Virus record (IMG/VR): IMGVR_UViG_3300037245_001320
Span: 64,001 to 128,000 of that record
DNA from: a virus
Direction: 5' to 3' (one strand)
Length of the DNA: 64,000 nucleotides
Shown: positions 1-64,000 of the stretch, in pieces
How positions within the stretch are numbered: the first letter of the stretch is position 1
Layout: every line of letters starts with the position of its first letter
The notes under the pieces: model-generated
The model's input: the letters and a program-made list of their open reading frames with translations, nothing else
Told to the model about the DNA's origin: nothing
Database searches by the model: none
Made by a program: the position numbers and the translations under genes

Positions 1-36
1 ATAGAATACTAAGAGAGATAAAGGAGAAATAAGAAT

Positions 37-1518
37 TTGCAAAAAGAAAAAATTAAATTATTCAGTACCTTCACAGGAATAGGTAGCCCAGAGATGGCTA
101 TGAGAAACATAGGATTGGATTTTGAGGTCGTAGGTATATCAGAAGTAGATAAGTGGGCTTTACAAGCTTACGACGCTATCCATTGTGAGAATGAACCAGA
201 ACCAGAATACCCAACAAAAGAAGAAATGAAAGAATACTTCCTAGAAAAGAATATAGCTTACAACTTCTCCACAGGTAAATCAGAGATGCCTAGAAATGAA
301 AGAGATCTACAGAGATTATATAAAGCACATAAGAGAAGTCGAAATTTTGGGGATATCAGATTGATAGATGAACACAATCTACCTGAGTTTAACTTCTTCA
401 CATATAGCTTTCCATGCAAAAATATATCAGTTGCAGGTACACAATCAGGTTTAGATGAAGGATCAGAGACCCAATCATCCTTACTATGGGAGTGTAAAAG
501 ACTAATAGAAGTAAACAAACCTAAATACCTCTTAATGGAGAATGTTAAGAATCTTGTAGGTAAGAAGTTCAAACCACTATTAGAGTTATGGATAGAGACT
601 TTAGATGAACTAGGATATAAATCATCTTATAAAGTATTGAATGGTAAAGATTTTGGAGTACCTCAGAATAGAGAAAGAGTTATGATGATTTCTATTTTAG
701 ATGATGGAGAAGAAGATTATATTTTTCCAGAAGGACAACCACTAGATATATGTCTACATGATGTGTTAGAGCCTAAAGTAGATGAAAAGTACTATATCAA
801 CCCTGAGAAGTACAAGCATATAACAGCACCTTTACCCTCACAAGAAATAAGCTATTGTATTGATGCTAATTATCATAAAGGTATTTCTGTAGATCAATAT
901 ATCTTGAAGAGAAGAAGACAATTAGTTCAGGTAGGTAATCTAGAGAATAAGATTCATTCTAATACCAGAGTTTATGCTGAGGAGGGATTAAGTCCAACTT
1001 TAAATAGTATGAATGGAGGCAACAGACAACCTAAGATCCTAGTAGACGGATGTGCTATAAGAGGTAGGACTCCTAAGGGAGAAGGCAAGGATACCCCTGT
1101 AGAGCAGAGATTAGAGATAAACAAACATGAGGGTGTTTCTAACAGTATAACCACTGTAGGGAAGGATAGTCTTGTTTGTGAGACATCTTATGGGGGAAGA
1201 ATCGTAGGTAGAAATCCAGATAATCCCAAAAGCAGAGTAAAAGGACTACCTACTGTACAGATGTTAGAGTTGAATAAAAACCCTGATATCTCTAATACTC
1301 TGTCTACCGTTCAAAAAGATTCTGTGGTAATGAATACTCATAGGAGAGTTAGAAAATTAACACCTCTAGAATGTTGGAGACTAATGGGCTACACAGATGA
1401 AGATTTTGAGAAGAGCAGGGACAAGGGGTTTTTAGCAAACACAAAGTTATACGAGAGAGCAGGAAGAGGAATTGTAGTTCCTATGCTTGAAGCATTACTT
1501 ACAAATCTATTTTATTAA
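37..1518 (+). CDS. DNA (cytosine-5) methyltransferase
   Basis: FxGxG (FTGIG), catalytic FPC, ENV, PQNRER and C-terminal RKLTPLECWRLMGY motifs. The variable region has two copies of a GR..EQ/MLE.NK...SN.(I/L).TV.KDS repeat. TTG start after an AAGGAG SD. Confidence 0.92.
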   Translation: MQKEKIKLFSTFTGIGSPEMAMRNIGLDFEVVGISEVDKWALQAYDAIHCENEPEPEYPTKEEMKEYFLEKNIAYNFSTGKSEMPRNERDLQRLYKAHKRSRNFGDIRLIDEHNLPEFNFFTYSFPCKNISVAGTQSGLDEGSETQSSLLWECKRLIEVNKPKYLLMENVKNLVGKKFKPLLELWIETLDELGYKSSYKVLNGKDFGVPQNRERVMMISILDDGEEDYIFPEGQPLDICLHDVLEPKVDEKYYINPEKYKHITAPLPSQEISYCIDANYHKGISVDQYILKRRRQLVQVGNLENKIHSNTRVYAEEGLSPTLNSMNGGNRQPKILVDGCAIRGRTPKGEGKDTPVEQRLEINKHEGVSNSITTVGKDSLVCETSYGGRIVGRNPDNPKSRVKGLPTVQMLELNKNPDISNTLSTVQKDSVVMNTHRRVRKLTPLECWRLMGYTDEDFEKSRDKGFLANTKLYERAGRGIVVPMLEALLTNLFY

Positions 1519-1529
1519 ATAACTAGAAT

Positions 1530-1555
1530 AAGGCATCCTTTTATGGTGTCTTTTC
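1530..1555 (+). terminator. Probable intrinsic terminator after the MTase
   Basis: AAGGCATC-cttttat-GGTGTCTT hairpin followed by a T run. Confidence 0.55.
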
Positions 1556-1577
1556 TGCATTAATTAAAAAACATCAG

Positions 1578-1601
1578 AAAAAATTCCCACTATGCTATAA
1601 T
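1578..1601 (+). promoter_or_regulatory. Phage-specific promoter motif, copy 1 (AAAAAATTCCCACTATGCTATAAT)
   Basis: 24-bp motif found 7 times in the window, ending in extended -10 TGnTATAAT. Confidence 0.85.
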
Positions 1602-1606
1602 AGAGT

Positions 1607-1782
1607 TAAGAGGAAACTGAACCATCCTCAAAAACTACTTGACATTCTGATAAAAGTAAATTAAAATTGGAGAATATATAAGAACTCCATTTAAATGAAA
1701 ACAGGAGAATAATAAAGATTTCAGAATGGTCTTTAAAATATTCGGTTCAGACCTGTGGAAACTTAGATGGAGTTCTTTTTAT
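1607..1782 (+). ncRNA. Structured leader RNA, CI/C4-like, upstream of HNH gene
   Basis: Long stem 1680-1694/1763-1777 followed by a T-tract. Apical loop TCAGAATG is complementary to 1643-1650 and bulge GGTTCAG is complementary to 1617-1623. The same fold occurs at 52273-52430. Confidence 0.7.
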
Positions 1783-1793
1783 ATAATAGGTAA

Positions 1794-2855
1794 ATGAGTA
1801 AAGAAAAAGAGAAAGATGTTGTTAGTGTTGGGATGAAGAAGTGTAGAACTTGTGGGAAAGAGAAGGAATCTACTTTAGAGAACTTTCACGCAGGAAGAGG
1901 AAGCAAAGGAGGATTTCTACTTGATTGTAAAGAATGCAAGCGAGCCAAGGAAAGAGGAGACAAATATTATTTAGAACACTTTGAAAGAGAGGAAGACACT
2001 ACTCCAGCAGGATATAAGAAATGTAGTGATTGTGGGAAAAATAAAGAACAAACTGCTGAGTTTTTCCACAGAGACAAAGGATTTAAATCAGGCTTTAAGG
2101 CAAGATGTAAAGATTGTGAAAATATTATTAGAAACAAGCCAAAAAGAAAAGCCAACGATAAAAAACAAGCACAGAACCGCAACGCTAGACCAGAAGTAAG
2201 AATTCAGAGAAAGGAACAGAGAAAGGAATATAAAGCTAGACCAGAAGTTACGAAACACACTAAAGAGTATAATAAAGAATATTTATCTAGACCAGAAGTT
2301 AAGAAACATACTAAAGAGTATCATAAAGAATGGTATAAAAAACCAGAAAATAAAGAACGTAAAAAACAACAAGATAGGATAAATTCCCAAAAGCCTGAAA
2401 ATAAAGCTAAAAGAGCTGAAAGACGCAGAGAAAGATACAAAAATGAACCCTTATTTAGAATAAGGGTTAATCTTAGCAGAAATTTTTCCAGTCAGCTAAA
2501 AACACTTGGAACAAAAAAGCCCTCTGGAACTATGACTTATACAGGATGTACAAATGAAGAACTCTTAAAACATTTAAACACAGGCGAGTACACAATGAAG
2601 GACTACATGACAAACACCCCTTTGGAGACCTTCTTCGATTTTGATCACATAATACCTTCTCAGTATTTCTTAGATAGAATTAAAACAGATGAAAACGATA
2701 AAATAACAAAAGAGACACTTCCTTGGTTGCATAATTGGTGGAGCTACAGAAACATGAGGATTTGGCCTCATATACCCAATATTATTAAAGGAAAGAATAT
2801 AGATCAGGAGCTAATAGCTAAACATGGTATAGAAGATCTGTTAACTATAGATTAA
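1794..2855 (+). CDS. HNH endonuclease with two N-terminal CxxC zinc-finger repeats
   Basis: Two KKC..CG..K....F.........CK.C repeats, a Lys/Arg-rich linker with RPEV repeats, and a C-terminal DHIIP...NMRIWP...N..K motif. Confidence 0.8.
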   Translation: MSKEKEKDVVSVGMKKCRTCGKEKESTLENFHAGRGSKGGFLLDCKECKRAKERGDKYYLEHFEREEDTTPAGYKKCSDCGKNKEQTAEFFHRDKGFKSGFKARCKDCENIIRNKPKRKANDKKQAQNRNARPEVRIQRKEQRKEYKARPEVTKHTKEYNKEYLSRPEVKKHTKEYHKEWYKKPENKERKKQQDRINSQKPENKAKRAERRRERYKNEPLFRIRVNLSRNFSSQLKTLGTKKPSGTMTYTGCTNEELLKHLNTGEYTMKDYMTNTPLETFFDFDHIIPSQYFLDRIKTDENDKITKETLPWLHNWWSYRNMRIWPHIPNIIKGKNIDQELIAKHGIEDLLTID

Positions 2856-2859
2856 CTAT

Positions 2860-2886
2860 TAAGACACTCATTAGAAGTGTCTTTTT
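2860..2886 (+). terminator. Intrinsic terminator after the HNH gene
   Basis: AAGACACT-cattaga-AGTGTCTT followed by a T run. Confidence 0.65.
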
Positions 2887-2921
2887 CATTTATAAACAAT
2901 ACAAAATACCACCAACCATCA

Positions 2922-2945
2922 AAAAAATTCCCACTATGCTATAAT
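2922..2945 (+). promoter_or_regulatory. Phage-specific promoter motif, copy 2 (upstream of portal)
   Basis: AAAAAATTCCCACTATGCTATAAT, 33 nt before the portal ATG. Confidence 0.85.
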
Positions 2946-2978
2946 AGAGATAGATTAATAAAAATTAAAGGACATAAG

Positions 2979-4568
2979 ATGGTTTCAAACACACATTCAG
3001 ATTACAATGAAAATAAATCTATTTGGAAAGCAAATAGAGCAGCATTCAAGGGACAGAAGTCTATTAAAGAAGGAACCACGCTATACCTTCCTCCAAAAGG
3101 ATTTCACGTAGAACAAGGTATGAAAAATACAACAGATCAAGGGTATATAGAGTATACAGCATTTTCTAACAGAGCGGTGTGGTTCGATGCGACACACAGA
3201 ACAGTTGAAGCGACCATGGGCCTTATTTTTAGGCGGCCAGCGTTTATCACAGGGGACGATCTAATTGAACCTTATGTTAAAGACTTTACAGTAGACAATA
3301 AAACACTTCAAACAGCTTCTGAGGAATTATGTAAAGAAGTAATATTACAAGGAAGAGCAGGCTTACTAGTGTCCTACCCAGAAGTAGATACAACAGGCAT
3401 GTCAAAACAAGAAGTAGAAGATAGAAATATACATGCCTATTCAGCAATATATAAAACAGAAGACATAATTAATTGGAAGTTACGGAAGGTGGCAGGAAGG
3501 TTAATACCCACCCTAGTAGTTTTAAAGGAAAGAGTAGACGCTCCATCTAACACAACATTTGACACACAAAAAGTAGATCAATATAGAGTCCTACAACTAG
3601 ATGAAGAAGGATATTACAAGCAAACATTATATTATTTAGAGAACTACAATATTAGTGAGCAAGACCCGTTTGCAAAAGCCTTCCCAGCAGGAGAGTACTA
3701 TCCGTTGATGAATGGGAAGAAGATGATAGAAATTCCTTTTATACCTATAGGAGTGTCAGGAGTAACTTGGGATATAGAACGTTCTCCTGTCTCAGGAATA
3801 GTGGATTTAAACATAGCTCATTATCGTAACAGTGCTGAGCTTGAGGCTGCTATAGCAATGACTAGTTCACCGACTTTAGTCATAAGTGGATTTGAAGTTA
3901 AAGATGGATCCAAGATCGTTTTGGGGGGTTCAAATGCCTTAATTTTACATGACACAGCAGGATCAGCATCCTTCTTAGAATATACTGGAGCAGGAATATC
4001 TTCTATTGCAGATGCTATGCAAGAGAAGAAAAAAGAGATGGCTGTGTTAGGATTAAGAATTTTATCTTCCGAACAAGCCTCAAATGAAGGATCAGAAACA
4101 GCAACAATTCATAGTAAAGGGGAAGAGAGTGTTCTTGAAAATATAGCAAACAGTGTTTCGGAAGCGTTAACACGGGCTCTAAAATTGATGGTCGAATGGG
4201 ATAACCCTGATGCAGATACAGAAGAAATAAGAGTAAAGCTAAATACGGACTTTATACCCAACGCTATTTCAGCCAACACCATCAATGCACTTACAGTCCT
4301 ATTAAAATCTTTTGGTATCTCTGACAGGGAAATGTTTGAGGTTCTAAAAAGAGGAGAAATACTTCCTGCTGAGATGACATTTGAAGAACACCAGAAACAA
4401 ATAAAAGAGTCTATGGCTTTCTCTATGTTTTCAGATCTAGGGGAAGACTCAACAACAGATTTTAATGCTCCAGTAGATTTTAGAAGATTAACAAAACCAG
4501 AAGATCCAGGAAATCCTCAAGCAGAAAAAAGACCTGATGTAGACCCAGGTGGATCACAAAATAGATAA
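2979..4568 (+). CDS. Portal protein (DUF4055-like)
   Basis: YLP, GR.GLLV.YP, IINW, IPF and LNIAHYRNSA motifs. First gene of the head module. Start moved from the ORF-track 2877 to ATG 2979, which has an AAGGA SD and lies downstream of the promoter. Confidence 0.9.
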   Translation: MVSNTHSDYNENKSIWKANRAAFKGQKSIKEGTTLYLPPKGFHVEQGMKNTTDQGYIEYTAFSNRAVWFDATHRTVEATMGLIFRRPAFITGDDLIEPYVKDFTVDNKTLQTASEELCKEVILQGRAGLLVSYPEVDTTGMSKQEVEDRNIHAYSAIYKTEDIINWKLRKVAGRLIPTLVVLKERVDAPSNTTFDTQKVDQYRVLQLDEEGYYKQTLYYLENYNISEQDPFAKAFPAGEYYPLMNGKKMIEIPFIPIGVSGVTWDIERSPVSGIVDLNIAHYRNSAELEAAIAMTSSPTLVISGFEVKDGSKIVLGGSNALILHDTAGSASFLEYTGAGISSIADAMQEKKKEMAVLGLRILSSEQASNEGSETATIHSKGEESVLENIANSVSEALTRALKLMVEWDNPDADTEEIRVKLNTDFIPNAISANTINALTVLLKSFGISDREMFEVLKRGEILPAEMTFEEHQKQIKESMAFSMFSDLGEDSTTDFNAPVDFRRLTKPEDPGNPQAEKRPDVDPGGSQNR

Positions 4569-4589
4569 AAAAAGTAAAAGGAACATCAT

Positions 4590-5657
4590 ATGTCTAAACA
4601 AACCCTACAAGAAGAAACTTCAGACACACTCACAGCACACCAAATAGAAGTAAACAAGTTCGGTCAGTCACAGAGAAAGAAAATAATGGATGATATATCC
4701 CTACTACTAATAGATATAAAGACAACGCTCTTAAACGGCTCTGAGGAGGTTACTTTAGGAGAGTTGCGGGATATGATCAGAACAGCCAATCGGATGTTTA
4801 AGGAAGGCTTCAGAGAGATTAGAAACAGTGTTGAAGAAGGAGCCTTTGAACTCTTACAGGTAGAACTTACTGGGCAGACAAAATTACTCCAAGAATTGAT
4901 AGATGATTATGAAGTGCAGTACACAGTTAGAGAACCTTCACATGTATTAGCAACCAGAGCTTTAAAAGATCTCCCTATAGAAGATTTAACATTTGCAACA
5001 TGGTTTGACATATGGGAGAAAAAAACTAATGGTAGAATGAAATCAGGATTGTTCTCAGAACACTCAGATGATAAATCCAGAACAGATTTAGTACAAGATG
5101 TGTTTGGTAGAGGTAAGGATCCATTTGTATTTCAAACATTTTTAGGATCACATAGAGATATGAACGGATTACTAATTTCTATTGTTGATGGAACTAATTC
5201 AATAAGTACCAGTTCTATCGCAGATTCCAATTCAGGTATTATTGAAGCAGTTATCTGGAATAGCTGCTTATGCAGCACAACTTGCGCTCGCTGCGCTTCA
5301 CTTCACGGAGCAATTCGATGGATAAATGGAGTAGATGAAACAGACGGAAATGAAATTCCATTGCATCCCAATTGTTTGTGCTTTTGGACATATAAGTACA
5401 AAAACGTAAAATCGATGGATGCGAAAGTACCCAAAACAGCACGTTCAGCAATAAACTCCAACGAAGTGCCAAAAAAATTCCCACTATGGTATAATGGAGT
5501 TAGTCAGAAGAGACGAATAGAATTATTTGGGAGGACAAAAGTGAAAATGATAGATTCAGGAGAAATAAAAGTTTCACAATTACTCACAAAAAAGAATCGA
5601 AGAGTGTACACTCTCGATGAACTTAAACAAAAGGGTTATAAAATACCCACAAAATAA
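4590..5657 (+). CDS. Minor head protein (SPP1 gp7 / Mu gpF-like)
   Basis: TC..C..L.G and PLHPNC motifs; follows the portal. Confidence 0.85.
   Translation: MSKQTLQEETSDTLTAHQIEVNKFGQSQRKKIMDDISLLLIDIKTTLLNGSEEVTLGELRDMIRTANRMFKEGFREIRNSVEEGAFELLQVELTGQTKLLQELIDDYEVQYTVREPSHVLATRALKDLPIEDLTFATWFDIWEKKTNGRMKSGLFSEHSDDKSRTDLVQDVFGRGKDPFVFQTFLGSHRDMNGLLISIVDGTNSISTSSIADSNSGIIEAVIWNSCLCSTTCARCASLHGAIRWINGVDETDGNEIPLHPNCLCFWTYKYKNVKSMDAKVPKTARSAINSNEVPKKFPLWYNGVSQKRRIELFGRTKVKMIDSGEIKVSQLLTKKNRRVYTLDELKQKGYKIPTK
5472..5495 (+). promoter_or_regulatory. Phage-specific promoter motif, copy 3, inside the minor head CDS
   Basis: AAAAAATTCCCACTATGGTATAAT, encoding KKFPLWYN, about 200 nt upstream of scaffold and MCP. 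Confidence 0.8.
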
Positions 5658-5701
5658 AAAGAACACAGGGTGTTCGAGAAACAAAAGGGAGAACCATAGG
5701 A

Positions 5702-6490
5702 ATGGGATTCAAAGAAGATTTAGAAAAAGCAGTAGAAAAGATTGAGGACGAAGCAGTAAGAGCAGGAATCATCAATGAAGTAGAGCAAGCACACACAACG
5801 GATGTAGCAGGGTTAAAAGAAAATAGAGACCAGCTTATTAATGAGAAAAAAGAAGTCGTATCAAAGTTTGAGACTTTGGAAACAACTCTAGCATCACTAG
5901 AGGGAGATTCAAAAGTAGAATTAGAAAGACTTGAAAAAATAAATGCAGAACTTTTAGCTAATCCAGGGGATGAAGAGAAGATAAAGCAACTAGAAGTAAG
6001 ATCAGCAGAAAAACTAAGGATCAATGACCTAGAGCATAAAGGGGCTATTGATTTAATACAAAAAGATTTACTTGAAAGGGAAGGAAGAATAAATTCTCTC
6101 GATCAAGAAATAGTTAATGGATTGCGACAAGCAGGGCTTAGTGCTTCCTTAGATAAGGCAAACGTTAAAGTAGAAGATAAACCTTTACTTATGCGAGCTT
6201 TATTGAATGACGTTTATGTAGAAACAATAGGAGTAGAGAGAAAAGTTAAGTTCAAACATGGAGCTTTAAACACACCTTACCCTATTGAGGATGGAATTAA
6301 GACTTGGGCAGGAGATCCTTTAAATAAGAGATATATTGCAGCAATCAACAACAGGGGTGCAGGAGCAGGCGGTTCACAAGGTAATAGCTCAATAGTAAGT
6401 AAGCCTTACAAAGAGATGAGTTATGAAGAAAAAGTGGCACTGAAACAAGCTGACCCAGAACTATTTGCACAAGTAAAAGCTAATGCATAA
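5702..6490 (+). CDS. Capsid scaffolding protein
   Basis: Coiled coil with GLK.N...L..EKK, a GAGAGG linker and a C-terminal M...EK..L...DP helix; precedes MCP. Confidence 0.8.
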   Translation: MGFKEDLEKAVEKIEDEAVRAGIINEVEQAHTTDVAGLKENRDQLINEKKEVVSKFETLETTLASLEGDSKVELERLEKINAELLANPGDEEKIKQLEVRSAEKLRINDLEHKGAIDLIQKDLLEREGRINSLDQEIVNGLRQAGLSASLDKANVKVEDKPLLMRALLNDVYVETIGVERKVKFKHGALNTPYPIEDGIKTWAGDPLNKRYIAAINNRGAGAGGSQGNSSIVSKPYKEMSYEEKVALKQADPELFAQVKANA

Positions 6491-6523
6491 GAGATGCAGG
6501 CTTTATAAAACAGGAGATAATAA

Positions 6524-7528
6524 ATGGCAGTAACAAAAATCGCAGACGTAGTAGTACCAGACATATTCGCAGAGTACTTAATGGAACCAATTCTAATTAA
6601 GAATGCACTATTTGATTCAGGTATCGTAATGTTTGATGCTTTACTAGCATCTAAGTTAGACAGAGGTGGAGATGATTTTAAATTTCCATACTGGGGAGCA
6701 ATGGATTCAGATGTATTAACAGTACCTACTGAAGATGGAACAGGAATAGTTAACAAGATTACATCCAAAACTCTAACAGTCGCTAGACAGTTCCGAGAGT
6801 ACAACGCAGCAGCAACAGCTATGGCATCTATCCTAGCTGGTTCTAATGCAATGAGTGCAATCAAAGAGAGAGTTGTACAAGTTTGGAAGACAGGTATTCA
6901 AGCAACTACTGTAGCAACCTTAACAGGTATTTTAAATACAGCAGGTGGAGCATTAGTAGTTAACGATGCAGCTAATGTCTCTGGTGTAGATCCAACAGTT
7001 GCAAATAACATTTCACCTGAAGCTATTATAGATGCAGAAGCATTACTTGGAGATCAAGGTGGAGCTTTTAATGCTATGTTAATTCATAGTAAAGTATTAG
7101 CTGAGTTAAAGAAATTAAACTTAATTGATTTTGAACCTGTAGCAGACCAAGCGCAAGATATTATGTTTTACCAAGGCATGAGAGTAATCGTAGATGATGC
7201 ACTATACAACTTTGATAGACCTCAGGTTGCAGGAAATGCAACTGTGTATACTACTTTCTTACTAAAAGGTGCAGCATTTAAATATGGTGATTCTGAGAAT
7301 GGATTTGATCCAGTTTTTGTTGATAATGATAGAACAGTAGGTCTGGGTGTAGAAACTTTATACACAGCTAAAATGTTCGCATTAGCTCCAATGGGTTTTG
7401 ACTTTATAGGAACACCAGCAGGAGATGCAGGACCAACAGATGTTGAACTAGCAGTAGATACAAACTGGGAACTAAAATTCAATTCCAACACAATGGGATT
7501 TGTAGCATTATACACTAACGCAGTGTAA
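6524..7528 (+). CDS. Major capsid protein
   Basis: MAVTKIADVVVPDIF N-terminus, PYW, MLIHSKV and GMRVIVDD motifs of coat proteins; strong SD; position in head module. Confidence 0.92.
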   Translation: MAVTKIADVVVPDIFAEYLMEPILIKNALFDSGIVMFDALLASKLDRGGDDFKFPYWGAMDSDVLTVPTEDGTGIVNKITSKTLTVARQFREYNAAATAMASILAGSNAMSAIKERVVQVWKTGIQATTVATLTGILNTAGGALVVNDAANVSGVDPTVANNISPEAIIDAEALLGDQGGAFNAMLIHSKVLAELKKLNLIDFEPVADQAQDIMFYQGMRVIVDDALYNFDRPQVAGNATVYTTFLLKGAAFKYGDSENGFDPVFVDNDRTVGLGVETLYTAKMFALAPMGFDFIGTPAGDAGPTDVELAVDTNWELKFNSNTMGFVALYTNAV

Positions 7529-7534
7529 TTAAAC

Positions 7535-7565
7535 AGGAGAGAGCTTTAATTAGTTCTCTCCTTAA
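7535..7565 (+). terminator. Hairpin/terminator after MCP
   Basis: AGGAGAGAGCT-ttaatt-AGTTCTCTCCT inverted repeat. Confidence 0.6.
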
Positions 7566-7583
7566 TTTATAGGAGATTTAAAA

Positions 7584-7886
7584 ATGGCACGAGGCGACGG
7601 TACAGGCGGTGGAGCATATTCATTAAAGAAAGTAGAAGTAAAACTTTTAATTATGATACAAAAGCAAGATTCAAGAATTAAGCAACTTGAGACACAAATG
7701 GAAACATTACTAAAAGAAACAAAAGGTTCTACAGAGAACGAGATTTTAAAAGTTAAAAAATTAGATGAATTTTCAAAAGCAGATTTAAAAAAATTGTCAG
7801 ATGAATATGGAATCAATGATACAGACTTTAAAAATAAAGCTGATTATGTAAAAGCATTAAAAGCAAAAGATAAAACATTAGTATAA
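7584..7886 (+). CDS. Small head-associated protein with C-terminal HeH/Rho-N-like domain
   Basis: SKADLKKL...YGI......KADYVKAL pattern; position after MCP. Confidence 0.5.
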   Translation: MARGDGTGGGAYSLKKVEVKLLIMIQKQDSRIKQLETQMETLLKETKGSTENEILKVKKLDEFSKADLKKLSDEYGINDTDFKNKADYVKALKAKDKTLV

Positions 7887-7897
7887 GGAAGTAACCA

Positions 7898-8416
7898 ATG
7901 GCATTTATAGTTGAAGATGGAACAGGATTATCCAATGCGAACTCATATGTAGCAGTACAAGAATACAGAGACTACTACACTGACAGGGGAATAGATAAAG
8001 CATCAGAGACTGATGACCAGATACAAGGTTACTTAGTACAAGGAACAGAGTTTATCGATTTAACTTATTGCTTCTGTGGTGAGAAGTTAGTCGGTACTCA
8101 AGCCTTACAATTTCCTAGATTAATAGATGATGTAGATGTAGGTGTTCCAACACAGGTAAAATACGCTACAATCATTATGGGAAATAATGTTTCTAGTTTA
8201 TCTACAGGTGGAAGTCTTTATATAGACTCTAATCAGAATATATCAAGAAACAAAGAGAAAGTAGGGCCTATCGAAACTGATGTAACATATACAACAGGAG
8301 GAGATAGAAAGAATACAACCGTTCAATCATGGTATCCTGAAGTAACAAGATATTTAGACACATACACATGTGATGATGGATTAGGAGCAAATCAACGGAG
8401 GGTTCTTAGCGGATGA
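7898..8416 (+). CDS. Head-tail adaptor (DnaT-like family)
   Basis: MAFIVEDGTG..NANSY, QALQFPR and EKVGPIE motifs. Confidence 0.85.
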   Translation: MAFIVEDGTGLSNANSYVAVQEYRDYYTDRGIDKASETDDQIQGYLVQGTEFIDLTYCFCGEKLVGTQALQFPRLIDDVDVGVPTQVKYATIIMGNNVSSLSTGGSLYIDSNQNISRNKEKVGPIETDVTYTTGGDRKNTTVQSWYPEVTRYLDTYTCDDGLGANQRRVLSG

Positions 8417-8772
8417 CAAAAGAAGCTCAAGAAGCAGTAGCTATAAAAGCTGTAGCATTGATTGAAGAGTCAGGCTTCCCAATAACATTAACACATGAAG
8501 TTGGAGCAAGCTACGATCCAGATACAGGACCTGTAGTAGGAATAACAGAATTATCCCAAGGGTTTGCAATAGAAACTGAATGGGAAGTTGACTCAGTACC
8601 CACATCAATAGCAACAAGCGTTAAGAAAGTAATTTTAGCTGTTCAGATAAATGAACCTATAGTTAACAAAGATACTTTAACATTTAAAAATGAAACCTAT
8701 AAAGTATTAGGTAGTGAACCTTTAGAAACAGGAGAAGTAAGATTCTTCTATACATTATTTTTAGGAGAGTAA
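8413..8772 (+). CDS. Head closure protein
   Basis: YDP.TG motif, size and synteny. Confidence 0.65.
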   Translation: MTKEAQEAVAIKAVALIEESGFPITLTHEVGASYDPDTGPVVGITELSQGFAIETEWEVDSVPTSIATSVKKVILAVQINEPIVNKDTLTFKNETYKVLGSEPLETGEVRFFYTLFLGE

Positions 8773-8773
8773 T

Positions 8774-9313
8774 ATGGCTAATGTTTCAGAATCAGATACT
8801 CCCGAGAAGTTTTTACAAGATATAGAGAACTTTGAAAATTTCACATATAAAACAGTCAACTTTACCATAAAGGCAATATCTTCTCAGTTATTTGAGAATG
8901 TAATAAGAGATACACCTGTTAGATCGGGAAGAGCAAAGAATAACTGGGTGTTTTCATCAGGAACCACAGCAACATATAAAGATGTAGGACCAAAAAAATT
9001 AACTAAAAAACAAAGAGCATCAGGTAGTAGCCCTTTTGATAAATCAGGTGAAGGTGCAATAAAGGCAATGGAGAATGGCTTAAGAAGAGCTCCATCCATG
9101 ATTAAAAAGAAAGAATTTGTACTAGAGTATTATTTAACAAACCAAGTACCATACATAAATAGACTGGAATATGGGAGACCGCCATACAATGCAGGACCTA
9201 ATGTAACAAATGGGAGAAGTTCACAAGCACCAGGAGGAATGGCTAGAAAGAATGTACAAAAGTTCTCAAAGTACACATTAACACAAATAAGTAAAGTGAG
9301 AGGAAAGATATAA
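8774..9313 (+). CDS. Tail completion / neck protein (HK97 gp10-like)
   Basis: TPV.SGRA..NW, N.VPYI.RLEYG and S.QAP.GM motifs. Confidence 0.85.
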   Translation: MANVSESDTPEKFLQDIENFENFTYKTVNFTIKAISSQLFENVIRDTPVRSGRAKNNWVFSSGTTATYKDVGPKKLTKKQRASGSSPFDKSGEGAIKAMENGLRRAPSMIKKKEFVLEYYLTNQVPYINRLEYGRPPYNAGPNVTNGRSSQAPGGMARKNVQKFSKYTLTQISKVRGKI

Positions 9314-9730
9314 ATGGCACAAAGAGACGTTATACATAGAGCTTTAGCAGTACATATAAACAATAACTTTTCTGATGCTTCTGAAGTGGTATGGGAAAAT
9401 ACATCGTATACACCAGATCTAACTACTCCATGGTTTGAAGAGTTTTTCTTACCAAATGATTCTAGACAAGCTTCGTTAGGACTAACAGGAGAACAAGAAG
9501 ATTTTGGGTTATATCAGATAAATGTAAATATCCCTATTAACCAAGGAACATTTTTATCAGACACATATATAGATGAGTTATCACAATTATTTAAAATAGG
9601 AACTATTCTCGAAAAAGATGGAGAGAAAATATATATAGAAAACAGTACAGCAGCTCAAGGAATCCCAGAGGAAAATTGGTATGTTGTTCCATTCACAATA
9701 TCGTGGTCATGTTATATGACAATAAATTAA
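9314..9730 (+). CDS. Tail terminator (DUF4128-like)
   Basis: WEN..Y.P and G.YQINV..P...G motifs; synteny. Confidence 0.75.
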   Translation: MAQRDVIHRALAVHINNNFSDASEVVWENTSYTPDLTTPWFEEFFLPNDSRQASLGLTGEQEDFGLYQINVNIPINQGTFLSDTYIDELSQLFKIGTILEKDGEKIYIENSTAAQGIPEENWYVVPFTISWSCYMTIN

Positions 9731-9741
9731 GGAGAAAATAA

Positions 9742-10668
9742 ATGGCATTAGGAAGAGGATCACAAAGAGGTCTAAGGTTTATTGAAGAAGTGACCGTAGG
9801 TGTAACACCAGCTACAAATATGACAACTTTAAGAAATACAGGAGATTCTATAACATTAACGAAAGATAGCTTTCAATCTAATGAACTAAGATCAGATAGA
9901 GCTGTAACAGATTTAACTATGGGTAATAAACAAACTGGTGGAGGAATTGATTATGAACTATCAGTAGATAACTTTGACCCCTTTCTAGCAGCAGCTTTGT
10001 ATTCTACAGGAACAGATTTACTAGCTGGAATTGAAAATGGTGTAACAGAGAGATCATTTACAATAGAAAAATCATTCCCAAACATCCCTATATATGAGGT
10101 TTACACAGGAATACATGTTAATACATTAACTTTAAATGTAGCAGCTAATAGTCAGATAACAGGTTCAATGGATTTGCTGGGAACAGGATACACAACTCCT
10201 ATACCAATTATCCCTTTAGTTAATGCAACAGATGCAGCAGTAACAGGGGGTTTATTTGATTCTCATAACTTAGTTATTAGAGAGGGAGGAGTTCCCATAG
10301 GAATAGGCTTATCGCTAACATTAAATATAAATAACAACTTAAACGCTGCTTTTGCATTAGGTGATGATGAAGCTATAGAAGTTATAGATGGTAGATGTTC
10401 TGTAGACGGAACACTTCAGATTTATTTTGATAGTAAAGATATCTATGAGAAGTTTGCAAATGACACAGAGAGTTCAATAGAGTTAGATCTAATAAGCACA
10501 AAAGCTGGAGTAGTAACAACATATACATTTGAACTACCTAGAGTTAAGTATACAACAGCAGATGATCCTGTATCAGATGAAGGAGCAGTTAATGTTTCTA
10601 TGGCATTCATGGCTCTACAAGATGATTCAGCAGGGTACACAATTAAAATAAGTAAAACAGTAGTTTAA
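9742..10668 (+). CDS. Major tail tube protein
   Basis: E.T.G.TP, S.ELRSDR, GG.I.YELS, SFTIEK and F.LPRVKY motifs. Confidence 0.88.
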   Translation: MALGRGSQRGLRFIEEVTVGVTPATNMTTLRNTGDSITLTKDSFQSNELRSDRAVTDLTMGNKQTGGGIDYELSVDNFDPFLAAALYSTGTDLLAGIENGVTERSFTIEKSFPNIPIYEVYTGIHVNTLTLNVAANSQITGSMDLLGTGYTTPIPIIPLVNATDAAVTGGLFDSHNLVIREGGVPIGIGLSLTLNINNNLNAAFALGDDEAIEVIDGRCSVDGTLQIYFDSKDIYEKFANDTESSIELDLISTKAGVVTTYTFELPRVKYTTADDPVSDEGAVNVSMAFMALQDDSAGYTIKISKTVV

Positions 10669-10688
10669 AATAAATAGGAGATTTAAAA

Positions 10689-11132
10689 ATGGATTTAAGT
10701 AAATTAGCAACTAAAGAGAAGTCAGAGAAAGGATCAAGATTATACCTTATAGCACCTGATGGTAGAGAAACAACAATTTTTATGGATGTACTAGGACAAG
10801 ATTCTAAGAAGTATTTAAATAGAATAAACGAAGCTGTTCTAGACAGTGTTAACAAAAAGAAAGACTCTGATAAAAAAGAAGTCGATATGGATGATCTTCT
10901 TGAAGGACAAGAGAAACAACTAGAGACATTAACTATGATGGTTATCGGTTGGGGAGATCATGAAGAAACAGAAGATAAAGATCCGAAGAAAGGTAAGATA
11001 AAAAAAACTATCACATGGGGCGAAGACGAATTAAAATACACAGAGAAAAATCTTCTTAAAGTATTTGATGCGTGTCCTTGGATGAAAGAACAGATTAATG
11101 CGTTCATGGGGAAAAGAGCAAATTTTTTGTAA
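10689..11132 (+). CDS. Tail assembly chaperone (gpG-like)
   Basis: Lies between tail tube and tape measure; ends ANFL over a slippery T TTT TTG. Confidence 0.85.
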   Translation: MDLSKLATKEKSEKGSRLYLIAPDGRETTIFMDVLGQDSKKYLNRINEAVLDSVNKKKDSDKKEVDMDDLLEGQEKQLETLTMMVIGWGDHEETEDKDPKKGKIKKTITWGEDELKYTEKNLLKVFDACPWMKEQINAFMGKRANFL

Positions 11133-11491
11133 GACTGGCTGTTTCAGTAAAAGACTCAGCCAGAGCTTTTGTACAGCTCCATGATCCTGTGAGACCTAAT
11201 GGTGATTCAGAATATGATGAAGCATTATTTTTACAGAAAAAAGGTGAAGAGTATCCCTTATTGAAGCAAGCAGAGCCTCCTCGAAATGAGGCGGCTCTTT
11301 TTGTATGGGGATTGTATTTTAACAAATTAAGAGGCTCAGGAATATCTATGACCGAGATAAAAAACTATATGGACTTATATGGAGTTGATTTAGTTCCTTG
11401 GCAAATAGATTTAATATTTATTATTCATAATGCTGTTGAGGGTTATTTTAATGATAAACATAAGAAAGCTGGGAATAAAGGGAAGAAGTGA
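11123..11491 (+). CDS. Frameshift extension of the tail chaperone (gpGT-like, -1 frame)
   Basis: The -1 frame is open from slippery site 11123-11129 into ORF 11189-11491; IS..EI..Y..L.G..L..W motif. Confidence 0.8.
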   Translation, partial: FFVRLAVSVKDSARAFVQLHDPVRPNGDSEYDEALFLQKKGEEYPLLKQAEPPRNEAALFVWGLYFNKLRGSGISMTEIKNYMDLYGVDLVPWQIDLIFIIHNAVEGYFNDKHKKAGNKGKK

Positions 11492-11501
11492 TAAAAAGTC
11501 C

Positions 11502-11530
11502 TTGACAAATGATCAATAGTATGTTACACT
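11502..11530 (+). promoter_or_regulatory. Sigma70-type promoter for the inserted endonuclease
   Basis: TTGACA-17nt-TACACT with TG at -15/-14. Confidence 0.65.
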
Positions 11531-11564
11531 TAAAAGGTTAATATATTTAAAAAGGAGATTTAGA

Positions 11565-12836
11565 TTGGGTGGAGTAACAACTTTAACAACAGAGAAGATA
11601 AATGAGAAAATGATTCCAAAGGGATTCAAATTATTAACTACGGAATATAGTAATAATAGTACAGTAATGGAATGGGAATGTCAAGAGTGTCTGGGTACAT
11701 TTCCAGATAAACTAATTAACTTACAGAGAAGTTTAAGATGTAAATGCTGTAATGGTGTAAAGAAGCATAGTGTAGAAAGTATTAGAGAAGAGTTCTTAGT
11801 AAAAGGGTTTGAGCTATTAAGCACAGAATATGTAGATAATACCACAGGGATGGAATGGAAACATTTAGAATGTGGGGAAGTATTTCCTTGCGGGTTAAGA
11901 AATATGCAAAGAGCCTTATATTGCAGAGTTTGCGAAGGACCTAATGAGTACACAGTCGAAAGTATAAGAGGACAAATACAACCTTTCGGAATATTCCTAT
12001 TAAGTGAGGAGTATACAAATCAAGATCAACTATTAAATTGGGTGTGTATTCATTGTGGACATGAGTGGGAGAAGAGTAGAACAGTAATGACTGATCATTG
12101 TTTTTGTCCTGAGTGTCGAGATGATAAGCCTTTAAGCATGATAGAAATAAATGAAAGAATGAAGAAAAGACCTTTTATTTGTATTACAGAAGGTATTCAT
12201 TTAAGATCAGCACAAGTAGAGTGGCAGTGTACTAATGAAGAATGTAAACACACTTGGTTTAGGTCGTTTGTAGAAACAGGAGCTTGGGGTGGAGATTGTG
12301 TTGAATGTAGAGACCATAAACCCTATACAGTACAGTTTATTAAAGAGAAGTTATTAAATGATGAGAGAAATATTGTAGTAGTAACAGATCTCCCAGATGA
12401 AACACTTACACCCGCCGTAACTAATATGAGATGGAAATGTCTTATATGTACACAAGAATGGCCTACAGTTGTAGGTTCTGTTATGAGTGGAGAAACAGGA
12501 TGCCCTAAGTGTAATAAAACTTCTGTAAATAAGATTATTGCTGAAAGAAATAAAAAGCAATGGTTAAAAGAAGATGGAAAGGTATATGTTATAAAATGCT
12601 GGGATGAAGAAACAGGAGAAGTATTTTACAAAATAGGGGTAACAATACGAAAGACAGTAAACAGAACTTATGAAATACCCTACACATGTGAGGTACTTAC
12701 AGAAATAAACACAAATAGACACGATATGTATTATATAGAGCAGGATTTACATCAAATAAACTCTGCTACAAGTTACTTACCAAAGAAACACTTTGGAGGG
12801 AAGCACGAATGCTTTTCTAGTGTAATAGGATTTTAA
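11565..12836 (+). CDS. Zinc-ribbon-repeat endonuclease with GIY-YIG/T5orf172-like C-terminus, inserted in the tail operon
   Basis: Five W.C..C...(W/F).............C..C repeats; C-terminal VYVI..YKIGVT..E..LH..GG..ECF. Confidence 0.75.
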   Translation: MGGVTTLTTEKINEKMIPKGFKLLTTEYSNNSTVMEWECQECLGTFPDKLINLQRSLRCKCCNGVKKHSVESIREEFLVKGFELLSTEYVDNTTGMEWKHLECGEVFPCGLRNMQRALYCRVCEGPNEYTVESIRGQIQPFGIFLLSEEYTNQDQLLNWVCIHCGHEWEKSRTVMTDHCFCPECRDDKPLSMIEINERMKKRPFICITEGIHLRSAQVEWQCTNEECKHTWFRSFVETGAWGGDCVECRDHKPYTVQFIKEKLLNDERNIVVVTDLPDETLTPAVTNMRWKCLICTQEWPTVVGSVMSGETGCPKCNKTSVNKIIAERNKKQWLKEDGKVYVIKCWDEETGEVFYKIGVTIRKTVNRTYEIPYTCEVLTEINTNRHDMYYIEQDLHQINSATSYLPKKHFGGKHECFSSVIGF

Positions 12837-12850
12837 GAAGGAGAAAGTAT

Positions 12851-15142
12851 ATGCCAGAAAATGTCGCCAAATTGGCCATCGTTGTAGGTACAAAAGGCGT
12901 TAAAGAAAGTACAAAAGAACTAGATGCCCTTACTAAGCGTGTAAAGGAATTAGAAAAGGGTTTAAAAAGCAATAAAAAAACAACCAAGGCAGCAGGAGAG
13001 CAACAAAAGAAATTTACCACAACTATAGGTTCCCTTAGAAGTGCTCTCCCTGCTACAGCCAGTGCAATATATTTAGTCCAACAAGCATATGCTATACTTA
13101 AAGGAGCCTTGGATACTGTTAATGAAGCTTATGAGAAACAGTTTTCCTCTGAGATCCAATTACAGGCAATACTAAAAACAACAAGTAACGCTATTGGTTT
13201 TACAACGGAAGAGATATACAAGATGACAGATGCATGGTCAAGTATGACAGGTATTAATGACTCTATATTAAATGAAGCTGCTGCTATTGGTGCGACGTTT
13301 GTAGACATATCTAAAGAAGTGTTTCCAGACTTAATTGAGCAGGCATTAAACATGTCAACAATATTCAAACAAGACTTGAAACAATCAATTATTCAGTTGG
13401 GTGTTGCTACAAACAATTTACAAGTATCTCGTTTAACAAGAATTGGAATTTCCTTTACAGATCAACAAAAAAAGCAAATAAGAGTTTTAAGAGAGTCTGG
13501 AGATGTCCTTGGTGCACAAATTTTAATCATGGAGGAATTGGAACGAGAAATAGGTGGTGTAGCACAAGCTATGGGAGAATCATCCCTAGGAGCTATACGA
13601 AAATACAATACTGCGTGGGAAAATTTGTTTGAGGAATTAGGAGAAGCCAGTACAACAGCCTATGCTACTATTTTACAGAATATGAATATGTCTGGAGTTG
13701 TCAAACAAGTCTCAGACGCAATAGGAACAATTAATGCTACTAATAAAATAACAACATTATTTGATGCAGGAGTCTTAGCAGAGAATGTAGAGATGGGATT
13801 AGTAAGTTTTGCAGAATTAGGGGCAGCTTATAAAACATATATAAAATTGGTAACAGCCGCAGAGAATAGAGCAGAGTCTGCCTTACTTCCCTCCGCAGTG
13901 GCCTCAGCAGAAGCAGACGCTAAAGTATATACAACACTATCTATTGCTGTACATAACCTCACCCTAAGAAAAAAGGCATTAGAGGAACAACAAAAACTAG
14001 ATATTGCTGAAGCAGAGAGACTAAAGAAATTAAAACAGGAAGCAGATGCAATAGCATTACTAGCAAAGCAATATGAACAATATGGTAAATTAAAAAACAG
14101 GGCAGAACTAGCTGGGATTGACGATAAGTTCGAGAAACAAAGAAGGGCATTAGAGATAGAGTGGTTAGCTATACGAAAAAAGGCATGGGAGGAACATGGT
14201 TTAACTGTAGATCAACTTAATGAGAAAACAGGTAATTACTATGCCACTATGTTACAGCTCATCAATGTGCAAGAAGCCTCAGCAATTGCAGAACAAAAAA
14301 TAAAAGATACAGACTTATATGGTTCAGAAACCAGAAAAAATGCAGAAGCTTATCTTCTGTTGGTAAAAGACTTGGAACGAGCTGTTAAAGGTGGACTGAG
14401 CCAAGATGATGCAGATAATTTCCTAGAGCAGTGGGTGGAAGATCTACATAAAGCTCAACTAATTTTTAATGATATAAATGCGCCACGAGAAAATAAATTT
14501 ATGGAGGGCTTAATAGGAGGCTTTGACACAGCTAAGGAAAGAGCAGATCTCTTTGCCCAATCAATGGAGAACATTGGTAATATCGTAGAGGGTTTAGCCC
14601 TAGATGCAATAGGTGCTTCATTTTATACTATAGGTGATGCAATAATGAGAGGATCGGACGCTACAGATGATTTAGGTCTTTCTTTATTGGGTATGGTAGG
14701 GTCAGCATTTGAAGCAGCCTCTGCACAATTTCTTGTAGCAGCAGCAACAGCATTCGCTTCAAAAGACTATGGAACAGGAGCAACTATGTTAGCATTAGCC
14801 GCCTCCACGGGTATAGCAGGAGGAGTTATTGGAGGAGCGTTAACGCAACAAGATACAGCTACTGCAAAAGCCACAGTAACAGACCCACTAACAGCCACCC
14901 CTCCCACAGATCTTGGAGGAAGTAATAAATTTGGGGCTACAGATAAAACACCAATAAATATAAGCATTTTAGATAGCACAGGCTCGTCTATATCAGCAGA
15001 AGAAAGCCAAAATGCATCGGGTGTTAAAGAAATATCCATTATTGTCGATGCGGCTGTAAACGATGGATTAGGAAAAGGGTCATATAATGATGCATTAGTA
15101 TCAGGATTTGATATACAACCTGTACCACTATTAACCCACTAA
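12851..15142 (+). CDS. Tape measure protein
   Basis: Ala/Gly-rich helical protein with L...GISFT..QK..I..L.ESGD..GAQ..I..EL motif; follows the chaperones. Confidence 0.88.
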   Translation: MPENVAKLAIVVGTKGVKESTKELDALTKRVKELEKGLKSNKKTTKAAGEQQKKFTTTIGSLRSALPATASAIYLVQQAYAILKGALDTVNEAYEKQFSSEIQLQAILKTTSNAIGFTTEEIYKMTDAWSSMTGINDSILNEAAAIGATFVDISKEVFPDLIEQALNMSTIFKQDLKQSIIQLGVATNNLQVSRLTRIGISFTDQQKKQIRVLRESGDVLGAQILIMEELEREIGGVAQAMGESSLGAIRKYNTAWENLFEELGEASTTAYATILQNMNMSGVVKQVSDAIGTINATNKITTLFDAGVLAENVEMGLVSFAELGAAYKTYIKLVTAAENRAESALLPSAVASAEADAKVYTTLSIAVHNLTLRKKALEEQQKLDIAEAERLKKLKQEADAIALLAKQYEQYGKLKNRAELAGIDDKFEKQRRALEIEWLAIRKKAWEEHGLTVDQLNEKTGNYYATMLQLINVQEASAIAEQKIKDTDLYGSETRKNAEAYLLLVKDLERAVKGGLSQDDADNFLEQWVEDLHKAQLIFNDINAPRENKFMEGLIGGFDTAKERADLFAQSMENIGNIVEGLALDAIGASFYTIGDAIMRGSDATDDLGLSLLGMVGSAFEAASAQFLVAAATAFASKDYGTGATMLALAASTGIAGGVIGGALTQQDTATAKATVTDPLTATPPTDLGGSNKFGATDKTPINISILDSTGSSISAEESQNASGVKEISIIVDAAVNDGLGKGSYNDALVSGFDIQPVPLLTH

Positions 15143-15160
15143 AATAAGGAGAAATAAAAT

Positions 15161-15529
15161 ATGGCAACCCCACTACCACAAACATGGCCTCCCACAGAAG
15201 AACTACCACAGAGGTTTCAACAGAATAGTTATACAGAAGGTAATATAAACAACCTAATTCAAACTAAAATGGACTCAGGTCCTACTAAAAGAAGAAAAAG
15301 GACAACTAAGGCCTACAAGCCTTTTTCTGGAACTATGATTATGTCCACAGAGGAAAAATTAATTTTTGAGGAGTTCTTTACAGACGAGATAGCATATGGA
15401 GCACTACCATTCACCATGCCCTCTCCTATCGAAGGGGTAGCATGGGATGTTTATTTAGATAATCACAGTATGAAGCCTATAAATGGCACAAAATGGTCGG
15501 TAAATATGAGTTTTAGAACGTTGATATAA
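15161..15529 (+). CDS. Distal tail protein (lambda gpM-like)
   Basis: T.MDSGP.K.R.R.T and F...I..GALPF motifs. Confidence 0.75.
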   Translation: MATPLPQTWPPTEELPQRFQQNSYTEGNINNLIQTKMDSGPTKRRKRTTKAYKPFSGTMIMSTEEKLIFEEFFTDEIAYGALPFTMPSPIEGVAWDVYLDNHSMKPINGTKWSVNMSFRTLI

Positions 15530-15541
15530 AAAGGATATAAA

Positions 15542-16012
15542 ATGACAGAGCAATTTAAAGAACAAATAACAGCAGTATCTACTGACGAGACATTCTTACT
15601 ATTACTAGATATTACTCACCCTGACCCTACATACGGATTTACTTTTCATATAGTGAATGACATCATAGGACATGATGTAGGAGGCACAATCTATGAACCC
15701 TATGCCTTCTCATTTGTTGCCCCTAAAACAACAGCTACAGGAGCAACTGCTTCTTTAGTGCTAGATGACGTAGATAGAAGATTTGCGGTAGCACTAAGCA
15801 GAGTACCTTCTCCTCAACCAACATGTACAATAACGTTGGTGAAAGCATCAGACATGACTGTAGCAGAACTTGATCCATGGGTATTTAATCTAGGAAAAAT
15901 GAATGTATCTAGTGCAACAGTAACAATGGATCTTTTAAAAGAAACAGTCTTAAATAATGCCTTGTCAGGATTTAATATTGATGCCACCAACTTCCCAGGC
16001 TTTTTCTCATGA
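15542..16012 (+). CDS. Tail tip protein (DUF1833 / gpL-like)
   Basis: LLDITHP, IVND and C-terminal FPG(F/L)F motifs. Confidence 0.75.
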   Translation: MTEQFKEQITAVSTDETFLLLLDITHPDPTYGFTFHIVNDIIGHDVGGTIYEPYAFSFVAPKTTATGATASLVLDDVDRRFAVALSRVPSPQPTCTITLVKASDMTVAELDPWVFNLGKMNVSSATVTMDLLKETVLNNALSGFNIDATNFPGFFS

Positions 16013-16431
16013 AGTGGTATAGTAAATATGTGGGAGTACCTTTTAGATCTTTAGGAAGGACAATGCAAGGGTGTGATTGTTATGGTTTAGTTCAACTTGT
16101 TTTAAAAGAGCATTATGATATAGTACTACCAGATGTAGGGGGATATGTTAATGCACTTGACACAGGACAGACTTCCAGTGTAATAGATGTAAACACCCCT
16201 TTATTATCAGGTGAAAAACAAACAGAACCCTCAGAGGGATTGGTAGTTGTATTATCCTCCTTAGAAGGGCTATCATCACACGTAGGACTGCTCGTAACAG
16301 ATAAGTTGATGTTACACACAACTAAGCAGTTTGGGACGATTATAGAGCCTATAACAAGAAATAAAATAAAAAATAGAATAAAAGGATTATACAATGTCAA
16401 TAAGAGTTATAACACAAACAAATCCATTTAG
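16009..16431 (+). CDS. NlpC/P60 tail tip protein (gpK-like)
   Basis: YVGVPF..GR...GCDCYGLV, HVG and MLH motifs. Confidence 0.88.
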   Translation: MKWYSKYVGVPFRSLGRTMQGCDCYGLVQLVLKEHYDIVLPDVGGYVNALDTGQTSSVIDVNTPLLSGEKQTEPSEGLVVVLSSLEGLSSHVGLLVTDKLMLHTTKQFGTIIEPITRNKIKNRIKGLYNVNKSYNTNKSI

Positions 16432-19400
16432 TACAGAAAGAAAGATAAACGAATTAGATGATGTAAAAACAGTTAACGGTATTCTAAGAAAACTTAAAAT
16501 AAATAAAAAGGACATTCCTCTTGCCATATCAGTTAACGGTGTCGTTACAGAAGATTTTTCCTTGAAAGTAAAAGAGAATGATTTGGTATTAGTAAAAATC
16601 ATTCCTTCTGGGGACAGAGGTACAGCTATCTCAAGGGTTTTAGGAGGCTTACAGGTTGTAGCAGGTATAATACTTATTGCTACAGGATTAGGAGCAGGAG
16701 GAGGGGTAGCCTTAATAATTTCAGGAACAACTACATTCTTTGGTCCTGAAATAGCCTCATGGGCTGAGAACGCAACAGACAAAGACAATAAGGTAAAGTT
16801 AACAGGACCATCCACTTCCGATGTAAGCTACCTAAAAGGAGGAAAAAATGCTTATGGTCAGAATCAACCTGTCCCTGTAATATTAGGAAAACACCGATAT
16901 TATCCATACCAAATAGCTTATCAATATACCAATTTAGAACTAGATGCTAAAGTAACTCCTGTAGTATCCAATCCAGAAGTAGTTGAGGACACTTTAAGAA
17001 AAGCAAATGGACAGTTAAATCAACTAAGGAATAGACATGACGATTATGAAACAATGATATCTGATGTAAGAACAAAAATAGCAGACCTATACAGTCCAGG
17101 AGGAACAACATGGGTAGCTATTTTAGATACTCGAACGGACTTGTATGCTTTAAAGAGTATTCCTGAATTAAATAGGGATAGTCATTTGTCAACAGCAATA
17201 GGATTCTTTACAACTGGTGCACCAGTTTCTGAGGCATATGGCTCAACATTTGTTTCTTCAGCATATAATCAAAAACTACACCAAGTACTTTTGTGGGGAC
17301 ATAAAGACATAGAAATATTACCTAATACGCTAAAAAGAGCAGAAACACTTGTGACTAATACAGCCTTAACAGACACATCAGTAGTACATAATAGTTTAAG
17401 TAATTATGGGGAAAAAGCTCAAAAGCATGTTGCAATCTATAAAGTGTTAAAAAAGTTTAGTACAACTACAGGAGCAACCCCTTACAGCATCCTTTTGCCA
17501 GGAAAGATTAAAGATGCAACAATGGTATTTATTTTTGGTTTGTTTTTTGCAAAAAACAAAGACGATGAGTATTTAACTCCTAAAATTAAAGTATCATGGG
17601 CATTATATGAAGTACCCGACTCAGGTCCAGATGTGCTTGTAACAACAAAAACGGAAACATTCTCAGGGGGAGATGTACATAAAGCAGAACAACAGGAACC
17701 TTCGGGAATAAATTTAACTATACCCGTTACATTAACTACGACTAAGCAATACAAAATAACTATACAACGAGAGTTTGATGATATGCAGGATGAGGACAGT
17801 ACGGTGTACAATCCTCATGTGTCTGCATTTGAATCGGTAGTAGCCTTATCACATATACTATGTACATCTGATCTAGATGTTATGACTCCCTATGCAAAGA
17901 CTACTTATAATTACTCATCAGTAGTTACACAAGATGATACAATAGATGGGGATATAGATAGTTTTAATGCTATTGTACAAACTAACGTACCTAACTATAA
18001 TGGTGTAGGAACAGGAAGTTCTGCATGGAACACATTAGAACTTACAAGTAATCCAGCTTCAATGTATTTATATATACTACAAGGTGCACCAAATAAACGC
18101 CAAGTAGATGATAGTGAAATAGATTGGGCAGCTTTAGAAGACTGGTGGCAATTTTGCGAAGATAATAATTTTGAGTGTAATATAGTTTTAATAAACCCTG
18201 GAAGTATAAGTAATATATTAAAAACAATATGTATAACAGGAAGAGCAACATTAAATACTACTAACAACTATTCTGTTTTGGTAGATAAAGAACGTGATTT
18301 TCCAACACAACTAATTACAAATTTAAATGCCTTTAACATGTCATTAAATAGGAGTTTCAATGAACCTGTACATGGGATATACTTTTCCTTTATAGATGCA
18401 GGAGAAGAGTCAGACTACCAAGCAGTAGAAAGAGCTGTTTATCTAGATGGGTATAATGAAAATGGGACAGACGGAAAAATTAAAGCCACTAAACTATTAT
18501 CTCAACAATTACTAGGTGTAACAAGTGCAACTCAAGTAGGGCAACTAGGTAAGTTTATGATTAATGCCTATAATAGACGTGTAGAAACAGTCTCAGTTTC
18601 AATGGATATAGAATATTTATTAGCGTTACCAGGAGATCTAGTTAAATTCTCCTACGATCAATTACTAACAAGTACTGCTAGAGGTAGAATAACAGAGATA
18701 ATAAACAATGGCTCAGGAGAAACTGAAACCATATTATTAGATACCGATGTAACTATGGAAGCAGGTAAATCATATGCAGTTGTTATTAGATTAGCTAATG
18801 GAGATTTTGTAGAAGAAGGTGCAACACAGAGCATACCTGTAAATACAATTGTTGGTACCTTTGACTATGTAATTCTGTCTAGCCCACAGGTAACATCTGT
18901 AGCTGTTGGAGACTTGGTGGCTTTTGGAGAAGCTGCAACAGTAACTGGGGATTATTTAGTACAATCTATCACTCCCTCAGATAATCTATCAGCTACGTTA
19001 CGATTAGTTAATTATGCAGAAGAAATATACTCTCCTGATCCACTAGGACCATGGGAATCTCCTTATGGGAAACAGAGTGACTTTGGAGCCTCTCCTATTT
19101 TAGAGAGTACCTACACATTGGATGCAATAGGTAATTTAACAGATGCTAATGCAAAAAGATTAGACACATTAGCATCTCCTTCAATAAAAAGAGCTATACG
19201 TACCCAAACACCTTCAGCAACATACGTTCGAGAAGATGTGCTTGAAATGGCCTTATCTAATAATTATTTATACTTTATAGATAAAGAGGATCTATCTATA
19301 AAGAGAACAACCATATTACCCAATGCAGCGACAGAAACAATAGTAACAACCCCTTGTAAGGAATTAGCTGTTACGGCTGATGATAGGTTTCTGCTTTACA

Positions 19401-22279
19401 CTGATATGGAAAATAACACACAATTATACAGAAAAGGTTTAACCTCCCAAGAGGTTGTACAACTAACAAGTGTACCCAGCAAATCTCCTAAGTTCCTTGA
19501 TGACTTCTATGCGACATATATAAATTACCTAGATGGAAATAAGCTTTACAAAATAAATCACATGGATGGCACAGAGAATAAGGTAATAATAGATCATGCA
19601 GTTACATCTTACGGTTTATATGGGAATTACTGTATATGGTCAGGTGCAGTTGCACAGAAAACATATATAAAGCAATTCCTCGGAGTAGATAGTACTACAA
19701 AGGGAGATGTGTATGATGATACAATGTTATATAATATTGTTGCCTCATCCCCAGCAAACTGGTTTGTCACAGGATACACAGCAGTAGCAGTACATATTGT
19801 AAGTGCAAAACTACAAAGTTACGTAGGGGTTACCCCCTTATATGGTGATGTAGTAAAACATTCTTTAAGTGATGATGGACAATACACTTTAATGAATTCC
19901 TTAGGGCAGGTGTATTATGTGCCATTAGTAGACAAAGATTTAACAGAGGTGTTAGAGACGGAAACACGTTCAGAAGAAGTAGTAATTATTGGAGATTTCC
20001 GTTACCTTAGTAATACAATAACCAATATAAACCCTACGGATATTACCAATGCTGTAGTAGGGGATAAGGTAAATAGTAGTTATGTCGAAGATGATGTGAC
20101 AATTACGTTTATTGGATCAAATTACTTGGTTATGACAGACTATGCTTTACAAACAGTACCCAATGCTAATATAGGAATAACAGGTACAAGATTATACTTA
20201 AACGCAAATAGAGTTGTGGTACCAGGGACAATTACAGCAGGCTTATTAGAAACAAATGCTATAAATAGTATAGATCGAGTAGCATCAGGAAATCCTAATG
20301 CAGGGCAACAATTATACCAACATGATTTAAGTAATGGAATAGAAAGACAGTACAGAGAGAATGGGGACTTAATAAGACAGTTTACTCCTGCGGATGGTTT
20401 ATGGTTAAGAGAAGGAATAGAAATTGGAGGAACAGCTCCAGGAGGAGGAGTAGTCGTTCCTCCCACACCAGAATTTACAGACACTGTTAACCAAGTATTT
20501 AGACAAGCTAATGCCCCTTATGGAGAAGGTGAAATAGAGAACGACATTTGGTATGATACAGATGACGGGTCAACATATGCATACAAGGCTAGTGTATGGG
20601 AACCCACAGCATACACCTTACCTCAATTAGATGCTTTAGGAATAGATGCTGGAACAGTAAATACTTATAGTATATTAGGTAATGTAGATGTAGCCGTTCC
20701 AGCAGATGCATTATTTACAGACACTCTATCATTCCTTTACACAATAGCAACAGGTGTACCTGATACAGGTGGAAGTAATCCAACACCAGAATCAGGAGGA
20801 TTTAAACAAGGAGATGTTTGTAAGGTTACAGATTCAGGATCTGCTTATGTATATGATGGTTCTGCATGGCAACAGACATCGGATATTGCCGCAGATTATT
20901 TTGCTAATGGGGGATCAGCAGGGTACACGGGAACATCGTCATGGGGTATAGACTCTAATGGAAAGTTAACAGCTTCTGGAGCAGACATACAAGGAAACAT
21001 TGAAGCTGATTCTGGGTACTTTAAAGGGGTCGTAGAAGTTATATCTACAGACTTGAAAACTAGAACTGTTGTGGATAATGGTGATATTTCCTTTTATACA
21101 AGAATCCTCAACACTGATCCTTGGATTCCTATTGGTAGTTTAGGAGGGGGCTATGATGGAACAGTTCCAGTATTAATTGCACCACAAGACTTTAGAATAG
21201 GGGACATGACTATTGGTAGAGGTAAAGGAAATATTGATAGTAATGTTGCTTTAGGTGCTAATGCTTTAGACAGCAACACATCAGGGGAAAACAATGTGGC
21301 TATAGGAAGAGGAGCCTTAAGTGATAATGCATCAGGAACTAACAACGTGGGGGTAGGTATTCATGCATTATTACGTAACACAACAGGCGATTTTAACGCT
21401 GTACTAGGTGCCTTTGCCCTAAGTGATAACACAGAAGGGTATAACAATATTGCAGTAGGTAATAGTGCACTACATCAGAATACAACAGGGCATGGGAATG
21501 TTGCAATAGGAACAGACGCACTTGAAGGAAATATCACAGGACTAGATAACGTAGCCATAGGAACAAATGCACTTAAGGCAAATACCAATGGACTAGATAA
21601 TGTTGCTATAGGCGTTGCTGCCATGATAGATAATACAGAAGGTTATTTTAACATATCCCTCGGAAGTTTATCTTTACGGCACAATACTATAGGATTTGAT
21701 AATATTGCTATAGGGGGACATGCATTAAGAGATAACACAGAAGGTTTTGCCAATGTGGCCGTAGGAGGGGACGCACTATTAAAATCCACAGGGGATTTTA
21801 ATACAGGTATAGGGCACATTGCATTAGCTGAACATGTTTCTGGAGACTATAACATAGCCCTTGGGTTTGGAGCAGAATGTTCTACAACAACTTCCTCGGG
21901 AGAGTGTGTATTAGGCGATGGCAATATAACAGTACTTCGCTGTAATCAACAAACCATATCAGCACTATCTGATGGAAGAGATAAGGTAGATGTAAAAGAT
22001 AGTTTATTTGGTCTAGACTACATAATGTCTGTAAGACCTGTAGATTTTTTATGGAAAACACGAGAGGGTAATGTTAAAGATGGCACAAGGGAAGTAGGGT
22101 TTATTGCCCAAGAGCTAAAAGCGATAGAAGAAAAGTTTAATGCCTCTCATGTAAAGTCTGTTTTATCTGAAAACCCAGAAAGGCTAGAGGCATCATATGC
22201 TTCACTAATACCAATAATGGTAAAAGCAATACAAGAACAACAAAAGGAAATAGAAGAACTTAAGAGGCGAATCGTTTAA
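16394..22279 (+). CDS. Central tail tip/fibre protein (gpI-gpJ-like fusion) with beta-helical repeats and S74 chaperone
   Basis: N-terminal ubiquitin-like domain, PVPVILG and TSNPA..ID...L..W..FC gpJ motifs, 14-aa NVAIG..AL..NT.G repeats, and C-terminal SDGRDK...GFIAQE...coiled coil. Confidence 0.88.
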   Translation: MSIRVITQTNPFSTERKINELDDVKTVNGILRKLKINKKDIPLAISVNGVVTEDFSLKVKENDLVLVKIIPSGDRGTAISRVLGGLQVVAGIILIATGLGAGGGVALIISGTTTFFGPEIASWAENATDKDNKVKLTGPSTSDVSYLKGGKNAYGQNQPVPVILGKHRYYPYQIAYQYTNLELDAKVTPVVSNPEVVEDTLRKANGQLNQLRNRHDDYETMISDVRTKIADLYSPGGTTWVAILDTRTDLYALKSIPELNRDSHLSTAIGFFTTGAPVSEAYGSTFVSSAYNQKLHQVLLWGHKDIEILPNTLKRAETLVTNTALTDTSVVHNSLSNYGEKAQKHVAIYKVLKKFSTTTGATPYSILLPGKIKDATMVFIFGLFFAKNKDDEYLTPKIKVSWALYEVPDSGPDVLVTTKTETFSGGDVHKAEQQEPSGINLTIPVTLTTTKQYKITIQREFDDMQDEDSTVYNPHVSAFESVVALSHILCTSDLDVMTPYAKTTYNYSSVVTQDDTIDGDIDSFNAIVQTNVPNYNGVGTGSSAWNTLELTSNPASMYLYILQGAPNKRQVDDSEIDWAALEDWWQFCEDNNFECNIVLINPGSISNILKTICITGRATLNTTNNYSVLVDKERDFPTQLITNLNAFNMSLNRSFNEPVHGIYFSFIDAGEESDYQAVERAVYLDGYNENGTDGKIKATKLLSQQLLGVTSATQVGQLGKFMINAYNRRVETVSVSMDIEYLLALPGDLVKFSYDQLLTSTARGRITEIINNGSGETETILLDTDVTMEAGKSYAVVIRLANGDFVEEGATQSIPVNTIVGTFDYVILSSPQVTSVAVGDLVAFGEAATVTGDYLVQSITPSDNLSATLRLVNYAEEIYSPDPLGPWESPYGKQSDFGASPILESTYTLDAIGNLTDANAKRLDTLASPSIKRAIRTQTPSATYVREDVLEMALSNNYLYFIDKEDLSIKRTTILPNAATETIVTTPCKELAVTADDRFLLYTDMENNTQLYRKGLTSQEVVQLTSVPSKSPKFLDDFYATYINYLDGNKLYKINHMDGTENKVIIDHAVTSYGLYGNYCIWSGAVAQKTYIKQFLGVDSTTKGDVYDDTMLYNIVASSPANWFVTGYTAVAVHIVSAKLQSYVGVTPLYGDVVKHSLSDDGQYTLMNSLGQVYYVPLVDKDLTEVLETETRSEEVVIIGDFRYLSNTITNINPTDITNAVVGDKVNSSYVEDDVTITFIGSNYLVMTDYALQTVPNANIGITGTRLYLNANRVVVPGTITAGLLETNAINSIDRVASGNPNAGQQLYQHDLSNGIERQYRENGDLIRQFTPADGLWLREGIEIGGTAPGGGVVVPPTPEFTDTVNQVFRQANAPYGEGEIENDIWYDTDDGSTYAYKASVWEPTAYTLPQLDALGIDAGTVNTYSILGNVDVAVPADALFTDTLSFLYTIATGVPDTGGSNPTPESGGFKQGDVCKVTDSGSAYVYDGSAWQQTSDIAADYFANGGSAGYTGTSSWGIDSNGKLTASGADIQGNIEADSGYFKGVVEVISTDLKTRTVVDNGDISFYTRILNTDPWIPIGSLGGGYDGTVPVLIAPQDFRIGDMTIGRGKGNIDSNVALGANALDSNTSGENNVAIGRGALSDNASGTNNVGVGIHALLRNTTGDFNAVLGAFALSDNTEGYNNIAVGNSALHQNTTGHGNVAIGTDALEGNITGLDNVAIGTNALKANTNGLDNVAIGVAAMIDNTEGYFNISLGSLSLRHNTIGFDNIAIGGHALRDNTEGFANVAVGGDALLKSTGDFNTGIGHIALAEHVSGDYNIALGFGAECSTTTSSGECVLGDGNITVLRCNQQTISALSDGRDKVDVKDSLFGLDYIMSVRPVDFLWKTREGNVKDGTREVGFIAQELKAIEEKFNASHVKSVLSENPERLEASYASLIPIMVKAIQEQQKEIEELKRRIV
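21240..21870 (+). repeat. Coding tandem repeats with a ~42-nt / 14-aa unit (N.A(I/V)G..AL..NT.G)
   Basis: About 15 degenerate units visible in the protein and the DNA. Confidence 0.8.
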
Positions 22280-22749
22280 TAGAAAAATAAGTCAAAACTG
22301 TATGTATATCCCACGTATATGTTTTGACTTATTTGTTCCCCTCGTGATCCAATGTATGTTCCATCATTTCTTAATACAATAACATGATCGATTAGACCTC
22401 CCTTATTCACACTTCTTAGCATATCCACCAGTACAAAATCTAATTTCTCTCCAAAAACAACATAGTAAATATTCATAAACAAAATAGCAAAATCCTCACA
22501 ATCCCCATAACCTTTAGTCAATGTTTCTTTAGCCATATTCCATGTGTCAGTGGTGTCCTTCGCATACTGTAGGGTGTTATAGACATAGTCCTGTATGTCC
22601 TTGACAGTTCGCAGGGATGTAAAATCCTCATGATAATAAACCTCACTCTTTTGAATACGACTCTCATAAACATCATCAGCAAGTTCATTATATAATGAAC
22701 AACCAAAACTAAACCCAACAACTAACAATAAAATAATAATCTTTTTCAT
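22276..22749 (-). CDS. Lipoprotein with transglutaminase-like cysteine protease domain (BTLCP/C93-like)
   Basis: MKKIIILLLVVGFSFGC lipobox; D.W....ETL..G.GDCEDFAI and a downstream H. Opposite strand to the tail genes. Start likely at MKK (22749). Confidence 0.75.
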   Translation of the reverse strand: MKKIIILLLVVGFSFGCSLYNELADDVYESRIQKSEVYYHEDFTSLRTVKDIQDYVYNTLQYAKDTTDTWNMAKETLTKGYGDCEDFAILFMNIYYVVFGEKLDFVLVDMLRSVNKGGLIDHVIVLRNDGTYIGSRGEQISQNIYVGYTYSFDLFFY

Positions 22750-22804
22750 ACATAACACCTTGAAACTCCAATGAGTTTCTCCCTCTTTAATCTAATATAA
22801 CCTA

Positions 22805-22833
22805 ACTATAACACCTATACAAATAAATGTCAA
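22805..22833 (-). promoter_or_regulatory. Sigma70-type promoter for the lipoprotein gene
   Basis: TTGACA-17nt-TATAGT with extended TG. Confidence 0.7.
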
Positions 22834-22845
22834 GATCAAACCCCA

Positions 22846-22869
22846 AAAAAATTCCCACTATGGTATAAT
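22846..22869 (+). promoter_or_regulatory. Phage-specific promoter motif, copy 4 (upstream of second fibre)
   Basis: AAAAAATTCCCACTATGGTATAAT. Confidence 0.85.
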
Positions 22870-22937
22870 GGAAGAAGGATAAATAAAAATCCTTCAAAAA
22901 GATAAGAGTAAATAAAAAATACAAGGATAAATAAAAT

Positions 22938-25025
22938 ATGGCAAACATAATAGTAGCAGACGGACAATATCAAACAGTCGAAGTAAATACAACATTAGTA
23001 GAAGTAGCAGGTAAATTGTATTATATAAAGAATACATCAGCAGGACAAATAACAGTAACATATGGAGTAGATAATACAGTACTCCAAACACAGGATCTAG
23101 GGATCTTTATGTTTGATGGGAGTCTTTGGTCAGACTTAACACCTTCTGTATCGATAACAGAGTTGAATCCTACTTTCGATTCATTGACGGTGAACGGGAA
23201 TATCACGCAGACAGCAGGAGTAACATCTTTAAAAGAGACAACAATAGAACAGAGTACAGTAAATGGTTTAAACTTATATAGGACACTAAATACGTCTGGT
23301 AGTGGTATTCGACTTAATTTCTATGGTAAAGACAGTGCGGGAGATCAGGCTAAATATGCATTCATAAGAAATGAAATAGTATCCAACACTGCATCTTCAG
23401 TCGATGGTGCTTTGGAGTTTGCTGTAGCAAAAAATAGTGTTGTTACACCTTACATGTATTTGACAAATAATGGAGCTTTGATTTTAGATACTAATTTAGC
23501 AGACAACACAGTAGACCTCCTACAAGTAGGCTCAAATACAAACATATCCTGTAGTTTCGGTTATATGAGAGCAAGTAGTATTGGTGGTGTTTCTTATTTA
23601 GGTTATACAACAGATGATATAGAAACAGAATATGTAATAAGACGTTCAGCAAGTGGTTTTGTTTCATTAAATGCAACTTCTGCTCATGATGTTAAAATAC
23701 AAGTAGCAACGGCGAATGTAGCAACATTCTCAGGTTCAGCAATTGATTTATTAAAACCTACTACTATTACAGGAGGCTTAACAATAGACAGCAATGCCCT
23801 ACTAGACTACAACGCTACAACAAGGGATTTAACAATATATAATAGTTACTCTGGTGATGACGCAGATATTGGTTTTGATATGAACTTTGCAGGGCAACAA
23901 CGAATAATGACATTAAAAAGAGTAGGAAGGGTTGGAATAGGTATAGATGATCCTCAAAGTGCTCTACATATAAGTGGAAATATAACATTAAGTGGAGGAG
24001 CTGTTAGAGGTATAACAGGATCAGCAAATAACTCCATGTACATAAATGCATTAGGTAATGCAGATACCGAAGGAGTACTAATACAACAGAATGGTGTAAC
24101 AACCGCAGAGTTCCTAAACACAGGTAGAGTAACAATAGGAATGACTGATAATACAGTGGATCTTCTACAAGTAAACGGATCAGCATGGAACACAACAGGT
24201 GTGTGGGATTCTCCTTCAGATAGAAGAGTTAAAGAAAATATAAGAGAACTTTCCAATCCGTTACAAAGAGTTTTGGACATAGCACAATGTGTTAGGCAAT
24301 ATAACTATATAGAAGAAACAGGAATAAAACAAAACACCAGAACACAGTATATTGCACAAGAGTTAATTGAAAAGGGCTTCGCAGGATATGTAAAAGAAGC
24401 TGCCCCGTTAAATGAAGCTGTAGGAGAAATTCTAGGGTGGGAGTATGCAGATGAAGCATACACAGAAGAACAACCAGCAACAACAACAGAATACACATAT
24501 AATAATGTAATCCAAGACGGTGTAATTGTTTCTATAAAAGAAGAAATAGAAGTGCCTGTAACTACAACTATCACAGAACAAGAAATACAGAACAAAGTAA
24601 TTACTATTACAGAAGAAATTGAAGAAGAAATAACGGAAACCATTACGGAGGAAGTAGAAGAAGAACTAATAGTAACAGAGGATGAAGAAGGAAATCCTTT
24701 AGAGGAATCTTATACAGAGACTATTACTAAAGAAGTAGAGAAAGAAGTTACAAGAACAGTTATTAAAGAAGTAGAGAAAGAAGTAACCACAGATGAGTTA
24801 ATAATAGTTGAAGTAGAAAAACAAGTTCCTTTAATGGAGACAATTACCAAGACTAGAAGAGTTGTTGTAACAGAAGGAGAGAAACTTCTTCAAGTTGAAC
24901 AGAACTTATCTCCATATTTTGCTCCAGCAATATCAGCATTAAATGATAAAGTAGTATTATTAGAAGAAGAGAACAGAGTGATGAAGTTAGAATTAGATGC
25001 AATTAAAAAGCATTTAGGTATATAG
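22938..25025 (+). CDS. Tail fibre with S74 intramolecular chaperone carrying a long Glu/Thr/Val insertion
   Basis: GRVGIG..P...LHI.G repeats, SDRRVKENI, YIAQE and a C-terminal coiled coil. Confidence 0.8.
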   Translation: MANIIVADGQYQTVEVNTTLVEVAGKLYYIKNTSAGQITVTYGVDNTVLQTQDLGIFMFDGSLWSDLTPSVSITELNPTFDSLTVNGNITQTAGVTSLKETTIEQSTVNGLNLYRTLNTSGSGIRLNFYGKDSAGDQAKYAFIRNEIVSNTASSVDGALEFAVAKNSVVTPYMYLTNNGALILDTNLADNTVDLLQVGSNTNISCSFGYMRASSIGGVSYLGYTTDDIETEYVIRRSASGFVSLNATSAHDVKIQVATANVATFSGSAIDLLKPTTITGGLTIDSNALLDYNATTRDLTIYNSYSGDDADIGFDMNFAGQQRIMTLKRVGRVGIGIDDPQSALHISGNITLSGGAVRGITGSANNSMYINALGNADTEGVLIQQNGVTTAEFLNTGRVTIGMTDNTVDLLQVNGSAWNTTGVWDSPSDRRVKENIRELSNPLQRVLDIAQCVRQYNYIEETGIKQNTRTQYIAQELIEKGFAGYVKEAAPLNEAVGEILGWEYADEAYTEEQPATTTEYTYNNVIQDGVIVSIKEEIEVPVTTTITEQEIQNKVITITEEIEEEITETITEEVEEELIVTEDEEGNPLEESYTETITKEVEKEVTRTVIKEVEKEVTTDELIIVEVEKQVPLMETITKTRRVVVTEGEKLLQVEQNLSPYFAPAISALNDKVVLLEEENRVMKLELDAIKKHLGI

Positions 25026-25037
25026 AAGGAGTAAGGA

Positions 25038-25547
25038 ATGACACCAGAAGTGATTAGCACCTATATAGTCATATTATTAGCAGTTCTTGGATATGCTATT
25101 GTTGTAGGAAAGGTTAAACAACAAGTAGACCAGCATGATAAGGACATAGGGGAAAACAAGGAGGAAAATGGAAAGTTACGTGATCATTTTGATGAATCAT
25201 TAAAAGAAACAGCCAAAGAGTTCAATAACATTTTAAGAGAACATGTATCTATGGAAGTCTTACGAGACGGAAAAGTGGAAGCTGTAAAAGAAGAATTACA
25301 GAAACAAATAAGAGAAAGTGTAAGACATGAGGCCGAATTAAGATACACAAAGGATCAAACGGAAGAGTTGAAAAAGGACTTCCTTGGTATGAGAGTTGAG
25401 ATGGATAACATCAAGGAGACAACAACAGATATCAAACAAGATGTTATAAAATTATCAACAGTATTAGAAGAGCTCGTAAGAGTATCAGTAAAAACACAAG
25501 ACACAGTACAGAAAATACTGGAAGCAAGTTTAAAGGATAAGAAATGA
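25038..25547 (+). CDS. Single-TM coiled-coil protein (hemolysin XhlA / holin-accessory-like)
   Basis: N-terminal hydrophobic helix followed by heptad repeats. Confidence 0.4.
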   Translation: MTPEVISTYIVILLAVLGYAIVVGKVKQQVDQHDKDIGENKEENGKLRDHFDESLKETAKEFNNILREHVSMEVLRDGKVEAVKEELQKQIRESVRHEAELRYTKDQTEELKKDFLGMRVEMDNIKETTTDIKQDVIKLSTVLEELVRVSVKTQDTVQKILEASLKDKK

Positions 25548-25948
25548 AATTAAGAGAATTTTTAAAAGAGATGGGTAAGCTTTGTACTGATGATAAGATT
25601 TTAGGTGCAAGAATAGGGTTAAGTGCAATACTAGACTTTGATCATGAACTAAAAGATCCTTGTTCAGCATTTGCGTTTAAGAGCTGTGATAAGAATGATC
25701 CCTTAAAAAGGATGGAGCATTTATTTGCATGGAAATATCTTCCAGAGGTAGACAGAAGAAAGGCAGAAAGATGTGAAGACCTTGTAACACTATTAAGTTT
25801 ATACTCGTATAAAAAGAAATACGAGACAGAAGTATACGATGAGCCAATAGAGGTAATGACAGCAGACATACAAGCTAATCCAATCCCTGAAATAGACTCA
25901 CAACTTCCTTTAGATACTGTGGTGGTTATGGGTACATGGTTAGATTAG
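25544..25948 (+). CDS. Hypothetical protein
   Basis: ATGA overlap with the upstream ORF. Confidence 0.6.
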   Translation: MKLREFLKEMGKLCTDDKILGARIGLSAILDFDHELKDPCSAFAFKSCDKNDPLKRMEHLFAWKYLPEVDRRKAERCEDLVTLLSLYSYKKKYETEVYDEPIEVMTADIQANPIPEIDSQLPLDTVVVMGTWLD

Positions 25949-25949
25949 T

Positions 25950-26381
25950 ATGATTAAGAAGTTAGGGTGGGTCTTTGGATTACTATTCATTCTCTTGGCT
26001 ATGATAAATCATGCAAATAATCCTGAAATAGTGCGTTTGAATGTTTTGGGGTTAGGTATAATAGGTGTCTTATATATTTACACATCTTTTAACCTTTACT
26101 TTGCTAAAATAATACAAACACTGTTACTGTTTGTGTATGGCAGTGTAGCATTTTTGTATAACGATGGGAATGTACTAGTCTCTATGTTCTGCTTCTATAT
26201 TAGTGGGGAGCTAATGAGGAAGTACTACCCAAAGAAATACATAAATATGTTTGTACTTGGTTCAATTTACATAACTTTTGCTGTGTTAGCAGGCTGGACT
26301 TTTTTCCATATCATAGGGAGTGTTCTCATGTACTCGGCACTAACTATCATCATTTACATTATACAAAACGACAAAGTATAA
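25950..26381 (+). CDS. Multi-pass membrane protein
   Basis: 5-6 hydrophobic segments. Confidence 0.6.
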   Translation: MIKKLGWVFGLLFILLAMINHANNPEIVRLNVLGLGIIGVLYIYTSFNLYFAKIIQTLLLFVYGSVAFLYNDGNVLVSMFCFYISGELMRKYYPKKYINMFVLGSIYITFAVLAGWTFFHIIGSVLMYSALTIIIYIIQNDKV

Positions 26382-26526
26382 AATTAAATAAGGTTGGGAC
26401 AACTCCCGTAAAAGGCACTAAGTTCTTTCCTTTTCTTAAATCAGAAAACTACATGAATCAGTTCATGAAAATATATAAACAAAACTAACACAAGAAGTAA
26501 AAAATTACTTCAAAAGGAGAAATAAT

Positions 26527-26778
26527 ATGACTTTTGGACAAGGTGTAATAACAACACTAAACAATCAAACAGGTAATTGGAGTGCTACTTACAAAGGAAA
26601 GATGCAATCATTTGGTATATATAATTGTACTGAGGAAACAACTATTGTTTTAAATGCAGGAGAACTAACAGAGGTGACTGTGATAACAAGTGATGCATGG
26701 GATGATGACATCTATAATGGATTTAATACAATAGATATCACAACAACTGGAACATATAATTTAGTAATAAGGGGGTAA
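26527..26778 (+). CDS. Small putative virion protein
   Basis: AAGGAG SD; Thr/Gly-rich beta-like composition. Confidence 0.55.
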   Translation: MTFGQGVITTLNNQTGNWSATYKGKMQSFGIYNCTEETTIVLNAGELTEVTVITSDAWDDDIYNGFNTIDITTTGTYNLVIRG

Positions 26779-26780
26779 TA

Positions 26781-29700
26781 ATGGCAGGGAATAAAGCATG
26801 GGGTGCAGGTGGATCAGGATCAGGATCGCTATCACCGTTAGAACAAAGACTAATAGAAGAATGGACAAATAATATTGTAACCTATTATGGTGATCCAGAC
26901 ACTCCATTAGAAGGGGATGTTAAAATAATACTAGAAGCAGGCGATTTAAACGGATACAGATACGAATCGGCAGTATGGGTTTTAAAATCAACCCTAGTAG
27001 GAGATTCTATATACACAGATAGATTTGTATGTGTGGGTGATTTATTTAAAGGGTTATATAACGGTGAAGACTCAATGGTTCGTCTAGCCACGACTCTAGC
27101 TAAAACATTAGTTACAGGGGACACAGACTATAACCAAGTCCTAACAGGTGTAGGGGATTTACTATGGGTGGAGAGTGATGGAGTCCTAGAACATTCTATT
27201 CCGCAACCATTATTCGACGAAGAAGTAACAACAGACTTTATGGAGTTCTGTACAGATCCATCTGAATATGAAAAAGTTATACAATCTAAATTTATGGTAA
27301 CACATGCAACAGCTACTGAAGTTAAAATGAGATGGACAGCCCATTTAGATGTTGCAAAAACTAATCTAATTTATGAATCATGTACAGAGTTTGACTATAA
27401 TAATGCTATTGGTCAATGTATGTTAGATATAACCACAGGTTTATTTTTTATAGAGAAACCATTGTATCTTAGTGATCTTGGTGGAGCAAAAGTGTATTAT
27501 ACTATTTACACAGAGTTCCCTATAACGTATAAAGGGCACACTGTTGACCCTGGAGGAGCTAACGAGCAATACTACCCATACAACGAGCAGTGGGACTATA
27601 ATGCTGTAGGTAAAATAGTTGCAATGCAGGATTGGGTTGATGAGTATTCAGTAATGAAAGACGACACAGATACGACAGAAATGCAATTTGTATCAACTAA
27701 CCCAGATTTAGATGTAGATCCAACGCTATTAGGAACTAGAGAAGTTTTAAAACAGTATATTGATAACGCTGTTTCAGCATCTTTAGAGTATAAAGGAGGT
27801 TACGATGCATCACTAAACATTCCTAATCTAACAATAGCACCTACAGGAGTTTTACTAGGCTATTTCTACACAGTTACAGTAGCAGGAACATTTTTTACAG
27901 CCGATGTACTCGTAGGAGATGCACTAATAGCAGAAGTAGACGATCCTTCAGTCGAAGCAGATTGGACTATTCTTAATAGAGGTTTAGATGCACCAACTGT
28001 TAAAACTTTATATGAATCTAATCCAGATACAAATGCTTTCCAAGATGCTGAAAAAACTAAATTAGGTACAGTAGAAACAAACGCAGAACCAAATAATATA
28101 TCAGACATTAGCGCAACTGATTTAACGGATTTAGGGGATACAGCATTACACTATCACTCTACAGATAGAGCAAGAGTAAATCATACAGGCACTCAAACAG
28201 CTTCAACTATATCTGATTTTGATACAGAAGTCTCTAACAACACTTCGGTAGCGGATAATACAACTCATAGATCTTCTGATGGTAAAGACCATTCAGATGT
28301 AGTTACAAACAATGCAAAAGTTTCTTTTCCAGAAGCTCCAATAGATGGTGAAAGAAAAACTAGACTGGATGGTGCATGGGTAGCAGAATCTATAGCTTTA
28401 ACAGATGAGCCAACTGGATTCCTATTAGACGCTACTACAGGTGAAATAGATTTAGAAAGTTCTGAATTACTGTTTGTTGATGGAACAAGAACATTTACTA
28501 TTCAACCTAAGAATCCCGCAACAGAGTTTTCTATTATACAAAGTGGTAAATTATCAACTTTTAACTCTGCACAAGACATCATAATATCAGACACAGAAGG
28601 GGTACATTATATCTATTTTAAAGAAGGTATTCTATATGAAACAACTGCATTTGATATATCTATAATTTATTCTAATGTTTTTGTTTCTGCTTTATACTGG
28701 GATGTACCTAATCAAGAAGCAATATATATCGGAGAGGAACGACATGGATGTAAAATGGATGGTCATACTCATACGAGATTACACCAAAAAGATGGAACTA
28801 TTTATTTAATAGGTCTAGGCATAAACGATTTCGATCTAGGTAATGGTAGTCAAGATGTTCACGCTCAGTTCAGTATAGGTTCAGGACAGATAAAAGATGA
28901 AGACATCCTAATAACTAGAGATACAATATCTTCCACAGTTGGATGTCCTATATTCTATAAATCAGGTGCCACAGGTATCTGGAGAAGAGAGTTCAATGCA
29001 GGATTTAGTGTTCTTAATGCTCTTGCGGGAAATAACAGGTTAGTTTGGAATGAGGATGTTGCAGGAACATGGCAGAAAACAGAAGTAGCAAACAACGATT
29101 ATGTTCTTTGTCACATATTTACCTCTAATGATATTAACTACCCATTCTTTGCGATTATGGGGCAGGCTGACTATGATAAAAAAGGGGATGCAAGAGAAGG
29201 TGCTTTAGTAGAGATAAACAACTTAATCATGGCAGGGCTGCCATTTGCAGAGTTTGTTGCCACAGGAACAGTTATATTTAAAACAGCCGATGGTTACACT
29301 AATGCTGTAAAAGCTAAGATAGAAACTACAGACGAAGGTGAAGATTATGTAGATTGGAGAAATAGTGGAATATCCCCTTCAAGTGGTACAGATGTAATTC
29401 AACATAATCTAACTGCTGGAAAGCAAGGTGGGACGATAAACGAGTATTATCATTTAACTGATCTAGAATTAGTAAAGCTTACAGGTATTGAAGATGGAGC
29501 ACAGGTAAACGTTTATGGTACAGAGTTTGAAAGAGTTGAATCCTTATCTGAATCCAGCACTAATACAACACAGCTAGATAAAATAGATATGACCTCAGCA
29601 ATGAAGCCAGCAGGAACTTACTTAGTAACTGCTAATTTTCAGATTACTAATGATAGATCAGGTAAAGAGGCTGTAGGAATTGTAACAATTAATGGTGTGG

Positions 29701-29900
29701 TCGCTCATCACCATACTGAGGGAATTAACGGAATCGTTCATATGCCTTGGAATGGGAAAGAGTGGATAACTGCTATGGTTATGATGACAGTAGTACTCCC
29801 TGCTCCAGCAACAATTCCTGCTAAGATTTCTTATTACTCAGGAAGTTCTGATTTATGTAGAATATCGGATGCATCCATAACTATAATAAGAGTTACATAA
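26781..29900 (+). CDS. Large mosaic virion/fibre protein
   Basis: YKG.YDA..N.P.L, EKTKL and NHTGTQ.ASTISDF fibre motifs; acidic and Thr-rich. Confidence 0.65.
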   Translation: MAGNKAWGAGGSGSGSLSPLEQRLIEEWTNNIVTYYGDPDTPLEGDVKIILEAGDLNGYRYESAVWVLKSTLVGDSIYTDRFVCVGDLFKGLYNGEDSMVRLATTLAKTLVTGDTDYNQVLTGVGDLLWVESDGVLEHSIPQPLFDEEVTTDFMEFCTDPSEYEKVIQSKFMVTHATATEVKMRWTAHLDVAKTNLIYESCTEFDYNNAIGQCMLDITTGLFFIEKPLYLSDLGGAKVYYTIYTEFPITYKGHTVDPGGANEQYYPYNEQWDYNAVGKIVAMQDWVDEYSVMKDDTDTTEMQFVSTNPDLDVDPTLLGTREVLKQYIDNAVSASLEYKGGYDASLNIPNLTIAPTGVLLGYFYTVTVAGTFFTADVLVGDALIAEVDDPSVEADWTILNRGLDAPTVKTLYESNPDTNAFQDAEKTKLGTVETNAEPNNISDISATDLTDLGDTALHYHSTDRARVNHTGTQTASTISDFDTEVSNNTSVADNTTHRSSDGKDHSDVVTNNAKVSFPEAPIDGERKTRLDGAWVAESIALTDEPTGFLLDATTGEIDLESSELLFVDGTRTFTIQPKNPATEFSIIQSGKLSTFNSAQDIIISDTEGVHYIYFKEGILYETTAFDISIIYSNVFVSALYWDVPNQEAIYIGEERHGCKMDGHTHTRLHQKDGTIYLIGLGINDFDLGNGSQDVHAQFSIGSGQIKDEDILITRDTISSTVGCPIFYKSGATGIWRREFNAGFSVLNALAGNNRLVWNEDVAGTWQKTEVANNDYVLCHIFTSNDINYPFFAIMGQADYDKKGDAREGALVEINNLIMAGLPFAEFVATGTVIFKTADGYTNAVKAKIETTDEGEDYVDWRNSGISPSSGTDVIQHNLTAGKQGGTINEYYHLTDLELVKLTGIEDGAQVNVYGTEFERVESLSESSTNTTQLDKIDMTSAMKPAGTYLVTANFQITNDRSGKEAVGIVTINGVVAHHHTEGINGIVHMPWNGKEWITAMVMMTVVLPAPATIPAKISYYSGSSDLCRISDASITIIRVT

Positions 29901-29909
29901 ACAAGGAGA

Positions 29910-29943
29910 AAACCCTCTTGTTAATCTGAGAGGGCTTTTGTTT
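29910..29943 (+). terminator. Intrinsic terminator
   Basis: AACCCTCTT-gttaatct-GAGAGGGCTTTT. Confidence 0.65.
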
Positions 29944-29962
29944 AAACCAGAAGGAGAAATAA

Positions 29963-30724
29963 ATGACAATAACTAAAACATACCCATTTACTACGGATAC
30001 TAATTATACTTATGATCCATTAAAAGTAGTGATAACAAATGGAGAGGCTTCATTACTAGATCTCGGTGGAGGAACATATGCAACAGATAATCCAACTATA
30101 GTCTTTAATGATGAATTACCTTTAGATGAATTACAATCATTTATAGAAACAAGTACTAAGGCAGGATTAGATGAGGTGAAATTTACGCTATCTAAGGAAG
30201 GGGTTGAGTATTATTACTCAGGGTCATGGGTTGTGAGTAATGGGACATATACAGAAGCAAACTTAGCGAGTGAGATAGAAACAAATAAGGCCTCCTTCAC
30301 ATCACTAGGAACTATAACAAGTATAAAGATGTTTTTACACTCAGATGATGGTACAACAACACCCTCCGTAGACCTTATCTCTGTAGATTATAATTTTGTT
30401 CCTGTTGAGGAAACAATTCCAACAACTTTACTATATTGGTATGCAAAACATACAAATGCAGCGGATGATACAGCTATAGCCACTATTGAACTTACAAATT
30501 CCGTAGTTAAATATGGAATACAGACAACTATAACAAAAGAAGCTATAGAGATTCAGCCAAATAGGGGCCTTTATCAGGTAGAAATAGTGGATACCCAAAA
30601 TATGGAAACAGATGCTAGTTCAAATCAGCAAACATACACACTAGTCATGGGCGGACAGACATTTACTTTACATATTCCTGCACTTGATTCTGTTAACCTC
30701 TATGATAGTGGAATAATAGTATAA
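29963..30724 (+). CDS. Putative virion structural protein
   Basis: Thr-rich and acidic, L.SDDG..TP motif, AAGGAG SD. Confidence 0.55.
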   Translation: MTITKTYPFTTDTNYTYDPLKVVITNGEASLLDLGGGTYATDNPTIVFNDELPLDELQSFIETSTKAGLDEVKFTLSKEGVEYYYSGSWVVSNGTYTEANLASEIETNKASFTSLGTITSIKMFLHSDDGTTTPSVDLISVDYNFVPVEETIPTTLLYWYAKHTNAADDTAIATIELTNSVVKYGIQTTITKEAIEIQPNRGLYQVEIVDTQNMETDASSNQQTYTLVMGGQTFTLHIPALDSVNLYDSGIIV

Positions 30725-30728
30725 ACTA

Positions 30729-30762
30729 AAAACCCTCTCAGATTAACGAGAGGGTTTTTTTA
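30729..30762 (+). terminator. Intrinsic terminator, possibly bidirectional
   Basis: AAAAACCCTCTC-agattaac-GAGAGGGTTTTTTT. Confidence 0.8.
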
Positions 30763-30973
30763 TTTACTGTACTTCCTGTAAAAATTTAATTAAACATTCC
30801 CGACAATAACTCATAGATCTAAGAAGTCGTGCTTCATTGTCTGTTGTGTGTTTACCTTTATGTGTATAAGTTAATACAACATACTAATTAGGATTGTTGT
30901 GACTTAGAGACACCCGCTGTGTCTCATCATGCATTAGGGTGATCGGTCAAGGGTATTATTTGTATATACCCGA

Positions 30974-30997
30974 AAAAAATTCCCACTATGGTATAAT
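30974..30997 (+). promoter_or_regulatory. Phage-specific promoter motif, copy 5 (lysis cassette, leaderless)
   Basis: AAAAAATTCCCACTATGGTATAAT; the ATG is 5 nt after TATAAT. Confidence 0.85.
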
Positions 30998-31002
30998 GAG
31001 AT

Positions 31003-31641
31003 ATGAAAGAAAATATATTAAAACAAGCAAGAACAGAATGGAATAAAGAAAAAGGTCAAGGGTATAGACATAAGAATACCGATTATAACTTACTAAATAA
31101 AGGTGATGGGAAGTATAGTATCTTTATACATGCTTCGGGAGATATTAAAAAAGACAAGGTGGACTGGGTAAGAAATTTCTCAGCGTGGCCTGTAAAGTAT
31201 AAGATGGGTAATGAAACATTTTATATTCATGCAGGGTTTTTATCTGCTTTTAGGGAACTACTATTTGATCTAATGCCAAGGATAAAAGAAGCTAAAGAAG
31301 TGGAAATTTCAGGAACAAGCTTGGGAGGAGCAATTGCACAAATTCTAAATGTATATCTACAATTAGAAACAGATATAAAAGTCAATTCAGTCACAACATT
31401 TGGATCTCCTAAACCATTCTTAGATTATGGAAGAGGGTATGTAATAGCATTGTGTTTAAGTGCAGGAAATACACATTACAGAATTTCTAAGGATATAGTT
31501 CCAGATCTTCCATGGTTTTATGGGAGTGTAGGAACAAGAGTACAAATTAAAACAGATAACAAGGTTAGAAGTATTATGGAATTCTTATTCAGAGGATTTT
31601 ATGATCACGCTAGTTATTGGAAGGAATTGAAAGATGAGTAG
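31003..31641 (+). CDS. Class 3 lipase-like alpha/beta hydrolase
   Basis: HAGF, nucleophile elbow GTSLGGA, TFGSP, DIVP and C-terminal DH. Confidence 0.85.
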   Translation: MKENILKQARTEWNKEKGQGYRHKNTDYNLLNKGDGKYSIFIHASGDIKKDKVDWVRNFSAWPVKYKMGNETFYIHAGFLSAFRELLFDLMPRIKEAKEVEISGTSLGGAIAQILNVYLQLETDIKVNSVTTFGSPKPFLDYGRGYVIALCLSAGNTHYRISKDIVPDLPWFYGSVGTRVQIKTDNKVRSIMEFLFRGFYDHASYWKELKDE

Positions 31642-32122
31642 ATTAAGAAATAGAGACGATGTATACAATGTAGAAAGCGGAGAAGTATTACTAATATTAA
31701 CCACAGGAGCATATGGTATACATGTTTATATAAGACATGAAGATGACAGTACAGCTATGTATGCACATTTAGCAAGCACAAACCTAAAAGTGGGAGACAT
31801 TGTTAAAGGATCAGATTTAATTGGTGTTATGGGGGAAACAGGTAATTGTCCATCAGGGATACATTTGCACATATCCTACTTTGGTAAGTATGCTAAAGAG
31901 TTGAGAGGAGAACATGCAAATGATCCAACTTTTTGGATACAATTATCAGGTAATTGGCCAACCAACACCATGGTTTCTGGGGGATTTCATGCTTTATACA
32001 AGGACGCTGATGGGAATGAGTATGAGCATGAAGGGATAGATCTATACTATACTAAGTTAATTGATAATTGGCAAGCAGGAAATATTGATCCAATGATACA
32101 AGATATGAGGATAGTTAAATGA
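31634..32122 (+). CDS. M23 peptidase (probable endolysin), circularly permuted
   Basis: YG..V.I.H, YAHL and IG.MG.TG...G.HLH motifs; the HxxxD motif (HEGID) lies at the C-terminus. Confidence 0.8.
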   Translation: MSRLRNRDDVYNVESGEVLLILTTGAYGIHVYIRHEDDSTAMYAHLASTNLKVGDIVKGSDLIGVMGETGNCPSGIHLHISYFGKYAKELRGEHANDPTFWIQLSGNWPTNTMVSGGFHALYKDADGNEYEHEGIDLYYTKLIDNWQAGNIDPMIQDMRIVK

Positions 32123-32358
32123 AAAATATAAAATATTTTCTAAAACAATTATTGAGTAAATCAGGCTCTATATCATCTAAGATCACATTTGGAATAATTC
32201 TAATAATAAATGCTATAGTTCTAGCCTATGTAAAACCTATAGATCAAAACTTAATAACACTAATTAACTCATTTTTGCTCTCGGGATCAGGATTATTGGG
32301 TGTGAGTATAGCATCAGATATAGTTACAAAGATAGGGAAGGGAAAGGATGACAAATGA
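32119..32358 (+). CDS. Holin (2 TM)
   Basis: G.ISSK motif, two hydrophobic helices and a basic C-terminus; between endolysin and spanin-like genes. Confidence 0.7.
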   Translation: MKNIKYFLKQLLSKSGSISSKITFGIILIINAIVLAYVKPIDQNLITLINSFLLSGSGLLGVSIASDIVTKIGKGKDDK

Positions 32359-32806
32359 TAAAATTAAAACAAAGGCTATTATCATTATTAGTATTGTATT
32401 GCTTCTTAGCCTCATCTGTAATGGCTACTTCCTTGGAAATTCCAGTGGAGATCAGTCAGAGCAACTTAAGCTCTATGAAGAACTTAATCGTAAATCTAAC
32501 ATCACAGAGGGATTACTTACAGACAGAATTACAAGAAGTGAGGAAGAACTTAACACAAGCAGAGAGTTATCAGAACAGCTCAGAGAAACTGTCGGGAATC
32601 TCAAGGAGCTTAACTCAAGAAGAGAGTCAGTTGATCGAATCGCTGAGGCTCTCAGTGGTAAGCTTAGAGGAGTCCTTGTCAAAAGTATCCTTAGAATTGA
32701 CACAGGCGAAGCTAGACTTAACCGATTACAAGAAGCTGAACAAAGAGAAAGACAAACTTTATCAGGACTCCTTGGATCAGATAGTGGTGGTGAAGAAAAA
32801 AACTAA
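32348..32806 (+). CDS. i-spanin-like protein (N-terminal TM + coiled coil)
   Basis: IIIISIVLLLSLIC TM followed by heptads; position after the holin. Confidence 0.6.
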   Translation: MTNDKIKTKAIIIISIVLLLSLICNGYFLGNSSGDQSEQLKLYEELNRKSNITEGLLTDRITRSEEELNTSRELSEQLRETVGNLKELNSRRESVDRIAEALSGKLRGVLVKSILRIDTGEARLNRLQEAEQRERQTLSGLLGSDSGGEEKN

Positions 32807-32888
32807 ATTCTGGCAAGTCCTCTCAGGAATATTTTCAATAGCATCTTTTATATTTGGAGGCTACCTTGGAATGCAACTTGCTCCATAA
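32355..32888 (+). CDS. Overprinted spanin-partner-like protein (signal peptide + coiled coil + C-terminal TM)
   Basis: +1 frame ORF overlapping 452 nt with its own AAGGA SD; both termini hydrophobic. Confidence 0.6.
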   Translation: MIKLKQRLLSLLVLYCFLASSVMATSLEIPVEISQSNLSSMKNLIVNLTSQRDYLQTELQEVRKNLTQAESYQNSSEKLSGISRSLTQEESQLIESLRLSVVSLEESLSKVSLELTQAKLDLTDYKKLNKEKDKLYQDSLDQIVVVKKKTKFWQVLSGIFSIASFIFGGYLGMQLAP

Positions 32889-32890
32889 AC

Positions 32891-33129
32891 GAGCATACAA
32901 CGATCAAATACACATAGTCAACAAATCATACCACTAACAACAAAAGACCGCTCAGAGATCGATTAAGCATCCTTCTCAGCGGTCTTTTCTTTATATCAGC
33001 ACTTAATAAAACACTACCCCTATAATAACATTACCTACAAACACATTTAACGAAAAAGAGCCTGTGAGCTCCCCAAACAATAAAAAGGTAAAATCATACC
33101 ACTTCTTATCAAAGATCGCTTACAGGCTC
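32891..33129. repeat. Two imperfect ~72-bp direct repeats with core AAATCATACCACT at the arm convergence
   Basis: Cores at 32923-32935 and 33091-33103, each followed by AAAGA(C/T)CGCT. Confidence 0.6.
32942..32990. terminator. Probable bidirectional terminator
   Basis: AAAAGACCGCT...AGCGGTCTTTT inverted repeat between convergent arms. Confidence 0.6.
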
Positions 33130-33145
33130 AGTCAGACGCATAGAA

Positions 33146-33454
33146 TCAAGTATTATTATGTAACGCTAGGATAATTTCTTCCTTAGCACTTCTTATTTCC
33201 TTAGTCAACTTCCGTAACATATCTGGTTGGGAAGAGCTCATCTTATCAATCAGCATCCTATCGTAAAGATTCTCTAATGCAGACTCATAATTTTTATGAT
33301 AAGACATAGAACTATTCAATATCTTCTCTTTCCCTTTATCCTCTCCTGACTGTACAACTGTTAACTTACCTACAATTATATTCAAAGGAATCTGAGAGAT
33401 AGCATACTCTCCAAATCTTAATAAAGCTTGTGTTTCTCTTGATGGATTACTCAT
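33146..33454 (-). CDS. Hypothetical protein
   Basis: GGAGG SD and ATGA overlap. Confidence 0.6.
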   Translation of the reverse strand: MSNPSRETQALLRFGEYAISQIPLNIIVGKLTVVQSGEDKGKEKILNSSMSYHKNYESALENLYDRMLIDKMSSSQPDMLRKLTKEIRSAKEEIILALHNNT

Positions 33455-33843
33455 AAGCCTCCCATCCTTTTGTTATTTCCATTAGCATATTCTAATAACC
33501 TTCCGAGCTCTTCACTAATGGGTAAGAACCAATCTAAGGGAAAACTATTGTGTCTCCTCTGTTGTAAATCTTCTCCTTCATAATTATAAATACCCTCCAG
33601 TACACCAAACCTATCTTTAGATATATGCTTTACCTTTGCATAGAAGGGTTCTCCAGCAGAGGGAATATGTACCTGACACCATTCCCCAACAGATACTTCT
33701 TTCTTACTCAATGCTATATTACTATTTACTTTTATTCTTTCCTGAATAGCTTCGATGTTCTCAAAAGGATATCTAATCCCATTCTCAACAATGTTCTTAA
33801 TCTTCTCTAGATCTTCATTGATCTGCTTCTTTACTTTTTGCAT
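33451..33843 (-). CDS. Hypothetical protein
   Basis: ORF in the operon, with SD. Confidence 0.6.
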   Translation of the reverse strand: MQKVKKQINEDLEKIKNIVENGIRYPFENIEAIQERIKVNSNIALSKKEVSVGEWCQVHIPSAGEPFYAKVKHISKDRFGVLEGIYNYEGEDLQQRRHNSFPLDWFLPISEELGRLLEYANGNNKRMGGL

Positions 33844-34826
33844 ATTATCTCTCCTACGTTCCCTATTATTTTAAGTGTCTCCACTTCTTTTAAAATCTCT
33901 TCTAAATTATGTTCAACAACGAGAGAATAATCTATAAAACAATATTTTTCATGATTTTCTTTTTTTGGCCAAATCCTCATATTTGTAGGACAGTTACATA
34001 ATTGCATCAATCTCTTAATCTCATTTTTATGTTTTTTCTCAGATAAAGTTAAAATAATGTCTCTAAAATAACTTAAAGGTATGATGTGATCTATGTGGTA
34101 TTTATTGGAATCTTTATTATAGTCCTTCCAAGTATACAATCCTTTATTGAATTGTTTTATATAATCCTCCCAAGAATATCCATTATCATAAATAATATCT
34201 TTAGTATGAAAGTCTTCCTGATTCTGTAAGTGTCTCCGTATACGCTTACAGAATTTCCTTAATTTCCTATTCATCTTGCCTTTTGGTGAATTGTTATAGG
34301 CTTTTGTGGTCCTCCTTCCTTGCTCAGACTCCCGATAACCTTTTGCTTTTTTCTTCCCTTCCTCTGTTTGTGCTCTTTTCCTGTTTCTTTCTTTGACTTC
34401 AGGCCGAGAATGATACTCTTTAGCATACTCTGGACAATATTTGGCAGGTGTTGTTAATTTGTATAGGTTTTCCCATGTTTGGTGTAATTCTTTATTGTTT
34501 TTATGGTCATAGAATAACAGTAGTGCATTTGTGCTTTTTCGTTCTTCTGTTGAAAGTAACTTAAATCGTCCTCCTTTTTTGAGCAATATTGCATGCATAT
34601 CTAGTAAAGAAAGCTTCTGCATACCTTTACGAGCACACATAATACAATTAGATCTGTTGTTTAGTACTTCAGAAACGGTGTTATTCCAACTATGTCCGCA
34701 CCCATCAACCAAACACTCCCACTCCAGTACTTCTCCCGCTATCTTATATTCCTCAGAGACTAATTTTATATTTCGTCCCTCCAACCTAGTCTCAATTTCT
34801 TTTTTTGTTGTTAATTTTCTTCCCAA
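33831..34826 (-). CDS. HNH endonuclease with N-terminal zinc ribbon
   Basis: W.C....CGH.W...C..C ribbon, RPEV linker and HIDHIIP...NMRIWP..EN..K (paralogous to 1794-2855). Confidence 0.8.
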   Translation of the reverse strand: MGRKLTTKKEIETRLEGRNIKLVSEEYKIAGEVLEWECLVDGCGHSWNNTVSEVLNNRSNCIMCARKGMQKLSLLDMHAILLKKGGRFKLLSTEERKSTNALLLFYDHKNNKELHQTWENLYKLTTPAKYCPEYAKEYHSRPEVKERNRKRAQTEEGKKKAKGYRESEQGRRTTKAYNNSPKGKMNRKLRKFCKRIRRHLQNQEDFHTKDIIYDNGYSWEDYIKQFNKGLYTWKDYNKDSNKYHIDHIIPLSYFRDIILTLSEKKHKNEIKRLMQLCNCPTNMRIWPKKENHEKYCFIDYSLVVEHNLEEILKEVETLKIIGNVGEIICKK

Positions 34827-34862
34827 TTATTTTACTTCCTTTTGTTCTGTTATATTAAATTT

Positions 34863-34895
34863 AAAAAGGCAGAAGATAAAACTACCTCTGCCTCT
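34863..34895 (-). terminator. Terminator-like hairpin between promoter copy 6 and the HNH gene
   Basis: AGAGGCAGAGG-tagttttat-CTTCTGCCTTTTT on the minus strand. Confidence 0.6.
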
Positions 34896-34896
34896 T

Positions 34897-34920
34897 ATTA
34901 TACCATAGTGGGAATTTATT
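34897..34920 (-). promoter_or_regulatory. Phage-specific promoter motif, copy 6
   Basis: AATAAATTCCCACTATGGTATAAT (one mismatch) on the minus strand. Confidence 0.8.
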
Positions 34921-34927
34921 TTAGTAT

Positions 34928-36647
34928 TTATGAAATTCTCACTTCTGAAATAAATTTTAAATCATCTTTGGAGAGCTCTAATCCAAACAAATCATACATT
35001 TCTAAGATATAGTCAGATATTCCATGTATAGGATCAGAAGCAAATAAATAGTATCGCTCTTCTTCTGAATATGAATCTCCTCCTCTCTCAGCTTCAATGA
35101 AGTTTGGTTCTGGATGTTCTTGTGCCTCAGCATAAAGATATAAACCATATACAAGCCCTTCTCGTTTTATGTAATCCCAAAACCCATCTAAATTACTAGC
35201 TGTACAAAAGCCCTCAGAAATCTCAATACCTATACCAGCACATGAATTGTAATCTACACTCATACCTTGTTTCCTTCTTTATCATATTTCTGCATATTAC
35301 TCACATCCTTAGCAGTTTGTGCACAAGCTTCTTCGATCTCATTCCATTCCACTTCTCCATAACCAGACCAATTATCTACACCCATACCCTCTAACCCAGA
35401 TAGCTCTTCTGACTCATTTAGTAGATTAATGTATTCTGTAGCTGTTATTAGTACATATTCTTCTTTCTTGCTCATATCTTACTCCTTTATTAGCTTTTGT
35501 ATAGCATTACTTATTTTCTTTTCTTGCTCTTTGTCTTTATGTTGTTGCCATGCATTATTTAAATTCTCTAACAGTGATAACTCAGTATTGAATTTGTGCA
35601 CTTCCGAAAAACTGTAACCATAATATAAAGTAATCGTGTTTCCTTTTACTTTTAGATCATAGTCATATAACTTATGTCTCTCACAGAATCTGGTAATAAT
35701 CTCAGAGTTCTTTAATGCTTTAACATAAGCCTCTAGTATACCAACTCTTACATCAATCACCTCATCTTTTGAACAAGGCACAACGGTTCCAACAACACCA
35801 TCTTTTAACACAACTGTTGTAGTTCCTTTCTTCTCTGAAAATGTAATAAACTTAATATCATCAAATCTCCTAAGGTAATCCTCTACTAGACTTTCTCTGG
35901 TAACTTTCTTTACTAACTCTGCTGTTTCAAGGCAGTCTTTATACACCGGATCTCTTTCCTCAAACAGGGACACTATTAACTCCATTCCATTATACATACC
36001 TGTCATGTAATTGTCGTGATCCCAATTCCCAGTAGATCCTTGAACTTTTAATAGTTCATTTGCTTTTTCTAACTTCTCTAACATTATTATTTCTCCTTAT
36101 TTAATTATACTTGCTAAATCATCAGGCATCCATCCATCTGAAGCAGACCCCCATACAATATAGGAACCATCATACCAATATCCAGCATTTATATCTTTTC
36201 CTACCACAGCTAAACAGGATCCACCAAAACAACCACACCCTGCAATACTTATGCCTGTTTTTCTAGTTAACTTAGCTAATCCTACTAGAAAAACCTTTTC
36301 TCTTTCTTCCATATTATTTCTCCTTGTCATTTGCTTACCTTCTTCCAAAACTCCCTCAAGAGTTCTTTCTCTGTTTTCTCTTTCTTATCATAGGGCTTAT
36401 GTAAAACATTCTCATAGAAGAACTTCATATATTCCTCTGAGTTCTTTACATCTTCCCACACTTCTTGCCATGTATAGCTCCCTGTAAAATAATCTGATAT
36501 ATCCCATGAACAGAAGCAATGTTTGTACTTTCCTCCATCAGGAACATCTTCTTGGTGCCTCACTGCCTTTGATGCATTTCTTTTATCAATATATGTGTAC
36601 TTTCCATGGTCTTGGTGGATTGGGATTTTTCTGTAGCTTCTGGCCAT
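34928..36647 (-). CDS. Run of small hypothetical genes (34928-35263, 35260-35475, 35479-36084, 36097-~36311, 36327-36647)
   Basis: Tightly packed ORFs with SDs. 35260 has the L..LE..GVDNW.GY pattern common in phages and 36327 has the MARSYRK.P conserved-hypothetical pattern. Confidence 0.6.
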
Positions 36648-36657
36648 TGGGTTCTCC

Positions 36658-37572
36658 TTATACTGTGTAATCTCTTGTTAAATCCATGTATTCAATTATA
36701 GGTAATGTTCCACTGTCTTTTATTATACCCACATTGATATGACTCTTCGCAAAATGCTTCCCATATGCAAAAGCAAAACTTTTATCATCTATACCACATC
36801 CAATTTGACAAGCAAATAATCTCTTGTGTGTTCCAACAAAATGTCTTATGTATGACTTACTATGAAAATGCCCCTGACAGCAACTCAACATGTCCTCTTT
36901 AACTCTTGAATCAGCTTGTCTCCCAATACCATGGCAGTATTTAACATCGTCAAAAGTAAACTCATCTGAATACACCCAATTAGGTGTTTCCAATATTTCA
37001 CTAACTGATTTGATCCATTGAGAGCTAATACCAGAAGCAAATGCCTTTCTGTTGGCATGACTATCATGATTACCTAAAGTAACAAATGCTTTTGGGAACG
37101 CCTCATACCAAGCTTTGACAGCTCTTTTAGATGCTTCTAACTCCCCAACGCCTGAATAAGGGCTATCAGGATCAGTTCCATGGAAAGATGTGTAATGACC
37201 ATCAACTATATCCCCAATAAAAACAACCGTTTCACAATTATGCTTCTCTTTCATTTCTAAACAAAACTCTCTGTATCCTTTTCTTGTAAAGGGTTGATGG
37301 AGATCTCCAATAACCAATACATTCCCTACGTTCTTAGTGGGAGGTATAATACTCATTGAAACTTCTTCCTTGGTAGATAATCCCAATTTCTCCCTAGTAA
37401 ACTCTCTTCCTTCTCTTAAATAACGGTTAAACGTCTCTAATTCTAAATCAGTTTCAAACTCTCTGTTGAATTCTTTTAACCACTGTTCTCTTTTTGTCTT
37501 GTCTAAATTCTTCGTGTTAATAACTTCATTCTCTAAGCATAAGTTGCTTACCCATTCCTGTCTCTTACTCAA
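36658..37572 (-). CDS. Calcineurin-like metallophosphoesterase
   Basis: GDLH, GDIVD, GNHD, HG and GHFH motifs. Confidence 0.88.
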   Translation of the reverse strand: MSKRQEWVSNLCLENEVINTKNLDKTKREQWLKEFNREFETDLELETFNRYLREGREFTREKLGLSTKEEVSMSIIPPTKNVGNVLVIGDLHQPFTRKGYREFCLEMKEKHNCETVVFIGDIVDGHYTSFHGTDPDSPYSGVGELEASKRAVKAWYEAFPKAFVTLGNHDSHANRKAFASGISSQWIKSVSEILETPNWVYSDEFTFDDVKYCHGIGRQADSRVKEDMLSCCQGHFHSKSYIRHFVGTHKRLFACQIGCGIDDKSFAFAYGKHFAKSHINVGIIKDSGTLPIIEYMDLTRDYTV

Positions 37573-38604
37573 TTATTTCTCCTCTTTATTTTCTTCTTCT
37601 TTTATTTTGAACGTCCATCCCTTATGGGATTTCGCTCCTCCATGTAGGCATTTGTTTATGCTTTTATAACTTAAATTGTACTTTTTCGCAAAAGGCCTTT
37701 GCACTGTAAACTCTTCTGAAAAACCATCACTTAATCTCGTAGCAATGTAAGTTGTTTCATAAATGTTTTCTAAAGACACAATAGTCTTATCAGACAAAGT
37801 TAATACTTTAGGTAGATGTGAGAATACTTCTACAGCCCACCCAAAGGTACTTTCCTGTGCTCCTTTAACAATGTGATTCACTCCAGCTCGACTAATACCT
37901 GTTTTATCTGCGAAATCTGCTTGATCATTTGTCACATAAGTATAACCGTCATGCAATCGAATAAATTTATATATTTGTCCTGTTAAGTTCCCTCTTTTCG
38001 CGGACTCTGACAGATTATCAAAAGCAGGAATAAAATGACAAGTGTTTCGAGAGTACAGTTTCTTCCTTCCTGAGAGAATATCCTTATCTATGTGGTATGC
38101 TCCTCTGTGAGTTTTCCATTCATTGTAACCTTTTAATACTTTTATGTCCTCCCAAAAAGTATTAAAATTTGCCCATCTTAAGGAAACTCCAACACCAATG
38201 TAAGAAGGAGTACGCTCTTCTCTCTGTGGTCCATAACATCTTTCGAACATTCCTCTCCAAGTAAGATACTCCTGTGTGTCCTTTCTCTTGCCATCCACAT
38301 ATTCAGAACCTTTAGCATCTCCCAACCCTAAATATGTATTGTAAGGTGGTTTAGGGAAGTAAGGATTTTCCACTTTACCATCACTGATATTACTCATATT
38401 AGCTATAGTAAGAAAACCATTATCAAAAACACACAGAAATCTTAATCCTCCTGTGTTAGCTAATCTGCCCAAAATAGTTATATTGTCACAATGATTCGTG
38501 GGGAATCTTTTTCCTGTTGGGTACTGTTTGGAAGTATTAATCTGGTCTAACAGTACATCCTCTCTATTAATACTTTGTTTCATTGGTTCAATCACATCTG
38601 TCAT
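37573..38604 (-). CDS. HNH homing endonuclease with NUMOD-type C-terminal repeats
   Basis: Y.TW..M..RCY, W.NF..F..D, IDKD...YS..TC.F.P...N and I.KCL.G..KSHKGW.F motifs. Confidence 0.85.
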   Translation of the reverse strand: MTDVIEPMKQSINREDVLLDQINTSKQYPTGKRFPTNHCDNITILGRLANTGGLRFLCVFDNGFLTIANMSNISDGKVENPYFPKPPYNTYLGLGDAKGSEYVDGKRKDTQEYLTWRGMFERCYGPQREERTPSYIGVGVSLRWANFNTFWEDIKVLKGYNEWKTHRGAYHIDKDILSGRKKLYSRNTCHFIPAFDNLSESAKRGNLTGQIYKFIRLHDGYTYVTNDQADFADKTGISRAGVNHIVKGAQESTFGWAVEVFSHLPKVLTLSDKTIVSLENIYETTYIATRLSDGFSEEFTVQRPFAKKYNLSYKSINKCLHGGAKSHKGWTFKIKEEENKEEK

Positions 38605-38665
38605 TTCTTTAAATTCCTTCTTAACTAATATAAACCCTGAGACATATTATCCCCAAGTCTACATT

Positions 38666-38694
38666 AGTATAACACAGTTTGCAATCCTTGTCAA
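38666..38694 (-). promoter_or_regulatory. Sigma70-type promoter for the HNH gene
   Basis: TTGACA-17nt-TATACT with TG. Confidence 0.7.
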
Positions 38695-40475
38695 GCCCTT
38701 TTAGAATATTCATTCCATAAATAACTTAACATGTCCTCTTCTTCTGTATCAATTCCATCAATAGCTTTATCAGACATAGCTTTTTTATTATCTAATTTAG
38801 CTATTATGTACTTCTCAATTGTCTCTTCAGCAGGAAGGAATATAGATTGTACAATGTCAGACTCTTGTCCTATACGTCTTACACGGTCCTGTCCCTGTTG
38901 TACAATATGCGAGCTGAAGCCAGTCTCAAAGAAAATAACAGTATCTGATCTATGTAGAGTTATTCCTACAGAAGCAGCGACTAAATTTCCACAGAATATT
39001 CTAATACCTTTGTCATTTTGGAAGGATTGTACCGAAGCTTCTTTATCTTCATCTTTCATTCCTCCCACAAGGCAAACTGCCTTTTTACCATAGTGATTCA
39101 TCACTTGTTCTACCACTTTACGATGATGACAGAAGATAACATATCGTTTGTCAGGGTAGGTTTTTAGTAACCCATCAACATATTTAAAACAGTTTTTTAA
39201 CTTGCCATCTCTCGCTAAATCTAATAGTATTTTAAACTGAGCTCTTTTAGCTTGTTGCATCCTTGGAGAATCTTCATCTGTTTCATTCTGAGCAATCCAC
39301 TCTTGAAAATTATCTGTGGCTTGATCGTACGCTAATCTAAAGTCAGGTTCTAATTCTAGGGGTATTACCATTCTAGTTGTTTTAGGTAGTTCTTTTAAAA
39401 CTTCATCTTTTGTAACCCTGACCATGTAATCTTTTACTAACATGTAATTTAACTTATCTAAGTTCTTCCCTCCTGTTATCTTGATTGTATTGGCTTTATA
39501 TCCTGGCTCTGTTTTACAAAAGTAATCTATAAATGCATATCGATCATTAAACCTTTCTGGGTGTAACCAATGTAACCAGTTATAGATGTTTGACGGATTA
39601 TGAGGGATAGGTGTGCCTGACATTGGTATAATCGCTTGAACACCTTTCCACTTAATTCCTGTTTGCTTTTCCATCTCAGGAGATAATCCCATAAGAATCA
39701 TATCCATAGCTTGAACTCTCTTAGGGGGTTTTTTACATATTGTCTTTTTCCCTCTAACTATGTGAACCTCTTCCTCAGCTTTTAATTTATACTCAGGATA
39801 ATATTTAGATATGATAGTTGGTCCTGTATTATAACAGTGACATTCATCTACAGCTACATAAGAAGGTTTAAACTCTGTTAAAATATACTCTAAATGTTTC
39901 CATAACATTGCATTATTTATAATACATATATCATGATCTTTGTAGGTTAAATCTAATCCCTTAGGAAGAGATCGTACTACATGTATTGAATAGTTATCTT
40001 TGGGATCTAACCAAAGTTCACATTCTCTTTTAAGGTTTAGCTTCAATGTCGATGGACAGACAATAAGAACCTTCTTAAATTTGCCCTCTCTGATAGTAGA
40101 GGTCATTGTCAAACTTTTCCCACATCCCATATCGGAAGCCTCATACAACCTGTAATTATGGTGCTTTATTTTCCTAATATTATCTAGTTGATAATCTCGT
40201 GCAAGGTCTGTTACATTATCCAAAACAGTCTTCTTATATTCCATGGATAATGGAGGAGCAGGTTTAGTTGATTTCTTCTTCTCAACCTTCTTCTCTTCCT
40301 TAAAAACAAAACCCAACTGACCCAACAACTCTTCCGACCGAGGATTAACAGGGCAAGTCCACGCCCCAGAGAACTTCTTATCTTTATTATAATCAGGCAC
40401 CCAATCTCTTCCTGGAATCATCTTAATCTTAGAAACAATAGTATTCCAGAGGGGTTTGTTGTTAGGAATGTACAT
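38691..40475 (-). CDS. SNF2-family (HARP-like) helicase/ATPase
   Basis: DMGCGKS, IVCP, DECH, MSGTP, VIFCHH, GITL and Q..DR..RIGQ motifs; true start may be ATC at 40535. Confidence 0.9.
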   Translation of the reverse strand: MYIPNNKPLWNTIVSKIKMIPGRDWVPDYNKDKKFSGAWTCPVNPRSEELLGQLGFVFKEEKKVEKKKSTKPAPPLSMEYKKTVLDNVTDLARDYQLDNIRKIKHHNYRLYEASDMGCGKSLTMTSTIREGKFKKVLIVCPSTLKLNLKRECELWLDPKDNYSIHVVRSLPKGLDLTYKDHDICIINNAMLWKHLEYILTEFKPSYVAVDECHCYNTGPTIISKYYPEYKLKAEEEVHIVRGKKTICKKPPKRVQAMDMILMGLSPEMEKQTGIKWKGVQAIIPMSGTPIPHNPSNIYNWLHWLHPERFNDRYAFIDYFCKTEPGYKANTIKITGGKNLDKLNYMLVKDYMVRVTKDEVLKELPKTTRMVIPLELEPDFRLAYDQATDNFQEWIAQNETDEDSPRMQQAKRAQFKILLDLARDGKLKNCFKYVDGLLKTYPDKRYVIFCHHRKVVEQVMNHYGKKAVCLVGGMKDEDKEASVQSFQNDKGIRIFCGNLVAASVGITLHRSDTVIFFETGFSSHIVQQGQDRVRRIGQESDIVQSIFLPAEETIEKYIIAKLDNKKAMSDKAIDGIDTEEEDMLSYLWNEYSKRA

Positions 40476-40550
40476 AGATAGTTCATATTCATCTCCATGC
40501 CTTAAAGCTTTTAATACTTTTAACTGTTTAGCGATATACTACCTCCTTAT

Positions 40551-41009
40551 TCACACCCAATCTCCTCTTAAATAATCATAGAGCTTATCAACCCCTTTAC
40601 TAATTAACCAAACAGAAGGCAGGATAAAAGCCCACCAACCATTACTAAAAGGAACAATCCCTATATACCTAAGATAAACACCTAAGCCTATACCCCAATA
40701 GACAATGCTACCAAAATTATCATATCTCCTTTTTAACATCTAAACCTCCTCACACCATTCAACACCAACTAATAAACAAACTTCTTCTTTAGTTGGATGT
40801 CCCATCTGTACATGCATTCCATTCAAGTTAATAACCTGTCCTGGAGTAGTAACTGTGCCGTGTATCATCCCAGTAACCAAATCTTTACTCACTTTAATAT
40901 TAGCTCCATCATACTGTTTCATAATCATACCAACAGGCAGACGCTTCTTAGCATAATCCTCTTGTAATTTTTTAAAACTAAATTTATACTTCTTATCTTT
41001 CTGAAACAC
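40551..41009 (-). CDS. Two small ORFs (40551-40739 membrane peptide; 40740-41009 hypothetical)
   Basis: ORF track and SDs. Confidence 0.55.
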
Positions 41010-41585
41010 TATATCTCTCCTTTAATAATTCTTTCATCTGTGTATTTGTTAAATAAATATCATCATTCATATATTTTCTTAAAAATAATAATCTACCTGC
41101 ATATATTTTCTTAAAAATAATAATCTACCTGCATATCTAACAAACCTCTTTCTCTTATTTATTTGTTTTTTAGTTAAGACATGTTTAATAACATCAAAGC
41201 TTTGTGTATCCATATCCTTCATATCTTTTATTTCCTGTTTGGTCCAATCCTTTGCTTCAAATTGACAACTGTGCCAAAGGTGACTAACAGGAATATGGTA
41301 TTGACTTCCTATCTCTTCAATTTTACAAGTAGTGTACATACATAACAAGAAAGCAGAGGAGCAATTTAAACCTGATACATTTATTGTATATTCCTCAGGT
41401 TTTTTATTTATGATATCAGCCATAGCCACCATAGCAGAACCACTCCCACCCAATGAGGTAAGATACAAATACTTATGTCCTAACCCTTTTGAAAACTCAA
41501 AAAAGTCTGTTACTGCTTGTTTATCAAAATCTGTTACCATAAATAACTCGTCTTGTATTTTTAAATCTTCTTTTTTCTTTCCCAT
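40993..41585 (-). pseudogene. ClpP/crotonase-like protease with 3' end frameshifted by a 32-bp tandem duplication
   Basis: YLTSLGGS (cf. YINSPGGS), GLNCSSA and LWH motifs. Removing one repeat copy restores ...MNDDIYLTNTQMKELL. Confidence 0.65.
41068..41136. repeat. Perfect 32-bp tandem duplication
   Basis: CATATATTTTCTTAAAAATAATAATCTACCTG x2 + CATAT. Confidence 0.95.
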
Positions 41586-41600
41586 ATATTATCTCTCCTC

Positions 41601-41930
41601 TTAATCTACATCTTTTAAAGCTTGTACTAAGCATTCATTAAAACTAGCTCCACCATTATAGAACTTTGTCTCAAATTGAATTACATCTCGACTATCCCTA
41701 GAGGCTTCAATAATATCTTCATCAGGATTACACTCCTCTTTGTCTATTGAATAAAACTCGCCATAGTAATAAACTAATGTTTCATCAGAGTTGCACCAGA
41801 TATCTCGATCTATACTGAATCCTTCCATGTCGTAGTCTTCTTTTAGTTTAAGAACCATATCTGCAAATGCTAGATCTTCATCAAACCCAATTCTATATAG
41901 TTCTCCTCTCCAATGTTCTGTGTTGCTCAT
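41601..41930 (-). CDS. Hypothetical protein
   Basis: AGGAGG SD; FYNGG motif common in phage small proteins. Confidence 0.6.
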   Translation of the reverse strand: MSNTEHWRGELYRIGFDEDLAFADMVLKLKEDYDMEGFSIDRDIWCNSDETLVYYYGEFYSIDKEECNPDEDIIEASRDSRDVIQFETKFYNGGASFNECLVQALKDVD

Positions 41931-41945
41931 AAATCCTCCTGTGCC

Positions 41946-42368
41946 TTACTTAAATCCATTTGAATCCTCCTTAAAATTTCCATTTATTACTCTTGCTGTT
42001 CTCATCAAGTCATTTTCTATATAAGCTATTCCACCATTCTCCCTTACCATTTTAACAACTGCTTTTAAACTTCTTAGTTGTCCATCAGAAAAACCTTCAG
42101 GAATTACATGTAAGATAGTTATTTTATTCATAGTTTTCACAGAGTCAATTACTTCTGCAACAGAGTAAACACCTTGCATCTCTTTAGTTAATATATACAA
42201 ATGAACATTACATAAATTCCTTTTCTCATTATCCTCAACAGCTATACAATCCTCTGTCCAATCTTCTACTACTGGATCAAAGTAATTTACTTGTATGAAT
42301 CCTGTCAACTTTTCTCTCCATGTTGTATCAGCACATGTACCACCTAAAAATACTTTATTTGTCATCAT
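41946..42368 (-). CDS. Nucleoside 2-deoxyribosyltransferase-like protein
   Basis: KVFLGGTC..T.WR, YFDPVV.DW and GVYSVAE motifs; start probably at the MM after AAGGAG. Confidence 0.8.
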   Translation of the reverse strand: MMTNKVFLGGTCADTTWREKLTGFIQVNYFDPVVEDWTEDCIAVEDNEKRNLCNVHLYILTKEMQGVYSVAEVIDSVKTMNKITILHVIPEGFSDGQLRSLKAVVKMVRENGGIAYIENDLMRTARVINGNFKEDSNGFK

Positions 42369-42836
42369 TTTCTCCTTCTTCTGGTATACCAAACTTAATT
42401 ACTTCCATATCATCTATAAAGGCATCAATATCAGAGTACACCCCAACAAGCCAATTATAATCCCGACCTTCTCTTATACTCATTAAATGCTTTTCAGCTT
42501 TTAACAACCTTTTATACTCTTCTGTTTTTAATAATGTGTATTCATCTAACATCATTTCTTCTTTAGTTACCATTGTAGTGCCTCCTTATAACTTATTATG
42601 TACCTTGGATGAGTAGTAGAGTAAACCATTGTGTCACTCACTTCTCCAAATGCTAAAGCATAACAGGTGAACTCTTTATGTGTATCCCATGCTGTATTAT
42701 TCAAATAAGATATACCATTACACCAAGTCCTCCCTTTAGAATGTACCCACGACAATAATGTGTTTGCTTCTTGCTGAGTACGACAATGAACTACAATCCT
42801 ATTATCCTCTAGTATAATGTCTTTAAACTTAATCAT
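42355..42836 (-). CDS. Two small hypothetical ORFs (42355-42573, 42567-42836)
   Basis: Overlapping stop/start codons and SDs. Confidence 0.55.
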
Positions 42837-43468
42837 TGCTCCTCCATAACAAACGTTTCTTTATCCATAACTGATACTTTTGAGTTACCTGTAACACCCC
42901 TCGAAACAGAAAAGATTCTATTAGCTGTATTTTTAATCTCTTTAGAATGAGTTACAACAATAAACTGGATACCTAAGTTTTCCGATATTGTTTGGACCAA
43001 CTGACAAGCTTTTTCTATCTGCTCGTCCCCGATCGCTTTGAAGACCTCATCTAATATGAAAATTGGGGTTGGGTTTTTAGTCAAGGTTAATAAAGCAACT
43101 CGTAAAGCTAAAGAAGCTATAGCCATTGCACCTCCACCAGAACTAGCCCTAAATGATTCTTCAATTCCGCTCTTATACAGTACAGGTGTTGCAGTAATAT
43201 TATTGTTCTTAGATTCAATCTTCATCTTAAACTCATACTCATCTCCGAAGACCGTCTGGATGGCAACCGATACAATATCATTAAACTTACTAGCTAACTT
43301 GTCTGTTGCTTCATTAGCTAATAACTGTGCAATCATAGTAGCTTCCTTTAAGTCTAACATTGTTTCATCTAATACCAGAACAGAGTTTTTCTTCTTTTCT
43401 AATGATTCAAGTAATGTGTGTTGCTTCCCTTTTCTTTGATTTAACTTATCCCTAAAATGATTTATCAT
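42833..43468 (-). CDS. Rad50/SbcC C-terminal half (ABC signature, Walker B)
   Basis: SSGGG..IASLALR, ILDE and Q.IVVTH motifs. Confidence 0.85.
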   Translation of the reverse strand: MINHFRDKLNQRKGKQHTLLESLEKKKNSVLVLDETMLDLKEATMIAQLLANEATDKLASKFNDIVSVAIQTVFGDEYEFKMKIESKNNNITATPVLYKSGIEESFRASSGGGAMAIASLALRVALLTLTKNPTPIFILDEVFKAIGDEQIEKACQLVQTISENLGIQFIVVTHSKEIKNTANRIFSVSRGVTGNSKVSVMDKETFVMEEQ

Positions 43469-44204
43469 TTCCTAATTTCCTCCTTGCTATTTCATAAGCT
43501 TTCAATCCAATATCACAACCTATGAAATCTCTATTTAATTCTTTACACACTTCACCTGTTGTGCATGATCCCATATAGAAATCTCCGACTAAGTCTCCTT
43601 CATTAGAAGATGCTTTTACAATTCTCCTTAATAAAGATAAAGGCTTCTGTGTGTTATACTCTCTTTTATTATGTAATGAGAAGTTACAATCGTCCCATAC
43701 ATTAGTTGGTATCTTTCCTCTCTTATATTTCTCAGGAGAGATTAACTGCCTCTTAGTCGTATTTAAATTAACCACAGATTTGTAAGGAACTCTTATGTCT
43801 TCTGTATTAAACACGAAGTCTTTAGATTTAGAATAAACTAATATCTGATCGTGCTTTTTAGAGAAATGTTTCTTATCTATTCCACCAACATTGTAACTCC
43901 AAATGATATAGTTAAGGAAGTTGTTGTACCCAAACACATCATCCATAATACATCTTATCCAATGAGAAATTCTATAATCCATCTGAAGATAGATAGTGCC
44001 TGTTTCAGATAGTACTCGATGCATCTCTTTAATCCTTGGAACATAATGCTGGTATATGACTTCCTTATCAGGTTTTAAATCCTGAAAGTCTCTGAACTTC
44101 TTGCCAGTACCATATAAGCAATCGCAATATATTAGTTGAATATGATTAGCAGGGAGATCATTTAACAATTCAAGATTATCTTTATTGTATAATTCTAACA
44201 TCAT
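43452..44204 (-). CDS. N6-A/N4-C DNA methyltransferase, beta class, with atypical DCLY motif
   Basis: LIYCDCLY in place of DPPY, TQKP..LL.RI..ASSNEGD.V.DF..GS.TT. Confidence 0.85.
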   Translation of the reverse strand: MMLELYNKDNLELLNDLPANHIQLIYCDCLYGTGKKFRDFQDLKPDKEVIYQHYVPRIKEMHRVLSETGTIYLQMDYRISHWIRCIMDDVFGYNNFLNYIIWSYNVGGIDKKHFSKKHDQILVYSKSKDFVFNTEDIRVPYKSVVNLNTTKRQLISPEKYKRGKIPTNVWDDCNFSLHNKREYNTQKPLSLLRRIVKASSNEGDLVGDFYMGSCTTGEVCKELNRDFIGCDIGLKAYEIARRKLGNDKSF

Positions 44205-44443
44205 ACATCAAACTCTTCTCTGTAAGCCTCACATTTACCTTCGTATTCTTTTTTCTGTTTCTCTTCCGAAGCTTCCTCACTAGTTATTTTAGCTTGTAAT
44301 GCTTTTCCATCTGGTATTGAATAAGTAGTCTTCATCTCTTTAATAAGATTCTCCATATTTGTTTCGGCTTTTATTCTCGCTTCCTTCTGTGAATCTACCT
44401 TGTTTTTCTCTTGAACTAATTCCTCTTTTGTAAACACTTCCAT
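44201..44443 (-). CDS. Small coiled-coil protein in the SbcCD cluster
   Basis: Heptad pattern; AAGGAG SD. Confidence 0.55.
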   Translation of the reverse strand: MEVFTKEELVQEKNKVDSQKEARIKAETNMENLIKEMKTTYSIPDGKALQAKITSEEASEEKQKKEYEGKCEAYREEFDV

Positions 44444-44454
44444 ATACTATCTCC

Positions 44455-45393
44455 TTACCCTTTCTCATTATGCATTTCTGCTTCACATATAGCTATATAT
44501 TTATCTAGAATAGCTTGTGTGTTCTCTCTTGCTTCATTACTAATAAAATAATTATCAGTATCCTCTTTAAAATTACCTGAGTACTCTTGATCTGTAGGTA
44601 TGTTATCTGCCCACTCTTGCATTCTTTTCACATCTGCGTATGCTTTTTCTGTATGCTCTGTTGTTATACACTCAGATGATTCCTTTATCTTTAAATAAAT
44701 TGGAGTAAACTTCTCACCATCAAATCTGTGTATACACGGCATATGCTTGATTTGCTTTGTTGTTCTTCGAGTTATTGATCCAGGCGATAAATATTTATCA
44801 TTAACAGTAAACGTACTGTGATTATCACCAACAATGATAGCATCAAACTCAGGGAACTCTTTCACAATATCCTCAGCAACCGAAGCATCTCCTTTCACAT
44901 AGAACGGAACCTTCTTTGCATAACTAAGAAAATGCCCAATTGCAATGTTTTTCTTTGTTTTATCTACATCTCTGTGTTCAAGAGTTTTACCTGCTCCAAA
45001 GTTAAATCCATAAATAACATAATCTCCCCATTCAAATGGTTCAGCATCTGTTAAATAAGTTAATCCTTTAGTTCTAATCATAGTACCTAAAGATCCTTTA
45101 GCTATAGCAACATCCAACTGCTGTGAAAAATCTCGAAGCTCGTGGTTTCCAGCTATAAAGATTGTGTTCTTAGGTAAACAATCTGCATACATATTTGTTA
45201 TTATCTGAGCTCCTAATGGCTTACCTACGTCAATCTGATCTCCAGCTAAGATGAATAAATCATCTCCAACTATCTCTTTTATCTGTAGTAACTTTCCTCG
45301 TTGAACTAAATACCATTCCTCTGGCGTTTCTGTTCTACACTCGGGAACGGTAATGGTTATGTGAAAATCACTACCTGTATAAATATTCTTCAT
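44455..45393 (-). CDS. Mre11/SbcD-like nuclease
   Basis: DFH, AGD..D, GNHE, GH, GDNH and SPGS motifs. Confidence 0.88.
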   Translation of the reverse strand: MKNIYTGSDFHITITVPECRTETPEEWYLVQRGKLLQIKEIVGDDLFILAGDQIDVGKPLGAQIITNMYADCLPKNTIFIAGNHELRDFSQQLDVAIAKGSLGTMIRTKGLTYLTDAEPFEWGDYVIYGFNFGAGKTLEHRDVDKTKKNIAIGHFLSYAKKVPFYVKGDASVAEDIVKEFPEFDAIIVGDNHSTFTVNDKYLSPGSITRRTTKQIKHMPCIHRFDGEKFTPIYLKIKESSECITTEHTEKAYADVKRMQEWADNIPTDQEYSGNFKEDTDNYFISNEARENTQAILDKYIAICEAEMHNEKG

Positions 45394-45402
45394 CTATCCT
45401 CC

Positions 45403-46809
45403 TCATAATGGTTTATTACAGAAAGGGCATTCTTGTCCAATCAGCTTTTTTTCAGATTCTGTTATGTTAAGATCTAACTTCTTAATTGTTGTTGAGAGCT
45501 CTCTGACAGCTTGTAAATCTTTTTTCATACCTTTTATCAACAATCTTGTTTCAGCCAGTCTGTGCTCATCCTCGATCAACTCAGCTAGTAATCGAGCTTG
45601 TTTATCTGATGCAAAACTCTTTATCTCTCTGTTAACTTCAACTAAGTTATTTAAATCTTTTTTCATAGTTGTTACCAAATTGGTCGTGTTGCTTAATTTC
45701 TCTTCTAGGTTCATCAACTCTGAAATTCTTTTTTCTTTAGCTTCGAGTACTTCATGTTTATCTAGAGTATCTTGTACATACCCTATTTCCCTTTTCAGAT
45801 CCTTTAAAGAAAGAATATATTTAGCTCTACTATCAATTACTTCTTGTAGTGTTTTCAATTCTTGTAAGTTAGTTGATCTTTCATCAAGGTTAGTATATTT
45901 ACTTAGTTCCTCTGTAACATAAATGTAATCATCGTATATACTTTCAAGTAACCGTAATTGCTTAGTAGTCTCCTCAAGAGTATCACATAGTATATTTAAT
46001 TCCTTTAATGCTTTCTCTTGTTTTGGTGTAGAGTCAGATTTACTTAATTCTAGTTCTAATTGTAAGAGAAGTGTTTGCTTTTCCTTTAAATCTTTTAAAG
46101 ATTCTTGAGTAGTATTTAGTTTGTCATGAAGATTACTTAACCTATCTAGTTGCTCTTCCATCTCTTTTAAATTATTATACTCTTCCAAATCATCTTCTAA
46201 TTCAACTATATCCTCTTTAACTACCTTTAGTCTAGCTGTAACCGATTTACTCTCTGCTTTTATTTTAGTTAATACATTACTGGCTAGTGTCATATCAGCA
46301 TATTTGTTTAGTTCCTTAGCTATCTTCCCTGGGGTCTGTAGAATCATAAAGTGTCCATCTAATTGGTTACTATAATTTAATGATTTAAAATCAAATAAAT
46401 CCAAGACTTCCTCAGGCACACTATTTCCTGGGGCTGTTAAAGGTTGTTCTCTCCCATCTGGATGTGTTATTAAATACTTAGTTGTAATCTTAGATTCAAA
46501 CTTTCCTTTAGTCTTCCTTAGGAGGGTTGTATCGTTAAATTCAATCTCAACATAAGTCTGGTCCAATAATGTCTTGACACCCTTCTTTGTTTTTCCAACT
46601 ATATTATGAGAGTGCACGCCAAACCCATATTTATTATCTCCACCTAGACTATCAGAATACACCCACTCAATACTTTTACATAGGAGAGTGGACTTGCCTG
46701 AATCCGATGGTCCAATAGCAGCATTAACCCCTTCATGTAAATCAATTACTGTATGAGGATGTTGTTGGAAGTTATGGAGAGTTAGTTTAGTTAATTTTCT
46801 GTTTTTCAT
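45403..46809 (-). CDS. Rad50/SbcC N-terminal half (Walker A, coiled coil, zinc hook)
   Basis: L.NFQ.H, GPSDSGKS, Q-loop, long coiled coil and terminal CPFC. Confidence 0.88.
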   Translation of the reverse strand: MKNRKLTKLTLHNFQQHPHTVIDLHEGVNAAIGPSDSGKSTLLCKSIEWVYSDSLGGDNKYGFGVHSHNIVGKTKKGVKTLLDQTYVEIEFNDTTLLRKTKGKFESKITTKYLITHPDGREQPLTAPGNSVPEEVLDLFDFKSLNYSNQLDGHFMILQTPGKIAKELNKYADMTLASNVLTKIKAESKSVTARLKVVKEDIVELEDDLEEYNNLKEMEEQLDRLSNLHDKLNTTQESLKDLKEKQTLLLQLELELSKSDSTPKQEKALKELNILCDTLEETTKQLRLLESIYDDYIYVTEELSKYTNLDERSTNLQELKTLQEVIDSRAKYILSLKDLKREIGYVQDTLDKHEVLEAKEKRISELMNLEEKLSNTTNLVTTMKKDLNNLVEVNREIKSFASDKQARLLAELIEDEHRLAETRLLIKGMKKDLQAVRELSTTIKKLDLNITESEKKLIGQECPFCNKPL

Positions 46810-47517
46810 TTATTCTCCTTCAGTACCTCTGATGCTTCTTTTATAATTCTTATAGCTTCTAAATGATCCTCAGAAGTAGGGATATTTCTATACATAACTT
46901 TAACACATTCATCACAAATAAAGATAGTTCCCTGTTTACTTCTATGACCACTAAAACAATTAGAGTATTCTTCATTTTTCACTATTGATTCATTACAACA
47001 AGAACAACAAGCGCCTCTTTTAGTTTGTCTGTATTCAAAGTTGAATCTCATGATACTACTCCCAACACAATCTGTAGTTCCTTACTCAGAGATAGTAGTT
47101 TATTTTTTACCTGTTCTCGTAAATCATCTTGAATAGATTCCTCTGCACTCCTTACTAAGGGAATAGATCCAAATAATAAGTTAAACTCATAACCATCAGT
47201 CTCCATAATATAAGCTTCATCTTCGTAACCTCTGTCAATCAACTCATCATTTAAATCCTGTATAAGGGTAATAGCTCTTGTTAAATCTTGCTTCATCCTC
47301 TCAATCCCTCCATATATTCTAATAAGTTTTCCAACCATTCTTTTGCTTGCTTAGAATCTTCTCCATATAAATCTCTCATCATTTTGTAGCTGTTTAAAAG
47401 AACCACACCTGCATCTAACATTTTGTCCACTTCGATTTGTTCATATACTGTGAGGACATCTAACCATAAATGCATGTCCTCGTCTACATCCCATACTGTT
47501 AATTTACTTCTTGTCAT
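46806..47517 (-). CDS. Three small hypothetical ORFs (46806-47051 CxxC; 47048-~47296; 47293-47517)
   Basis: ATGA-type overlaps. Confidence 0.55.
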
Positions 47518-48926
47518 TTGTTCTCCTTTATAGTTCTATCTTCTGATTTTTCCACTATGTTATTATTCCATGCTAATGCAAATTTATCTACCTTCACATC
47601 CCTTAATGTAATAGGCTTTAGCAATCTTAAACCATCTGGGTTAGAACTTCGGCTCAGTGAAGTGTATAATTGACCACAAGAAAAGAAACCTCTTCCTGGA
47701 TTTATTAACATATACTCGAACTGAAGCCCTTGTGATTTATGCACAGTAATAGCATAACAAACGTTCAGAGGGAATTGTATTACCGATCCTATAACATCTT
47801 CATCAGGACCTAATATATCCCATTGATAAGGAGCGATTTCAAATGTTCTGCTTCCCACCTTCACGCGAATATAATGATCACAATTACCACGTAAGAATCT
47901 TCCTCTTGGTAAAGAAACGATTGTTCCAATGGTACCGTTCACATAACTTCCATTCTGAGCATTAGCTCTGAGCATAACCTTACAGCCTTTCTTTAAAACT
48001 AATTCATCTGGAACTATCTTCTCACTAGCCTTCACATCCCCATAAATAACAGTTGAGATGATCGTTTCAGGCTCATCAATCTTAGCCATCTCTCGATTAT
48101 TTATTACCTCAACATCTTTATTCGTTGTACACAATGTAGTATACTCTGTTTCAGGTGTTGGGAGAACTGTATTTATGTACTCTTCCTCTGAACTAATTAA
48201 AAAATGATTGGACAGTTCTTCAATACTTTCCCAAGTGACAGCTCCTGTTCGCACCTTTCTTAAAGCATTTAAGTAACCAACATGTTTAGTTCTATAACTC
48301 TTCAATAAAGATAACTCTTTGAAATTCATTAACTGATATAATCGAGATCCAAAGAAGTAATGTGTGAAGGTATCAAAATCATTTAATAACTCATTCTTTT
48401 CATCTTTCTTTAATATCGACTCAAGCTGCAAAGGGTCACCTAACAGTATTATTTGAATATGTTTAATCCTATCTAAAGCTTCTTCTACATTATTTAAATC
48501 ATGTGCCCCAAAATACCCTAGCAAACTCCATAGGAACTTGTGTATTAGGTCAATACGCACCATACTGATTTCATCTATCACAATTCTAGTGACGTTCTCC
48601 CTAAAGAACTTGTAATTTTTAGAACTGGTCACTTGATCCTCTGGATGTATTTTACTGATGTCGAATTCCATGGCTCTGTGAAGTGTAGATGCTTTTACAC
48701 CAACCTTCTCTGTAATATTTATAGCAGAAATTCCTGTGGATCCTGCGTAGATGGTAGATCCATCTGTTTTGTATTCTGGATCATGGGCTAATATGTTTAC
48801 GATTTCTGTCTTACCTGAACCACCTGGTCCTAGTATGCAAATATTATCTCCTTTCTTAACATGTCCCAGAATTACTTTTAGTTCTGGATTAATCTCAATA
48901 TAGCTGAGGTCTTTTTGTTTTGTCAT
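47514..48926 (-). CDS. PIF1/RecD-like SF1B helicase
   Basis: GPGGSGKT, IDEISMV, GDPLQL, NGTIG, QFPL...YAITVHKSQG and YTSLSR motifs. Confidence 0.92.
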   Translation of the reverse strand: MTKQKDLSYIEINPELKVILGHVKKGDNICILGPGGSGKTEIVNILAHDPEYKTDGSTIYAGSTGISAINITEKVGVKASTLHRAMEFDISKIHPEDQVTSSKNYKFFRENVTRIVIDEISMVRIDLIHKFLWSLLGYFGAHDLNNVEEALDRIKHIQIILLGDPLQLESILKKDEKNELLNDFDTFTHYFFGSRLYQLMNFKELSLLKSYRTKHVGYLNALRKVRTGAVTWESIEELSNHFLISSEEEYINTVLPTPETEYTTLCTTNKDVEVINNREMAKIDEPETIISTVIYGDVKASEKIVPDELVLKKGCKVMLRANAQNGSYVNGTIGTIVSLPRGRFLRGNCDHYIRVKVGSRTFEIAPYQWDILGPDEDVIGSVIQFPLNVCYAITVHKSQGLQFEYMLINPGRGFFSCGQLYTSLSRSSNPDGLRLLKPITLRDVKVDKFALAWNNNIVEKSEDRTIKENK

Positions 48927-48930
48927 TTTA

Positions 48931-51031
48931 TTATTTGTTCTCCTTTATTATCTTCTTTCCTTCTTCATATATTACATAAACCACATACCATAACACTATG
49001 CACATCAATAAAGGGATAGGCATAGGTACTTCTAACTTCGCTGTACACCATCCAATCAGTGCACTGAGAATGAAAAATAAGAAAGTCCATGTATGTTTTA
49101 AATATTTATTCATCAAGAACTCCCCAACAAGATCCCATAGGAACTGTATCGAATCCACATCCTTTTAATTGCTTAGTTACCCAATCTGCTTTCTTTTCCT
49201 GAGACATCTTTACAATTTCTTTATTGTATTCTTTATCTAAACAAGTTAGAACCAATTGGTAACATATGGCTATAAGTTTGTTTTCTCTGCTAATACTCAA
49301 TTTTTCTCCTTTCAAATGTTTCTGAATCTAGTAACCTACCTGAGAGGAATTCTCGGGTACTACTGTGAAAACAACTCCAACAATAAGTATCTTTCTCCTC
49401 ATTGAATATAGTGAAAGCATCCGTTTTATTGAAAAAAGATTTCCTCCCGTTATTAGAGTAGTCTATTATGTACTCTGTGTATACTTCTGGATTGACTATC
49501 TTTGCTCCACAATTTGAACAAAAATTACTCCTGTTTACTGAGTTTCCACACTCACATTCAAAAGGGTTTCCATTTTTAGTATTCATTTACTCCTCCTATA
49601 CCCTTCAGGGTACGATTACAGCCATTATTACTAAACTTATACCCGTTAAGGTATACTTTTTTAGTTCTTATCTACCTCTTTCCATAACATTTCAACACCC
49701 GCTACAAATCTCTTCCCATTAAGAAAATGCTTTTTATAACTATCCATAACAAATACGGGACGATTATCTTTAGTTACATGGAGTAGAATCCTTTCCCTAT
49801 AACCAGATGATTCATTATGAGCAACTAAAACAGTTCGGCAGTCCTCAATGATCTGTTTACTTATTGCATCTATACTTGCCCCAATACTGTTATTTTCAAA
49901 ATCAAACGTTATATTATTTTTACTTATCTCCATCTACTCATTCTCCCATAAAGGATTAGCATGAGTATTTAAAAACTCCATAGCTTCCTTAAATAATTTA
50001 TCAGGAGAACTTTCTCTCACTGTATGCTTTACCTCTTGCCTAAATCCATTCATAGATCTGTCATACCATACAATAAGTGTAAAATCCGCTTTCCAATCAT
50101 ATTCATTCTCCACATATAATGCAAATCCTATAGAGCTATTTTGCAATACCCACAATAATTGTCTTAATGTCTCGGGTTTTCCCTCTATATAAGAATAAGG
50201 TGTTGGATCTAGTACAGTGTTAAAATGTATTTCTCCTGCTTGGCATATATTTATAGCTTCAGGTAGAATATCGTTTTTAGATATACCTTCCAATGTTCCT
50301 GTATCTATTTCTAAATCATACCATACCTCACTGCCATCATCAGAATTATATAAATCAAATGTTAGGAATGATTTATTATCGAGCAACGTTTTAAGTAATA
50401 TATCAAAATCATCTCCTTTATACTTTTTGGTTGGGTACACTTTCTTGGTTTCTTTATGTGTATTGACTGTTGTCTCATAAATGACTTCTGTATTTTTCAT
50501 ACCTGTTCTAACTATAATCAAAGCTGTTAGTGCTAATAACAATGCTCCAATACTACAACACTGTGAAAATGTTAACCTCCTGACTTTAGTAAGGGTTTTG
50601 TTTGTGAATTGTTTTAGTTTCTCCATATATTTTATATCTCCTTTTATCCATTTACGAGTAGTTTACCATAGATAATGTTTGGTGTCAAGTGTTTTAAATA
50701 AAAAATAACCCAATTAAGGGCTCTCTGTGTTATTTGTGTCCTTTAATTCCATTTCCTCTACTTGTTTCAAGTAATCAGATGGAGTTTGTGTCCTGTCAAA
50801 AAAAGTTTCTTTTAGAAATTGTTCTGCTTTCCCAATGTTACAGTCATGTAGATGGGAAACCTCTTCTGCTAAAGATATAGTATCTTTTGTTGATTGCCCA
50901 CATTCTCTACATAACCAACTACATCCACGGACGTGTGGTCCCCAACGCCTTTTGTAGTCATAACCAGACGTAACAATATCCCAACTCTCTTTAACTGCTT
51001 TATATAAATTCATGTATCTCTCCTTATGCAT
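48931..51031 (-). CDS. Cluster of small hypothetical, membrane and zinc-finger ORFs (48931, 49106, 49290, 49661, 49934, 50714)
   Basis: ORF track with SDs; no recognisable family. Confidence 0.5.
50660..50688 (-). promoter_or_regulatory. Sigma70-type promoter
   Basis: TTGACA-17nt-TAAACT with TG. Confidence 0.6.
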
Positions 51032-51057
51032 GTAAGGATACTACCATGTTAGGGTAT

Positions 51058-52251
51058 TTACGTCAATCCTTCTTTCTTAATTTTCTGCTTTTCTTTATAC
51101 TCATCTTTAAGTTCTTGTACTTTCTTATCTAGCTCTTTTTGTGTGTACGGGACTAGTTGTGTGAAGCATTCCGTATAGCCTGCAAAATACTTCTTAGGCT
51201 CGTACTTGTATTCTTTATGTAATTCGTGTAGTGCGTTTTCGATGTATGTAGCATTATATTTATTTGTTTCTATTTTCTTTACAACTGTGTAACTATAAGG
51301 TAAGTTTTGTCCTGAAAAACGGTATGTTACTTTCCCCGAAGTAATCCCAATTTTCTTAAAACGTTCTTGGGAGTTGAACAGAGTAATGAAGTATACAGTT
51401 GCTTTACTTAGTAACCATTCTTTCTTTTTATGCTCTGCTGTGGGAATAGTGTAGGGTGCATTATTTGGTGGATGGCAACAGGAACAGATAGGATAACAGG
51501 AAAGAACGTTCCAACTTATATCTCTATTAAATCCACATTTCTTACATGTGAACCTTACAGTAGATATAGCTGTCACATCATAAGGAATAGTCGTACACTG
51601 CCAATTACTATAAGCTTGTTCTGTTAATCTATACATTAACAATTCCTTACTCATATTTAATGTATTACTGCATCTAGGGCATAACTGTTTTCGATGAAAC
51701 ATGTTTGTCCACAAAGGTTTCCACACATAGTTACAAGTAGCACATTTACAATGAATGGGTATATAGCAATCCACATATTCTTTAGATAATAATTGTATAG
51801 AAGCATAAAAAGGATGAGCTAATTTTTCAAGTATTCTTTTCTGTGACCAATGCTCCTGTTGAGAACAACGACTACAATTTGAGGATCCTGTTTTTATATA
51901 AGTCCAAGCTATATCCCATATATAACCATCAATAGTACATTGCCATTTCATTTCCTCAGGAGAGTACACCTCTGATAGTCTTTTTATAGGTAATTTATAT
52001 TCGTCTATATACTTATCTATTAAGGGAATTGTCCACCGAGTAACTTTACTGGTAATAGTATTCCATGTTTCTTCTGTTATTCTATAGTATGTTGCTTTTT
52101 GGGGTTTTTGCCTCTTTGTCCAGTACGTATCTTTTACGATCTTATGCTTAGCCTTATCTAGCTTTTCCAATCTTCTTATAGCAGCTAATAAATTACTATG
52201 GTCTCTTCCTGTTTCCTTTGCTAAATCTAATGATGATTTTAGTTCTTCCAT
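51058..52251 (-). CDS. Rha-like N-terminal domain + zinc-ribbon repeats + GIY-YIG/T5orf172-like nuclease
   Basis: SSLDLAKETGRDHSNLLAAIR (Rha pattern), three W.C..C..W...C..C repeats, and VYFI..KIGIT..E..LH..YEPKKYFAGYTECF (paralogous to 11565). Confidence 0.75.
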   Translation of the reverse strand: MEELKSSLDLAKETGRDHSNLLAAIRRLEKLDKAKHKIVKDTYWTKRQKPQKATYYRITEETWNTITSKVTRWTIPLIDKYIDEYKLPIKRLSEVYSPEEMKWQCTIDGYIWDIAWTYIKTGSSNCSRCSQQEHWSQKRILEKLAHPFYASIQLLSKEYVDCYIPIHCKCATCNYVWKPLWTNMFHRKQLCPRCSNTLNMSKELLMYRLTEQAYSNWQCTTIPYDVTAISTVRFTCKKCGFNRDISWNVLSCYPICSCCHPPNNAPYTIPTAEHKKKEWLLSKATVYFITLFNSQERFKKIGITSGKVTYRFSGQNLPYSYTVVKKIETNKYNATYIENALHELHKEYKYEPKKYFAGYTECFTQLVPYTQKELDKKVQELKDEYKEKQKIKKEGLT

Positions 52252-52272
52252 TCTTATTTCCTTTTCCCAATT

Positions 52273-52434
52273 AAAAAAGCTTACTAATAAATTCCCTCTA
52301 AGTTGACCCGAAATACAATACCAGTGTTTCTTGCATTTCTCTTAAAGGGATTTTTACTAATAAGCTCTGTTTGAGTTCACTATGATTTTTCACTGGATTT
52401 CTTAAAGAAGGGTCAAGTTCTTTTTATATCTTCT
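52273..52434 (-). ncRNA. Structured leader RNA, CI/C4-like, upstream of the Rha-nuclease
   Basis: Stem 52341-52366/52278-52302 + T-tract and inner stem GAAATGCAA/TTGTATTTC. Loop CACTGG is complementary to 52391-52396 and bulge GGGTCAA is complementary to 52410-52416. Confidence 0.72.
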
Positions 52435-52440
52435 TCCTCT

Positions 52441-52464
52441 ATTATACCATAGTGGGAATTTTTT
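52441..52464 (-). promoter_or_regulatory. Phage-specific promoter motif, copy 7
   Basis: AAAAAATTCCCACTATGGTATAAT on the minus strand. Confidence 0.85.
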
Positions 52465-52478
52465 TGAGGTGTTGTAAG

Positions 52479-52511
52479 AAAAACCCTCTCAGATGTGTGC
52501 AGAGAGGGTTT
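52479..52511 (-). terminator. Intrinsic terminator
   Basis: AAACCCTCTC...GAGAGGGTTTTT; same hairpin family as 29910 and 30729. Confidence 0.7.
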
Positions 52512-52515
52512 AGAA

Positions 52516-53004
52516 TTATTTACTTTTTGTTTTCTTTGATTTTTTAACTCTTGGCTTCGGTTCTACAAAATCTATAGGTACCAGATATTCTTTTTTTACA
52601 TTCTCTTCATATTCCCAAGCTGTAATCTTACATAAAAGTTTGTATAGGGTATCCCATGCAGGAGTTGTTTTTGCTTTCTTTTGCATAATATGAGCAGTCT
52701 CATGGCATTGAACACATAGAATAATAATATCCTCAGGCTCTTTATCTGTTCCCATCCGGTCATATTTAACATGGTGGCACTGCATCATTAATAATCGCTT
52801 CTTATCTCCTGCTTTTTTCTTCTTTTTAACAGAACCATTTTTCCAAATACTCCAGCGTTTTCTTTTACAAATAGCACAAACAACATCAGGGTTATCTAAC
52901 AAGGACTTCGATCTACGCTTCCACCAGCTTGAGGACATGTAATTTTTATGTGTAATTTGTTTCTTATCCTCAGACATATATCTTCTCTTCAAAAATAGGA
53001 ACAA
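52516..53004 (-). CDS. Small McrA-like HNH protein
   Basis: Y..S.WW, CAIC and HH..Y......E...D...LC..CH...H; start may be the MSED methionine. Confidence 0.75.
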   Translation of the reverse strand: MFLFLKRRYMSEDKKQITHKNYMSSSWWKRRSKSLLDNPDVVCAICKRKRWSIWKNGSVKKKKKAGDKKRLLMMQCHHVKYDRMGTDKEPEDIIILCVQCHETAHIMQKKAKTTPAWDTLYKLLCKITAWEYEENVKKEYLVPIDFVEPKPRVKKSKKTKSK

Positions 53005-53158
53005 TTACTTCTATAATTTTCCTTGATTCTGGATCTCTTTCTTCACTTACCCCTGCTGTTCTAAAATCAAATTCTTCTTCAAAATCATTAAGCAAGGTTT
53101 TAATGTTATCTGCGAGGGCTCGTAAGCCCTCCTTTAATTCTTCGGTTGTTTTATCCAT
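52970..53158 (-). CDS. Hypothetical protein
   Basis: Overlaps the RecA-like stop (TAATG). Confidence 0.55.
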   Translation of the reverse strand: MDKTTEELKEGLRALADNIKTLLNDFEEEFDFRTAGVSEERDPESRKIIEVIVPIFEEKIYV

Positions 53159-54462
53159 TAGAACTTCCTCTTTCTGCCTACAATAGCAAGTTCATTTTCT
53201 ATAGATAACCATTTGTCTAAGACTTGTTGTTTCAGCTCACCTTCTAAATCGTTGTCATAAACATACTGAGCTAAAGTCTCTACATCCATTCCTGATCCAA
53301 AAATAGCTTCATAAGCAGGTTCTAACATAACATCATCCATGATAATTTCTAGCATGTCCTTCTTACTCGTACTTTTTTTAAGTCCTGGAAAATCTCGTTC
53401 TTGCTCTAATAAGAACTCATAGATATTAGCTTTGTTAGCTTCTTTTAATTCATCTGAACTTGTACCTGCCCATGATAAATTCTTACTAGCAGCATCATCT
53501 TTTAGTTGTCCTGTGTCTGTAACAAGATCATGTAAATATACAAGATTAGTATATACATTATCTAAACCTATTTGAGGAAAGAAACAACCATAACAATCTC
53601 TCCCAGGTTTAGCATTTCTTACTTTTAACATCTTAATCTTAAGCAATTGCCCAATAGGGTATTTTTTACCTTTAACAGTTCTTCTGATAATACAAGACTC
53701 TGCTACTAATGTTCTAAGATTTATATAGAACTGTAAGGCTTTCCCTCCTGTTGGTTGTATCTTATTACCAAAAGAAACATTCATTTTTTCTCTAATCTGT
53801 GAAATTATTATTACAAAGACACCAGAGTTCTTTAATCTAGGTACTAGGTCGGGCAGCATTTCAGTCGAAATGTACTTTTGCTTGTCTAATAAATAACTCC
53901 CCTCATCAAATACCTTTCCTTTATCATCTGCTTTAACTCTATCCTGTCCACGTTTTACAATGGTACCAGATGCAAATGAGTCCAGGGAATCTACCATTAT
54001 AATATGAAGATGCTTACCGACTAATTTACCTTTATTTTTCTTTTTATTCTTCTCAATAGCTCGGGATATATTACAGTACACACCCTCAATTGTTTCCACT
54101 GTTGGATCTTTTTGTAACTCTACTCCATACATAGCTTGTGTATTAAAGGAGTTCCCATCCTCCCCATCCAGAACTTCGTTGGAGACAGTTGAGTACTCCT
54201 CAGATCTGTTTGCCATAATATAATTTGATATATCACAAACACCCTGAGTACCTATAGCAGTCTTACCTCCGCCTGAGTCCCCTATTATATTCCACAACCC
54301 TGTTAGAGGAAAGCCCATATTAGTATGACTTCCTCCGTGTAGTAAATCAATTAAATCCTGCCCCATAGGCACGTTTGTTACTTCTTGATTATCTACCTTA
54401 TTCTTCGCCATTCTTCCACCTCTTTCTTCATTTAACTTTTCTTTTTCTTTCTTTGTTGCCAA
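53158..54462 (-). CDS. RecA/UvsX-like recombinase
   Basis: GDSGGGKT, VDSLD, ISQIRE and TGGKALQFY motifs. Confidence 0.88.
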   Translation of the reverse strand: MATKKEKEKLNEERGGRMAKNKVDNQEVTNVPMGQDLIDLLHGGSHTNMGFPLTGLWNIIGDSGGGKTAIGTQGVCDISNYIMANRSEEYSTVSNEVLDGEDGNSFNTQAMYGVELQKDPTVETIEGVYCNISRAIEKNKKKNKGKLVGKHLHIIMVDSLDSFASGTIVKRGQDRVKADDKGKVFDEGSYLLDKQKYISTEMLPDLVPRLKNSGVFVIIISQIREKMNVSFGNKIQPTGGKALQFYINLRTLVAESCIIRRTVKGKKYPIGQLLKIKMLKVRNAKPGRDCYGCFFPQIGLDNVYTNLVYLHDLVTDTGQLKDDAASKNLSWAGTSSDELKEANKANIYEFLLEQERDFPGLKKSTSKKDMLEIIMDDVMLEPAYEAIFGSGMDVETLAQYVYDNDLEGELKQQVLDKWLSIENELAIVGRKRKF

Positions 54463-54486
54463 ATTCTATTCCTTTCTTATTGTGTT

Positions 54487-54915
54487 TTATCTGTTACCAT
54501 TCCAGATTCCTAAAAACTTATTACAATCAGTCCGAGAGATAGTGTGATTCTTTATCACATCTCCCTCTTTCTTTTTAGCTACATAACCTAATTTCTCTGC
54601 ATCTTTCCTGAACTGTCTTAATTTATAATTAGGATCAATTCCACATTTATGTAAATATCTTAAAGCTACTGCTAATTTCATAACAGGTTTTGTTATAGCT
54701 AAATCTGGAAAACCATTTTCTAAATAATATGACCAAATATTTTCATACAGTCTCCACTTCGCTTCAGCGTTCTTATATGACAAAACCCCCTCATAGAGTT
54801 CTGCATAGTTATATACATATCTAATGTTGGGGGTTGTTTTATCATGATCTTTATTATACTGCACCATAACTGCGTAAGCTTGGTTAGGTGTTATAGTTTT
54901 TTTGATCGGTAACAT
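54487..54915 (-). CDS. Hypothetical protein
   Basis: ORF in the recombination operon. Confidence 0.55.
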   Translation of the reverse strand: MLPIKKTITPNQAYAVMVQYNKDHDKTTPNIRYVYNYAELYEGVLSYKNAEAKWRLYENIWSYYLENGFPDLAITKPVMKLAVALRYLHKCGIDPNYKLRQFRKDAEKLGYVAKKKEGDVIKNHTISRTDCNKFLGIWNGNR

Positions 54916-54918
54916 CTA

Positions 54919-55983
54919 TTAGAAAGGGATATCATCTTCAAAGTTGCCATCACCTTCTCCGCCTGACTCTGGCTCAACTATTTCTACATTAGTTTCAGAA
55001 GCCATAGCTTCTGTAAATGATAACCCTTCATCTACCGCCTCTTCCTTTGTTTCCTCAGGAGCTACAGGAGCAGATGTACCAAATAAAGCTTTGTACACTT
55101 CTTCCTCGGTAGGTATAATGATGTGCTCGTCTAAACTAGGAACTTTGTCTATGATAGTATCTGGGTAAGCCTCTAGTCTAGGCATGATAGCTATTGATTT
55201 GTAATCTACCATCTTTCTTGATGTTCCTGTAGAATCCTTCCATTCCCCATCTTTACCATCAATGAATATAGTAGGTCCTAATGTAGGGTGTCCCCAGTTG
55301 ATATCATTCCCAATTTTCATCTCATCAGATTTCTTCTCTTCTAAGAGTCTACCAAAAGTGTGGTAAGCTGGAGCAAATAAGTGAAACTCTCTCTTATTTT
55401 TATTTAACTGTTTCTTCTCTTTATTATCAGGATTGTTGTTATACTTTTGTGCTTCTCTATTATACACAACAATCTCAGCATCATAAACAGCTACGATATA
55501 TAGAGATCTAGTGCTAGGGAATAGTTTCTTAGCTCTTTGAAATACAGCACAATTATCTTTGTCAGATTGAGGACTCTTTCCTGTGATATCATGATCTTCT
55601 TTAGCTTTTTTGAATAATCTCCATTTCTCATCAGCTATAGCATCACCCTCTAATCCAAAAAATGATCTTGATGGGTAATCCCATGATGTATTACCTTGTG
55701 ACAATCTCATATTAACATCTACAACAATATCGTAAACAATCTTACCTTTATTTCTGTTTATTTTCTTAGCATCATTGATATCTACTCTGTCATACTTATC
55801 TGTCGCCATTCTAAAAGGAATTAAATCCACATAGTTTGGTCCTAAGGCTGGTTTCCACAAAGGTAACTCTGTACCATCTTTCTTTAATACAGGTGTGTAA
55901 AACCTATTGTTTACAAAATCCTTGCTTGGTGCGTTAGGGTTCTCTGTTCTCTCTTCGTTCATGTTATCAAATATGCTTCCCAT
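54919..55983 (-). CDS. gp32-like single-stranded DNA-binding protein
   Basis: WKP..G.N...IPF motif, acidic tail ending DDIPF, adjacent to RecA. Confidence 0.75.
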   Translation of the reverse strand: MGSIFDNMNEERTENPNAPSKDFVNNRFYTPVLKKDGTELPLWKPALGPNYVDLIPFRMATDKYDRVDINDAKKINRNKGKIVYDIVVDVNMRLSQGNTSWDYPSRSFFGLEGDAIADEKWRLFKKAKEDHDITGKSPQSDKDNCAVFQRAKKLFPSTRSLYIVAVYDAEIVVYNREAQKYNNNPDNKEKKQLNKNKREFHLFAPAYHTFGRLLEEKKSDEMKIGNDINWGHPTLGPTIFIDGKDGEWKDSTGTSRKMVDYKSIAIMPRLEAYPDTIIDKVPSLDEHIIIPTEEEVYKALFGTSAPVAPEETKEEAVDEGLSFTEAMASETNVEIVEPESGGEGDGNFEDDIPF

Positions 55984-56063
55984 ACTGTTTCTGTTTCCTT
56001 CTTATCTTTCTTTAAGATTTTTCTTTTTCTTCTTAGTTATTTATTGTAGTTTTCTTCTACTTA

Positions 56064-56240
56064 CTTCTTTTCTTCTACAGGCTCAACTATTGCATTTTCC
56101 TTCATTTCTTTTTGAACTTCTAATATTAGATTGTTCACTTCTATGAAGGGTAAATGGGATTGAGCACAAACACTAAACATCTTATTAAATACTTCTAGTG
56201 ATATTGTAATTTTCTGCTTTGGTACTTGGTCTGGTTCCAT
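56064..56240 (-). CDS. Small hypothetical ORF not in the track (MEPDQVPKQKITISLEVFNK...)
   Basis: AAGGA SD and an open frame of about 58 codons. Confidence 0.5.
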
Positions 56241-56361
56241 ACTTTTATATCCTTTTTTAAATTATTGCTATATGGTCTTTGAGATTTATTTCATTTTATA
56301 TCTCCCTCTTGGGTAGTAGTATAAATAATTCTTTGTAAAGACTATCATATAGCTTTTTTAT

Positions 56362-56817
56362 TTATTTTAATCCTGGTACTGCATCTTTGGCTTTAACTGT
56401 AGCATCAGCATAAAATTCGTTATACCTATCAGACATCATCATCTTTAACAACTCTTTATTACCTAGATAAGTTGTTACTAATGCTTTAACAGTATCGTAT
56501 GTGTATTCTGCCTCAGCTCTATCGCCTCTAGCTTGTATAACCTTAGAATGACTATTACAGTAGGCTGTCATTGCCGCACCCGTAATCTTGATAGTAGGTT
56601 CACCATTTACGGGAATCTTCCCTAAGATATGGGTCTCCATCTCTATTCTACCTAAAACAGCTTTAACATTATCTTTCGCTATCTCTAATGATTTTAATGC
56701 GTCTGCTCTTCTTGGAAATATGGATCCTGCCATGGCACTATGTTTAATTGCTTCATCTGTTACATTGTGTAACTTGGAAATTTTTAAATCTTCGAATGAT
56801 ACTAAATCTTTACTCAT
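56362..56817 (-). CDS. UvsY-like recombination mediator (tentative)
   Basis: Helical protein with KIT..AM..Y pattern, next to SSB and RecA. Confidence 0.45.
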   Translation of the reverse strand: MSKDLVSFEDLKISKLHNVTDEAIKHSAMAGSIFPRRADALKSLEIAKDNVKAVLGRIEMETHILGKIPVNGEPTIKITGAAMTAYCNSHSKVIQARGDRAEAEYTYDTVKALVTTYLGNKELLKMMMSDRYNEFYADATVKAKDAVPGLK

Positions 56818-57668
56818 TAATTACTTTCCCTCTCCGCTCTTGCTTCTTCCTTTAAAGTAATAAGTCTATCAATAGCATTCTCTTCTGTTCTATCCTCTTT
56901 TAATAAAGCCTTCACTTCTAGATCAATCTGCTTCTTAATCTCTTTACCAAATACTTTCTTATCTTCATCTCTAGGACAAAACTCTTCACAGTACTGATTT
57001 TTAGCATCTGTTATTCCTGATGTTAATGCTGAAATATCCTCTTTAGTATCTGCAATTACTCTAACCAACTTCTTTAATACATCTAGCTGATCTTGTGCCG
57101 TGTATTCCTTATTACTCTTCCCTTTAAAAATCATCCTTACTCTCCTCTTGTTCTCTTTCTCTTCTTATCTTTATAGTGGTATAAGCTATCTACTCCACTA
57201 CAATCTTCATCTGCTATTTCACTACTTGTTATTAACCTGTCATTCTCTGATAGAACCCTTAAATAAGTTATAGCTTGATCCAATGGCATATCCCTATCAA
57301 ACTTCTTCACAATATCCCAAGCTGTAACTCCCCTTGGAGGAATCATGTAGGCTTTATTTGTAATAGGATCTATAACAGTTTCTCCTGTTTCAGGATCTTC
57401 TAGAGGACCACCTCTCATGTACTTCTTCAATCGACTTTTCAATTTCTTATTCTTTGTCAGAGTTTACTCCTTTATAGATTACTACATCAGTTACTTTGTT
57501 AATAGAGATAATCAACTTAGTCTTATGTTGAATAGGTAAGAGTTCTTTTATTCTATCTATATTTTCCTCTTCCATCTCAGCATTTACATAATCTGTATGA
57601 TCTATTAAGATAATAATTTCTGTGAAGTATTTGTCATTCTTACATACTTGTAGTTCTAGTGTTGTCAT
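56817..57668 (-). CDS. Three small ORFs (56817-57134 possibly a GapR/DsbA-like DNA-binding protein; 57137-57442; 57447-57668)
   Basis: Packed operon; family assignment weak. Confidence 0.45.
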
Positions 57669-58114
57669 TAGTGACTCCCTGTACTGCCATAAGCTCCTGA
57701 TCCTCTTTCTGTTTCCTTATTTAAAGAATCTACTTTTTTAAATACTGCCTCTGTTGTGGGAGCATAAACACCTTGACAAACTCTCATTCCGTGAGTTACA
57801 TAAAATGGTTTATCCCCTTCATTTCTAAGGATAATTCCAACTTCTCCCACGTAATCTTCATCAATTGTAGCAGTTCCCTGGGCAATAATCAAACCATGCT
57901 TTTTAGTTAAGCCTGATCTTGATCTTAATTGGACTTCATATCCTTCATAAATACCCATTTTAATACCAGAAGGTACAGTTACTGCTTCCCCTATACCTAT
58001 TCTAATGTCTTCATTAGGTGTGAATGCTTTTAAATCGAAGCCTGATGATTGTTTTGTGCCATATTCAGGCATGAACTCTTTTGTTTCTATTAGTAATTCT
58101 TTTTGATCTCTCAA
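57668..58114 (-). CDS. dut: Trimeric dUTPase
   Basis: SGFDL, RSRSGL, TIDEDY.GE, RVCQ and RGSGAYGSTG motifs. Confidence 0.93.
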   Translation of the reverse strand: MRDQKELLIETKEFMPEYGTKQSSGFDLKAFTPNEDIRIGIGEAVTVPSGIKMGIYEGYEVQLRSRSGLTKKHGLIIAQGTATIDEDYVGEVGIILRNEGDKPFYVTHGMRVCQGVYAPTTEAVFKKVDSLNKETERGSGAYGSTGSH

Positions 58115-58146
58115 TAATTCTCTCCTCTTTATTATTAAAATATGTA

Positions 58147-58227
58147 TGGATCTTATCCGACTCGAACGGATGACTTCATGAGAGCATTACCTTTGATCAT
58201 GATTTCTACCAACTGAATTAAAGACCC
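58147..58227 (-). tRNA. tRNA-like gene with 15-nt anticodon loop (no decodable anticodon)
   Basis: Acceptor GGGTCTT/AAGATCC, D-loop AGTTGGTA, anticodon stem CATGA/TCATG enclosing TCAAAGGTAATGCTC, T-arm ATCCG-TTCGAGT-CGGAT. Confidence 0.75.
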
Positions 58228-58522
58228 GTATGTTAGATTTTCACAGCGAATCCTCCCCAAACTGGCTAAAGTATTTACAACCCTTGAGCAATGAGTTGGT
58301 CCTTTTCCTTATTTTATTTACGAGAGTTTTAAAAGGTCTTCTAAACGTACTCTCTTTATTAAATCAATTTTTGTGCTCTTGGTTTTTATTCCAACTCATA
58401 GTCTTTCCTCTGATCGTCATAAGGGTTTCTCTGTTACTCCCTTAACTCTCAACCTCTTTTAAAGCAATAGGCGTGCATCAACGCCTCGGTTTACTTAATG
58501 GAAGGGTTATTAATCTCCCACC

Positions 58523-58564
58523 TTACTCCTGACCTGCGAAGTAAGCTCTCGCTTTAATTCTCAT
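58523..58564 (-). CDS. 13-codon sORF MRIKARAYFAGQE
   Basis: Preceded by AAAGGAGG. Confidence 0.4.
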   Translation of the reverse strand: MRIKARAYFAGQE

Positions 58565-58705
58565 GCTTCCTCCTTTATATTGTCTTATCTTAATAATTGT
58601 AGTATATCCCTTATGTCCCATATACCAGAGGCTGACACAACGCTTATTGTCACGACACCAATTATTAAAAAGTTTATTTATTATTTGTTACTCTTGACTT
58701 AAAAC

Positions 58706-58734
58706 AGTATACCACACTTTCAAGTAAAAGTCAA
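58706..58734 (-). promoter_or_regulatory. Sigma70-type promoter driving the 58.1-58.7 kb region
   Basis: TTGACT-17nt-TATACT with TG. Confidence 0.7.
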
Positions 58735-58890
58735 CCCCTTTTCGGAATATTTCTCAATTATTTTTTCAATTGTTATATCTTCTGGTAAATCCTTTAAAAT
58801 AATGCCTTCTAAACGACAGCTCTCCCGATAATTATCCTTTCTAACCTTCCTAATGAATTCTGCTTTCTCTTCAAAAGTCTTGTTAATCAT
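58720..58890 (-). CDS. YhfG/FicA-like Fic antitoxin (56 aa, not in the ORF track)
   Basis: MINKTFEEKAEFIRKVRKDNYRESCRLEGI... contains the (S/T)xxxE(G/N) Fic-inhibitory motif in YhfG-like context N(F/Y)..S.RLEG. Its start overlaps the upstream stop. Confidence 0.72.
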   Translation of the reverse strand: MINKTFEEKAEFIRKVRKDNYRESCRLEGIILKDLPEDITIEKIIEKYSEKGLTFT

Positions 58891-59077
58891 TCTCTAAAAT
58901 ATCCAACACTTCTTTTAATGTCTTAACTCTTTCTGTAGCTAGATGTAAGTTATCTAAGGCTACCTGTTTTAAACCGCCCATTTCATGAGTAGCATTATTG
59001 TAAACATCTTTACACATGTTCTCTCTTTCTATACCTTTCTCATAGAGTGTTCTTATTTTATTTAGTTTTTGTTTCAT
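58883..59077 (-). CDS. Hypothetical protein
   Basis: AGGAG SD. Confidence 0.55.
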   Translation of the reverse strand: MKQKLNKIRTLYEKGIERENMCKDVYNNATHEMGGLKQVALDNLHLATERVKTLKEVLDILEND

Positions 59078-59085
59078 CTGTTCTC

Positions 59086-59592
59086 CTAATTATTTATTAT
59101 TAAGAAATTTTTATATAGTCTTGGAGTAATATCTCTCTGACTATAGATCCTTCTTAATATTTGTATAAGTGATTTATTATCTCTTTTATACAATCTATAA
59201 ATTCTTACTGATAAAGGAGCTTGTACATAAAGTATTAAATCACACTTTTCAAGTAAGGTTGATTTATGTAAAACAGCTCCGTTTAATATGCTGCTTCCTT
59301 GAATATCTTCTAAAACTTGTTTTGTTATTAAAGGATGAACAAAGTCGTTTAAAACTTTCATAGCTCTTTTTGATTTAAATACTATCTTAGATAATTCCTT
59401 GGGATTCCTATACTGATTAAAAGGTACACCACACGTAGTGAGTAATTCACAACTTATAGCAAACATGTTTTCATCCACTATCTTATGTCCGTACAAATCT
59501 AAATCAAAATGAGTATGTCCTGTTTTCTCACTTAGTTTCTCAGAGATATAATTCTTACCTGATCCTGATTTTCCCACAATACCTATATTCAT
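59086..59592 (-). CDS. coaE: Dephospho-CoA kinase
   Basis: IGIVGKSGSGKN P-loop, D.D..GH, L..IVF.....LN..VHP.I and V.AP..VRI.R...RD motifs. Confidence 0.82.
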   Translation of the reverse strand: MNIGIVGKSGSGKNYISEKLSEKTGHTHFDLDLYGHKIVDENMFAISCELLTTCGVPFNQYRNPKELSKIVFKSKRAMKVLNDFVHPLITKQVLEDIQGSSILNGAVLHKSTLLEKCDLILYVQAPLSVRIYRLYKRDNKSLIQILRRIYSQRDITPRLYKNFLIINN

Positions 59593-60545
59593 GACAGATA
59601 TTTCTCATATGCTTTTACACCAAATTCCTGTAATGATCTAATCATGGATGAAGAAATATGTTGTAGCTCAGGTTTACATGTAAAATAAACAACAGGGTTA
59701 TTAAAACCTGCATCAATTAAAGTCTGCTTCAAAGCTATCTCACTAGTTAAATCCTCTGTATTCCTTAATCCTCTTATCAGTGAATAGTTATTATCTTTAA
59801 ATACATCCACTAATAAACCATCATAGGAAATAAACTCCTGAATAGGATTTGCTATGTAGTAGGATTGTACTTTATCTCTGTTATGTCCTTGAGCAATAAT
59901 AACCTTATCAAAAACTCCCTCAGCTTGTGTAACAATATCTTCATGACCTATATGAAAAGGATTAAAACTTCCTGCATACACTCCTATCTTGTACTGCTTA
60001 TTAGTTACATAATTTATTAAAAAATCACAACTAATATACTCATCCTCACTAGATGTAAAATTATCTTGGTACTTTTTAAGGAATTCTAATCTTCCTTCTT
60101 TGTATTCCTCTAATGAGAACTTCTGATACTCATAAAAAATAGCATCTTCATATTGTATAAGCTTACAACCTTCTTCTTTGAATATAGCTGTATCTGCTTG
60201 AACAATCCAATTCTTATTATTATCTTCAAAATCTGCATAGTGCTTCTTTGTAGCTCTAATTAACTCTGCTACATACTGTCTATCAAAATCATTATCATCA
60301 GTATAGCAACTGTTACGATTAGGATCGCTATGTCTCAACCATGCCATTGCGGATCTTTCTTCATTATCATCTCTGGAAGGATCATATATAAAGTCATGCC
60401 ATACGATAGCATTAAATAAATGTTCATTCTGCGTTGGTCTGTTCAAACCACAGTATTCCAACATATTATAGATGTGCTGTATTGTATGAAATCTTCTGTG
60501 TGGTTCTGCATATGCTTTTAATACTTCTTCTGGTATATAACTCAT
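59589..60545 (-). CDS. coaD: HD phosphohydrolase (COG4339-like) fused to phosphopantetheine adenylyltransferase
   Basis: N-terminal Y.EPHR.FHT..HI, WHD.IYDP...NEERSA; C-terminal YAGSFNPFHIGH, LIRGLR...D...E and HISSSMIR. Confidence 0.82.
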   Translation of the reverse strand: MSYIPEEVLKAYAEPHRRFHTIQHIYNMLEYCGLNRPTQNEHLFNAIVWHDFIYDPSRDDNEERSAMAWLRHSDPNRNSCYTDDNDFDRQYVAELIRATKKHYADFEDNNKNWIVQADTAIFKEEGCKLIQYEDAIFYEYQKFSLEEYKEGRLEFLKKYQDNFTSSEDEYISCDFLINYVTNKQYKIGVYAGSFNPFHIGHEDIVTQAEGVFDKVIIAQGHNRDKVQSYYIANPIQEFISYDGLLVDVFKDNNYSLIRGLRNTEDLTSEIALKQTLIDAGFNNPVVYFTCKPELQHISSSMIRSLQEFGVKAYEKYLS

Positions 60546-60560
60546 TATATTATCTCCTTT

Positions 60561-60782
60561 TTAATTAACAGGGTGAAGTACTAAACTTCTTTTCTGTTTC
60601 TTTAATTCTTCCCAATCTTCTTCTGTGTAACAAGCTTCATCTGCTGTCCATTGCATTGATAATACATCTCCTGACCAAGTAGAATCAGGAAGATACACAC
60701 AATCTTTGTCTCCACCAGATAAAGGACTGTATCCATTACCCTCTGAATCTTTTAATAGACTTCTTAGTTCTTTTACATCCAT
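60561..60782 (-). CDS. Hypothetical protein
   Basis: D.EGNGYSP motif common in phage small proteins. Confidence 0.55.
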   Translation of the reverse strand: MDVKELRSLLKDSEGNGYSPLSGGDKDCVYLPDSTWSGDVLSMQWTADEACYTEEDWEELKKQKRSLVLHPVN

Positions 60783-61351
60783 CTAAGTAGTTCCTTCATC
60801 TTATAGGCAACAGCTCTAGTTAATACAATATCATCCATGGCATTATGTAAATTCTCCGTATTTAAGTCAAAATGTTTCCCTAAAGTTTCTAGTTTAGAAT
60901 TCTCTAGTTGAGGAATCTTGCCTGCCCATTGTAAAAAAGCTAAAGACTGATAAGTATCTATAAACTTTCCTGCCTGCACCCATGAAAACCAATAAGGATC
61001 GCCACAATGTTCAAAATAACTTTTCATCATGTTACTGTCGAAGATAACGTTTTGGCCTGCCAGCAAGAACTTATCTTCTTTCTTGTAAGGAGATACAAAC
61101 TCTTTCATAAAAGCTAGGATATCTTGACGCACTTGTTCCCTTGGCCTAAAGCTTTGTATCTGTTCGAGGGTGAATCCATTAACTTCCAGTGCCCCTTGCT
61201 CTATTTCTGTTCCAACTGGATTCATTTCAAAGTACTCTTTACCTTCAATTTTGCCATCAATCTCGGCTATTAAAGCAAGAGATATAATCCCATTCTTATT
61301 AAAATCCAAGCCTCCTGTTTCTGTATCACACCATAACAATTTTTCACTCAT
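60773..61351 (-). CDS. DEDDh 3'-5' exonuclease (DnaQ-like)
   Basis: DTETGGL, GQN..FD, IDT and LHNAMDD motifs. Confidence 0.88.
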   Translation of the reverse strand: MSEKLLWCDTETGGLDFNKNGIISLALIAEIDGKIEGKEYFEMNPVGTEIEQGALEVNGFTLEQIQSFRPREQVRQDILAFMKEFVSPYKKEDKFLLAGQNVIFDSNMMKSYFEHCGDPYWFSWVQAGKFIDTYQSLAFLQWAGKIPQLENSKLETLGKHFDLNTENLHNAMDDIVLTRAVAYKMKELLRWM

Positions 61352-63124
61352 TTTCCAAATCCTCCATAATCCCCATCTAAAACATCTGATACAAGAACAT
61401 AATCAAGATTACTTTTAACAACTATAGGGTTAATGTTTATTTCAATCCACTCACTCATACCTGTCATTTCCTCAAACTCTTCTAACATATGTTTTATGGT
61501 ATAGTCACAATAACTAACATCCATACTTCTAAGGAAAACAAATCTTGTTACCCAGTATGAAAAAGCAGAATAAGTATCTAGTTTATTTGTAATTTGTTCA
61601 GACAAACCCTCTAATACATGGTAGTGCTCCATTAAGTATTCTAATGTTACCTTCATTTCTTTCGATTCTTCTAATCTTATATCTATAACTAAACCTGCTA
61701 TAGTTTGTATACTAAAATGTCTCATCCTTCAAACTCCTCTTTTCCCTTTAGGAATACCTCATATCTTCTTTTCTTATCAAACAATTCTCTTTCCTCTAAC
61801 TGCTTAATCCTCTGCTCTAATGCTTCAGGTGTTTTTGATGGACAAGATAATCCGATAACTATATCAGTGCCTTCTTCCCATTCAATAGGTTCTTCCCAAG
61901 CGTCTACTTCAATAGCTTCATATGTTAATCCAAGATGGTTTTTAATCATTTCATCAGCTACATCTAGTATATCAGACAAAGTACCACCATTCCAAACTCT
62001 TTCTGAGTACTCCGTTGCATTCTGTATTAAATCTTCTTTAGCTTGTTTTACTATTACTTCTTTCTCTTGTTCTGTTAATTCAAACTTCATTTATTATCCT
62101 CTACATAGATGTACCCTTCAGAACAGTTAGGTAAATTAAGATATTTAGTCAAAAATGGTATAACCTCTGTTGTGCATGGATTTACTGGTTGTGGATCTTT
62201 AGTATAAAATAAACACTGCTTTGGACAAATATTACCTGTGTACTCTTTGGCTACTATTGCTTTAGTTATTTGTATCATCTTATTTCTCCTTCCCAAATTT
62301 ATTAGCTATCTTCTTAATAGTTATTTGTCTTTTTAAACTCTTGATCTGTCTTCGTAAAGGAATTGTTTCCTCATGATAAGCAGATCTCATTCCTTGCCCT
62401 GGAGAAACCATCCAACCTAAATCACTCTCAGCTTTCTTTAAAGTACTTTCTAGATCCTCTAGTGTTGGTTTATACTCTGTATTATCTGGAAAATCTATGT
62501 AAACCCTATTTCCATAAGGTGCTTTGTATGGTTTATCAAATATTGTCATGGTGTTACCTCCCATTGTTCTCCTTCTTTCTCTTTCCATCCACAATCGTAA
62601 CATATTCTGGTAGACCATGGACTTCTGTACTCTGCATATATTTTAGTATTCTTACACTTGGGACAACATCCTATTGGCTTTATTTTAGGCTGTGGTTTCT
62701 CATACTCATTAACCACCTCCCTAGCTAATGTAATAGCACAGTCCTCTTTATGTTGTATCATATGTTCGTTCAAACTAAAATGGTATTTTTTACAAATTGG
62801 ACATGAAATAGTATCTCCTGTCATCCCACCAGAGTTTTCATTATATTCTATATTTTCTACTAAGGCTTTGCTTATTTGGTAGTTTATTTTTTTAATCATC
62901 TAATCTCCCTCCTGATCGTAACTACTAAAGAAGTCATCTACTAAAACAATTTCTCCTTGTGTGTACGTGTCTTTCTCTGTTTTCATAAAGTGCTCTAATC
63001 TTAGTTTAATATCGTTCTGATACATTTTTGTTTCATCTTCATTCATTTCTTCTAGATATAGTTTGAACTCTTCTTTACATTCCCAACATACATAACCTAC
63101 ACCATCTACATAGGTATCACACAT
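61348..63124 (-). CDS. Run of small early hypothetical ORFs (61348, 61722, 62087, 62280, 62546, 62900)
   Basis: Chained overlaps; several contain CxxC. Confidence 0.55.
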
Positions 63125-63330
63125 TATACTTTCACAATTATTTCTGTGACATGTTTTTAATCACATATTATTCTCTCCTCTCAAAAATATGCGTTAGAGT
63201 CGCATCCCTCCGTCTAACCTCACCAAAGTTAGTCTATATTCATTCAGTTAAATATAGACAAATCAATAGGAATTGAACCTACGACTTCTTACCAAACCTC
63301 TACGAACGAGTTGGAATCGAACCTACATTC

Positions 63331-63405
63331 TACCTATAGATGGGCTTGAACCATCGACCCTCTGGATATGAGCCAGATACTCTAAACCAACTGAGCTATA
63401 TAGGT
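63331..63405 (-). tRNA. tRNA with CAT anticodon (elongator Met or Ile2); CCA not encoded
   Basis: ACCTATA/TATAGGT acceptor, GCTC/GAGT D-stem, TCTGG-CTCATAT-CCAGA anticodon arm, GATGG-TTCAAGC-CCATC T-arm. Confidence 0.9.
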
Positions 63406-63432
63406 GTGCTATTTTTATAAATCTTCCTTTAC

Positions 63433-63916
63433 CTAAACTCTATATCTTATTGTTACATATGGAGTAGGTGCTACACTTGCAGTTGTCCATGAACCTATTC
63501 TTATATCTTCACATGATAAGTTAGGGTTAGCAGACATTATATCATTACATAATTCTCTTAAGTCTCCATATGATATTGTGTTGTGCAATTGAATTTCTTT
63601 TTCTTCCATATTTATTTTATTCATTTGTTTCTCCTTACACACAATCAGAACAAGCGTCCCATTGTAATTCCTTTTCTAATTTATCACAGATAATATTCCA
63701 ATCCTCTATAGTCAAACAGTAATCGTCCATAGTCTTTCCATCAGGATTATCTGTTCTTTTAAAATAACAGGGATCACATGTATAAGAATCCTCATCACAA
63801 GTCCATTCAGAAGATTCATACACTATTTTACCAAACATTGTGTGTTCTGCATCTAGTCCATCTATCTTAAATTCATATCTGCCATTACAATCGTTAGCTT
63901 CTATAAGTAAATCCAT
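63433..63916 (-). CDS. Two small hypothetical ORFs (63433-~63624; 63635-63916)
   Basis: SDs AAGGAG and GAGGAG. Confidence 0.55.
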
Positions 63917-63941
63917 ACTACTTCTCCTCTCAACTGTTTAT

Positions 63942-63970
63942 ACTATAATATATTTAGTAATTGTTGTCAA
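63942..63970 (-). promoter_or_regulatory. Sigma70-type early promoter
   Basis: TTGACA-17nt-TATAGT. Confidence 0.7.
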
Positions 63971-64000
63971 CCCTTTATTGGAACTTTTTACCATTTAAAT

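What the first reader, a model, noticed from the sequence alone, without database searches (positions are those of the whole stretch)
1578..2855. RNA-gated nuclease cassette I: promoter + CI/C4-like structured leader + HNH nuclease
Seen: after promoter copy 1 the ~190-nt leader has the order A-B-[stem(B' loop, A' bulge)]-T-tract-ATG. A=CTGAACC (1617-1623) is complementary to the 3' bulge GGTTCAG (1744-1750). B=CATTCTGA (1643-1650) is complementary to the apical loop TCAGAATG (1721-1728). The stem is AAGAACTCCATTTAA/TTAGATGGAGTTCTT, then ACAGG/CCTGT, a single A opposite the bulge, then GAATA/TATTC and TAAAGAT/GTCTTTA. The same topology with different sequence precedes a different nuclease at 52.3 kb. 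Known: P4 CI, N15 CA and P1 C4 RNAs are stem-loops whose loops or bulge pair with targets in their own leader to shut off kil/antirepressor genes. Inference: a portable module in which a small RNA attenuates a nuclease, acting like an RNA antitoxin or sequence-specific immunity. An RNA cofactor for the nuclease is a less likely alternative.
Basis: partly seen in the sequence, partly recalled or inferred. Interest (0 to 1): 0.88.

Follow-up and report, generated by a model that had tools for sequence, protein, structure and literature searches.

The report
Self-pairing leader RNA before phage nucleases
An uncultured 154-kb phage and its relatives place a roughly 170-nt folded RNA between a late promoter and selfish nuclease genes. 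Two 5' elements of this RNA base-pair with the loop and a bulge of its own terminator hairpin. It is an undescribed RNA family that most likely throttles nuclease expression, much as the P1 c4 and P4 CI immunity RNAs control their genes.

Summary
The layout is: late promoter, 5' hairpin with A in its loop, B, long hairpin with B' in the apical loop and A' in a 3' bulge, T-tract, start codon. It occurs four times in this phage genome (two in the window) and four more times in related metagenomic phage contigs. A/A', B/B' and the stems differ in every copy but stay complementary (Fisher P about 5e-22). One external leader is a clear homologue of the window copy, with compensatory changes in A/A', B/B' and the basal stem. 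Seven of eight downstream genes are nuclease-like, from three different families.

No Rfam family matches, including C4 and HEARO. Unlike P1 c4, the window copies have no second target downstream; two relatives have a B-like site between the ribosome-binding site and the AUG. One relative carries the same nuclease gene without the module, so the module is separable.

My best reading is a terminator-based attenuator whose hairpin is addressed to its own 5' end, in cis and probably in trans. Whether pairing raises or lowers expression is not known. An RNA cofactor role is unlikely. First readers flagged the other copies, and follow-up agents reported analogous nuclease-guarding leaders in other phages.

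The parts
1572..1601 (+). Late-type promoter, copy 1: an A-run, TTCCCAC, and an extended -10 (TGCTATAAT). The transcription start is inferred near 1608.
   Evidence: There are 12 exact copies of the 18-nt core in the genome and 7 exact (8 with up to 3 mismatches) in the window, against 0.23 expected. All read towards downstream genes.
1610..1630 (+). 5'-terminal hairpin (GAGGA/TCCTC) that displays element A (CTGAACC, 1617-1623) in its loop.
   Evidence: Folds. The equivalent hairpin with A in the loop is present in all 8 leaders. Four of its five pairs show changes on both sides.
1643..1650 (+). Element B (CATTCTGA), complementary to the apical loop.
   Evidence: 8-nt match, P = 0.003 alone. 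B lies 13-20 nt after A in all 8 leaders.
1639..1667 (+). Possible internal sigma-70-type promoter, TTGACA-17-TAAAAT. It would start transcripts near 1674. Those transcripts would lack A, B and the 5' arm of the candidate antiterminator.
   Evidence: 11 of 12 consensus match, P about 0.001 in shuffles. The same hexamers and spacing occur in leader L049. They are absent from the other six leaders.
1668..1689 (+). Candidate antiterminator hairpin: TGGAG (1668-1672) pairs with CTCCA (1685-1689) inside the 5' arm of P1.
   Evidence: P = 0.034 in L1 alone, Fisher P = 5e-6 over six leaders. It co-varies with P1 in homologue L046 (TAGTG/CACTA). It is absent from L2 and L049.
1680..1780 (+). Long hairpin P1-P4 with B' (1721-1728) in the apical loop and A' (1744-1750) in the 3' bulge, ending in the T-run 1776-1780. 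This is a predicted intrinsic terminator and the antisense-like part of the RNA.
   Evidence: In the model-fitted alignment, 24 of 37 nested pairs change on both sides and 97.7% of cells are paired, against 37-54% when the 3' partners are slid.
1794..2855 (+). 353-aa Zn-ribbon protein with 'RPEV' repeats and a C-terminal His-Me-finger (HNH/EndoVII-like) domain. It looks like a free-standing homing endonuclease.
2861..2883 (+). Terminator that closes the cassette. Promoter copy 2 follows (core 2928-2945) and drives the portal gene.
52441..52466 (-). Late-type promoter of cassette II.
52252..52436 (-). Leader II: A TTGACCC 52416-52410, B CCAGTG 52396-52391, hairpin 52366-52278, B' 52326-52321, A' 52309-52303, T-run 52278-52273.
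   Evidence: Found by model R2 although it was not in the training set (36 bits, E = 0.003-0.004).
51058..52251 (-). 397-aa protein with a Rha-like N-terminus, Zn ribbons and a T5orf172 domain (phrog_681 'endonuclease').

Best explanation
The finding is one copy of an undescribed family of phage leader RNAs, about 170 nt from promoter to T-tract, that gates selfish nuclease genes.

A late promoter starts a transcript whose first element is a small hairpin showing a 6-8-nt sequence A in its loop. A second 6-9-nt sequence, B, follows 13-20 nt later. A long hairpin of 79-104 nt comes next and ends in a U-tract. This hairpin is an intrinsic terminator placed before the nuclease ribosome-binding site. 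It carries the exact complements of B in its apical loop and of A in a 3' bulge 11-15 nt further on.

I propose that this two-point docking (loop to bulge, strand to loop) decides how many late transcripts pass the terminator, or are processed, into the nuclease gene. It would act within one molecule. Once terminated leader RNAs pile up on the replicating phage DNA, it would also act in trans on nascent leaders. That would keep nuclease output low and independent of gene dosage.

Shown: the architecture, its recurrence, the covariation, the T-tract, and the link to nuclease genes. Inferred: termination at the T-tract, the effect of docking and its sign, and any action in trans.
For: - Eight complete leaders share one architecture: four in this genome and four in other contigs.
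- A/A' and B/B' are complementary in every leader although the sequences differ. P is 5e-5 to 6e-3 per leader, and Fisher P is 5e-22.
- L046 is a sequence homologue of the window leader. Its core is conserved while A/A', B/B' and P1 have changed compensatorily.
- L3 and L049 differ by a paired change: TTCGCAT/ATGCGAA against TTCGCAC/GTGCGAA.
- A covariance model built from the window copy alone recovers four other copies. The second model recovers two copies it was not trained on.
- Nested helices co-vary strongly.
- G-U pairs and the T-tract fit an RNA read from the sense strand.
- Cognate A+B duplexes are -17 to -22 kcal/mol, against a mean of -3.5 to -7.4 for non-cognate pairs. The four copies in one genome are therefore orthogonal.
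- Every leader ends in a T-run 10-30 nt before a Shine-Dalgarno sequence.
- Seven of eight downstream genes are nuclease-like, from three families.
- Within this genome, promoter copies before structural genes lack the leader.
- Two leaders also carry a B-like site between the SD and the AUG, as P1 c4 does with b2 (P < 0.0005 and P = 0.02).
- Five of eight have a hairpin that competes with the terminator stem.
- T4-type phages are known to restrain homing-endonuclease genes with terminators and hairpins (PMC2988022).
- c4 and CI are precedents for a leader-encoded RNA that pairs with sites upstream of itself (PMC2864571 supplement; PMC4825925).
Against: - There are no expression data.
- The terminator stems are A-U-rich at the base, and L4 has a poor T-run (TTTCTT), so termination efficiency is unknown.
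- In six of eight leaders, including both window copies, no downstream target exists. A and B occur together nowhere else in the genome.
- Pairing within one molecule should out-compete pairing in trans. The pairing could therefore be a fixed tertiary fold rather than a switch.
- The ribosome-binding sites are not sequestered in nested folds.
- The competing antiterminator-like hairpin is weak (-1.5 to -6.8 kcal/mol) and is missing in L2 and L049.
- The orthologous nuclease gene in L015 has no leader, so the module is dispensable.
Confidence: 0.55

Rival explanations
1. It is a fixed tertiary fold without a switch. The 5' elements dock on the hairpin only to build a compact, nuclease-resistant RNA. 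That RNA would act as a constitutive insulator or terminator and as a 5' stabiliser, letting a mobile endonuclease cassette sit between essential late genes without disturbing them. Nothing would be regulated and nothing would act in trans.
For: - A and B lie on the same molecule, upstream of their partners, so cis docking is kinetically favoured.
- Six of eight leaders have no other target.
- The cassette is bracketed by terminators, and the next gene has its own promoter copy.
- A simpler arrangement, late promoter plus short terminator, precedes another possible HNH gene at 34826-34914 on the minus strand.
Against: - A plain terminator needs no bipartite kissing, and other terminators in the phage are short hairpins.
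- Five of eight leaders have a competing hairpin.
- Two have a b2-like site at the translation start, and two have an internal promoter that would make a hairpin-only RNA.
- Displaying A in a 5' hairpin loop is typical of antisense recognition.
Confidence: 0.22
2. It is a stand-alone small RNA gene, from promoter to terminator, whose job is not control of the neighbouring nuclease. Possible roles are a decoy or a regulator of a host or competitor-phage RNA. It would travel with homing endonuclease genes only by linkage.
For: - Promoter, about 170 nt and a T-tract make a complete sRNA gene.
- The L015 orthologue of the nuclease gene lacks the module.
- Leader types and nuclease families are shuffled. 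L049 combines an L3-like A and an L1-like B-linker with a phrog_681 nuclease.
Against: - The variable recognition sequences are complementary to each other within the RNA, leaving no free, conserved seed for an outside target.
- All eight copies sit directly in front of a gene, with an SD 10-30 nt after the T-tract, and seven of these genes are nuclease-like.
- Two copies can pair with that gene's own translation start.
Confidence: 0.13
3. It is an RNA cofactor or guide for the nuclease, in the way omega RNA (HEARO) serves IscB.
For: The RNA lies immediately 5' of nuclease genes, as omega RNAs do.
Against: - The same RNA architecture precedes three unrelated nuclease families: the His-Me N1 type, an HTH-HNH type, and the phrog_681/T5orf172 type.
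- These proteins carry their own Zn-ribbon or HTH DNA-binding modules.
- The variable segments are occupied by each other rather than free as a guide.
- There is no Rfam HEARO or omega hit.
- An orthologous nuclease exists without the RNA.
Confidence: 0.04
4. It is a DNA-level element, with nested inverted repeats serving as a recombination, homing or cruciform site rather than as an RNA.
For: All the pairings are also inverted repeats in DNA. The cassettes look mobile.
Against: - G-U pairs occur in stems and in B/B' of L038. They would be C-A mismatches on the other strand.
- Position and orientation relative to the promoter and the T-tract are fixed.
- A/A' and B/B' cross the main stem, which a DNA cruciform cannot accommodate.
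- Reverse-strand hits of the models score far lower.
Confidence: 0.03

Closest known systems
P1/P7 c4 antisense RNA with its a1/b1 and a2/b2 sites (Rfam C4, RF01695; c4-a1b1 motif of Weinberg et al. 2010, PMC2864571)
   Same: - Two short recognition elements (a', b') in unpaired parts of a folded RNA are complementary to two sites (a1, b1) upstream in the same transcript.
- The upstream sites are presented by small hairpins.
- The RNA lies in the leader of the gene it controls.
- Two relatives of the window leader also have a b2-like site at the ribosome-binding region.
   Different: - No covariance-model match.
- c4 is a multi-stem RNA: P1 closes a junction with P2 and a further hairpin.
- Here there is one long hairpin that is itself followed by the U-tract.
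- The window copies have no a2/b2.
- The genes controlled are late-promoter homing-endonuclease-like genes of a large, apparently lytic phage. They are not the icd/ant antirepressor operon of a temperate phage.
- RNase P processing is unknown here.
Satellite phage P4 CI RNA (seqB pairing with seqA and seqC; premature transcription termination)
   Same: A leader-derived RNA pairs with a complementary site upstream of itself in the same operon, and the outcome is premature termination of that operon (as summarised in PMC4825925).
   Different: - P4 has one recognition sequence with two targets, one upstream and one downstream. Here there are two recognition sequences, each with one upstream target.
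- P4 CI is made by processing and maintains lysogenic immunity.
- No sequence or fold similarity was detected.
Antisense-RNA-mediated transcription attenuation of plasmids pT181, pIP501 and pAMbeta1 (from my own knowledge)
   Same: Kissing contact with a nascent leader decides between a pre-emptor (antiterminator) and a terminator hairpin, which gives copy-number-compensating control. Here five of eight leaders have a competing hairpin and all have a terminator.
   Different: In those plasmids the regulator is a countertranscript from the opposite strand. Here the complementary elements lie on the same strand, inside the terminator hairpin.
Control of T4-family homing endonuclease genes (I-TevI-III, segB, mobE; review PMC2988022)
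   Same: Selfish nuclease genes are held down by several layers: late promoters, RNA hairpins in the leader, and intrinsic terminators near the 5' end.
   Different: The T4 hairpins sequester the ribosome-binding site and contain the late promoter. Here the SD is not sequestered and the promoter lies upstream of the whole structure. Long-range kissing with covarying specificity has not been described for T4.
HEARO / IscB omega RNA
   Same: A structured RNA lies 5' of an HNH-type nuclease gene.
   Different: There is no model match, no IscB/TnpB-type protein and no free guide segment, and the RNA is associated with unrelated nuclease families.

Membership tests
C4 antisense RNA (Rfam RF01695) / c4-a1b1 | Match to the family covariance model at or near the gathering score | tested here: not met
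   No hit on the whole window at gathering thresholds. No C4-related hit at E <= 5-10 on four leader regions.
C4 antisense RNA (Rfam RF01695) / c4-a1b1 | Two elements (a', b') complementary to upstream sites a1, b1 in the same transcript | tested here: met
   A/A' and B/B' are present in 8 of 8 leaders.
C4 antisense RNA (Rfam RF01695) / c4-a1b1 | Second target pair a2, b2 downstream, overlapping the ribosome-binding site of the regulated gene | tested here: not met
   None in the window copies or in six of eight leaders. A b2-like site alone occurs in L037b and L038.
C4 antisense RNA (Rfam RF01695) / c4-a1b1 | Context: icd/ant antirepressor operon of a temperate phage or plasmid | tested here: not met
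   Downstream genes are nuclease-like. Neighbours are methylase, portal and terminase genes.
P4 CI RNA | One sequence (seqB) complementary to both an upstream (seqA) and a downstream (seqC) site | tested here: not met
   There are two separate elements, each with one upstream partner, and no downstream copy in the window leaders.
Intrinsic-terminator attenuator | Hairpin immediately followed by a U-tract between promoter and gene | tested here: met
   A T-run directly follows P1 in all 8 leaders, though it is weak in L4. Function was not tested.
Intrinsic-terminator attenuator | Mutually exclusive antiterminator structure | tested here: inconclusive
   Linker-to-P1 hairpin in 5 of 8 leaders. 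Fisher P = 5e-6 over the first six. It co-varies between L1 and L046. It is absent in L2 and L049.
T4-type RBS-sequestering hairpin with internal late promoter | SD/AUG paired inside the hairpin, with the late promoter inside the structure | tested here: not met
   Mean unpaired probability of the SD is 0.49-0.95. The late promoter lies upstream of the whole leader.
HEARO / omega RNA | Covariance-model match and an IscB/TnpB-type nuclease downstream | tested here: not met
HNH / His-Me-finger nuclease (ORF 1794-2855) | Pfam HNH-type domain above threshold | tested here: not met
   No HNH hit for this protein or for its 10 aligned relatives. Three of its weaker database homologues are recorded with PF01844 and PF14279.
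HNH / His-Me-finger nuclease (ORF 1794-2855) | Conserved D-H ... N ... N catalytic pattern in a C-terminal domain | tested here: met
   D284, N320, N329 and K332 are invariant and H285 is nearly invariant in 11 relatives. PHROG 'endonuclease VII' covers this domain in paralogues and in the bona fide HNH protein of cassette 4. There is a marginal PDB hit, 7p9k (E = 0.049). The fold prediction failed.

The most novel reading that the evidence does not exclude
The leaders form a set of orthogonal, self-addressed kissing RNAs that act in trans. Terminated or internally promoted hairpin RNAs would accumulate as the phage genome replicates. Each would bind only the two 5' elements of nascent leaders with its own address and switch them to termination, or in some members block the start codon. 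This would be a plasmid-like, copy-number-compensating RNA brake, and possibly a cross-phage immunity, dedicated to individual homing endonuclease genes. It would be carried as a portable promoter-plus-RNA module.
Probability: 0.25. Interest if true: 0.85.

Novelty: new variant of a known kind. Interest (0 to 1): 0.72.

Why it matters
It is still poorly understood how phages tolerate many selfish nuclease genes, and T4-family phages are the main model. This finding adds an RNA family whose tertiary or antisense contacts are strongly supported by covariation. Eight different 'addresses' share one scaffold, and the family is linked specifically to nuclease genes in an uncultured phage lineage.

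If the contacts gate termination, the family extends the c4/CI principle in three directions. It moves from lysogenic immunity to control of mobile nucleases in a lytic programme. It offers a natural set of orthogonal RNA parts. It also makes testable the idea that homing-endonuclease dosage is buffered by RNA.

Follow-up agents in this scan reported analogous self-pairing leaders before nucleases in other phages, so the principle may be general.

Tried and rejected
- Nucleotide search of cultured phages and tblastn of the nuclease against them found no match. The portal is at most 33% identical to any cultured phage, so there are no annotated relatives.
- Promoter-pattern scans returned mostly an unrelated phage group that shares the 18-mer by chance. 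The metagenome scan gave two unrelated contigs.
- P0004 and P0041 contigs returned no DNA.
- MAFFT alignments of leaders were not structurally in register, so a single-sequence covariance model was used instead.
- The count of structure pairs could not be applied to A/A' and B/B' because these unpaired columns are out of register in the model alignment. Per-sequence tests were used instead.
- Second targets (a2/b2) were sought in the genome and at the translation starts. None was found for the window copies.
- Sequestration of the ribosome-binding site was rejected.
- An internal sigma-70-like promoter as a general feature was rejected, since only L1 and L049 have one. Strong sigma-70 matches are only about 1.7-fold enriched genome-wide.
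- Structure prediction of the nuclease C-terminal domain gave pLDDT 47, so no fold search was run.
- Chance was rejected.
Full report
**What is there**

The window is bases 64001-128000 of a 154,018-bp IMG/VR viral contig (32.7% G+C, about 90% complete).
- an 18-nt promoter core at 1584-1601, with an extended -10 (TGCTATAAT) and an upstream A-run;
- a 5-bp hairpin at 1610-1630 whose loop holds A (1617-1623);
- B at 1643-1650;
- a 99-nt hairpin at 1680-1778 made of four helices;
- B' in its apical loop (1721-1728) and A' in a 3' bulge (1744-1750), opposite a single A;
- a T-run at 1776-1780;
- the ATG at 1794.

RNAfold returns this hairpin as the minimum-energy fold. The copy at 52.3 kb on the minus strand has the same order of parts with unrelated letters.

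**More than chance**

The promoter core has 12 exact copies in the genome. Four of these are followed by leaders of this kind: the two window copies, one at genome position 53526 (+) just after the terminase gene, and one at 150377 (-).

For each leader I shuffled the upstream 70 nt and asked how often both complements reappear in the right order. The answer was 0 to 9 times in 20,000.

A descriptor scan of the whole genome, both strands, examined 105 long single hairpins followed by a T-tract. Only true leaders passed. In 233 kb of unrelated loci there was one weak false positive among 79 candidates.

**Relatives and covariation**

The lineage has no cultured relatives. The portal is at most 33% identical to any phage in the cultured collection. 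Metagenomic contigs with portals 46-62% identical exist.

Four further complete leaders were found in such contigs: L038:1577-1750, L046:3645-3840, L037:6013-6203 and L049:6866-7077. A fifth is cut by a contig end (L037:1-41). Each has its own A/A' and B/B'. Fisher's combined P over the eight leaders is 5e-22.

L046 is the key case. Its hairpin core aligns with the window copy, sharing long identical blocks. A/A' has nevertheless changed from CTGAACC/GGTTCAG to TTCGACC/GGTCGAA. B/B' has changed from CATTCTGA/TCAGAATG to TCCACTA/TAGTGGA. The basal stem has also been replaced compensatorily. Leaders L3 and L049, both sitting after the terminase gene, differ by a paired change in A/A'.

A covariance model built from the window copy alone found L046 (88 bits), L037 (49), L4 (34) and L3 (33). 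A second model built from those five found two leaders it had not been trained on, leader II of the window (36 bits) and L049 (43 bits). It found no other site in the genome.

On the model-fitted alignment, 24 of 37 nested pairs show changes on both sides and 97.7% of cells pair. Only 37-54% pair when the 3' partners are slid. That alignment leans towards the structure, but the slid controls are clear.

G-U pairs and the T-tract place the structure on the sense-strand RNA.

**Constant geometry**

The following hold in all eight leaders:
- A sits in the loop of a 5'-terminal hairpin that begins a few bases after the inferred transcription start.
- B follows 13-20 nt later.
- The hairpin spans 79-104 nt.
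- A' lies 11-15 nt 3' of B'.

The two receptor sites are therefore separated by a stem of roughly 9-13 bp, about one helical turn, and the two 5' elements can reach both at once. Cognate A+B duplex energies are -17 to -22 kcal/mol. Non-cognate combinations average -3.5 to -7.4, so the four copies in one genome are mutually orthogonal.

**Gene context**

The genes downstream of the leaders are as follows:
- Window ORF 1794-2855 has Zn ribbons, a basic repeat region, and a C-terminal domain with an invariant D-H...N...N pattern. Pfam does not call HNH. PHROG 'endonuclease VII' covers the N-terminal part here, and it covers the C-terminal domain in paralogues and in the clear HTH-HNH protein of cassette 4.
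- Cassette II encodes a protein with a Rha-like N-terminus, Zn ribbons and a T5orf172 domain (phrog_681).
- L049 also encodes a phrog_681 protein.
- L046, L037 and L3 encode members of the family of the window nuclease.
- The L038 gene is unassigned.

So seven of eight genes are nuclease-like, from three families. Within this genome, promoter copies before portal, scaffold and other structural genes lack the leader.

The module is separable. In L015 the orthologue of the window nuclease sits in the same place, before the portal promoter, but directly follows the upstream terminator with no promoter and no leader. In L045 and L048 the terminase and portal genes have no nuclease-like gene between them. 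Leader and nuclease types are shuffled as well. L049 combines an L3-like A and an L1-like B-linker with a cassette-II-type nuclease.

**Comparison with known RNAs**

Rfam 15 gives nothing at gathering thresholds on the window. It gives no relevant hit at E up to 5-10 on four leader regions, so C4, c4-related motifs and HEARO do not match.

The P1/P7 c4 system has a' and b' pairing with upstream a1/b1 and with downstream a2/b2 at the ribosome-binding site of the regulated operon. The a1/b1 region forms small hairpins (PMC2864571 supplement). P4 CI pairs with seqA upstream and seqC downstream and causes premature termination (PMC4825925).

The present RNA shares the upstream half of this logic. 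For the window copies I found no second site, neither downstream nor anywhere else in the genome. Two relatives do have a B-like site exactly between the SD and the AUG: L037, P < 0.0005, and L038, P = 0.02 before correction for 14 tests. That is c4-like and suggests that the apical loop can act as an antisense element.

The fold differs from c4. It is one long hairpin that is itself followed by the U-tract, not a junction of several stems.

**Mechanistic clues**

1. The hairpin plus T-run lies between promoter and SD in all copies. Transcripts therefore either stop as an RNA of about 170 nt or read through into the nuclease gene.
2. In five of eight leaders the linker just upstream can pair with the middle of the 5' arm of P1. 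This would be a weak competitor of the terminator. Fisher P is 5e-6 over the first six leaders. It co-varies between the window copy and L046, and it is absent in leader II and L049.
3. The window copy and L049 share a perfect TTGACA, a 17-nt spacer and TAAAAT overlapping B. This would start a transcript just upstream of the hairpin that lacks A, B and the competitor arm, leaving A' and B' free. The other six leaders lack it.
4. The SD is not sequestered in nested folds, so the T4 type of translational hairpin does not apply.

**Reading**

The best-supported explanation is a terminator-based attenuator whose hairpin is addressed to the 5' end of its own leader through two kissing contacts. I give 0.55 to the view that this gates read-through, processing or translation of the nuclease gene. 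Within that, trans action by accumulated leader RNA is plausible but unproven, and I give about 0.25 to the full orthogonal, dosage-compensating brake. The sign of the effect cannot be derived from sequence.

The rivals are:
- a fixed tertiary fold that only insulates and stabilises (0.22);
- an sRNA with an unrelated function that is merely linked to the nucleases (0.13);
- an RNA cofactor of the nuclease (0.04);
- a DNA-level element (0.03).

The evidence for and against each is listed in its own section.

**Novelty**

This is not a member of any curated RNA family. It works like, but is not homologous to, c4 and CI, and its gene class and phage life style are different. I rate it a new variant of a known kind.

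First readers of this scan had flagged three of the four copies in this genome (e1-5765255, e1-5765256, e1-5765265). Follow-up agents reported analogous self-pairing leaders before nuclease genes in two unrelated phages (e1-3398758, e1-5659144). I did not test the notes on other phages.

Noticed in passing
L003:196-464 and L003:1069-1346 (genome 52221-52489 and 53094-53371, upstream of the window): Two strong Rfam group I intron hits (83 and 75 bits) inside the terminase large-subunit region. Relatives L045, L048 and L049 have an uninterrupted TerL.
   Followed up: partly
window 34826-34914 (-) and ORF 33831-34826 (-): A late-promoter copy is followed at once by a short G+C-rich hairpin with a T-run, then a 331-aa ORF. 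The ORF has sub-threshold treble-clef Zn-finger (DUF4379) and HNH_4/HNH_5 hits. This may be a simpler 'promoter, terminator, nuclease' arrangement without A/B elements.
   Followed up: partly
genome 49977 (+) leader (14 kb before the window) and L046:763-900: The leader of the small-terminase gene is conserved between this phage and a relative. It contains a CTGAG...CTCAG hairpin and a conserved block just before the start codon. It may be a separate regulatory RNA or a translational operator.
   Followed up: no
window 1639-1667 and L049:6914-6942: A perfect TTGACA, a 17-nt spacer and TAAAAT are conserved in two otherwise diverged leaders. The variable B core occupies the spacer. This conservation pattern fits a real internal promoter better than an RNA constraint.
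   Followed up: partly
L015:5784-7202 (-), L015:7160-7260: The orthologue of the window nuclease in a related contig has no promoter or leader. It starts right after the upstream gene's terminator. The promoter-plus-leader module was therefore either inserted in this phage or lost in that one.
   Followed up: yes
window 5478-5495: One late-promoter copy lies inside the 3' end of the 355-aa head-morphogenesis-like ORF (4590-5657), where it encodes KKFPLWYNG, and precedes the scaffold-like gene. Relatives L014, L015, L046 and L047 share this arrangement, and L045 has a close variant of the motif there, so the promoter is embedded in coding sequence.
   Followed up: partly
L045, L046, L047, L049: Relatives use variant forms of the promoter's upstream element: TGACCACTATGG, TTCCCTCTATGA and TTCCCCCTCTGTGC. 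The extended -10 is kept. This suggests a phage-specific activator or sigma factor that co-evolves with its site.
   Followed up: no
window 52516-53004 (-): A 162-aa protein with a Pfam HNH hit (21.8 bits against a cut-off of 21.4) lies directly upstream of cassette II. A hairpin terminator at about 52470-52505 separates the two, so two nuclease genes sit side by side.
   Followed up: no
window 37-1518 (+): A 493-aa C5-cytosine DNA methyltransferase (Pfam, E = 3e-60) lies immediately upstream of cassette I. L049 has a homologous methylase before its portal gene, and the leader-nuclease cassette there lies after TerL.
   Followed up: no
window 21262-21765: Six diverged 45-nt repeat units spaced at multiples of 51 nt lie inside a coding region, probably a repetitive fibre or tail protein.
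   Followed up: no
window 63331-63405 (-): A phage-encoded tRNA gene (Rfam tRNA, 66 bits).
   Followed up: no

Follow-up and report, generated by a model that had tools for sequence, protein, structure and literature searches.

A terminator-like RNA leader with two covarying kissing contacts precedes homing-endonuclease-like genes in an uncultured phage lineage

We identified a structured leader on the minus strand of an uncultured phage genome, upstream of a gene encoding a 397-residue nuclease (52440-52273 of the window, i.e. of the whole 64,000-nucleotide stretch that was analysed). The corresponding RNA would be about 160-165 nt long. It is a member of a small, undescribed family of structured RNAs associated with free-standing homing-endonuclease-like genes in one uncultured phage lineage. 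The reading that we prefer, with a probability of about 0.5, is that of a cis-acting leader whose intrinsic terminator would throttle the expression of the nuclease from a strong promoter of the late type, with the kissing contacts as components of the fold. This fold is absent from Rfam and from the literature searched, where we found no description of a terminator leader with two kissing contacts. At gathering thresholds Rfam retrieved only tRNA in the whole window, and searches of leaders I and II (see below) at permissive E-values gave nothing relevant.

The phage genome has 154 kb and a G+C content of 32.7%. Its portal protein is at most 32% identical to that of any known phage, and blastn searches of the region against 50,697 phage records, in near and distant modes, returned no match. 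The nuclease gene lies between recombinase and HNH genes on one side and, on the other, downstream genes in synteny with a related metagenomic contig (L011). A hairpin followed by a U-run, resembling an intrinsic terminator and kept in L011 (52479..52508, minus strand), closes the upstream HNH gene (52516-53004); judging from its sequence, it probably insulates the nuclease cassette against transcription from that gene. At the other end, a sigma-70-type promoter-like site (TTGACG, 17 nt, TAGTAT with a TG; 51038..51066, minus strand) overlaps the 3' end of the nuclease gene and would drive the genes downstream of it. A similar site is found 3' of the nuclease ortholog in L011.

The protein encoded downstream of the leader (51058..52251, minus strand) has the composition proposed in the first-pass annotation: the N-terminus is Rha-like (residues 6-80), the middle part is cysteine-rich with zinc ribbons, and the C-terminus is a T5orf172 domain of the GIY-YIG clan (residues 286-353). 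The T5orf172 domain scores above its cut-off (22.5 bits against 20), and the protein matches the endonuclease family PHROG 681 at 4e-30. The match to Phage_pRha (PF09669) over residues 6-80 is borderline, just below the gathering cut-off (28.0 against 29.9 bits), and the precomputed annotation of the protein lists PF09669. The nuclease domain and the intergenic position among conserved phage genes are those of a free-standing homing endonuclease. The ortholog in L011 (P0002) is 57% identical and has the same synteny, whereas the flanking core genes are 80-87% identical; this sole close relative found thus also carries the gene.

The putative promoter of the leader is a repeated phage motif made of an A-tract, a conserved block and an extended -10 element TGnTATAAT (52441..52465, minus strand). 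The motif match spans 52462-52441, with its -10 hexamer at 52446-52441, and the predicted transcription start is near 52434. There are seven copies of the motif in the window, where none is expected, and 12 in the genome, most of them 5' of structural genes. The copies preceding structural genes have plain, short leaders, whereas the long leaders, four in this genome, are all 5' of nuclease-like genes. We also observed a short variant (33831..34918, minus strand), in which a small plain hairpin and a U-run directly follow the start. It lacks the kissing boxes, and it precedes a gene (33831-34826) encoding a 331-residue paralogous HNH protein. This fifth nuclease gene with the same promoter and a plain terminator hairpin suggests that the succession promoter, terminator and nuclease is a common design.

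All the elements listed in the first-pass annotation were retrieved on the minus strand: the promoter copy, boxes A and B, the stem, the single A, the inner stem, the B' loop, the A' bulge and the T-run. From 5' to 3', the leader starts with P1, a small hairpin of 6 bp (52423-52418 / 52409-52404) identified by its sequence, fold and compensatory changes, whose 8-nt loop holds box A (TTGACCC, 52416-52410). Box B (CCAGTG, 52396-52391) is single-stranded and complementary to the apical loop further downstream, a pairing indicated by sequence, shuffles and covariation. An unpaired, A-rich linker (J2, 52367..52390) follows, which is 79% identical to that of the ortholog, more than the helices are. 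The terminator hairpin domain (52278..52366) consists of two helices. P2 has 24 bp, 14 and 10 on either side of a small internal loop (52366-52341 / 52302-52278), and is separated by a single A (52340) from P3, a 9-bp hairpin (52339-52331 / 52318-52310). The 12-nt apical loop of P3 contains B' (CACTGG, 52326-52321), while A' (GGGTCAA, 52309-52303) forms a bulge on the 3' side. RNAfold places P2 and P3 in both the minimum-energy and the centroid structures (-43.7 kcal/mol, z = -3.1). A run of six U directly 3' of P2 (52273..52278) is the expected 3' end of the terminated leader RNA, which would then measure about 160 nt. With its 24 bp and six U, P2 has the stem and U-run of an intrinsic terminator; a simple terminator scanner omits this hairpin because of the scanner's loop limit of 8 nt. 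The Shine-Dalgarno sequence (AAGGAA type) and the ATG at 52251 (52249..52265) are outside the hairpin, 11-29 nt past the stem. The centroid fold leaves both unpaired; in the minimum-energy fold, a single extra weak helix of 3 bp touches the AGG of the Shine-Dalgarno sequence.

Eight leaders have this architecture. Four are in this genome (I, II, III and IV, leader II being the one described above) and four in three related metagenomic contigs (II', the ortholog in L011, and V, VI and VII, at L097:6014-6206, L090:1575-1752 and L097:18763-18962, respectively). The first-pass annotation had proposed a single family with two alleles; the family stands, but the alleles are more numerous. The sister cassette I (1580..2855, plus strand), identified by sequence, fold and shuffles, consists of a promoter (1580-1601), a leader (1602-1793) and a gene (1794-2855) encoding a 353-residue zinc-ribbon HNH protein. 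Its boxes are at 1617-1623 (A), 1643-1650 (B), 1721-1728 (B') and 1744-1750 (A'), its P2 at 1680-1694 / 1763-1777 and its U-run at 1778-1782. As had been claimed for the two leaders, RNAfold gives I the same architecture as II (z = -2.6). Across the family the elements have near-fixed offsets, with A at 13-25, B at 33-45 and the start of P2 at 63-84. Box A sits in the loop of the P1 hairpin in every copy, the gap between the A' bulge and the 3' strand of P2 is 0-1 nt in most copies, and all eight have a U-rich tract 3' of P2 on the strand of the gene, interrupted in leader IV. There are no nucleotides conserved across the paralogous leaders.

A nuclease-like gene is found 3' of each of the eight leaders, and these genes belong to at least three families (zinc-ribbon HNH, HTH-HNH and Rha-like/T5orf172). 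The position of the leader between the repeated promoter and free-standing nuclease genes, noted at first pass, is thus seen in the sequence. The idea that leader and nuclease travel together as one unit fared less well. In one relative, the homologous HNH gene at the corresponding locus lacks both promoter and leader, and leaders IV and VII are homologous, yet they precede unrelated nuclease genes. These two observations indicate that the leader is a separable module.

Searches for further members added none to these eight. A crude, seed-based search for hairpins on either strand of the genome (154 kb) returned six long ones with a T-rich tail, four of which correspond to leaders I, III (on both strands) and IV; leader II was missed because of the wobble pairs in its stem. 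The other two, at positions 22376 and 9208 of the genome (minus strand), were rejected as members, having neither promoter nor nuclease gene. A scan of JGI metagenome contigs with the promoter pattern gave 76 loci, all apparently due to chance, without the A-tract and mostly with a different G+C content. Scans of viral contigs retrieved only L009 and L010, which lack long leaders, and one unrelated contig; seeding such scans with proteins brought up no close relatives. The other genomes scanned contain no look-alike of the leader sequence.

The pairings of the fold are kept while the sequences change, as the first-pass annotation had claimed. An RNA that gates the nuclease and alleles selected for orthogonal specificity, as put forward at first pass, are hypotheses; the alleles may instead have drifted with compensation. 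A MAFFT alignment of all leaders was inconsistent with the structure, so we counted pairs helix by helix with a script. Between leader II and its ortholog there are 43 pairs: 26 are unchanged, 6 have a one-sided change that passes through a wobble pair, in 11 both partners differ, and none is broken. The double changes include two in P1, four of the six pairs of box B and five in P2, where four further pairs have one-sided changes and none is broken. Between leaders IV and VII, the 21 pairs of P2 show eight double changes and no broken pair. The two orthologous pairs of leaders together thus present 19 double compensatory changes and no broken pair. The sequences of the boxes vary between leaders, yet they remain complementary in 8/8. 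We assessed this with dinucleotide shuffles of the upstream part, counting those in which both box pairings reached the observed strength (p between 0.0003 and 0.014 per leader). Depending on the leader, both pairings arose in 0.03-1.4% of the shuffle trials. The G-U pairs occur on the sense strand only, as the opposite strand would have A-C mismatches. Together with the U-rich tract on the strand of the gene, they point to an RNA made from the coding strand.

A chance origin of the leader architecture is excluded by these results. The broader view that there is no RNA element, only palindromes that arose by chance in AT-rich sequence, a cruciform of the DNA or the repeats at the ends of a small insert, draws on the composition of the region (G+C of 32.7% in the genome) and on the stem being a long inverted repeat. 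We regard it as very improbable in the face of the shuffle tests and of the 19 double changes without a broken pair, and given that the G-U pairs are restricted to the sense strand and that the orientation relative to promoter, U-run and gene is fixed in all eight copies. Because of the latter two observations we rejected a DNA cruciform or MITE. Other identities were considered and rejected. A group I intron fragment has a different pairing order, and the leader is intergenic, behind a terminator and a promoter, and has no Rfam match to such introns. There is no reverse transcriptase or RNA-guided nuclease nearby, as would be expected of a retron or guide RNA, and no conserved core nucleotides, as in a self-cleaving ribozyme. 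A riboswitch is at odds with the lack of conserved nucleotides across paralogs, with an alternative pairing of J2 with P2 in only 2/8 leaders and with the absence of an Rfam riboswitch match. We also discarded a T4-type hairpin sequestering the ribosome-binding site, with an embedded late promoter, since the Shine-Dalgarno sequence is outside the stem and the promoter lies 5' of the entire structure.

The course of events that we infer for an attenuator, including promoter activity, termination, the direction in which expression is changed and what the kissing contacts do, would be the following. Transcription would start at the strong, repeated, late-type promoter. P1 would form first in the nascent RNA and expose box A, while box B would stay single-stranded. 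Once transcribed, B' in the loop of P3 and A' in the bulge could pair with B and A, and the 3' strand of P2 would close the 24-bp stem immediately before the U-run. The majority of polymerases would end transcription at this point and set free a compact transcript of about 160 nt, whereas a minority would read through and produce a nuclease mRNA with a free ribosome-binding site. The leader would thus ensure a low dose of a potentially harmful nuclease, tied to the late programme. As A' adjoins the 3' strand of P2 in most copies, there is scope for the A-A' helix to stack on P2. The kissing helices, which abut P2 and P3, probably prepare the long-range stem of the terminator for pairing, or else add to the stability of the RNA after its release. 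The short variant indicates that a plain hairpin is enough as a terminator. Hence, attenuation alone leaves the two compensated kissing helices unexplained. A switch is not evident either, as there is no general antiterminator formed by J2 and P2: the pairing of J2 with the 5' strand of P2 exceeds that of shuffles in leaders I and III only.

The main rival is an antisense RNA resembling c4 or CI. The processed P2-P3 hairpin would be a stable small RNA, whose A' and B' would bind the boxes on nascent leaders, and also a second B box at the translation start where there is one, and so turn off the nuclease in an allele-specific manner. This could serve as a negative feedback that sets in with a delay, or as an 'immunity' among relatives that co-infect, with the upstream boxes acting as competitors, as proposed for a1/b1 of phage P1. 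The layout is that of c4, with A/A' and B/B' in 8/8 leaders and box A in the P1 loop. Each allele's box pair is absent elsewhere in the genome, making the specificity private, and helices and boxes diverge more than the linkers J1 and J2 between leader II and its ortholog (61% against 81% identity, over few positions). Matches of 10, 7 and 7 nt join the apical loops of leaders V, VI and VII, respectively, to the spacer between Shine-Dalgarno sequence and start, in each case 6-9 nt upstream of the start codon (p = 0.0003, 0.04 and 0.03; Fisher p = 0.011 over the eight leaders). A pure terminator model does not predict these matches in three relatives. Against an antisense role, leaders I, II, II', III and IV have no second site of A type or B type near the start codon; in leader II, the Shine-Dalgarno/ATG region has no complementarity to the apical loop, and none of 6 bp or longer to A' or B'. 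The second sites that do occur are of B type only, never of A type. In the unprocessed RNA the loops would already be occupied in cis, with no known processing site to free them. The Rfam C4 model (gathering threshold of 45 bits) has no match in leaders I and II at E-values up to 10, or in the whole 154-kb genome, and the C4 fold differs from the P2-P3 hairpin. The hint of a circuit like immI of P1, drawn at first pass from the Rha-like domain and its link to antirepressors, likewise finds no C4 match and no second target at the ribosome-binding site of leader II. On balance, a c4/CI-like mode of action is a tentative alternative, and we think it unlikely that the hairpin gives rise to an antisense RNA specific to its allele, a functional c4 analogue that would act in trans, on boxes in nascent leaders and, for some alleles, on the translation start of the nuclease. 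If it did, every nuclease cassette would come with a shut-off or immunity RNA private to it, and an arms race among co-infecting phages and the homing endonucleases of these phages would make the boxes diversify.

Another view takes the leader as a stand-alone structured small RNA with a function unrelated to the nuclease, or as an element of RNA stability or processing (a site for RNase III, or a fold that protects the 5' end of the read-through mRNA), beside which nuclease genes land. The unit from promoter to terminator is indeed self-contained and separable, as illustrated by the different cargo of IV and VII and by the leaderless HNH relative. Stems of 15-24 bp, such as those of the leaders, are within the size range of RNase III substrates. 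We consider this view improbable, because all eight leaders precede nuclease genes and none is found alone or before other kinds of genes, because no nucleotide is conserved across paralogs for the binding of a common partner, and because the box pairs have no trans targets in the genome.

Phages have to live with homing endonucleases, which are selfish genes. To our knowledge, the control of the expression of these genes is hardly known outside the T4 model. The family described here reuses a compact, strongly covarying fold, a terminator hairpin with two pseudoknot contacts, before nuclease genes of at least three families. It provides a test case for how tertiary contacts tune intrinsic termination, for whether antisense logic of the c4 type exists outside the phages of Proteobacteria, and for whether mobile nuclease genes acquire ready-made modules of a promoter plus a governor. 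The naturally orthogonal box pairs could be parts for synthetic regulation.

Two groups of known systems resemble the leader. CI RNA of phage P4 is a comparison system by extension from c4. The c4 RNA of phages P1 and P7 and its a1b1 motif have been described (Rfam RF01695; Citron and Schuster 1990; Weinberg 2010). According to the supplementary account of c4, regions a' and b' of the RNA correspond to the upstream sites a1 (in a hairpin) and b1 and to a2 and b2 at the ribosome-binding site of the target, and the fold has an outer stem and two hairpins, with one terminal loop often a tetraloop (Weinberg 2010 supplement, PMC2864571). Both c4 and the leader have two unpaired regions complementary to two upstream boxes, the first of which is in a hairpin, and in both the specificity of the boxes differs between relatives. 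In three members of the family one loop also matches the translation start of the target gene, as in c4. Unlike in c4, the basal stem of the leader is itself the terminator, and leader II lacks a site of the a2/b2 type. Maturation from its leader by RNase P processing and action in trans are hallmarks of c4. C4 is found in Proteobacteria and their phages, and its cargo is an antirepressor operon, as opposed to a nuclease.

The other group is that of the homing endonucleases of T4 and its relatives, for which layered down-regulation is the rule (PMC2988022). The T4 genes mobE and segF carry intrinsic terminators, and about 30% of the transcripts end at that of mobE; hairpins sequester the ribosome-binding site of I-TevI, I-TevII, I-TevIII, segB and mobE of Aeh1, and a hairpin lies just 5' of the ribosome-binding site of seg43(25) (PMC2988022). 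The leader differs from these elements by its stack of two helices of about 100 nt and by two covarying pseudoknot contacts with its 5' part. It has no sequence relation to them and belongs to a different, uncultured phage lineage. Like them, it is an RNA structure at or before a free-standing nuclease gene, associated with a late-type promoter, and the presumed purpose is the same, i.e. to keep the expression of the nuclease low.

We located the elements of leader II, which precedes the nuclease gene at 51058-52251, on the minus strand. Behind a promoter whose -10 ends at 52441, a 6-bp hairpin, P1 (52423-52418/52409-52404), carries box A (52416-52410) in its loop, and box B (52396-52391) is followed by J2, an unpaired, A-rich linker of 24 nt (52367-52390). 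The long stem P2 (14 + 10 bp, 52366-52341/52302-52278) then encloses P3 (52339-52331/52318-52310), which starts after a single A at the end of the P2 5' strand. The complement of box B, B' (52326-52321), lies in the 12-nt apical loop, and that of box A, A' (52309-52303), forms a 7-nt 3' bulge. A run of six U (52278-52273) precedes the Shine-Dalgarno sequence and the ATG of nuclease II at 52251. All coordinates of the first-pass annotation for these elements proved correct. P2 and P3 are present in the RNAfold minimum-energy structure and again in the centroid (z = -3.1 relative to dinucleotide shuffles), and the Shine-Dalgarno sequence and ATG are outside the stem, unpaired in the centroid fold. 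Leader I (1602-1793) folds alike (z = -2.6), in agreement with the earlier proposal that both share one fold.

That proposal described two alleles; the family is real, but it comprises eight leaders. This genome encodes four long leaders with an identical order of parts: I (window 1602, plus strand), II (window 52440, minus), III (genome 53544, plus) and IV (genome 150359, minus). We retrieved the others by following cargo-protein homologs into related metagenomic contigs: the ortholog of II, called II', lies in the syntenic contig L011 (identical in L012), V and VII in contig L097 (identical in L098), and VI in contig L090. The known members thus come from this genome and three related contigs, with duplicate assemblies in addition. 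In all eight, a small 5' hairpin displays box A in its loop, box A forms 6-7 bp with the 3' bulge, box B forms 6-11 bp with the apical loop, P2 starts 63-84 nt past the -10, and a U-rich tract lies 3' of P2. The box sequences differ among all eight leaders. For each leader, both pairings occurred in 0.03-1.4% of dinucleotide shuffles of the upstream part, and for eight independent leaders taken together the chance probability is negligible. In a crude scan of the genome, we obtained six long hairpins ending in a T-rich tail; leaders I, III (on both strands) and IV account for four of them, and wobble pairs in the stem of leader II kept it from being detected. The remaining two, outside the window at genome 22376 and 9208 (minus strand), are intergenic or antisense, have no promoter or nuclease gene, and are probably bidirectional terminators.

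We compared II and II' over 43 pairs from P1, the A and B contacts, and lower and upper P2: 26 were unchanged, six had a one-sided change via G-U, 11 had a two-sided change, and none was broken. Between IV and VII, two-sided changes affect 8 of 21 P2 pairs, again with none broken, and RNAalifold was in accord. The G-U pairs sit on the gene's strand (the opposite strand would have A-C mismatches), and U-run, promoter and gene keep one constant orientation throughout. Therefore, the structure is that of the coding-strand RNA rather than of duplex DNA. Apart from the promoter and the ribosome-binding site, paralogous leaders have no conserved nucleotides, which speaks against a ligand pocket or catalytic core. 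Between the orthologs, conserved sequence lies in the promoter and J2, at the foot of P2, in the A' bulge and from the U-run through to the ribosome-binding site; identity is 61% in helices and box B versus 81% in the J1 and J2 linkers, although the numbers are small. J2 itself (52367-52390, minus strand; L011:9858-9880) shows 79% ortholog identity versus 50-71% in the surrounding helices. Linker blocks are also common to IV and VII, and no linker motif is common across paralogous leaders.

Nuclease-like genes of at least three families lie behind all eight leaders, and structural genes behind none. Cargo II (397 aa) had been described as a Rha, zinc-ribbon and GIY-YIG-like fusion. Its T5orf172 domain exceeds the cut-off (22.5 versus 20 bits) and follows a cysteine-rich middle, while the Rha-like N-terminus is borderline, at 28 bits slightly below the Pfam cut-off of 29.9; the protein matches PHROG 681 'endonuclease' at 4e-30. 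Leaders I, III and V precede paralogous zinc-ribbon HNH/endonuclease VII-type proteins, IV a small HTH-HNH protein (193 aa), VII a protein of at least 321 aa with distant similarity to the N-terminal half of cargo II, and VI a 355-aa protein of unknown type followed by an HNH gene.

Leader and cargo are separable. In the related contig L010 (5784-7300, minus strand), a 472-aa homolog of HNH I occupies the same place, in the order methylase, terminator, HNH, promoter, portal, but no promoter or structured leader precedes this HNH gene. Leaders IV (L091:1170-1390, minus strand) and VII (L097:18733-18962, plus strand) share long identical blocks and are clearly homologous, yet precede unrelated cargo. 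These comparisons indicate that promoter and leader come and go as a module, independently of the nuclease gene, and that leader modules are shuffled among nuclease genes; they do not bear out the idea that RNA and nuclease travel as a unit. A fifth nuclease cassette (33831-34918; gene 33831-34826, minus strand, a 331-aa paralogous HNH) has the same promoter followed immediately by a small plain hairpin and U-run without kissing boxes. Hence, the shared design is promoter, terminator, nuclease. Upstream, cassette II is insulated by the predicted terminator of a 162-aa HNH gene (52516-53004, minus strand), which lies behind a RecA/UvsX-like recombinase gene (53158-54462), lacks its own promoter copy or leader, and has a homolog at the same place in L011.

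The window covers bases 64001-128000 of a 154,018-bp IMG/VR virus record (G+C 32.7%, about 90% complete). No GenBank phage resembles the genome at the DNA level, and its portal protein shows no more than 32% identity to any known phage. The only Rfam match at gathering score in the window is a tRNA gene (63331-63405, minus strand). A 22-nt promoter-like motif (A-tract, conserved block and extended -10) occurs seven times in the window, where none is expected, and 12 times in the genome. Since most copies precede structural genes, e.g. those of the small terminase subunit and the portal, we read it as the phage's putative late-type promoter. The leader ahead of the putative small terminase gene (genome 49995-50116, plus strand, 14 kb before the window start) has, by eye, one hairpin whose loop contains 5 nt complementary to upstream sequence, and no U-run; it may be a reduced version of the nuclease leaders or may reflect chance.

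The simplest reading that fits all eight leaders is attenuation; here as elsewhere, promoter activity, termination, RNA processing and any effect on the nuclease are inferred. A strong late-type promoter would be checked at once by an intrinsic terminator, only read-through transcripts would encode the nuclease, and the ribosome-binding site of its mRNA would stay free. A' adjoins the P2 3' strand with a gap of 0-1 nt in most copies, which would allow stacking of the A-A' helix on P2; the B-B' helix could stack on P3. Folds of truncated transcripts prefer B-B' while the P3 3' strand is still absent; the kissing contacts may prepare the long-range stem in advance or make the released RNA more stable. 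Attenuation leaves the upkeep of two pseudoknot contacts unexplained, and a classical antiterminator is not general among the eight leaders.

The main rival is an antisense model like that of c4 of phages P1/P7, which we consider rather unlikely. In c4, regions a' and b' are complementary to upstream a1 and b1, of which a1 sits in a hairpin motif; further sites, a2 and b2, lie downstream at the target's ribosome-binding site, and a1/b1 may be their competitors (Weinberg 2010 supplement, PMC2864571). The nuclease leaders do carry the upstream boxes. Moreover, box B is present a second time in V, VI and VII (L097:6170-6206, with the same sequence in L089 and L098; L090:1725-1752; L097:18935-18962): their apical loops are fully complementary to 10, 7 and 7 nt, respectively, in the spacer that separates the Shine-Dalgarno sequence from the start codon, in each case 6-9 nt ahead of the start (p = 0.0003, 0.04 and 0.03; Fisher p = 0.011 over eight leaders). 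To pair with this second site, the loop would have to be free of upstream box B, e.g. after 5' processing, and the site keeps the antisense model alive. However, it is absent from leader II and four others, including all four leaders of this genome; the fold differs from that of c4, and the C4 covariance model matched neither the leader nor the whole genome. No allele's box pair recurs elsewhere in the genome, so any action in trans would be private to its own cassette.

We found no family in Rfam and, in the literature searched, no paper describing this leader with its proposed double-kissing terminator. It resembles c4/a1b1 in logic and the governors of T4 endonucleases in working, but is a member of neither. 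Attenuation has a precedent there, since T4 mobE and segF contain terminators, with about 30% of transcripts stopping at that of mobE, and layered repression of homing endonucleases is usual (PMC2988022). We regard the element as a probable cis-regulatory leader of homing-endonuclease genes with an unusual double-kissing terminator architecture. The likeness extends to the end of the cassette, where a sigma-70-type promoter-like site with a TG extension (51038-51066, minus strand) overlaps the nuclease II stop codon and would drive downstream genes. The ortholog in L011 has a terminator and then a similar site (L011:11229-11257, plus strand). Such sites resemble the promoters for downstream genes embedded in the seg and mob endonuclease cassettes of T4 (PMC2988022).

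Follow-up and report, generated by a model that had tools for sequence, protein, structure and literature searches.

In bacteria, the last two steps of CoA synthesis are catalysed by the adenylyltransferase CoaD (PPAT; EC 2.7.7.3, TIGR01510) and the dephospho-CoA kinase CoaE (DPCK; EC 2.7.1.24, TIGR00152), and in eukaryotes by the PPAT-DPCK fusion COASY, the PPAT domain of which is of the eukaryotic/archaeal and not of the bacterial CoaD type. Hydrolases joined to cofactor-synthesis enzymes are found in PRK07152-type proteins, where the adenylyltransferase NadD is fused to YqeK, an Ap4A hydrolase in its own activity, and in PANK4, where a CoA-pathway enzyme carries a DUF89 damage-control phosphatase that acts on 4'-phosphopantetheine derivatives, as Huang et al. 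are said to have described in 2016. CoA is as central as NAD+; no virus-host conflict over CoA is known, and we know of no antiphage defence system that targets CoA or ACP.

For NAD+, the phage reconstitution pathways NARP1, NARP2 and NARP3 have been described (10.1101/2024.02.11.579819; PMC13464706), of which NARP3 uses the NadR architecture of an adenylyltransferase plus a P-loop kinase (PMC13464706). NARP1 plus Adpp, directed against aRES, couples a salvage pathway with phosphatase repair of an intermediate that the defence has modified (10.64898/2026.01.28.702374). Annotation-level reports on viromes and on jumbo phages (PMC11097641; PMC8093824) list viral coaD and coaE among the abundant auxiliary metabolic genes (AMGs).

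The DNA analysed here, referred to as the window, is a stretch of 64,000 nucleotides from a 154-kb uncultured phage, in which the last two CoA-synthesis enzymes are encoded by a translationally coupled gene pair.

Organisation of the gene pair

The upstream gene (59589..60545, minus strand, stop codon included; 318 aa), defined as an ORF and backed by family matches and an AF2 model, encodes an HD-PPAT fusion. Its N-terminal HD-superfamily phosphohydrolase domain (aa 1-170; 60036..60545, minus strand) is followed by a C-terminal PPAT (CoaD)-like adenylyltransferase domain (aa 183-318; 59592..59999, minus strand), and an AAGGAG ribosome-binding site (60554..60559, minus strand) lies 8 nt ahead of the first ATG. 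The stop codon of the fusion gene overlaps the start codon of the dephospho-CoA kinase (CoaE) gene (59086..59592, minus strand; 168 aa) in the tetranucleotide ATGA (59589..59592, minus strand), the arrangement of translational coupling; the overlap and the ribosome-binding site were both read directly from the sequence. Thus, the adjacent, ATGA-overlapping genes of the original prediction are both present as ORFs at these positions. The family-match values of both proteins were far above chance level, the AF2 model of the full-length fusion reached a pLDDT of 94.5 and a pTM of 0.90, and a homologue search revealed the same HD-PPAT architecture in 643 homologues.

The PPAT domain

Comparison of the fusion with the TIGR01510 coaD model gave 77.3 bits (E 1.3e-21) over aa 188-309, which is below the equivalog cut-off of 103.3 bits; PF01467 matched as well. 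In a phmmer search of the PDB, the first 34 matches were all PPAT sequences (best E 1.5e-11), and the best 50 Foldseek matches were all bacterial PPAT, with E values of about 1e-7, TM scores by target of 0.60-0.73 and, for all but one, an rmsd of 2.5-3.7 A over about 140-150 columns.

The CoaD motifs named in the original prediction were located as GSFNPFHIGH at aa 192-201, RGLR at aa 258-261 and ISSS at aa 297-300. The (T/H)xGH and ISxxxxR motifs of the PPAT fold correspond to HIGH (aa 198-201) and ISSSMIR (aa 297-303). Alignment of 60 homologues revealed G192, S193, F194, P196, G200, H201, K225, R258, G259, R261, D265 and S299 to be invariant and E269 to be conserved in at least 90%, so that the PPAT-specific substrate and transition-state residues comprise five invariant ones (K225, R258, R261, D265 and S299) and the nearly invariant E269. 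We take their E. coli counterparts to be K42, R88, R91, D95, E99 and S129. The phage domain lacks about 13 residues of the helix that follows K42 in E. coli numbering, resulting in a shortened helix after K225. Judged by these matches, the PPAT domain is a divergent CoaD subfamily carrying an N-terminal HD domain.

The CoaE kinase

As predicted, the downstream gene encodes a CoaE, with 69.5 bits against TIGR00152, exceeding the equivalog cut-off of 65.55, and 61 bits against PF01121. Its ten best PDB matches were all DPCK, led by 2grj (E 3.4e-12), and the COASY structure 2f6r matched at E 2.9e-5. In an alignment of relatives, G7, G12, K13 and D32 were invariant and R130 and R137 conserved in at least 90%; D32 provides the catalytic Asp of the D-x-D motif and R130 and R137 the lid arginines expected of a DPCK. 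The P-loop reads GKSGSGKN, with Asn replacing the Ser/Thr of the expected Walker A motif (GxxxxGK[ST]). This Asn is common to the window's copy, P0121, P0122 and L001; S, T or D occupies the position in other viral relatives. Compared with canonical enzymes, the phage protein is shorter by about 30 aa. For CoaE, the word-index homologue search yielded two close relatives only, and the wider family was assembled via profile searches of fetched loci. The proteins are recognised as a CoaD-like plus CoaE pair and not as an NMN adenylyltransferase (NMNAT) with a dNMP kinase.

The HD domain and its ties to the CoA steps

The N-terminal 160 aa of the fusion matched phrog_19425 'phosphohydrolase' (E 1.9e-14). 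The H...HD...D metal site is intact, its residues H24, H50, D51 and D118 being invariant in 60 homologues, and the domain was modelled as all-helical with a pLDDT of 95.5. With VIA-align, the best matches were catalytic domains of PDEs (Z 11-12.6), followed by the HD hydrolases 2pq7 (Z 10.2) and YedJ (Z 9.0); the wide VIA-align search recovered the HD superfamily without a close relative. A Foldseek search of the PDB gave weak HD/PDE matches only (E 0.19 or worse). The HD domain of the phage copy had no match in Pfam or NCBIfam, PF01966 included; PF01966 matches the HD relatives P0163, P0174, P0207 and P0254 at 18-29 bits. Standalone HD relatives (TM 0.84-0.86; 29% identity) are labelled 'NMDAR2C subunit' in the ESM Atlas and RefSeq, a label that we presume to be attached to COG4339, so that the COG4339-like reading of the original prediction is backed indirectly; a literature search on COG4339 and the bacterial 'NMDAR2C subunit' protein returned nothing useful, and plasmid contexts of standalone relatives were uninformative. 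Homology to AcpH (PF04336) was rejected, as comparison of the family profile with E. coli AcpH by hhalign gave a probability of 0.3% and there was no Pfam match; the domain may nevertheless have an analogous activity.

HD relatives numbered 3704 in all, of which the best 150 were listed, and a fusion to CoaD or CoaE is present in 41 out of 137 close HD representatives. The order of domains is permuted among HD-CoaD, CoaD-HD, CoaE-HD and a split form of HD plus CoaD-CoaE. In P0203, for example, an HD domain of the same family comes after a canonical CoaD (134 bits), and in P0207 such a domain comes after a CoaE (122 bits); in P0202, the HD domain precedes a GNAT domain. On a Variovorax plasmid, a CoaE-HD gene overlaps coaD in one operon, and this three-domain module is an accessory copy amid hypothetical genes. 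Genetically, the HD family is locked to the final two steps of CoA synthesis, with at least four permuted architectures, and these independent fusions back the functional link between the HD domain and CoA synthesis that had been proposed. Some Bacteroidia retain a mere HD remnant fused to PPAT, which implies that HD catalysis is dispensable for PPAT function.

Viral and cellular relatives

Phylogenetic analysis placed the window's gene in an all-viral clade with L001, L004, L003, L008 and L013, with SH-aLRT support of 97-98 for the group of the window's copy, L001 and L004 and of 84-91 at deeper nodes. Its nearest relatives are viral, 52-62% identical and retain the pair; five loci, among them L001, L003, L008 and L013, share the 4-nt overlap. 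Going by this tree, the phage gene was not captured recently; its clade is all-viral and keeps the overlapped CoaE.

The co-occurrence survey that the original prediction had called for revealed that 16 of 43 viral loci, versus none of 81 cellular loci, have CoaE adjacent or fused to a CoaD-like gene (Fisher 5e-9), with true CoaD-CoaE fusions in L023, L041, L042 and L044. Megablast of the region against GenBank phages gave no match. CoaE-like genes were found in 7 GenBank phage records only, among which LR745206.1 alone also has a CoaD-like match, the two genes being about 116 kb apart. Jumbo phages of Caulobacter, Brevundimonas and Microcystis have an annotated CoaD.

In the cultured Cytophagales Raineya orbicola, Thermonema rossianum and Xanthocytophaga flavus, the sole TIGR01510-like gene (92-101 bits) is an HD-CoaD fusion, and each genome has one canonical CoaE, located elsewhere. 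Their other PF01467 genes were assigned to RfaE-II, confirmed by TIGR02199 (209-216 bits), to NadD for a gene of about 200 aa, read as such by size and score only, and to RibF for longer frames, likewise on size and score alone. A canonical CoaD stands in place of the fusion in 56 of 61 sampled Bacteroidia. As the sole PPAT candidate in some Cytophagales, the divergent HD-PPAT fusion appears to be a real PPAT form, and the bacterial orthologues, as distinct from the phage copy, can by this gene inventory serve as the sole PPAT of a free-living cell.

Neighbourhood and gene content of the phage

The antitoxin mimic noted earlier is present as a YhfG-like ORF of 56 aa, a Fic-antitoxin homologue (PF10832, 31 bits), two genes downstream of the module. 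Among viral loci, genes near the module include NAMPT (6 loci), Nudix (11), Macro (6), SIR2 (6), Prs (5) and Thg1 (9, at a distance of at most 6 kb). The island of L003 contains the anti-Pycsar gene Apyc1 and Thg1, and that of L001 RtcB and Thg1. The NAMPT-containing locus L037 has its own NMNAT-Nudix gene (313 aa, PF01467 plus NUDIX), and in L041 Nudix (310 aa) and PF01467 (371 aa) occur as separate proteins. The anti-defence neighbourhood of the original prediction is suggestive only: it is favoured by the islands of relatives, with NAMPT, NMNAT-Nudix, Macro, SIR2, Thg1, RtcB and Apyc1, and is weaker in the window itself.

A search of the phage for NAMPT, Nudix and PnuC found none, and Thg1 was absent; RtcB is encoded about 65 kb away from the module. 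Of earlier CoA steps, neither CoaBC nor a type III PanK was found, the PanK search covering type III. This implies that the phage must draw on host 4'-phosphopantetheine. A search for CoA users was negative for GNAT and ACP and brought up no other obvious candidate. With PADLOC, neither protein had a match at E <= 0.01, and a literature search for phage defence targeting CoA or ACP found none.

Role of the module

Recurrence of the HD domain beside these two enzymes in phages and bacteria indicates that the genes are genuine and that they probably supplement CoA in the course of infection. We favour, as the likely explanation, a phage-borne, translationally coupled version of the last two CoA-synthesis steps that raises or sustains CoA in infection. 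The C-terminal domain of the fusion would adenylylate 4'-phosphopantetheine with ATP, yielding dephospho-CoA and PPi, upon which the predicted DPCK would phosphorylate the 3'-OH of dephospho-CoA to give CoA; phage copies of these late steps may be feedback-insensitive. The HD domain would act on a phosphorylated intermediate or by-product of the PPAT/DPCK steps and, in the reading that we prefer, would feed or clean the 4'-phosphopantetheine/dephospho-CoA pool, either as salvage, releasing a usable precursor, or as damage control, by analogy with the phosphatase domain fused to PANK4. Some observations count against a CoA boost, namely the PPAT score of 77 versus 103 bits and the short CoaE with its Walker A Asn. 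Nor does the phage encode an obvious CoA user that would call for more CoA.

The same enzymes might reconstitute CoA in counter-defence: an immune effector would degrade or modify CoA, or strip or block 4'-phosphopantetheine carriers, the HD domain would make a PPAT or DPCK substrate from the breakdown product, and the pair would rebuild CoA. This is compatible with CoaD/CoaE enzymology and refines the biological role, and the relatives' islands (NAMPT, Nudix, Macro, SIR2, Prs, Thg1, Apyc1, RtcB), the window's Fic-antitoxin homologue, the accessory module on the Variovorax plasmid and the precedent of salvage plus phosphatase in NARP1 plus Adpp versus aRES speak for it. We nevertheless consider it unlikely, because neither the literature nor PADLOC revealed a corresponding defence, the phage is without NAMPT, Nudix and PnuC, some bacteria have the same fusion as a housekeeping enzyme, and AMGs gather in phage early regions for non-defence reasons too. 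Less probable still is that HD, PPAT and DPCK form a three-step CoA counterpart of NARP, where the HD domain would turn a product of immunity or infection stress into 4'-phosphopantetheine or dephospho-CoA; modified or cleaved CoA, carrier-bound phosphopantetheine and dpCoA-capped RNA would be its candidate substrates.

That the pair serves NAD+ and not CoA, as an NMN adenylyltransferase with a nicotinamide-riboside kinase in a split NadR-like (NARP3-type) or a NARP2-type arrangement, is improbable. The HxGH region does resemble NadM/NadR, NCBIfam NMNAT models match aa 180-234 at 18-22 bits, adenylyltransferase plus P-loop kinase is the architecture of NARP3, and CoaD-like genes of relatives adjoin NAMPT and Prs. 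However, the NMNAT matches of at most 22 bits are confined to the first 40-50 residues, whereas the PPAT model covers the whole domain at 77 bits; the PPAT-specific K225, RGLR and D265/E269 are conserved (K225, R258, R261 and D265 invariant, E269 in at least 90%); the top PDB sequence and fold matches are all PPAT, with NadR (6gye) at E 0.019 only; and the kinase exceeds the CoaE equivalog cut-off without a NadR or RNK model match. The presence of separate NMNAT-Nudix, or Nudix and PF01467, proteins in L037 and L041, the absence of NAMPT, Nudix and PnuC from the phage, and the three bacteria where the fusion is the only PPAT candidate beside a separate NadD, putative by size and score, point the same way. 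Membership in NMNAT, NARP2 or NARP3 is disfavoured by the low NMNAT scores and the absent partners. Even more remote is RNA-end or cap chemistry, in which the HD domain would be a 2',3'-cyclic phosphodiesterase or decapping enzyme and the CoaE-like protein a ribose 3'-kinase on RNA or dephospho-CoA-capped RNA, working with RtcB/Thg1 repair. HD domains of CCA-adding enzymes carry 2',3'-cyclic phosphodiesterase-type activities, Thg1 lies within 6 kb of the module in nine viral loci, RtcB is by the module in L001, and the phage itself encodes an RtcB; the latter is, however, about 65 kb off, the phage has no Thg1, the kinase is without similarity to polynucleotide kinases, and the PPAT domain, the PPAT-CoaE fusions and the housekeeping role in Cytophagales would be left unexplained. 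Recent, decaying capture of host genes that are functionless in the phage, the possibility to which we give least credence, would fit the PPAT score under the equivalog cut-off and the shortened CoaE with its atypical Walker A, but is largely refuted by viral nearest relatives that keep the pair at 52-62% identity, an all-viral clade, a 4-nt overlap kept in five loci, a GKN Walker A kept in four relatives at 45-56% identity, and catalytic residues that are all intact. Hence the pair, conserved in related phages, does not conform with the host-capture alternative that the original prediction had allowed for.

If the module simply boosts metabolism, it would be an ordinary AMG pair with an unusual domain. 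If it acts in counter-defence, the phage-bacterium conflict would gain a new cofactor front, and a CoA counterpart of NARP would mean that an antiphage mechanism directed at CoA or ACP awaits discovery. The module provides a testable handle on the role of the HD domain in CoA metabolism and on the investment of large phages in late CoA synthesis.

Comparison with known systems

The phage enzymes share folds and motifs with bacterial CoaD and CoaE, and the same two reactions are expected; the phage PPAT differs in its divergence and its HD domain, and the phage CoaE in lacking about 30 aa and having a GKN Walker A. In bacteria, coaD and coaE were non-adjacent in 81 of 81 cellular loci, whereas they are overlapped or fused in phages. 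COASY likewise couples the last two CoA steps and is paralleled by the truly fused viral loci L023, L041, L042 and L044, but it has no HD domain, and coupling in the window is translational rather than by fusion.

NadD-YqeK joins a cofactor adenylyltransferase of the same superfamily to an HD hydrolase, and YqeK (8wmy) was among the fold matches of the phage HD domain (Z 6.3); it differs in HD family, domain order and in belonging to the NAD pathway. PANK4, with a metal-dependent phosphatase on a CoA enzyme, may serve as a plausible model for the HD domain by analogy, although this eukaryotic protein has a DUF89 fold unrelated to HD and serves another step of the pathway. The NARP systems resemble the module as compact operons with which phages rebuild an ADP-containing cofactor, and share islands with it in several viral relatives; they differ in cofactor, enzyme families and in that a defence target is demonstrated for NAD+.

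Viral coaD and coaE were already known as AMGs from virome reports, which are without the HD fusion, the gene coupling or the permuted three-domain module; what is new here is that an HD family is tied, through permuted forms, to the final steps of CoA synthesis. Phages, unlike cells, package the late CoA activities as a coupled module, often in islands of NAD+ salvage and RNA repair.

Organisation of the module

The virus carrying the module is uncultured, its record (154,018 bp) having a CheckV completeness of ~90% (G000:C1:64001-128000) and the window a G+C content of ~34%. On the minus strand, an ORF encoding a 318-aa HD-PPAT fusion (59589-60545) is followed by the ORF of a 168-aa CoaE (59086-59592), with the two sharing an ATGA stop/start overlap at 59589-59592, as read from the sequence. 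An AAGGAG site is located 8 nt 5' of the ATG of the fusion gene, and the pair lies within a long array of genes, all in the same direction, which includes a dUTPase (57668-58114). Every motif quoted in the original prediction was found in these two ORFs.

Directly upstream of the module, and part of the same array, is a DEDDh (RNase T-like) exonuclease of 192 aa, identified by profile match (60773-61351, minus strand), which matched the PADLOC model 'DEDDh, CAS-associated' with an E of 1.5e-17; an RNase_T homologue of it is also close to the HD-PPAT/CoaE pair in the viral locus L001. Two genes downstream of CoaE, the array also contains a YhfG-like ORF of 56 aa (58720-58890, minus strand; PF10832, 31 bits, above the cut-off). 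YhfG is an antitoxin-like partner of Fic AMPylases, and this ORF could counteract Fic-type toxins or defence proteins.

Identity of the adenylyltransferase and the kinase

The activities of the module are assigned throughout from homology and gene context. For the C-terminal domain of the fusion (aa ~183-318), sequence, residue and fold comparisons supported the predicted CoaD identity. TIGR01510 (coaD) covered the whole domain with 77.3 bits (E 1.3e-21), short of its equivalog threshold (103.3 bits); NMNAT and NadD models reached at most 22 bits, in the HxGH region only. The best 34 PDB sequence matches of the fusion were phosphopantetheine adenylyltransferases (top E 1.5e-11), and a Foldseek search with the full-length AlphaFold model (pLDDT 94.5, pTM 0.90) returned bacterial PPATs for all of the top 50 matches (E ~1e-7; TM by target 0.60-0.73). 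Among 60 aligned full-length homologues, S193, F194, H201, K225, R258, G259, R261, D265 and S299 were invariant and H198 and E269 were at least 90% conserved, all of these aligning with catalytic and substrate-binding positions of PPATs.

The CoaE assignment of the downstream gene likewise stood, the 168-aa kinase passing the cut-off of the dephospho-CoA kinase model TIGR00152 (69.5 bits; cut-off 65.55), with its ten best PDB matches all being DPCKs (top, T. maritima 2grj, E 3.4e-12). Among CoaE relatives, the catalytic Asp (D32) and the Gly and Lys of the P-loop do not vary, and two arginines of the lid are almost invariant. The Walker A motif of the window CoaE (aa 6-14) reads GKSGSGKN; an Asn thus occupies the position of the usual Ser/Thr, which is unusual in an active P-loop kinase. 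Since this Asn is kept in the four closest relatives, at 45-56% identity, it appears to be a maintained peculiarity rather than a sign of decay.

The HD domain

The N-terminal part of the fusion (aa 1-170) is a predicted HD-superfamily enzyme with no close solved relative. Pfam and NCBIfam searches with this domain gave zero matches; it matched phrog_19425 'phosphohydrolase', and H24, H50, D51 and D118, forming an H...HD...D signature, were invariant in 60 homologues. The all-helical model (pLDDT 95.5) aligned best with catalytic domains of cyclic-nucleotide phosphodiesterases (Z 11-12.6), followed by the small HD hydrolases 2pq7 (Z 10.2), YedJ (Z 9.0) and YpgQ (Z 8.0); Foldseek by itself gave only weak matches. 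Homology to AcpH, an HD-type ACP phosphodiesterase, was undetectable (hhalign probability 0.3%).

When the isolated HD domain was searched exhaustively with HMMER, 3704 cluster representatives were obtained; the 150 best were inspected, and architectures were counted on 137 new top representatives. Standalone HD proteins of ~180-260 aa accounted for 96 of these, HD-CoaD for 38, CoaD-HD for two and CoaE-HD for one. In P0203, an HD domain of the same family comes after a canonical CoaD (TIGR01510, 134 bits, exceeding the cut-off), and in P0207 such a domain comes after a canonical CoaE (122 bits). In the viral loci L041 and L044, a separate HD protein gene overlaps a CoaD-CoaE fusion gene, with a similar arrangement in L023; L042 has the CoaD-CoaE fusion alone. 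Variovorax sp. SRS16 encodes on its plasmid 2 (NZ_LR594667.1) a 405-aa protein annotated as 'dephospho-CoA kinase' that is CoaE(1-166)-HD(199-371), and the gene of this protein shares an ATGA overlap with coaD (172 aa). The four permutations of these three domains provide classical Rosetta-stone evidence for the HD enzyme acting together with PPAT and DPCK.

The Variovorax operon (L130, 3398-5130) is accessory, its neighbours on this secondary replicon of 801 kb being hypothetical genes, and is matched in three further Variovorax strains. Standalone HD relatives are labelled 'HD domain-containing protein', 'metal-dependent phosphohydrolase' or 'NMDAR2C subunit' (ESM Atlas, RefSeq), and their gene contexts were uninformative on the HD substrate. 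Other fusions of the family are to a GNAT acetyltransferase (P0202, 475 aa) and to DUF4031, the latter in Actinomycetota (PF13223; ESM Atlas cluster), and are possible additional hints to the substrate.

The fusion as a probable cellular PPAT

The 318-aa architecture has 643 homologues at ~95% coverage and was located at no fewer than 434 sites in bacterial genomes, mostly of Bacteroidota with some Verrucomicrobiota and Lentisphaerota. Cultured strains with the fusion include Mucilaginibacter gossypii, which also has a canonical CoaD, and the three Cytophagales Raineya orbicola, Thermonema rossianum and Xanthocytophaga flavus. Across the class, canonical CoaD takes the place of the fusion in 56 of 61 sampled Bacteroidia. 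In each of the three Cytophagales, the fusion is the sole TIGR01510-like gene (92-101 bits), and one canonical CoaE is present on a contig other than that of the fusion. By size and score only, NadD is assigned in each genome to a PF01467 gene of ~200 aa and RibF to a longer frame with PF01467; a further PF01467 protein of 159-170 aa, likewise present in all three, is RfaE domain II in Raineya and Thermonema (TIGR02199, 209-216 bits, above cut-off). The fusion would, by elimination, supply the essential PPAT activity in these three organisms, and this is the strongest evidence available for the use of 4'-phosphopantetheine by the subfamily.

A third form of the subfamily, of ~201-224 aa, was found in Bacteroidia MAG loci (L088-L102), where only the last ~40 HD-profile positions precede the PPAT domain and the HD metal site is lost. 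HD catalysis therefore appears to be accessory to, and not required for, PPAT function. In one sampled genome (G047), the sole CoaD-like match falls within an open frame of comparable length (209 aa).

Persistence of the pair in phages

The closest relatives of the window fusion are metagenomic (52-62% identity), the two nearest having a CoaE homologue on the same contigs. The overlapped pair recurs in L001 (125-kb contig, 52% identity), L003, L008 and L013. A maximum-likelihood tree of 67 fusions, obtained by quick search and containing several long viral branches, places the window protein in an all-viral clade; SH-aLRT was 97-98 for its grouping with L001 and L004 and 84-91 for deeper nodes with L003, L008 and L013. 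Viral or cellular labels, as assigned by IMG/VR and MAG, changed four times on the tree versus 20.4 times when shuffled. CoaE is adjacent to the CoaD-like gene in 12 and fused to it in four of 43 viral loci, versus none of 81 cellular loci, five of which have CoaE ~4-5 kb away on the opposite strand (Fisher p = 5e-9, the loci being not fully independent). The scenario named in the original prediction as refuting it, a degenerate pair captured recently from a host and missing in related phages, is thus contradicted by the viral clade and the conservation of the pair across viral loci. Neither CoaBC nor type III PanK, the sole PanK type covered, was found in the window phage, which has only the last two of the CoA-pathway steps searched.

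Possible roles of the module

Genes accompanying the CoaD-like gene in viral relatives include Nudix (11 loci), Thg1 (9), NAMPT (6), SIR2 (6), Macro (6) and Prs (5). In four IMG/VR loci (L027, L028, L032, L037), the order NAMPT, Macro, SIR2, 121-aa protein, standalone CoaD-like, Prs, Thg1, ~520-aa protein with a faint Hen1_N match, and Nudix is conserved, resembling an island for NAD+/ADP-ribose and tRNA repair in which a CoaD-like gene is embedded. That the CoaD-like gene of viral relatives often lies in NAD+-salvage islands, and that the phage NAD+ reconstitution pathway NARP3 likewise combines a NadR-like kinase with an adenylyltransferase (PMC13464706), would suit a function in NAD+ rather than CoA synthesis. 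We disfavour this, as the NAMPT-containing L037 encodes an NMNAT-Nudix protein in its own right (313 aa, PF01467 + NUDIX), L041 encodes a Nudix protein (310 aa) and, separately, a PF01467 protein (371 aa), and the window phage, when searched, had no NAMPT, Nudix or PnuC and one PF01467 gene only; PPAT and DPCK are what sequence, residue and fold evidence all indicate.

RNA-end or cap chemistry is suggested by Thg1 and RtcB, which adjoin the pair in L001 and L003, but it leaves the PPAT domain unexplained, and in the window phage RtcB is ~65 kb from the module and Thg1 is absent. Counter-defence is a candidate role and a minority possibility, to which the island context in relatives and, by analogy, the precedent of NARP1 with a phosphatase might point; PADLOC models gave zero matches to the module proteins, and literature searches turned up no defence directed at CoA. 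In L003 (7639-8412 and 96-608), an anti-Pycsar Apyc1-like protein of metallo-beta-lactamase fold is encoded two genes downstream of CoaE, with a Macro-domain protein, a metallophosphatase, a Zeta/AAA_33-type kinase and an isochorismatase in the same vicinity.

Within the preferred terminal CoA reading, the HD domain would most plausibly release or repair a 4'-phosphopantetheine or dephospho-CoA precursor, either as salvage or as damage control of the kind reportedly performed by the phosphatase domain of PANK4. As second preference, it may be a CoA 3'-phosphatase opposing DPCK, analogous to the hydrolase/synthetase pair of SpoT, and, as third, it might remove PPi or 3',5'-ADP.

Relation to known systems

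Viral coaD and coaE have been reported as auxiliary metabolic genes that are abundant in viromes, their 'purpose not entirely known' (PMC11097641), and annotations of jumbo phages include CoaD (PMC8093824). We found no earlier description of an HD-PPAT subfamily that is the sole PPAT candidate of some Cytophagales, of the permuted genetic locking of the HD family to PPAT and DPCK, or of the virus-specific coupling and fusion of these activities. The module poses a clear, testable enzymological question and may represent a new cofactor axis in phage biology. Mycoplasmas, likewise parasites with reduced genomes, keep DPCK widely, it being the most widely retained gene of their CoA pathway (PMC8721197).
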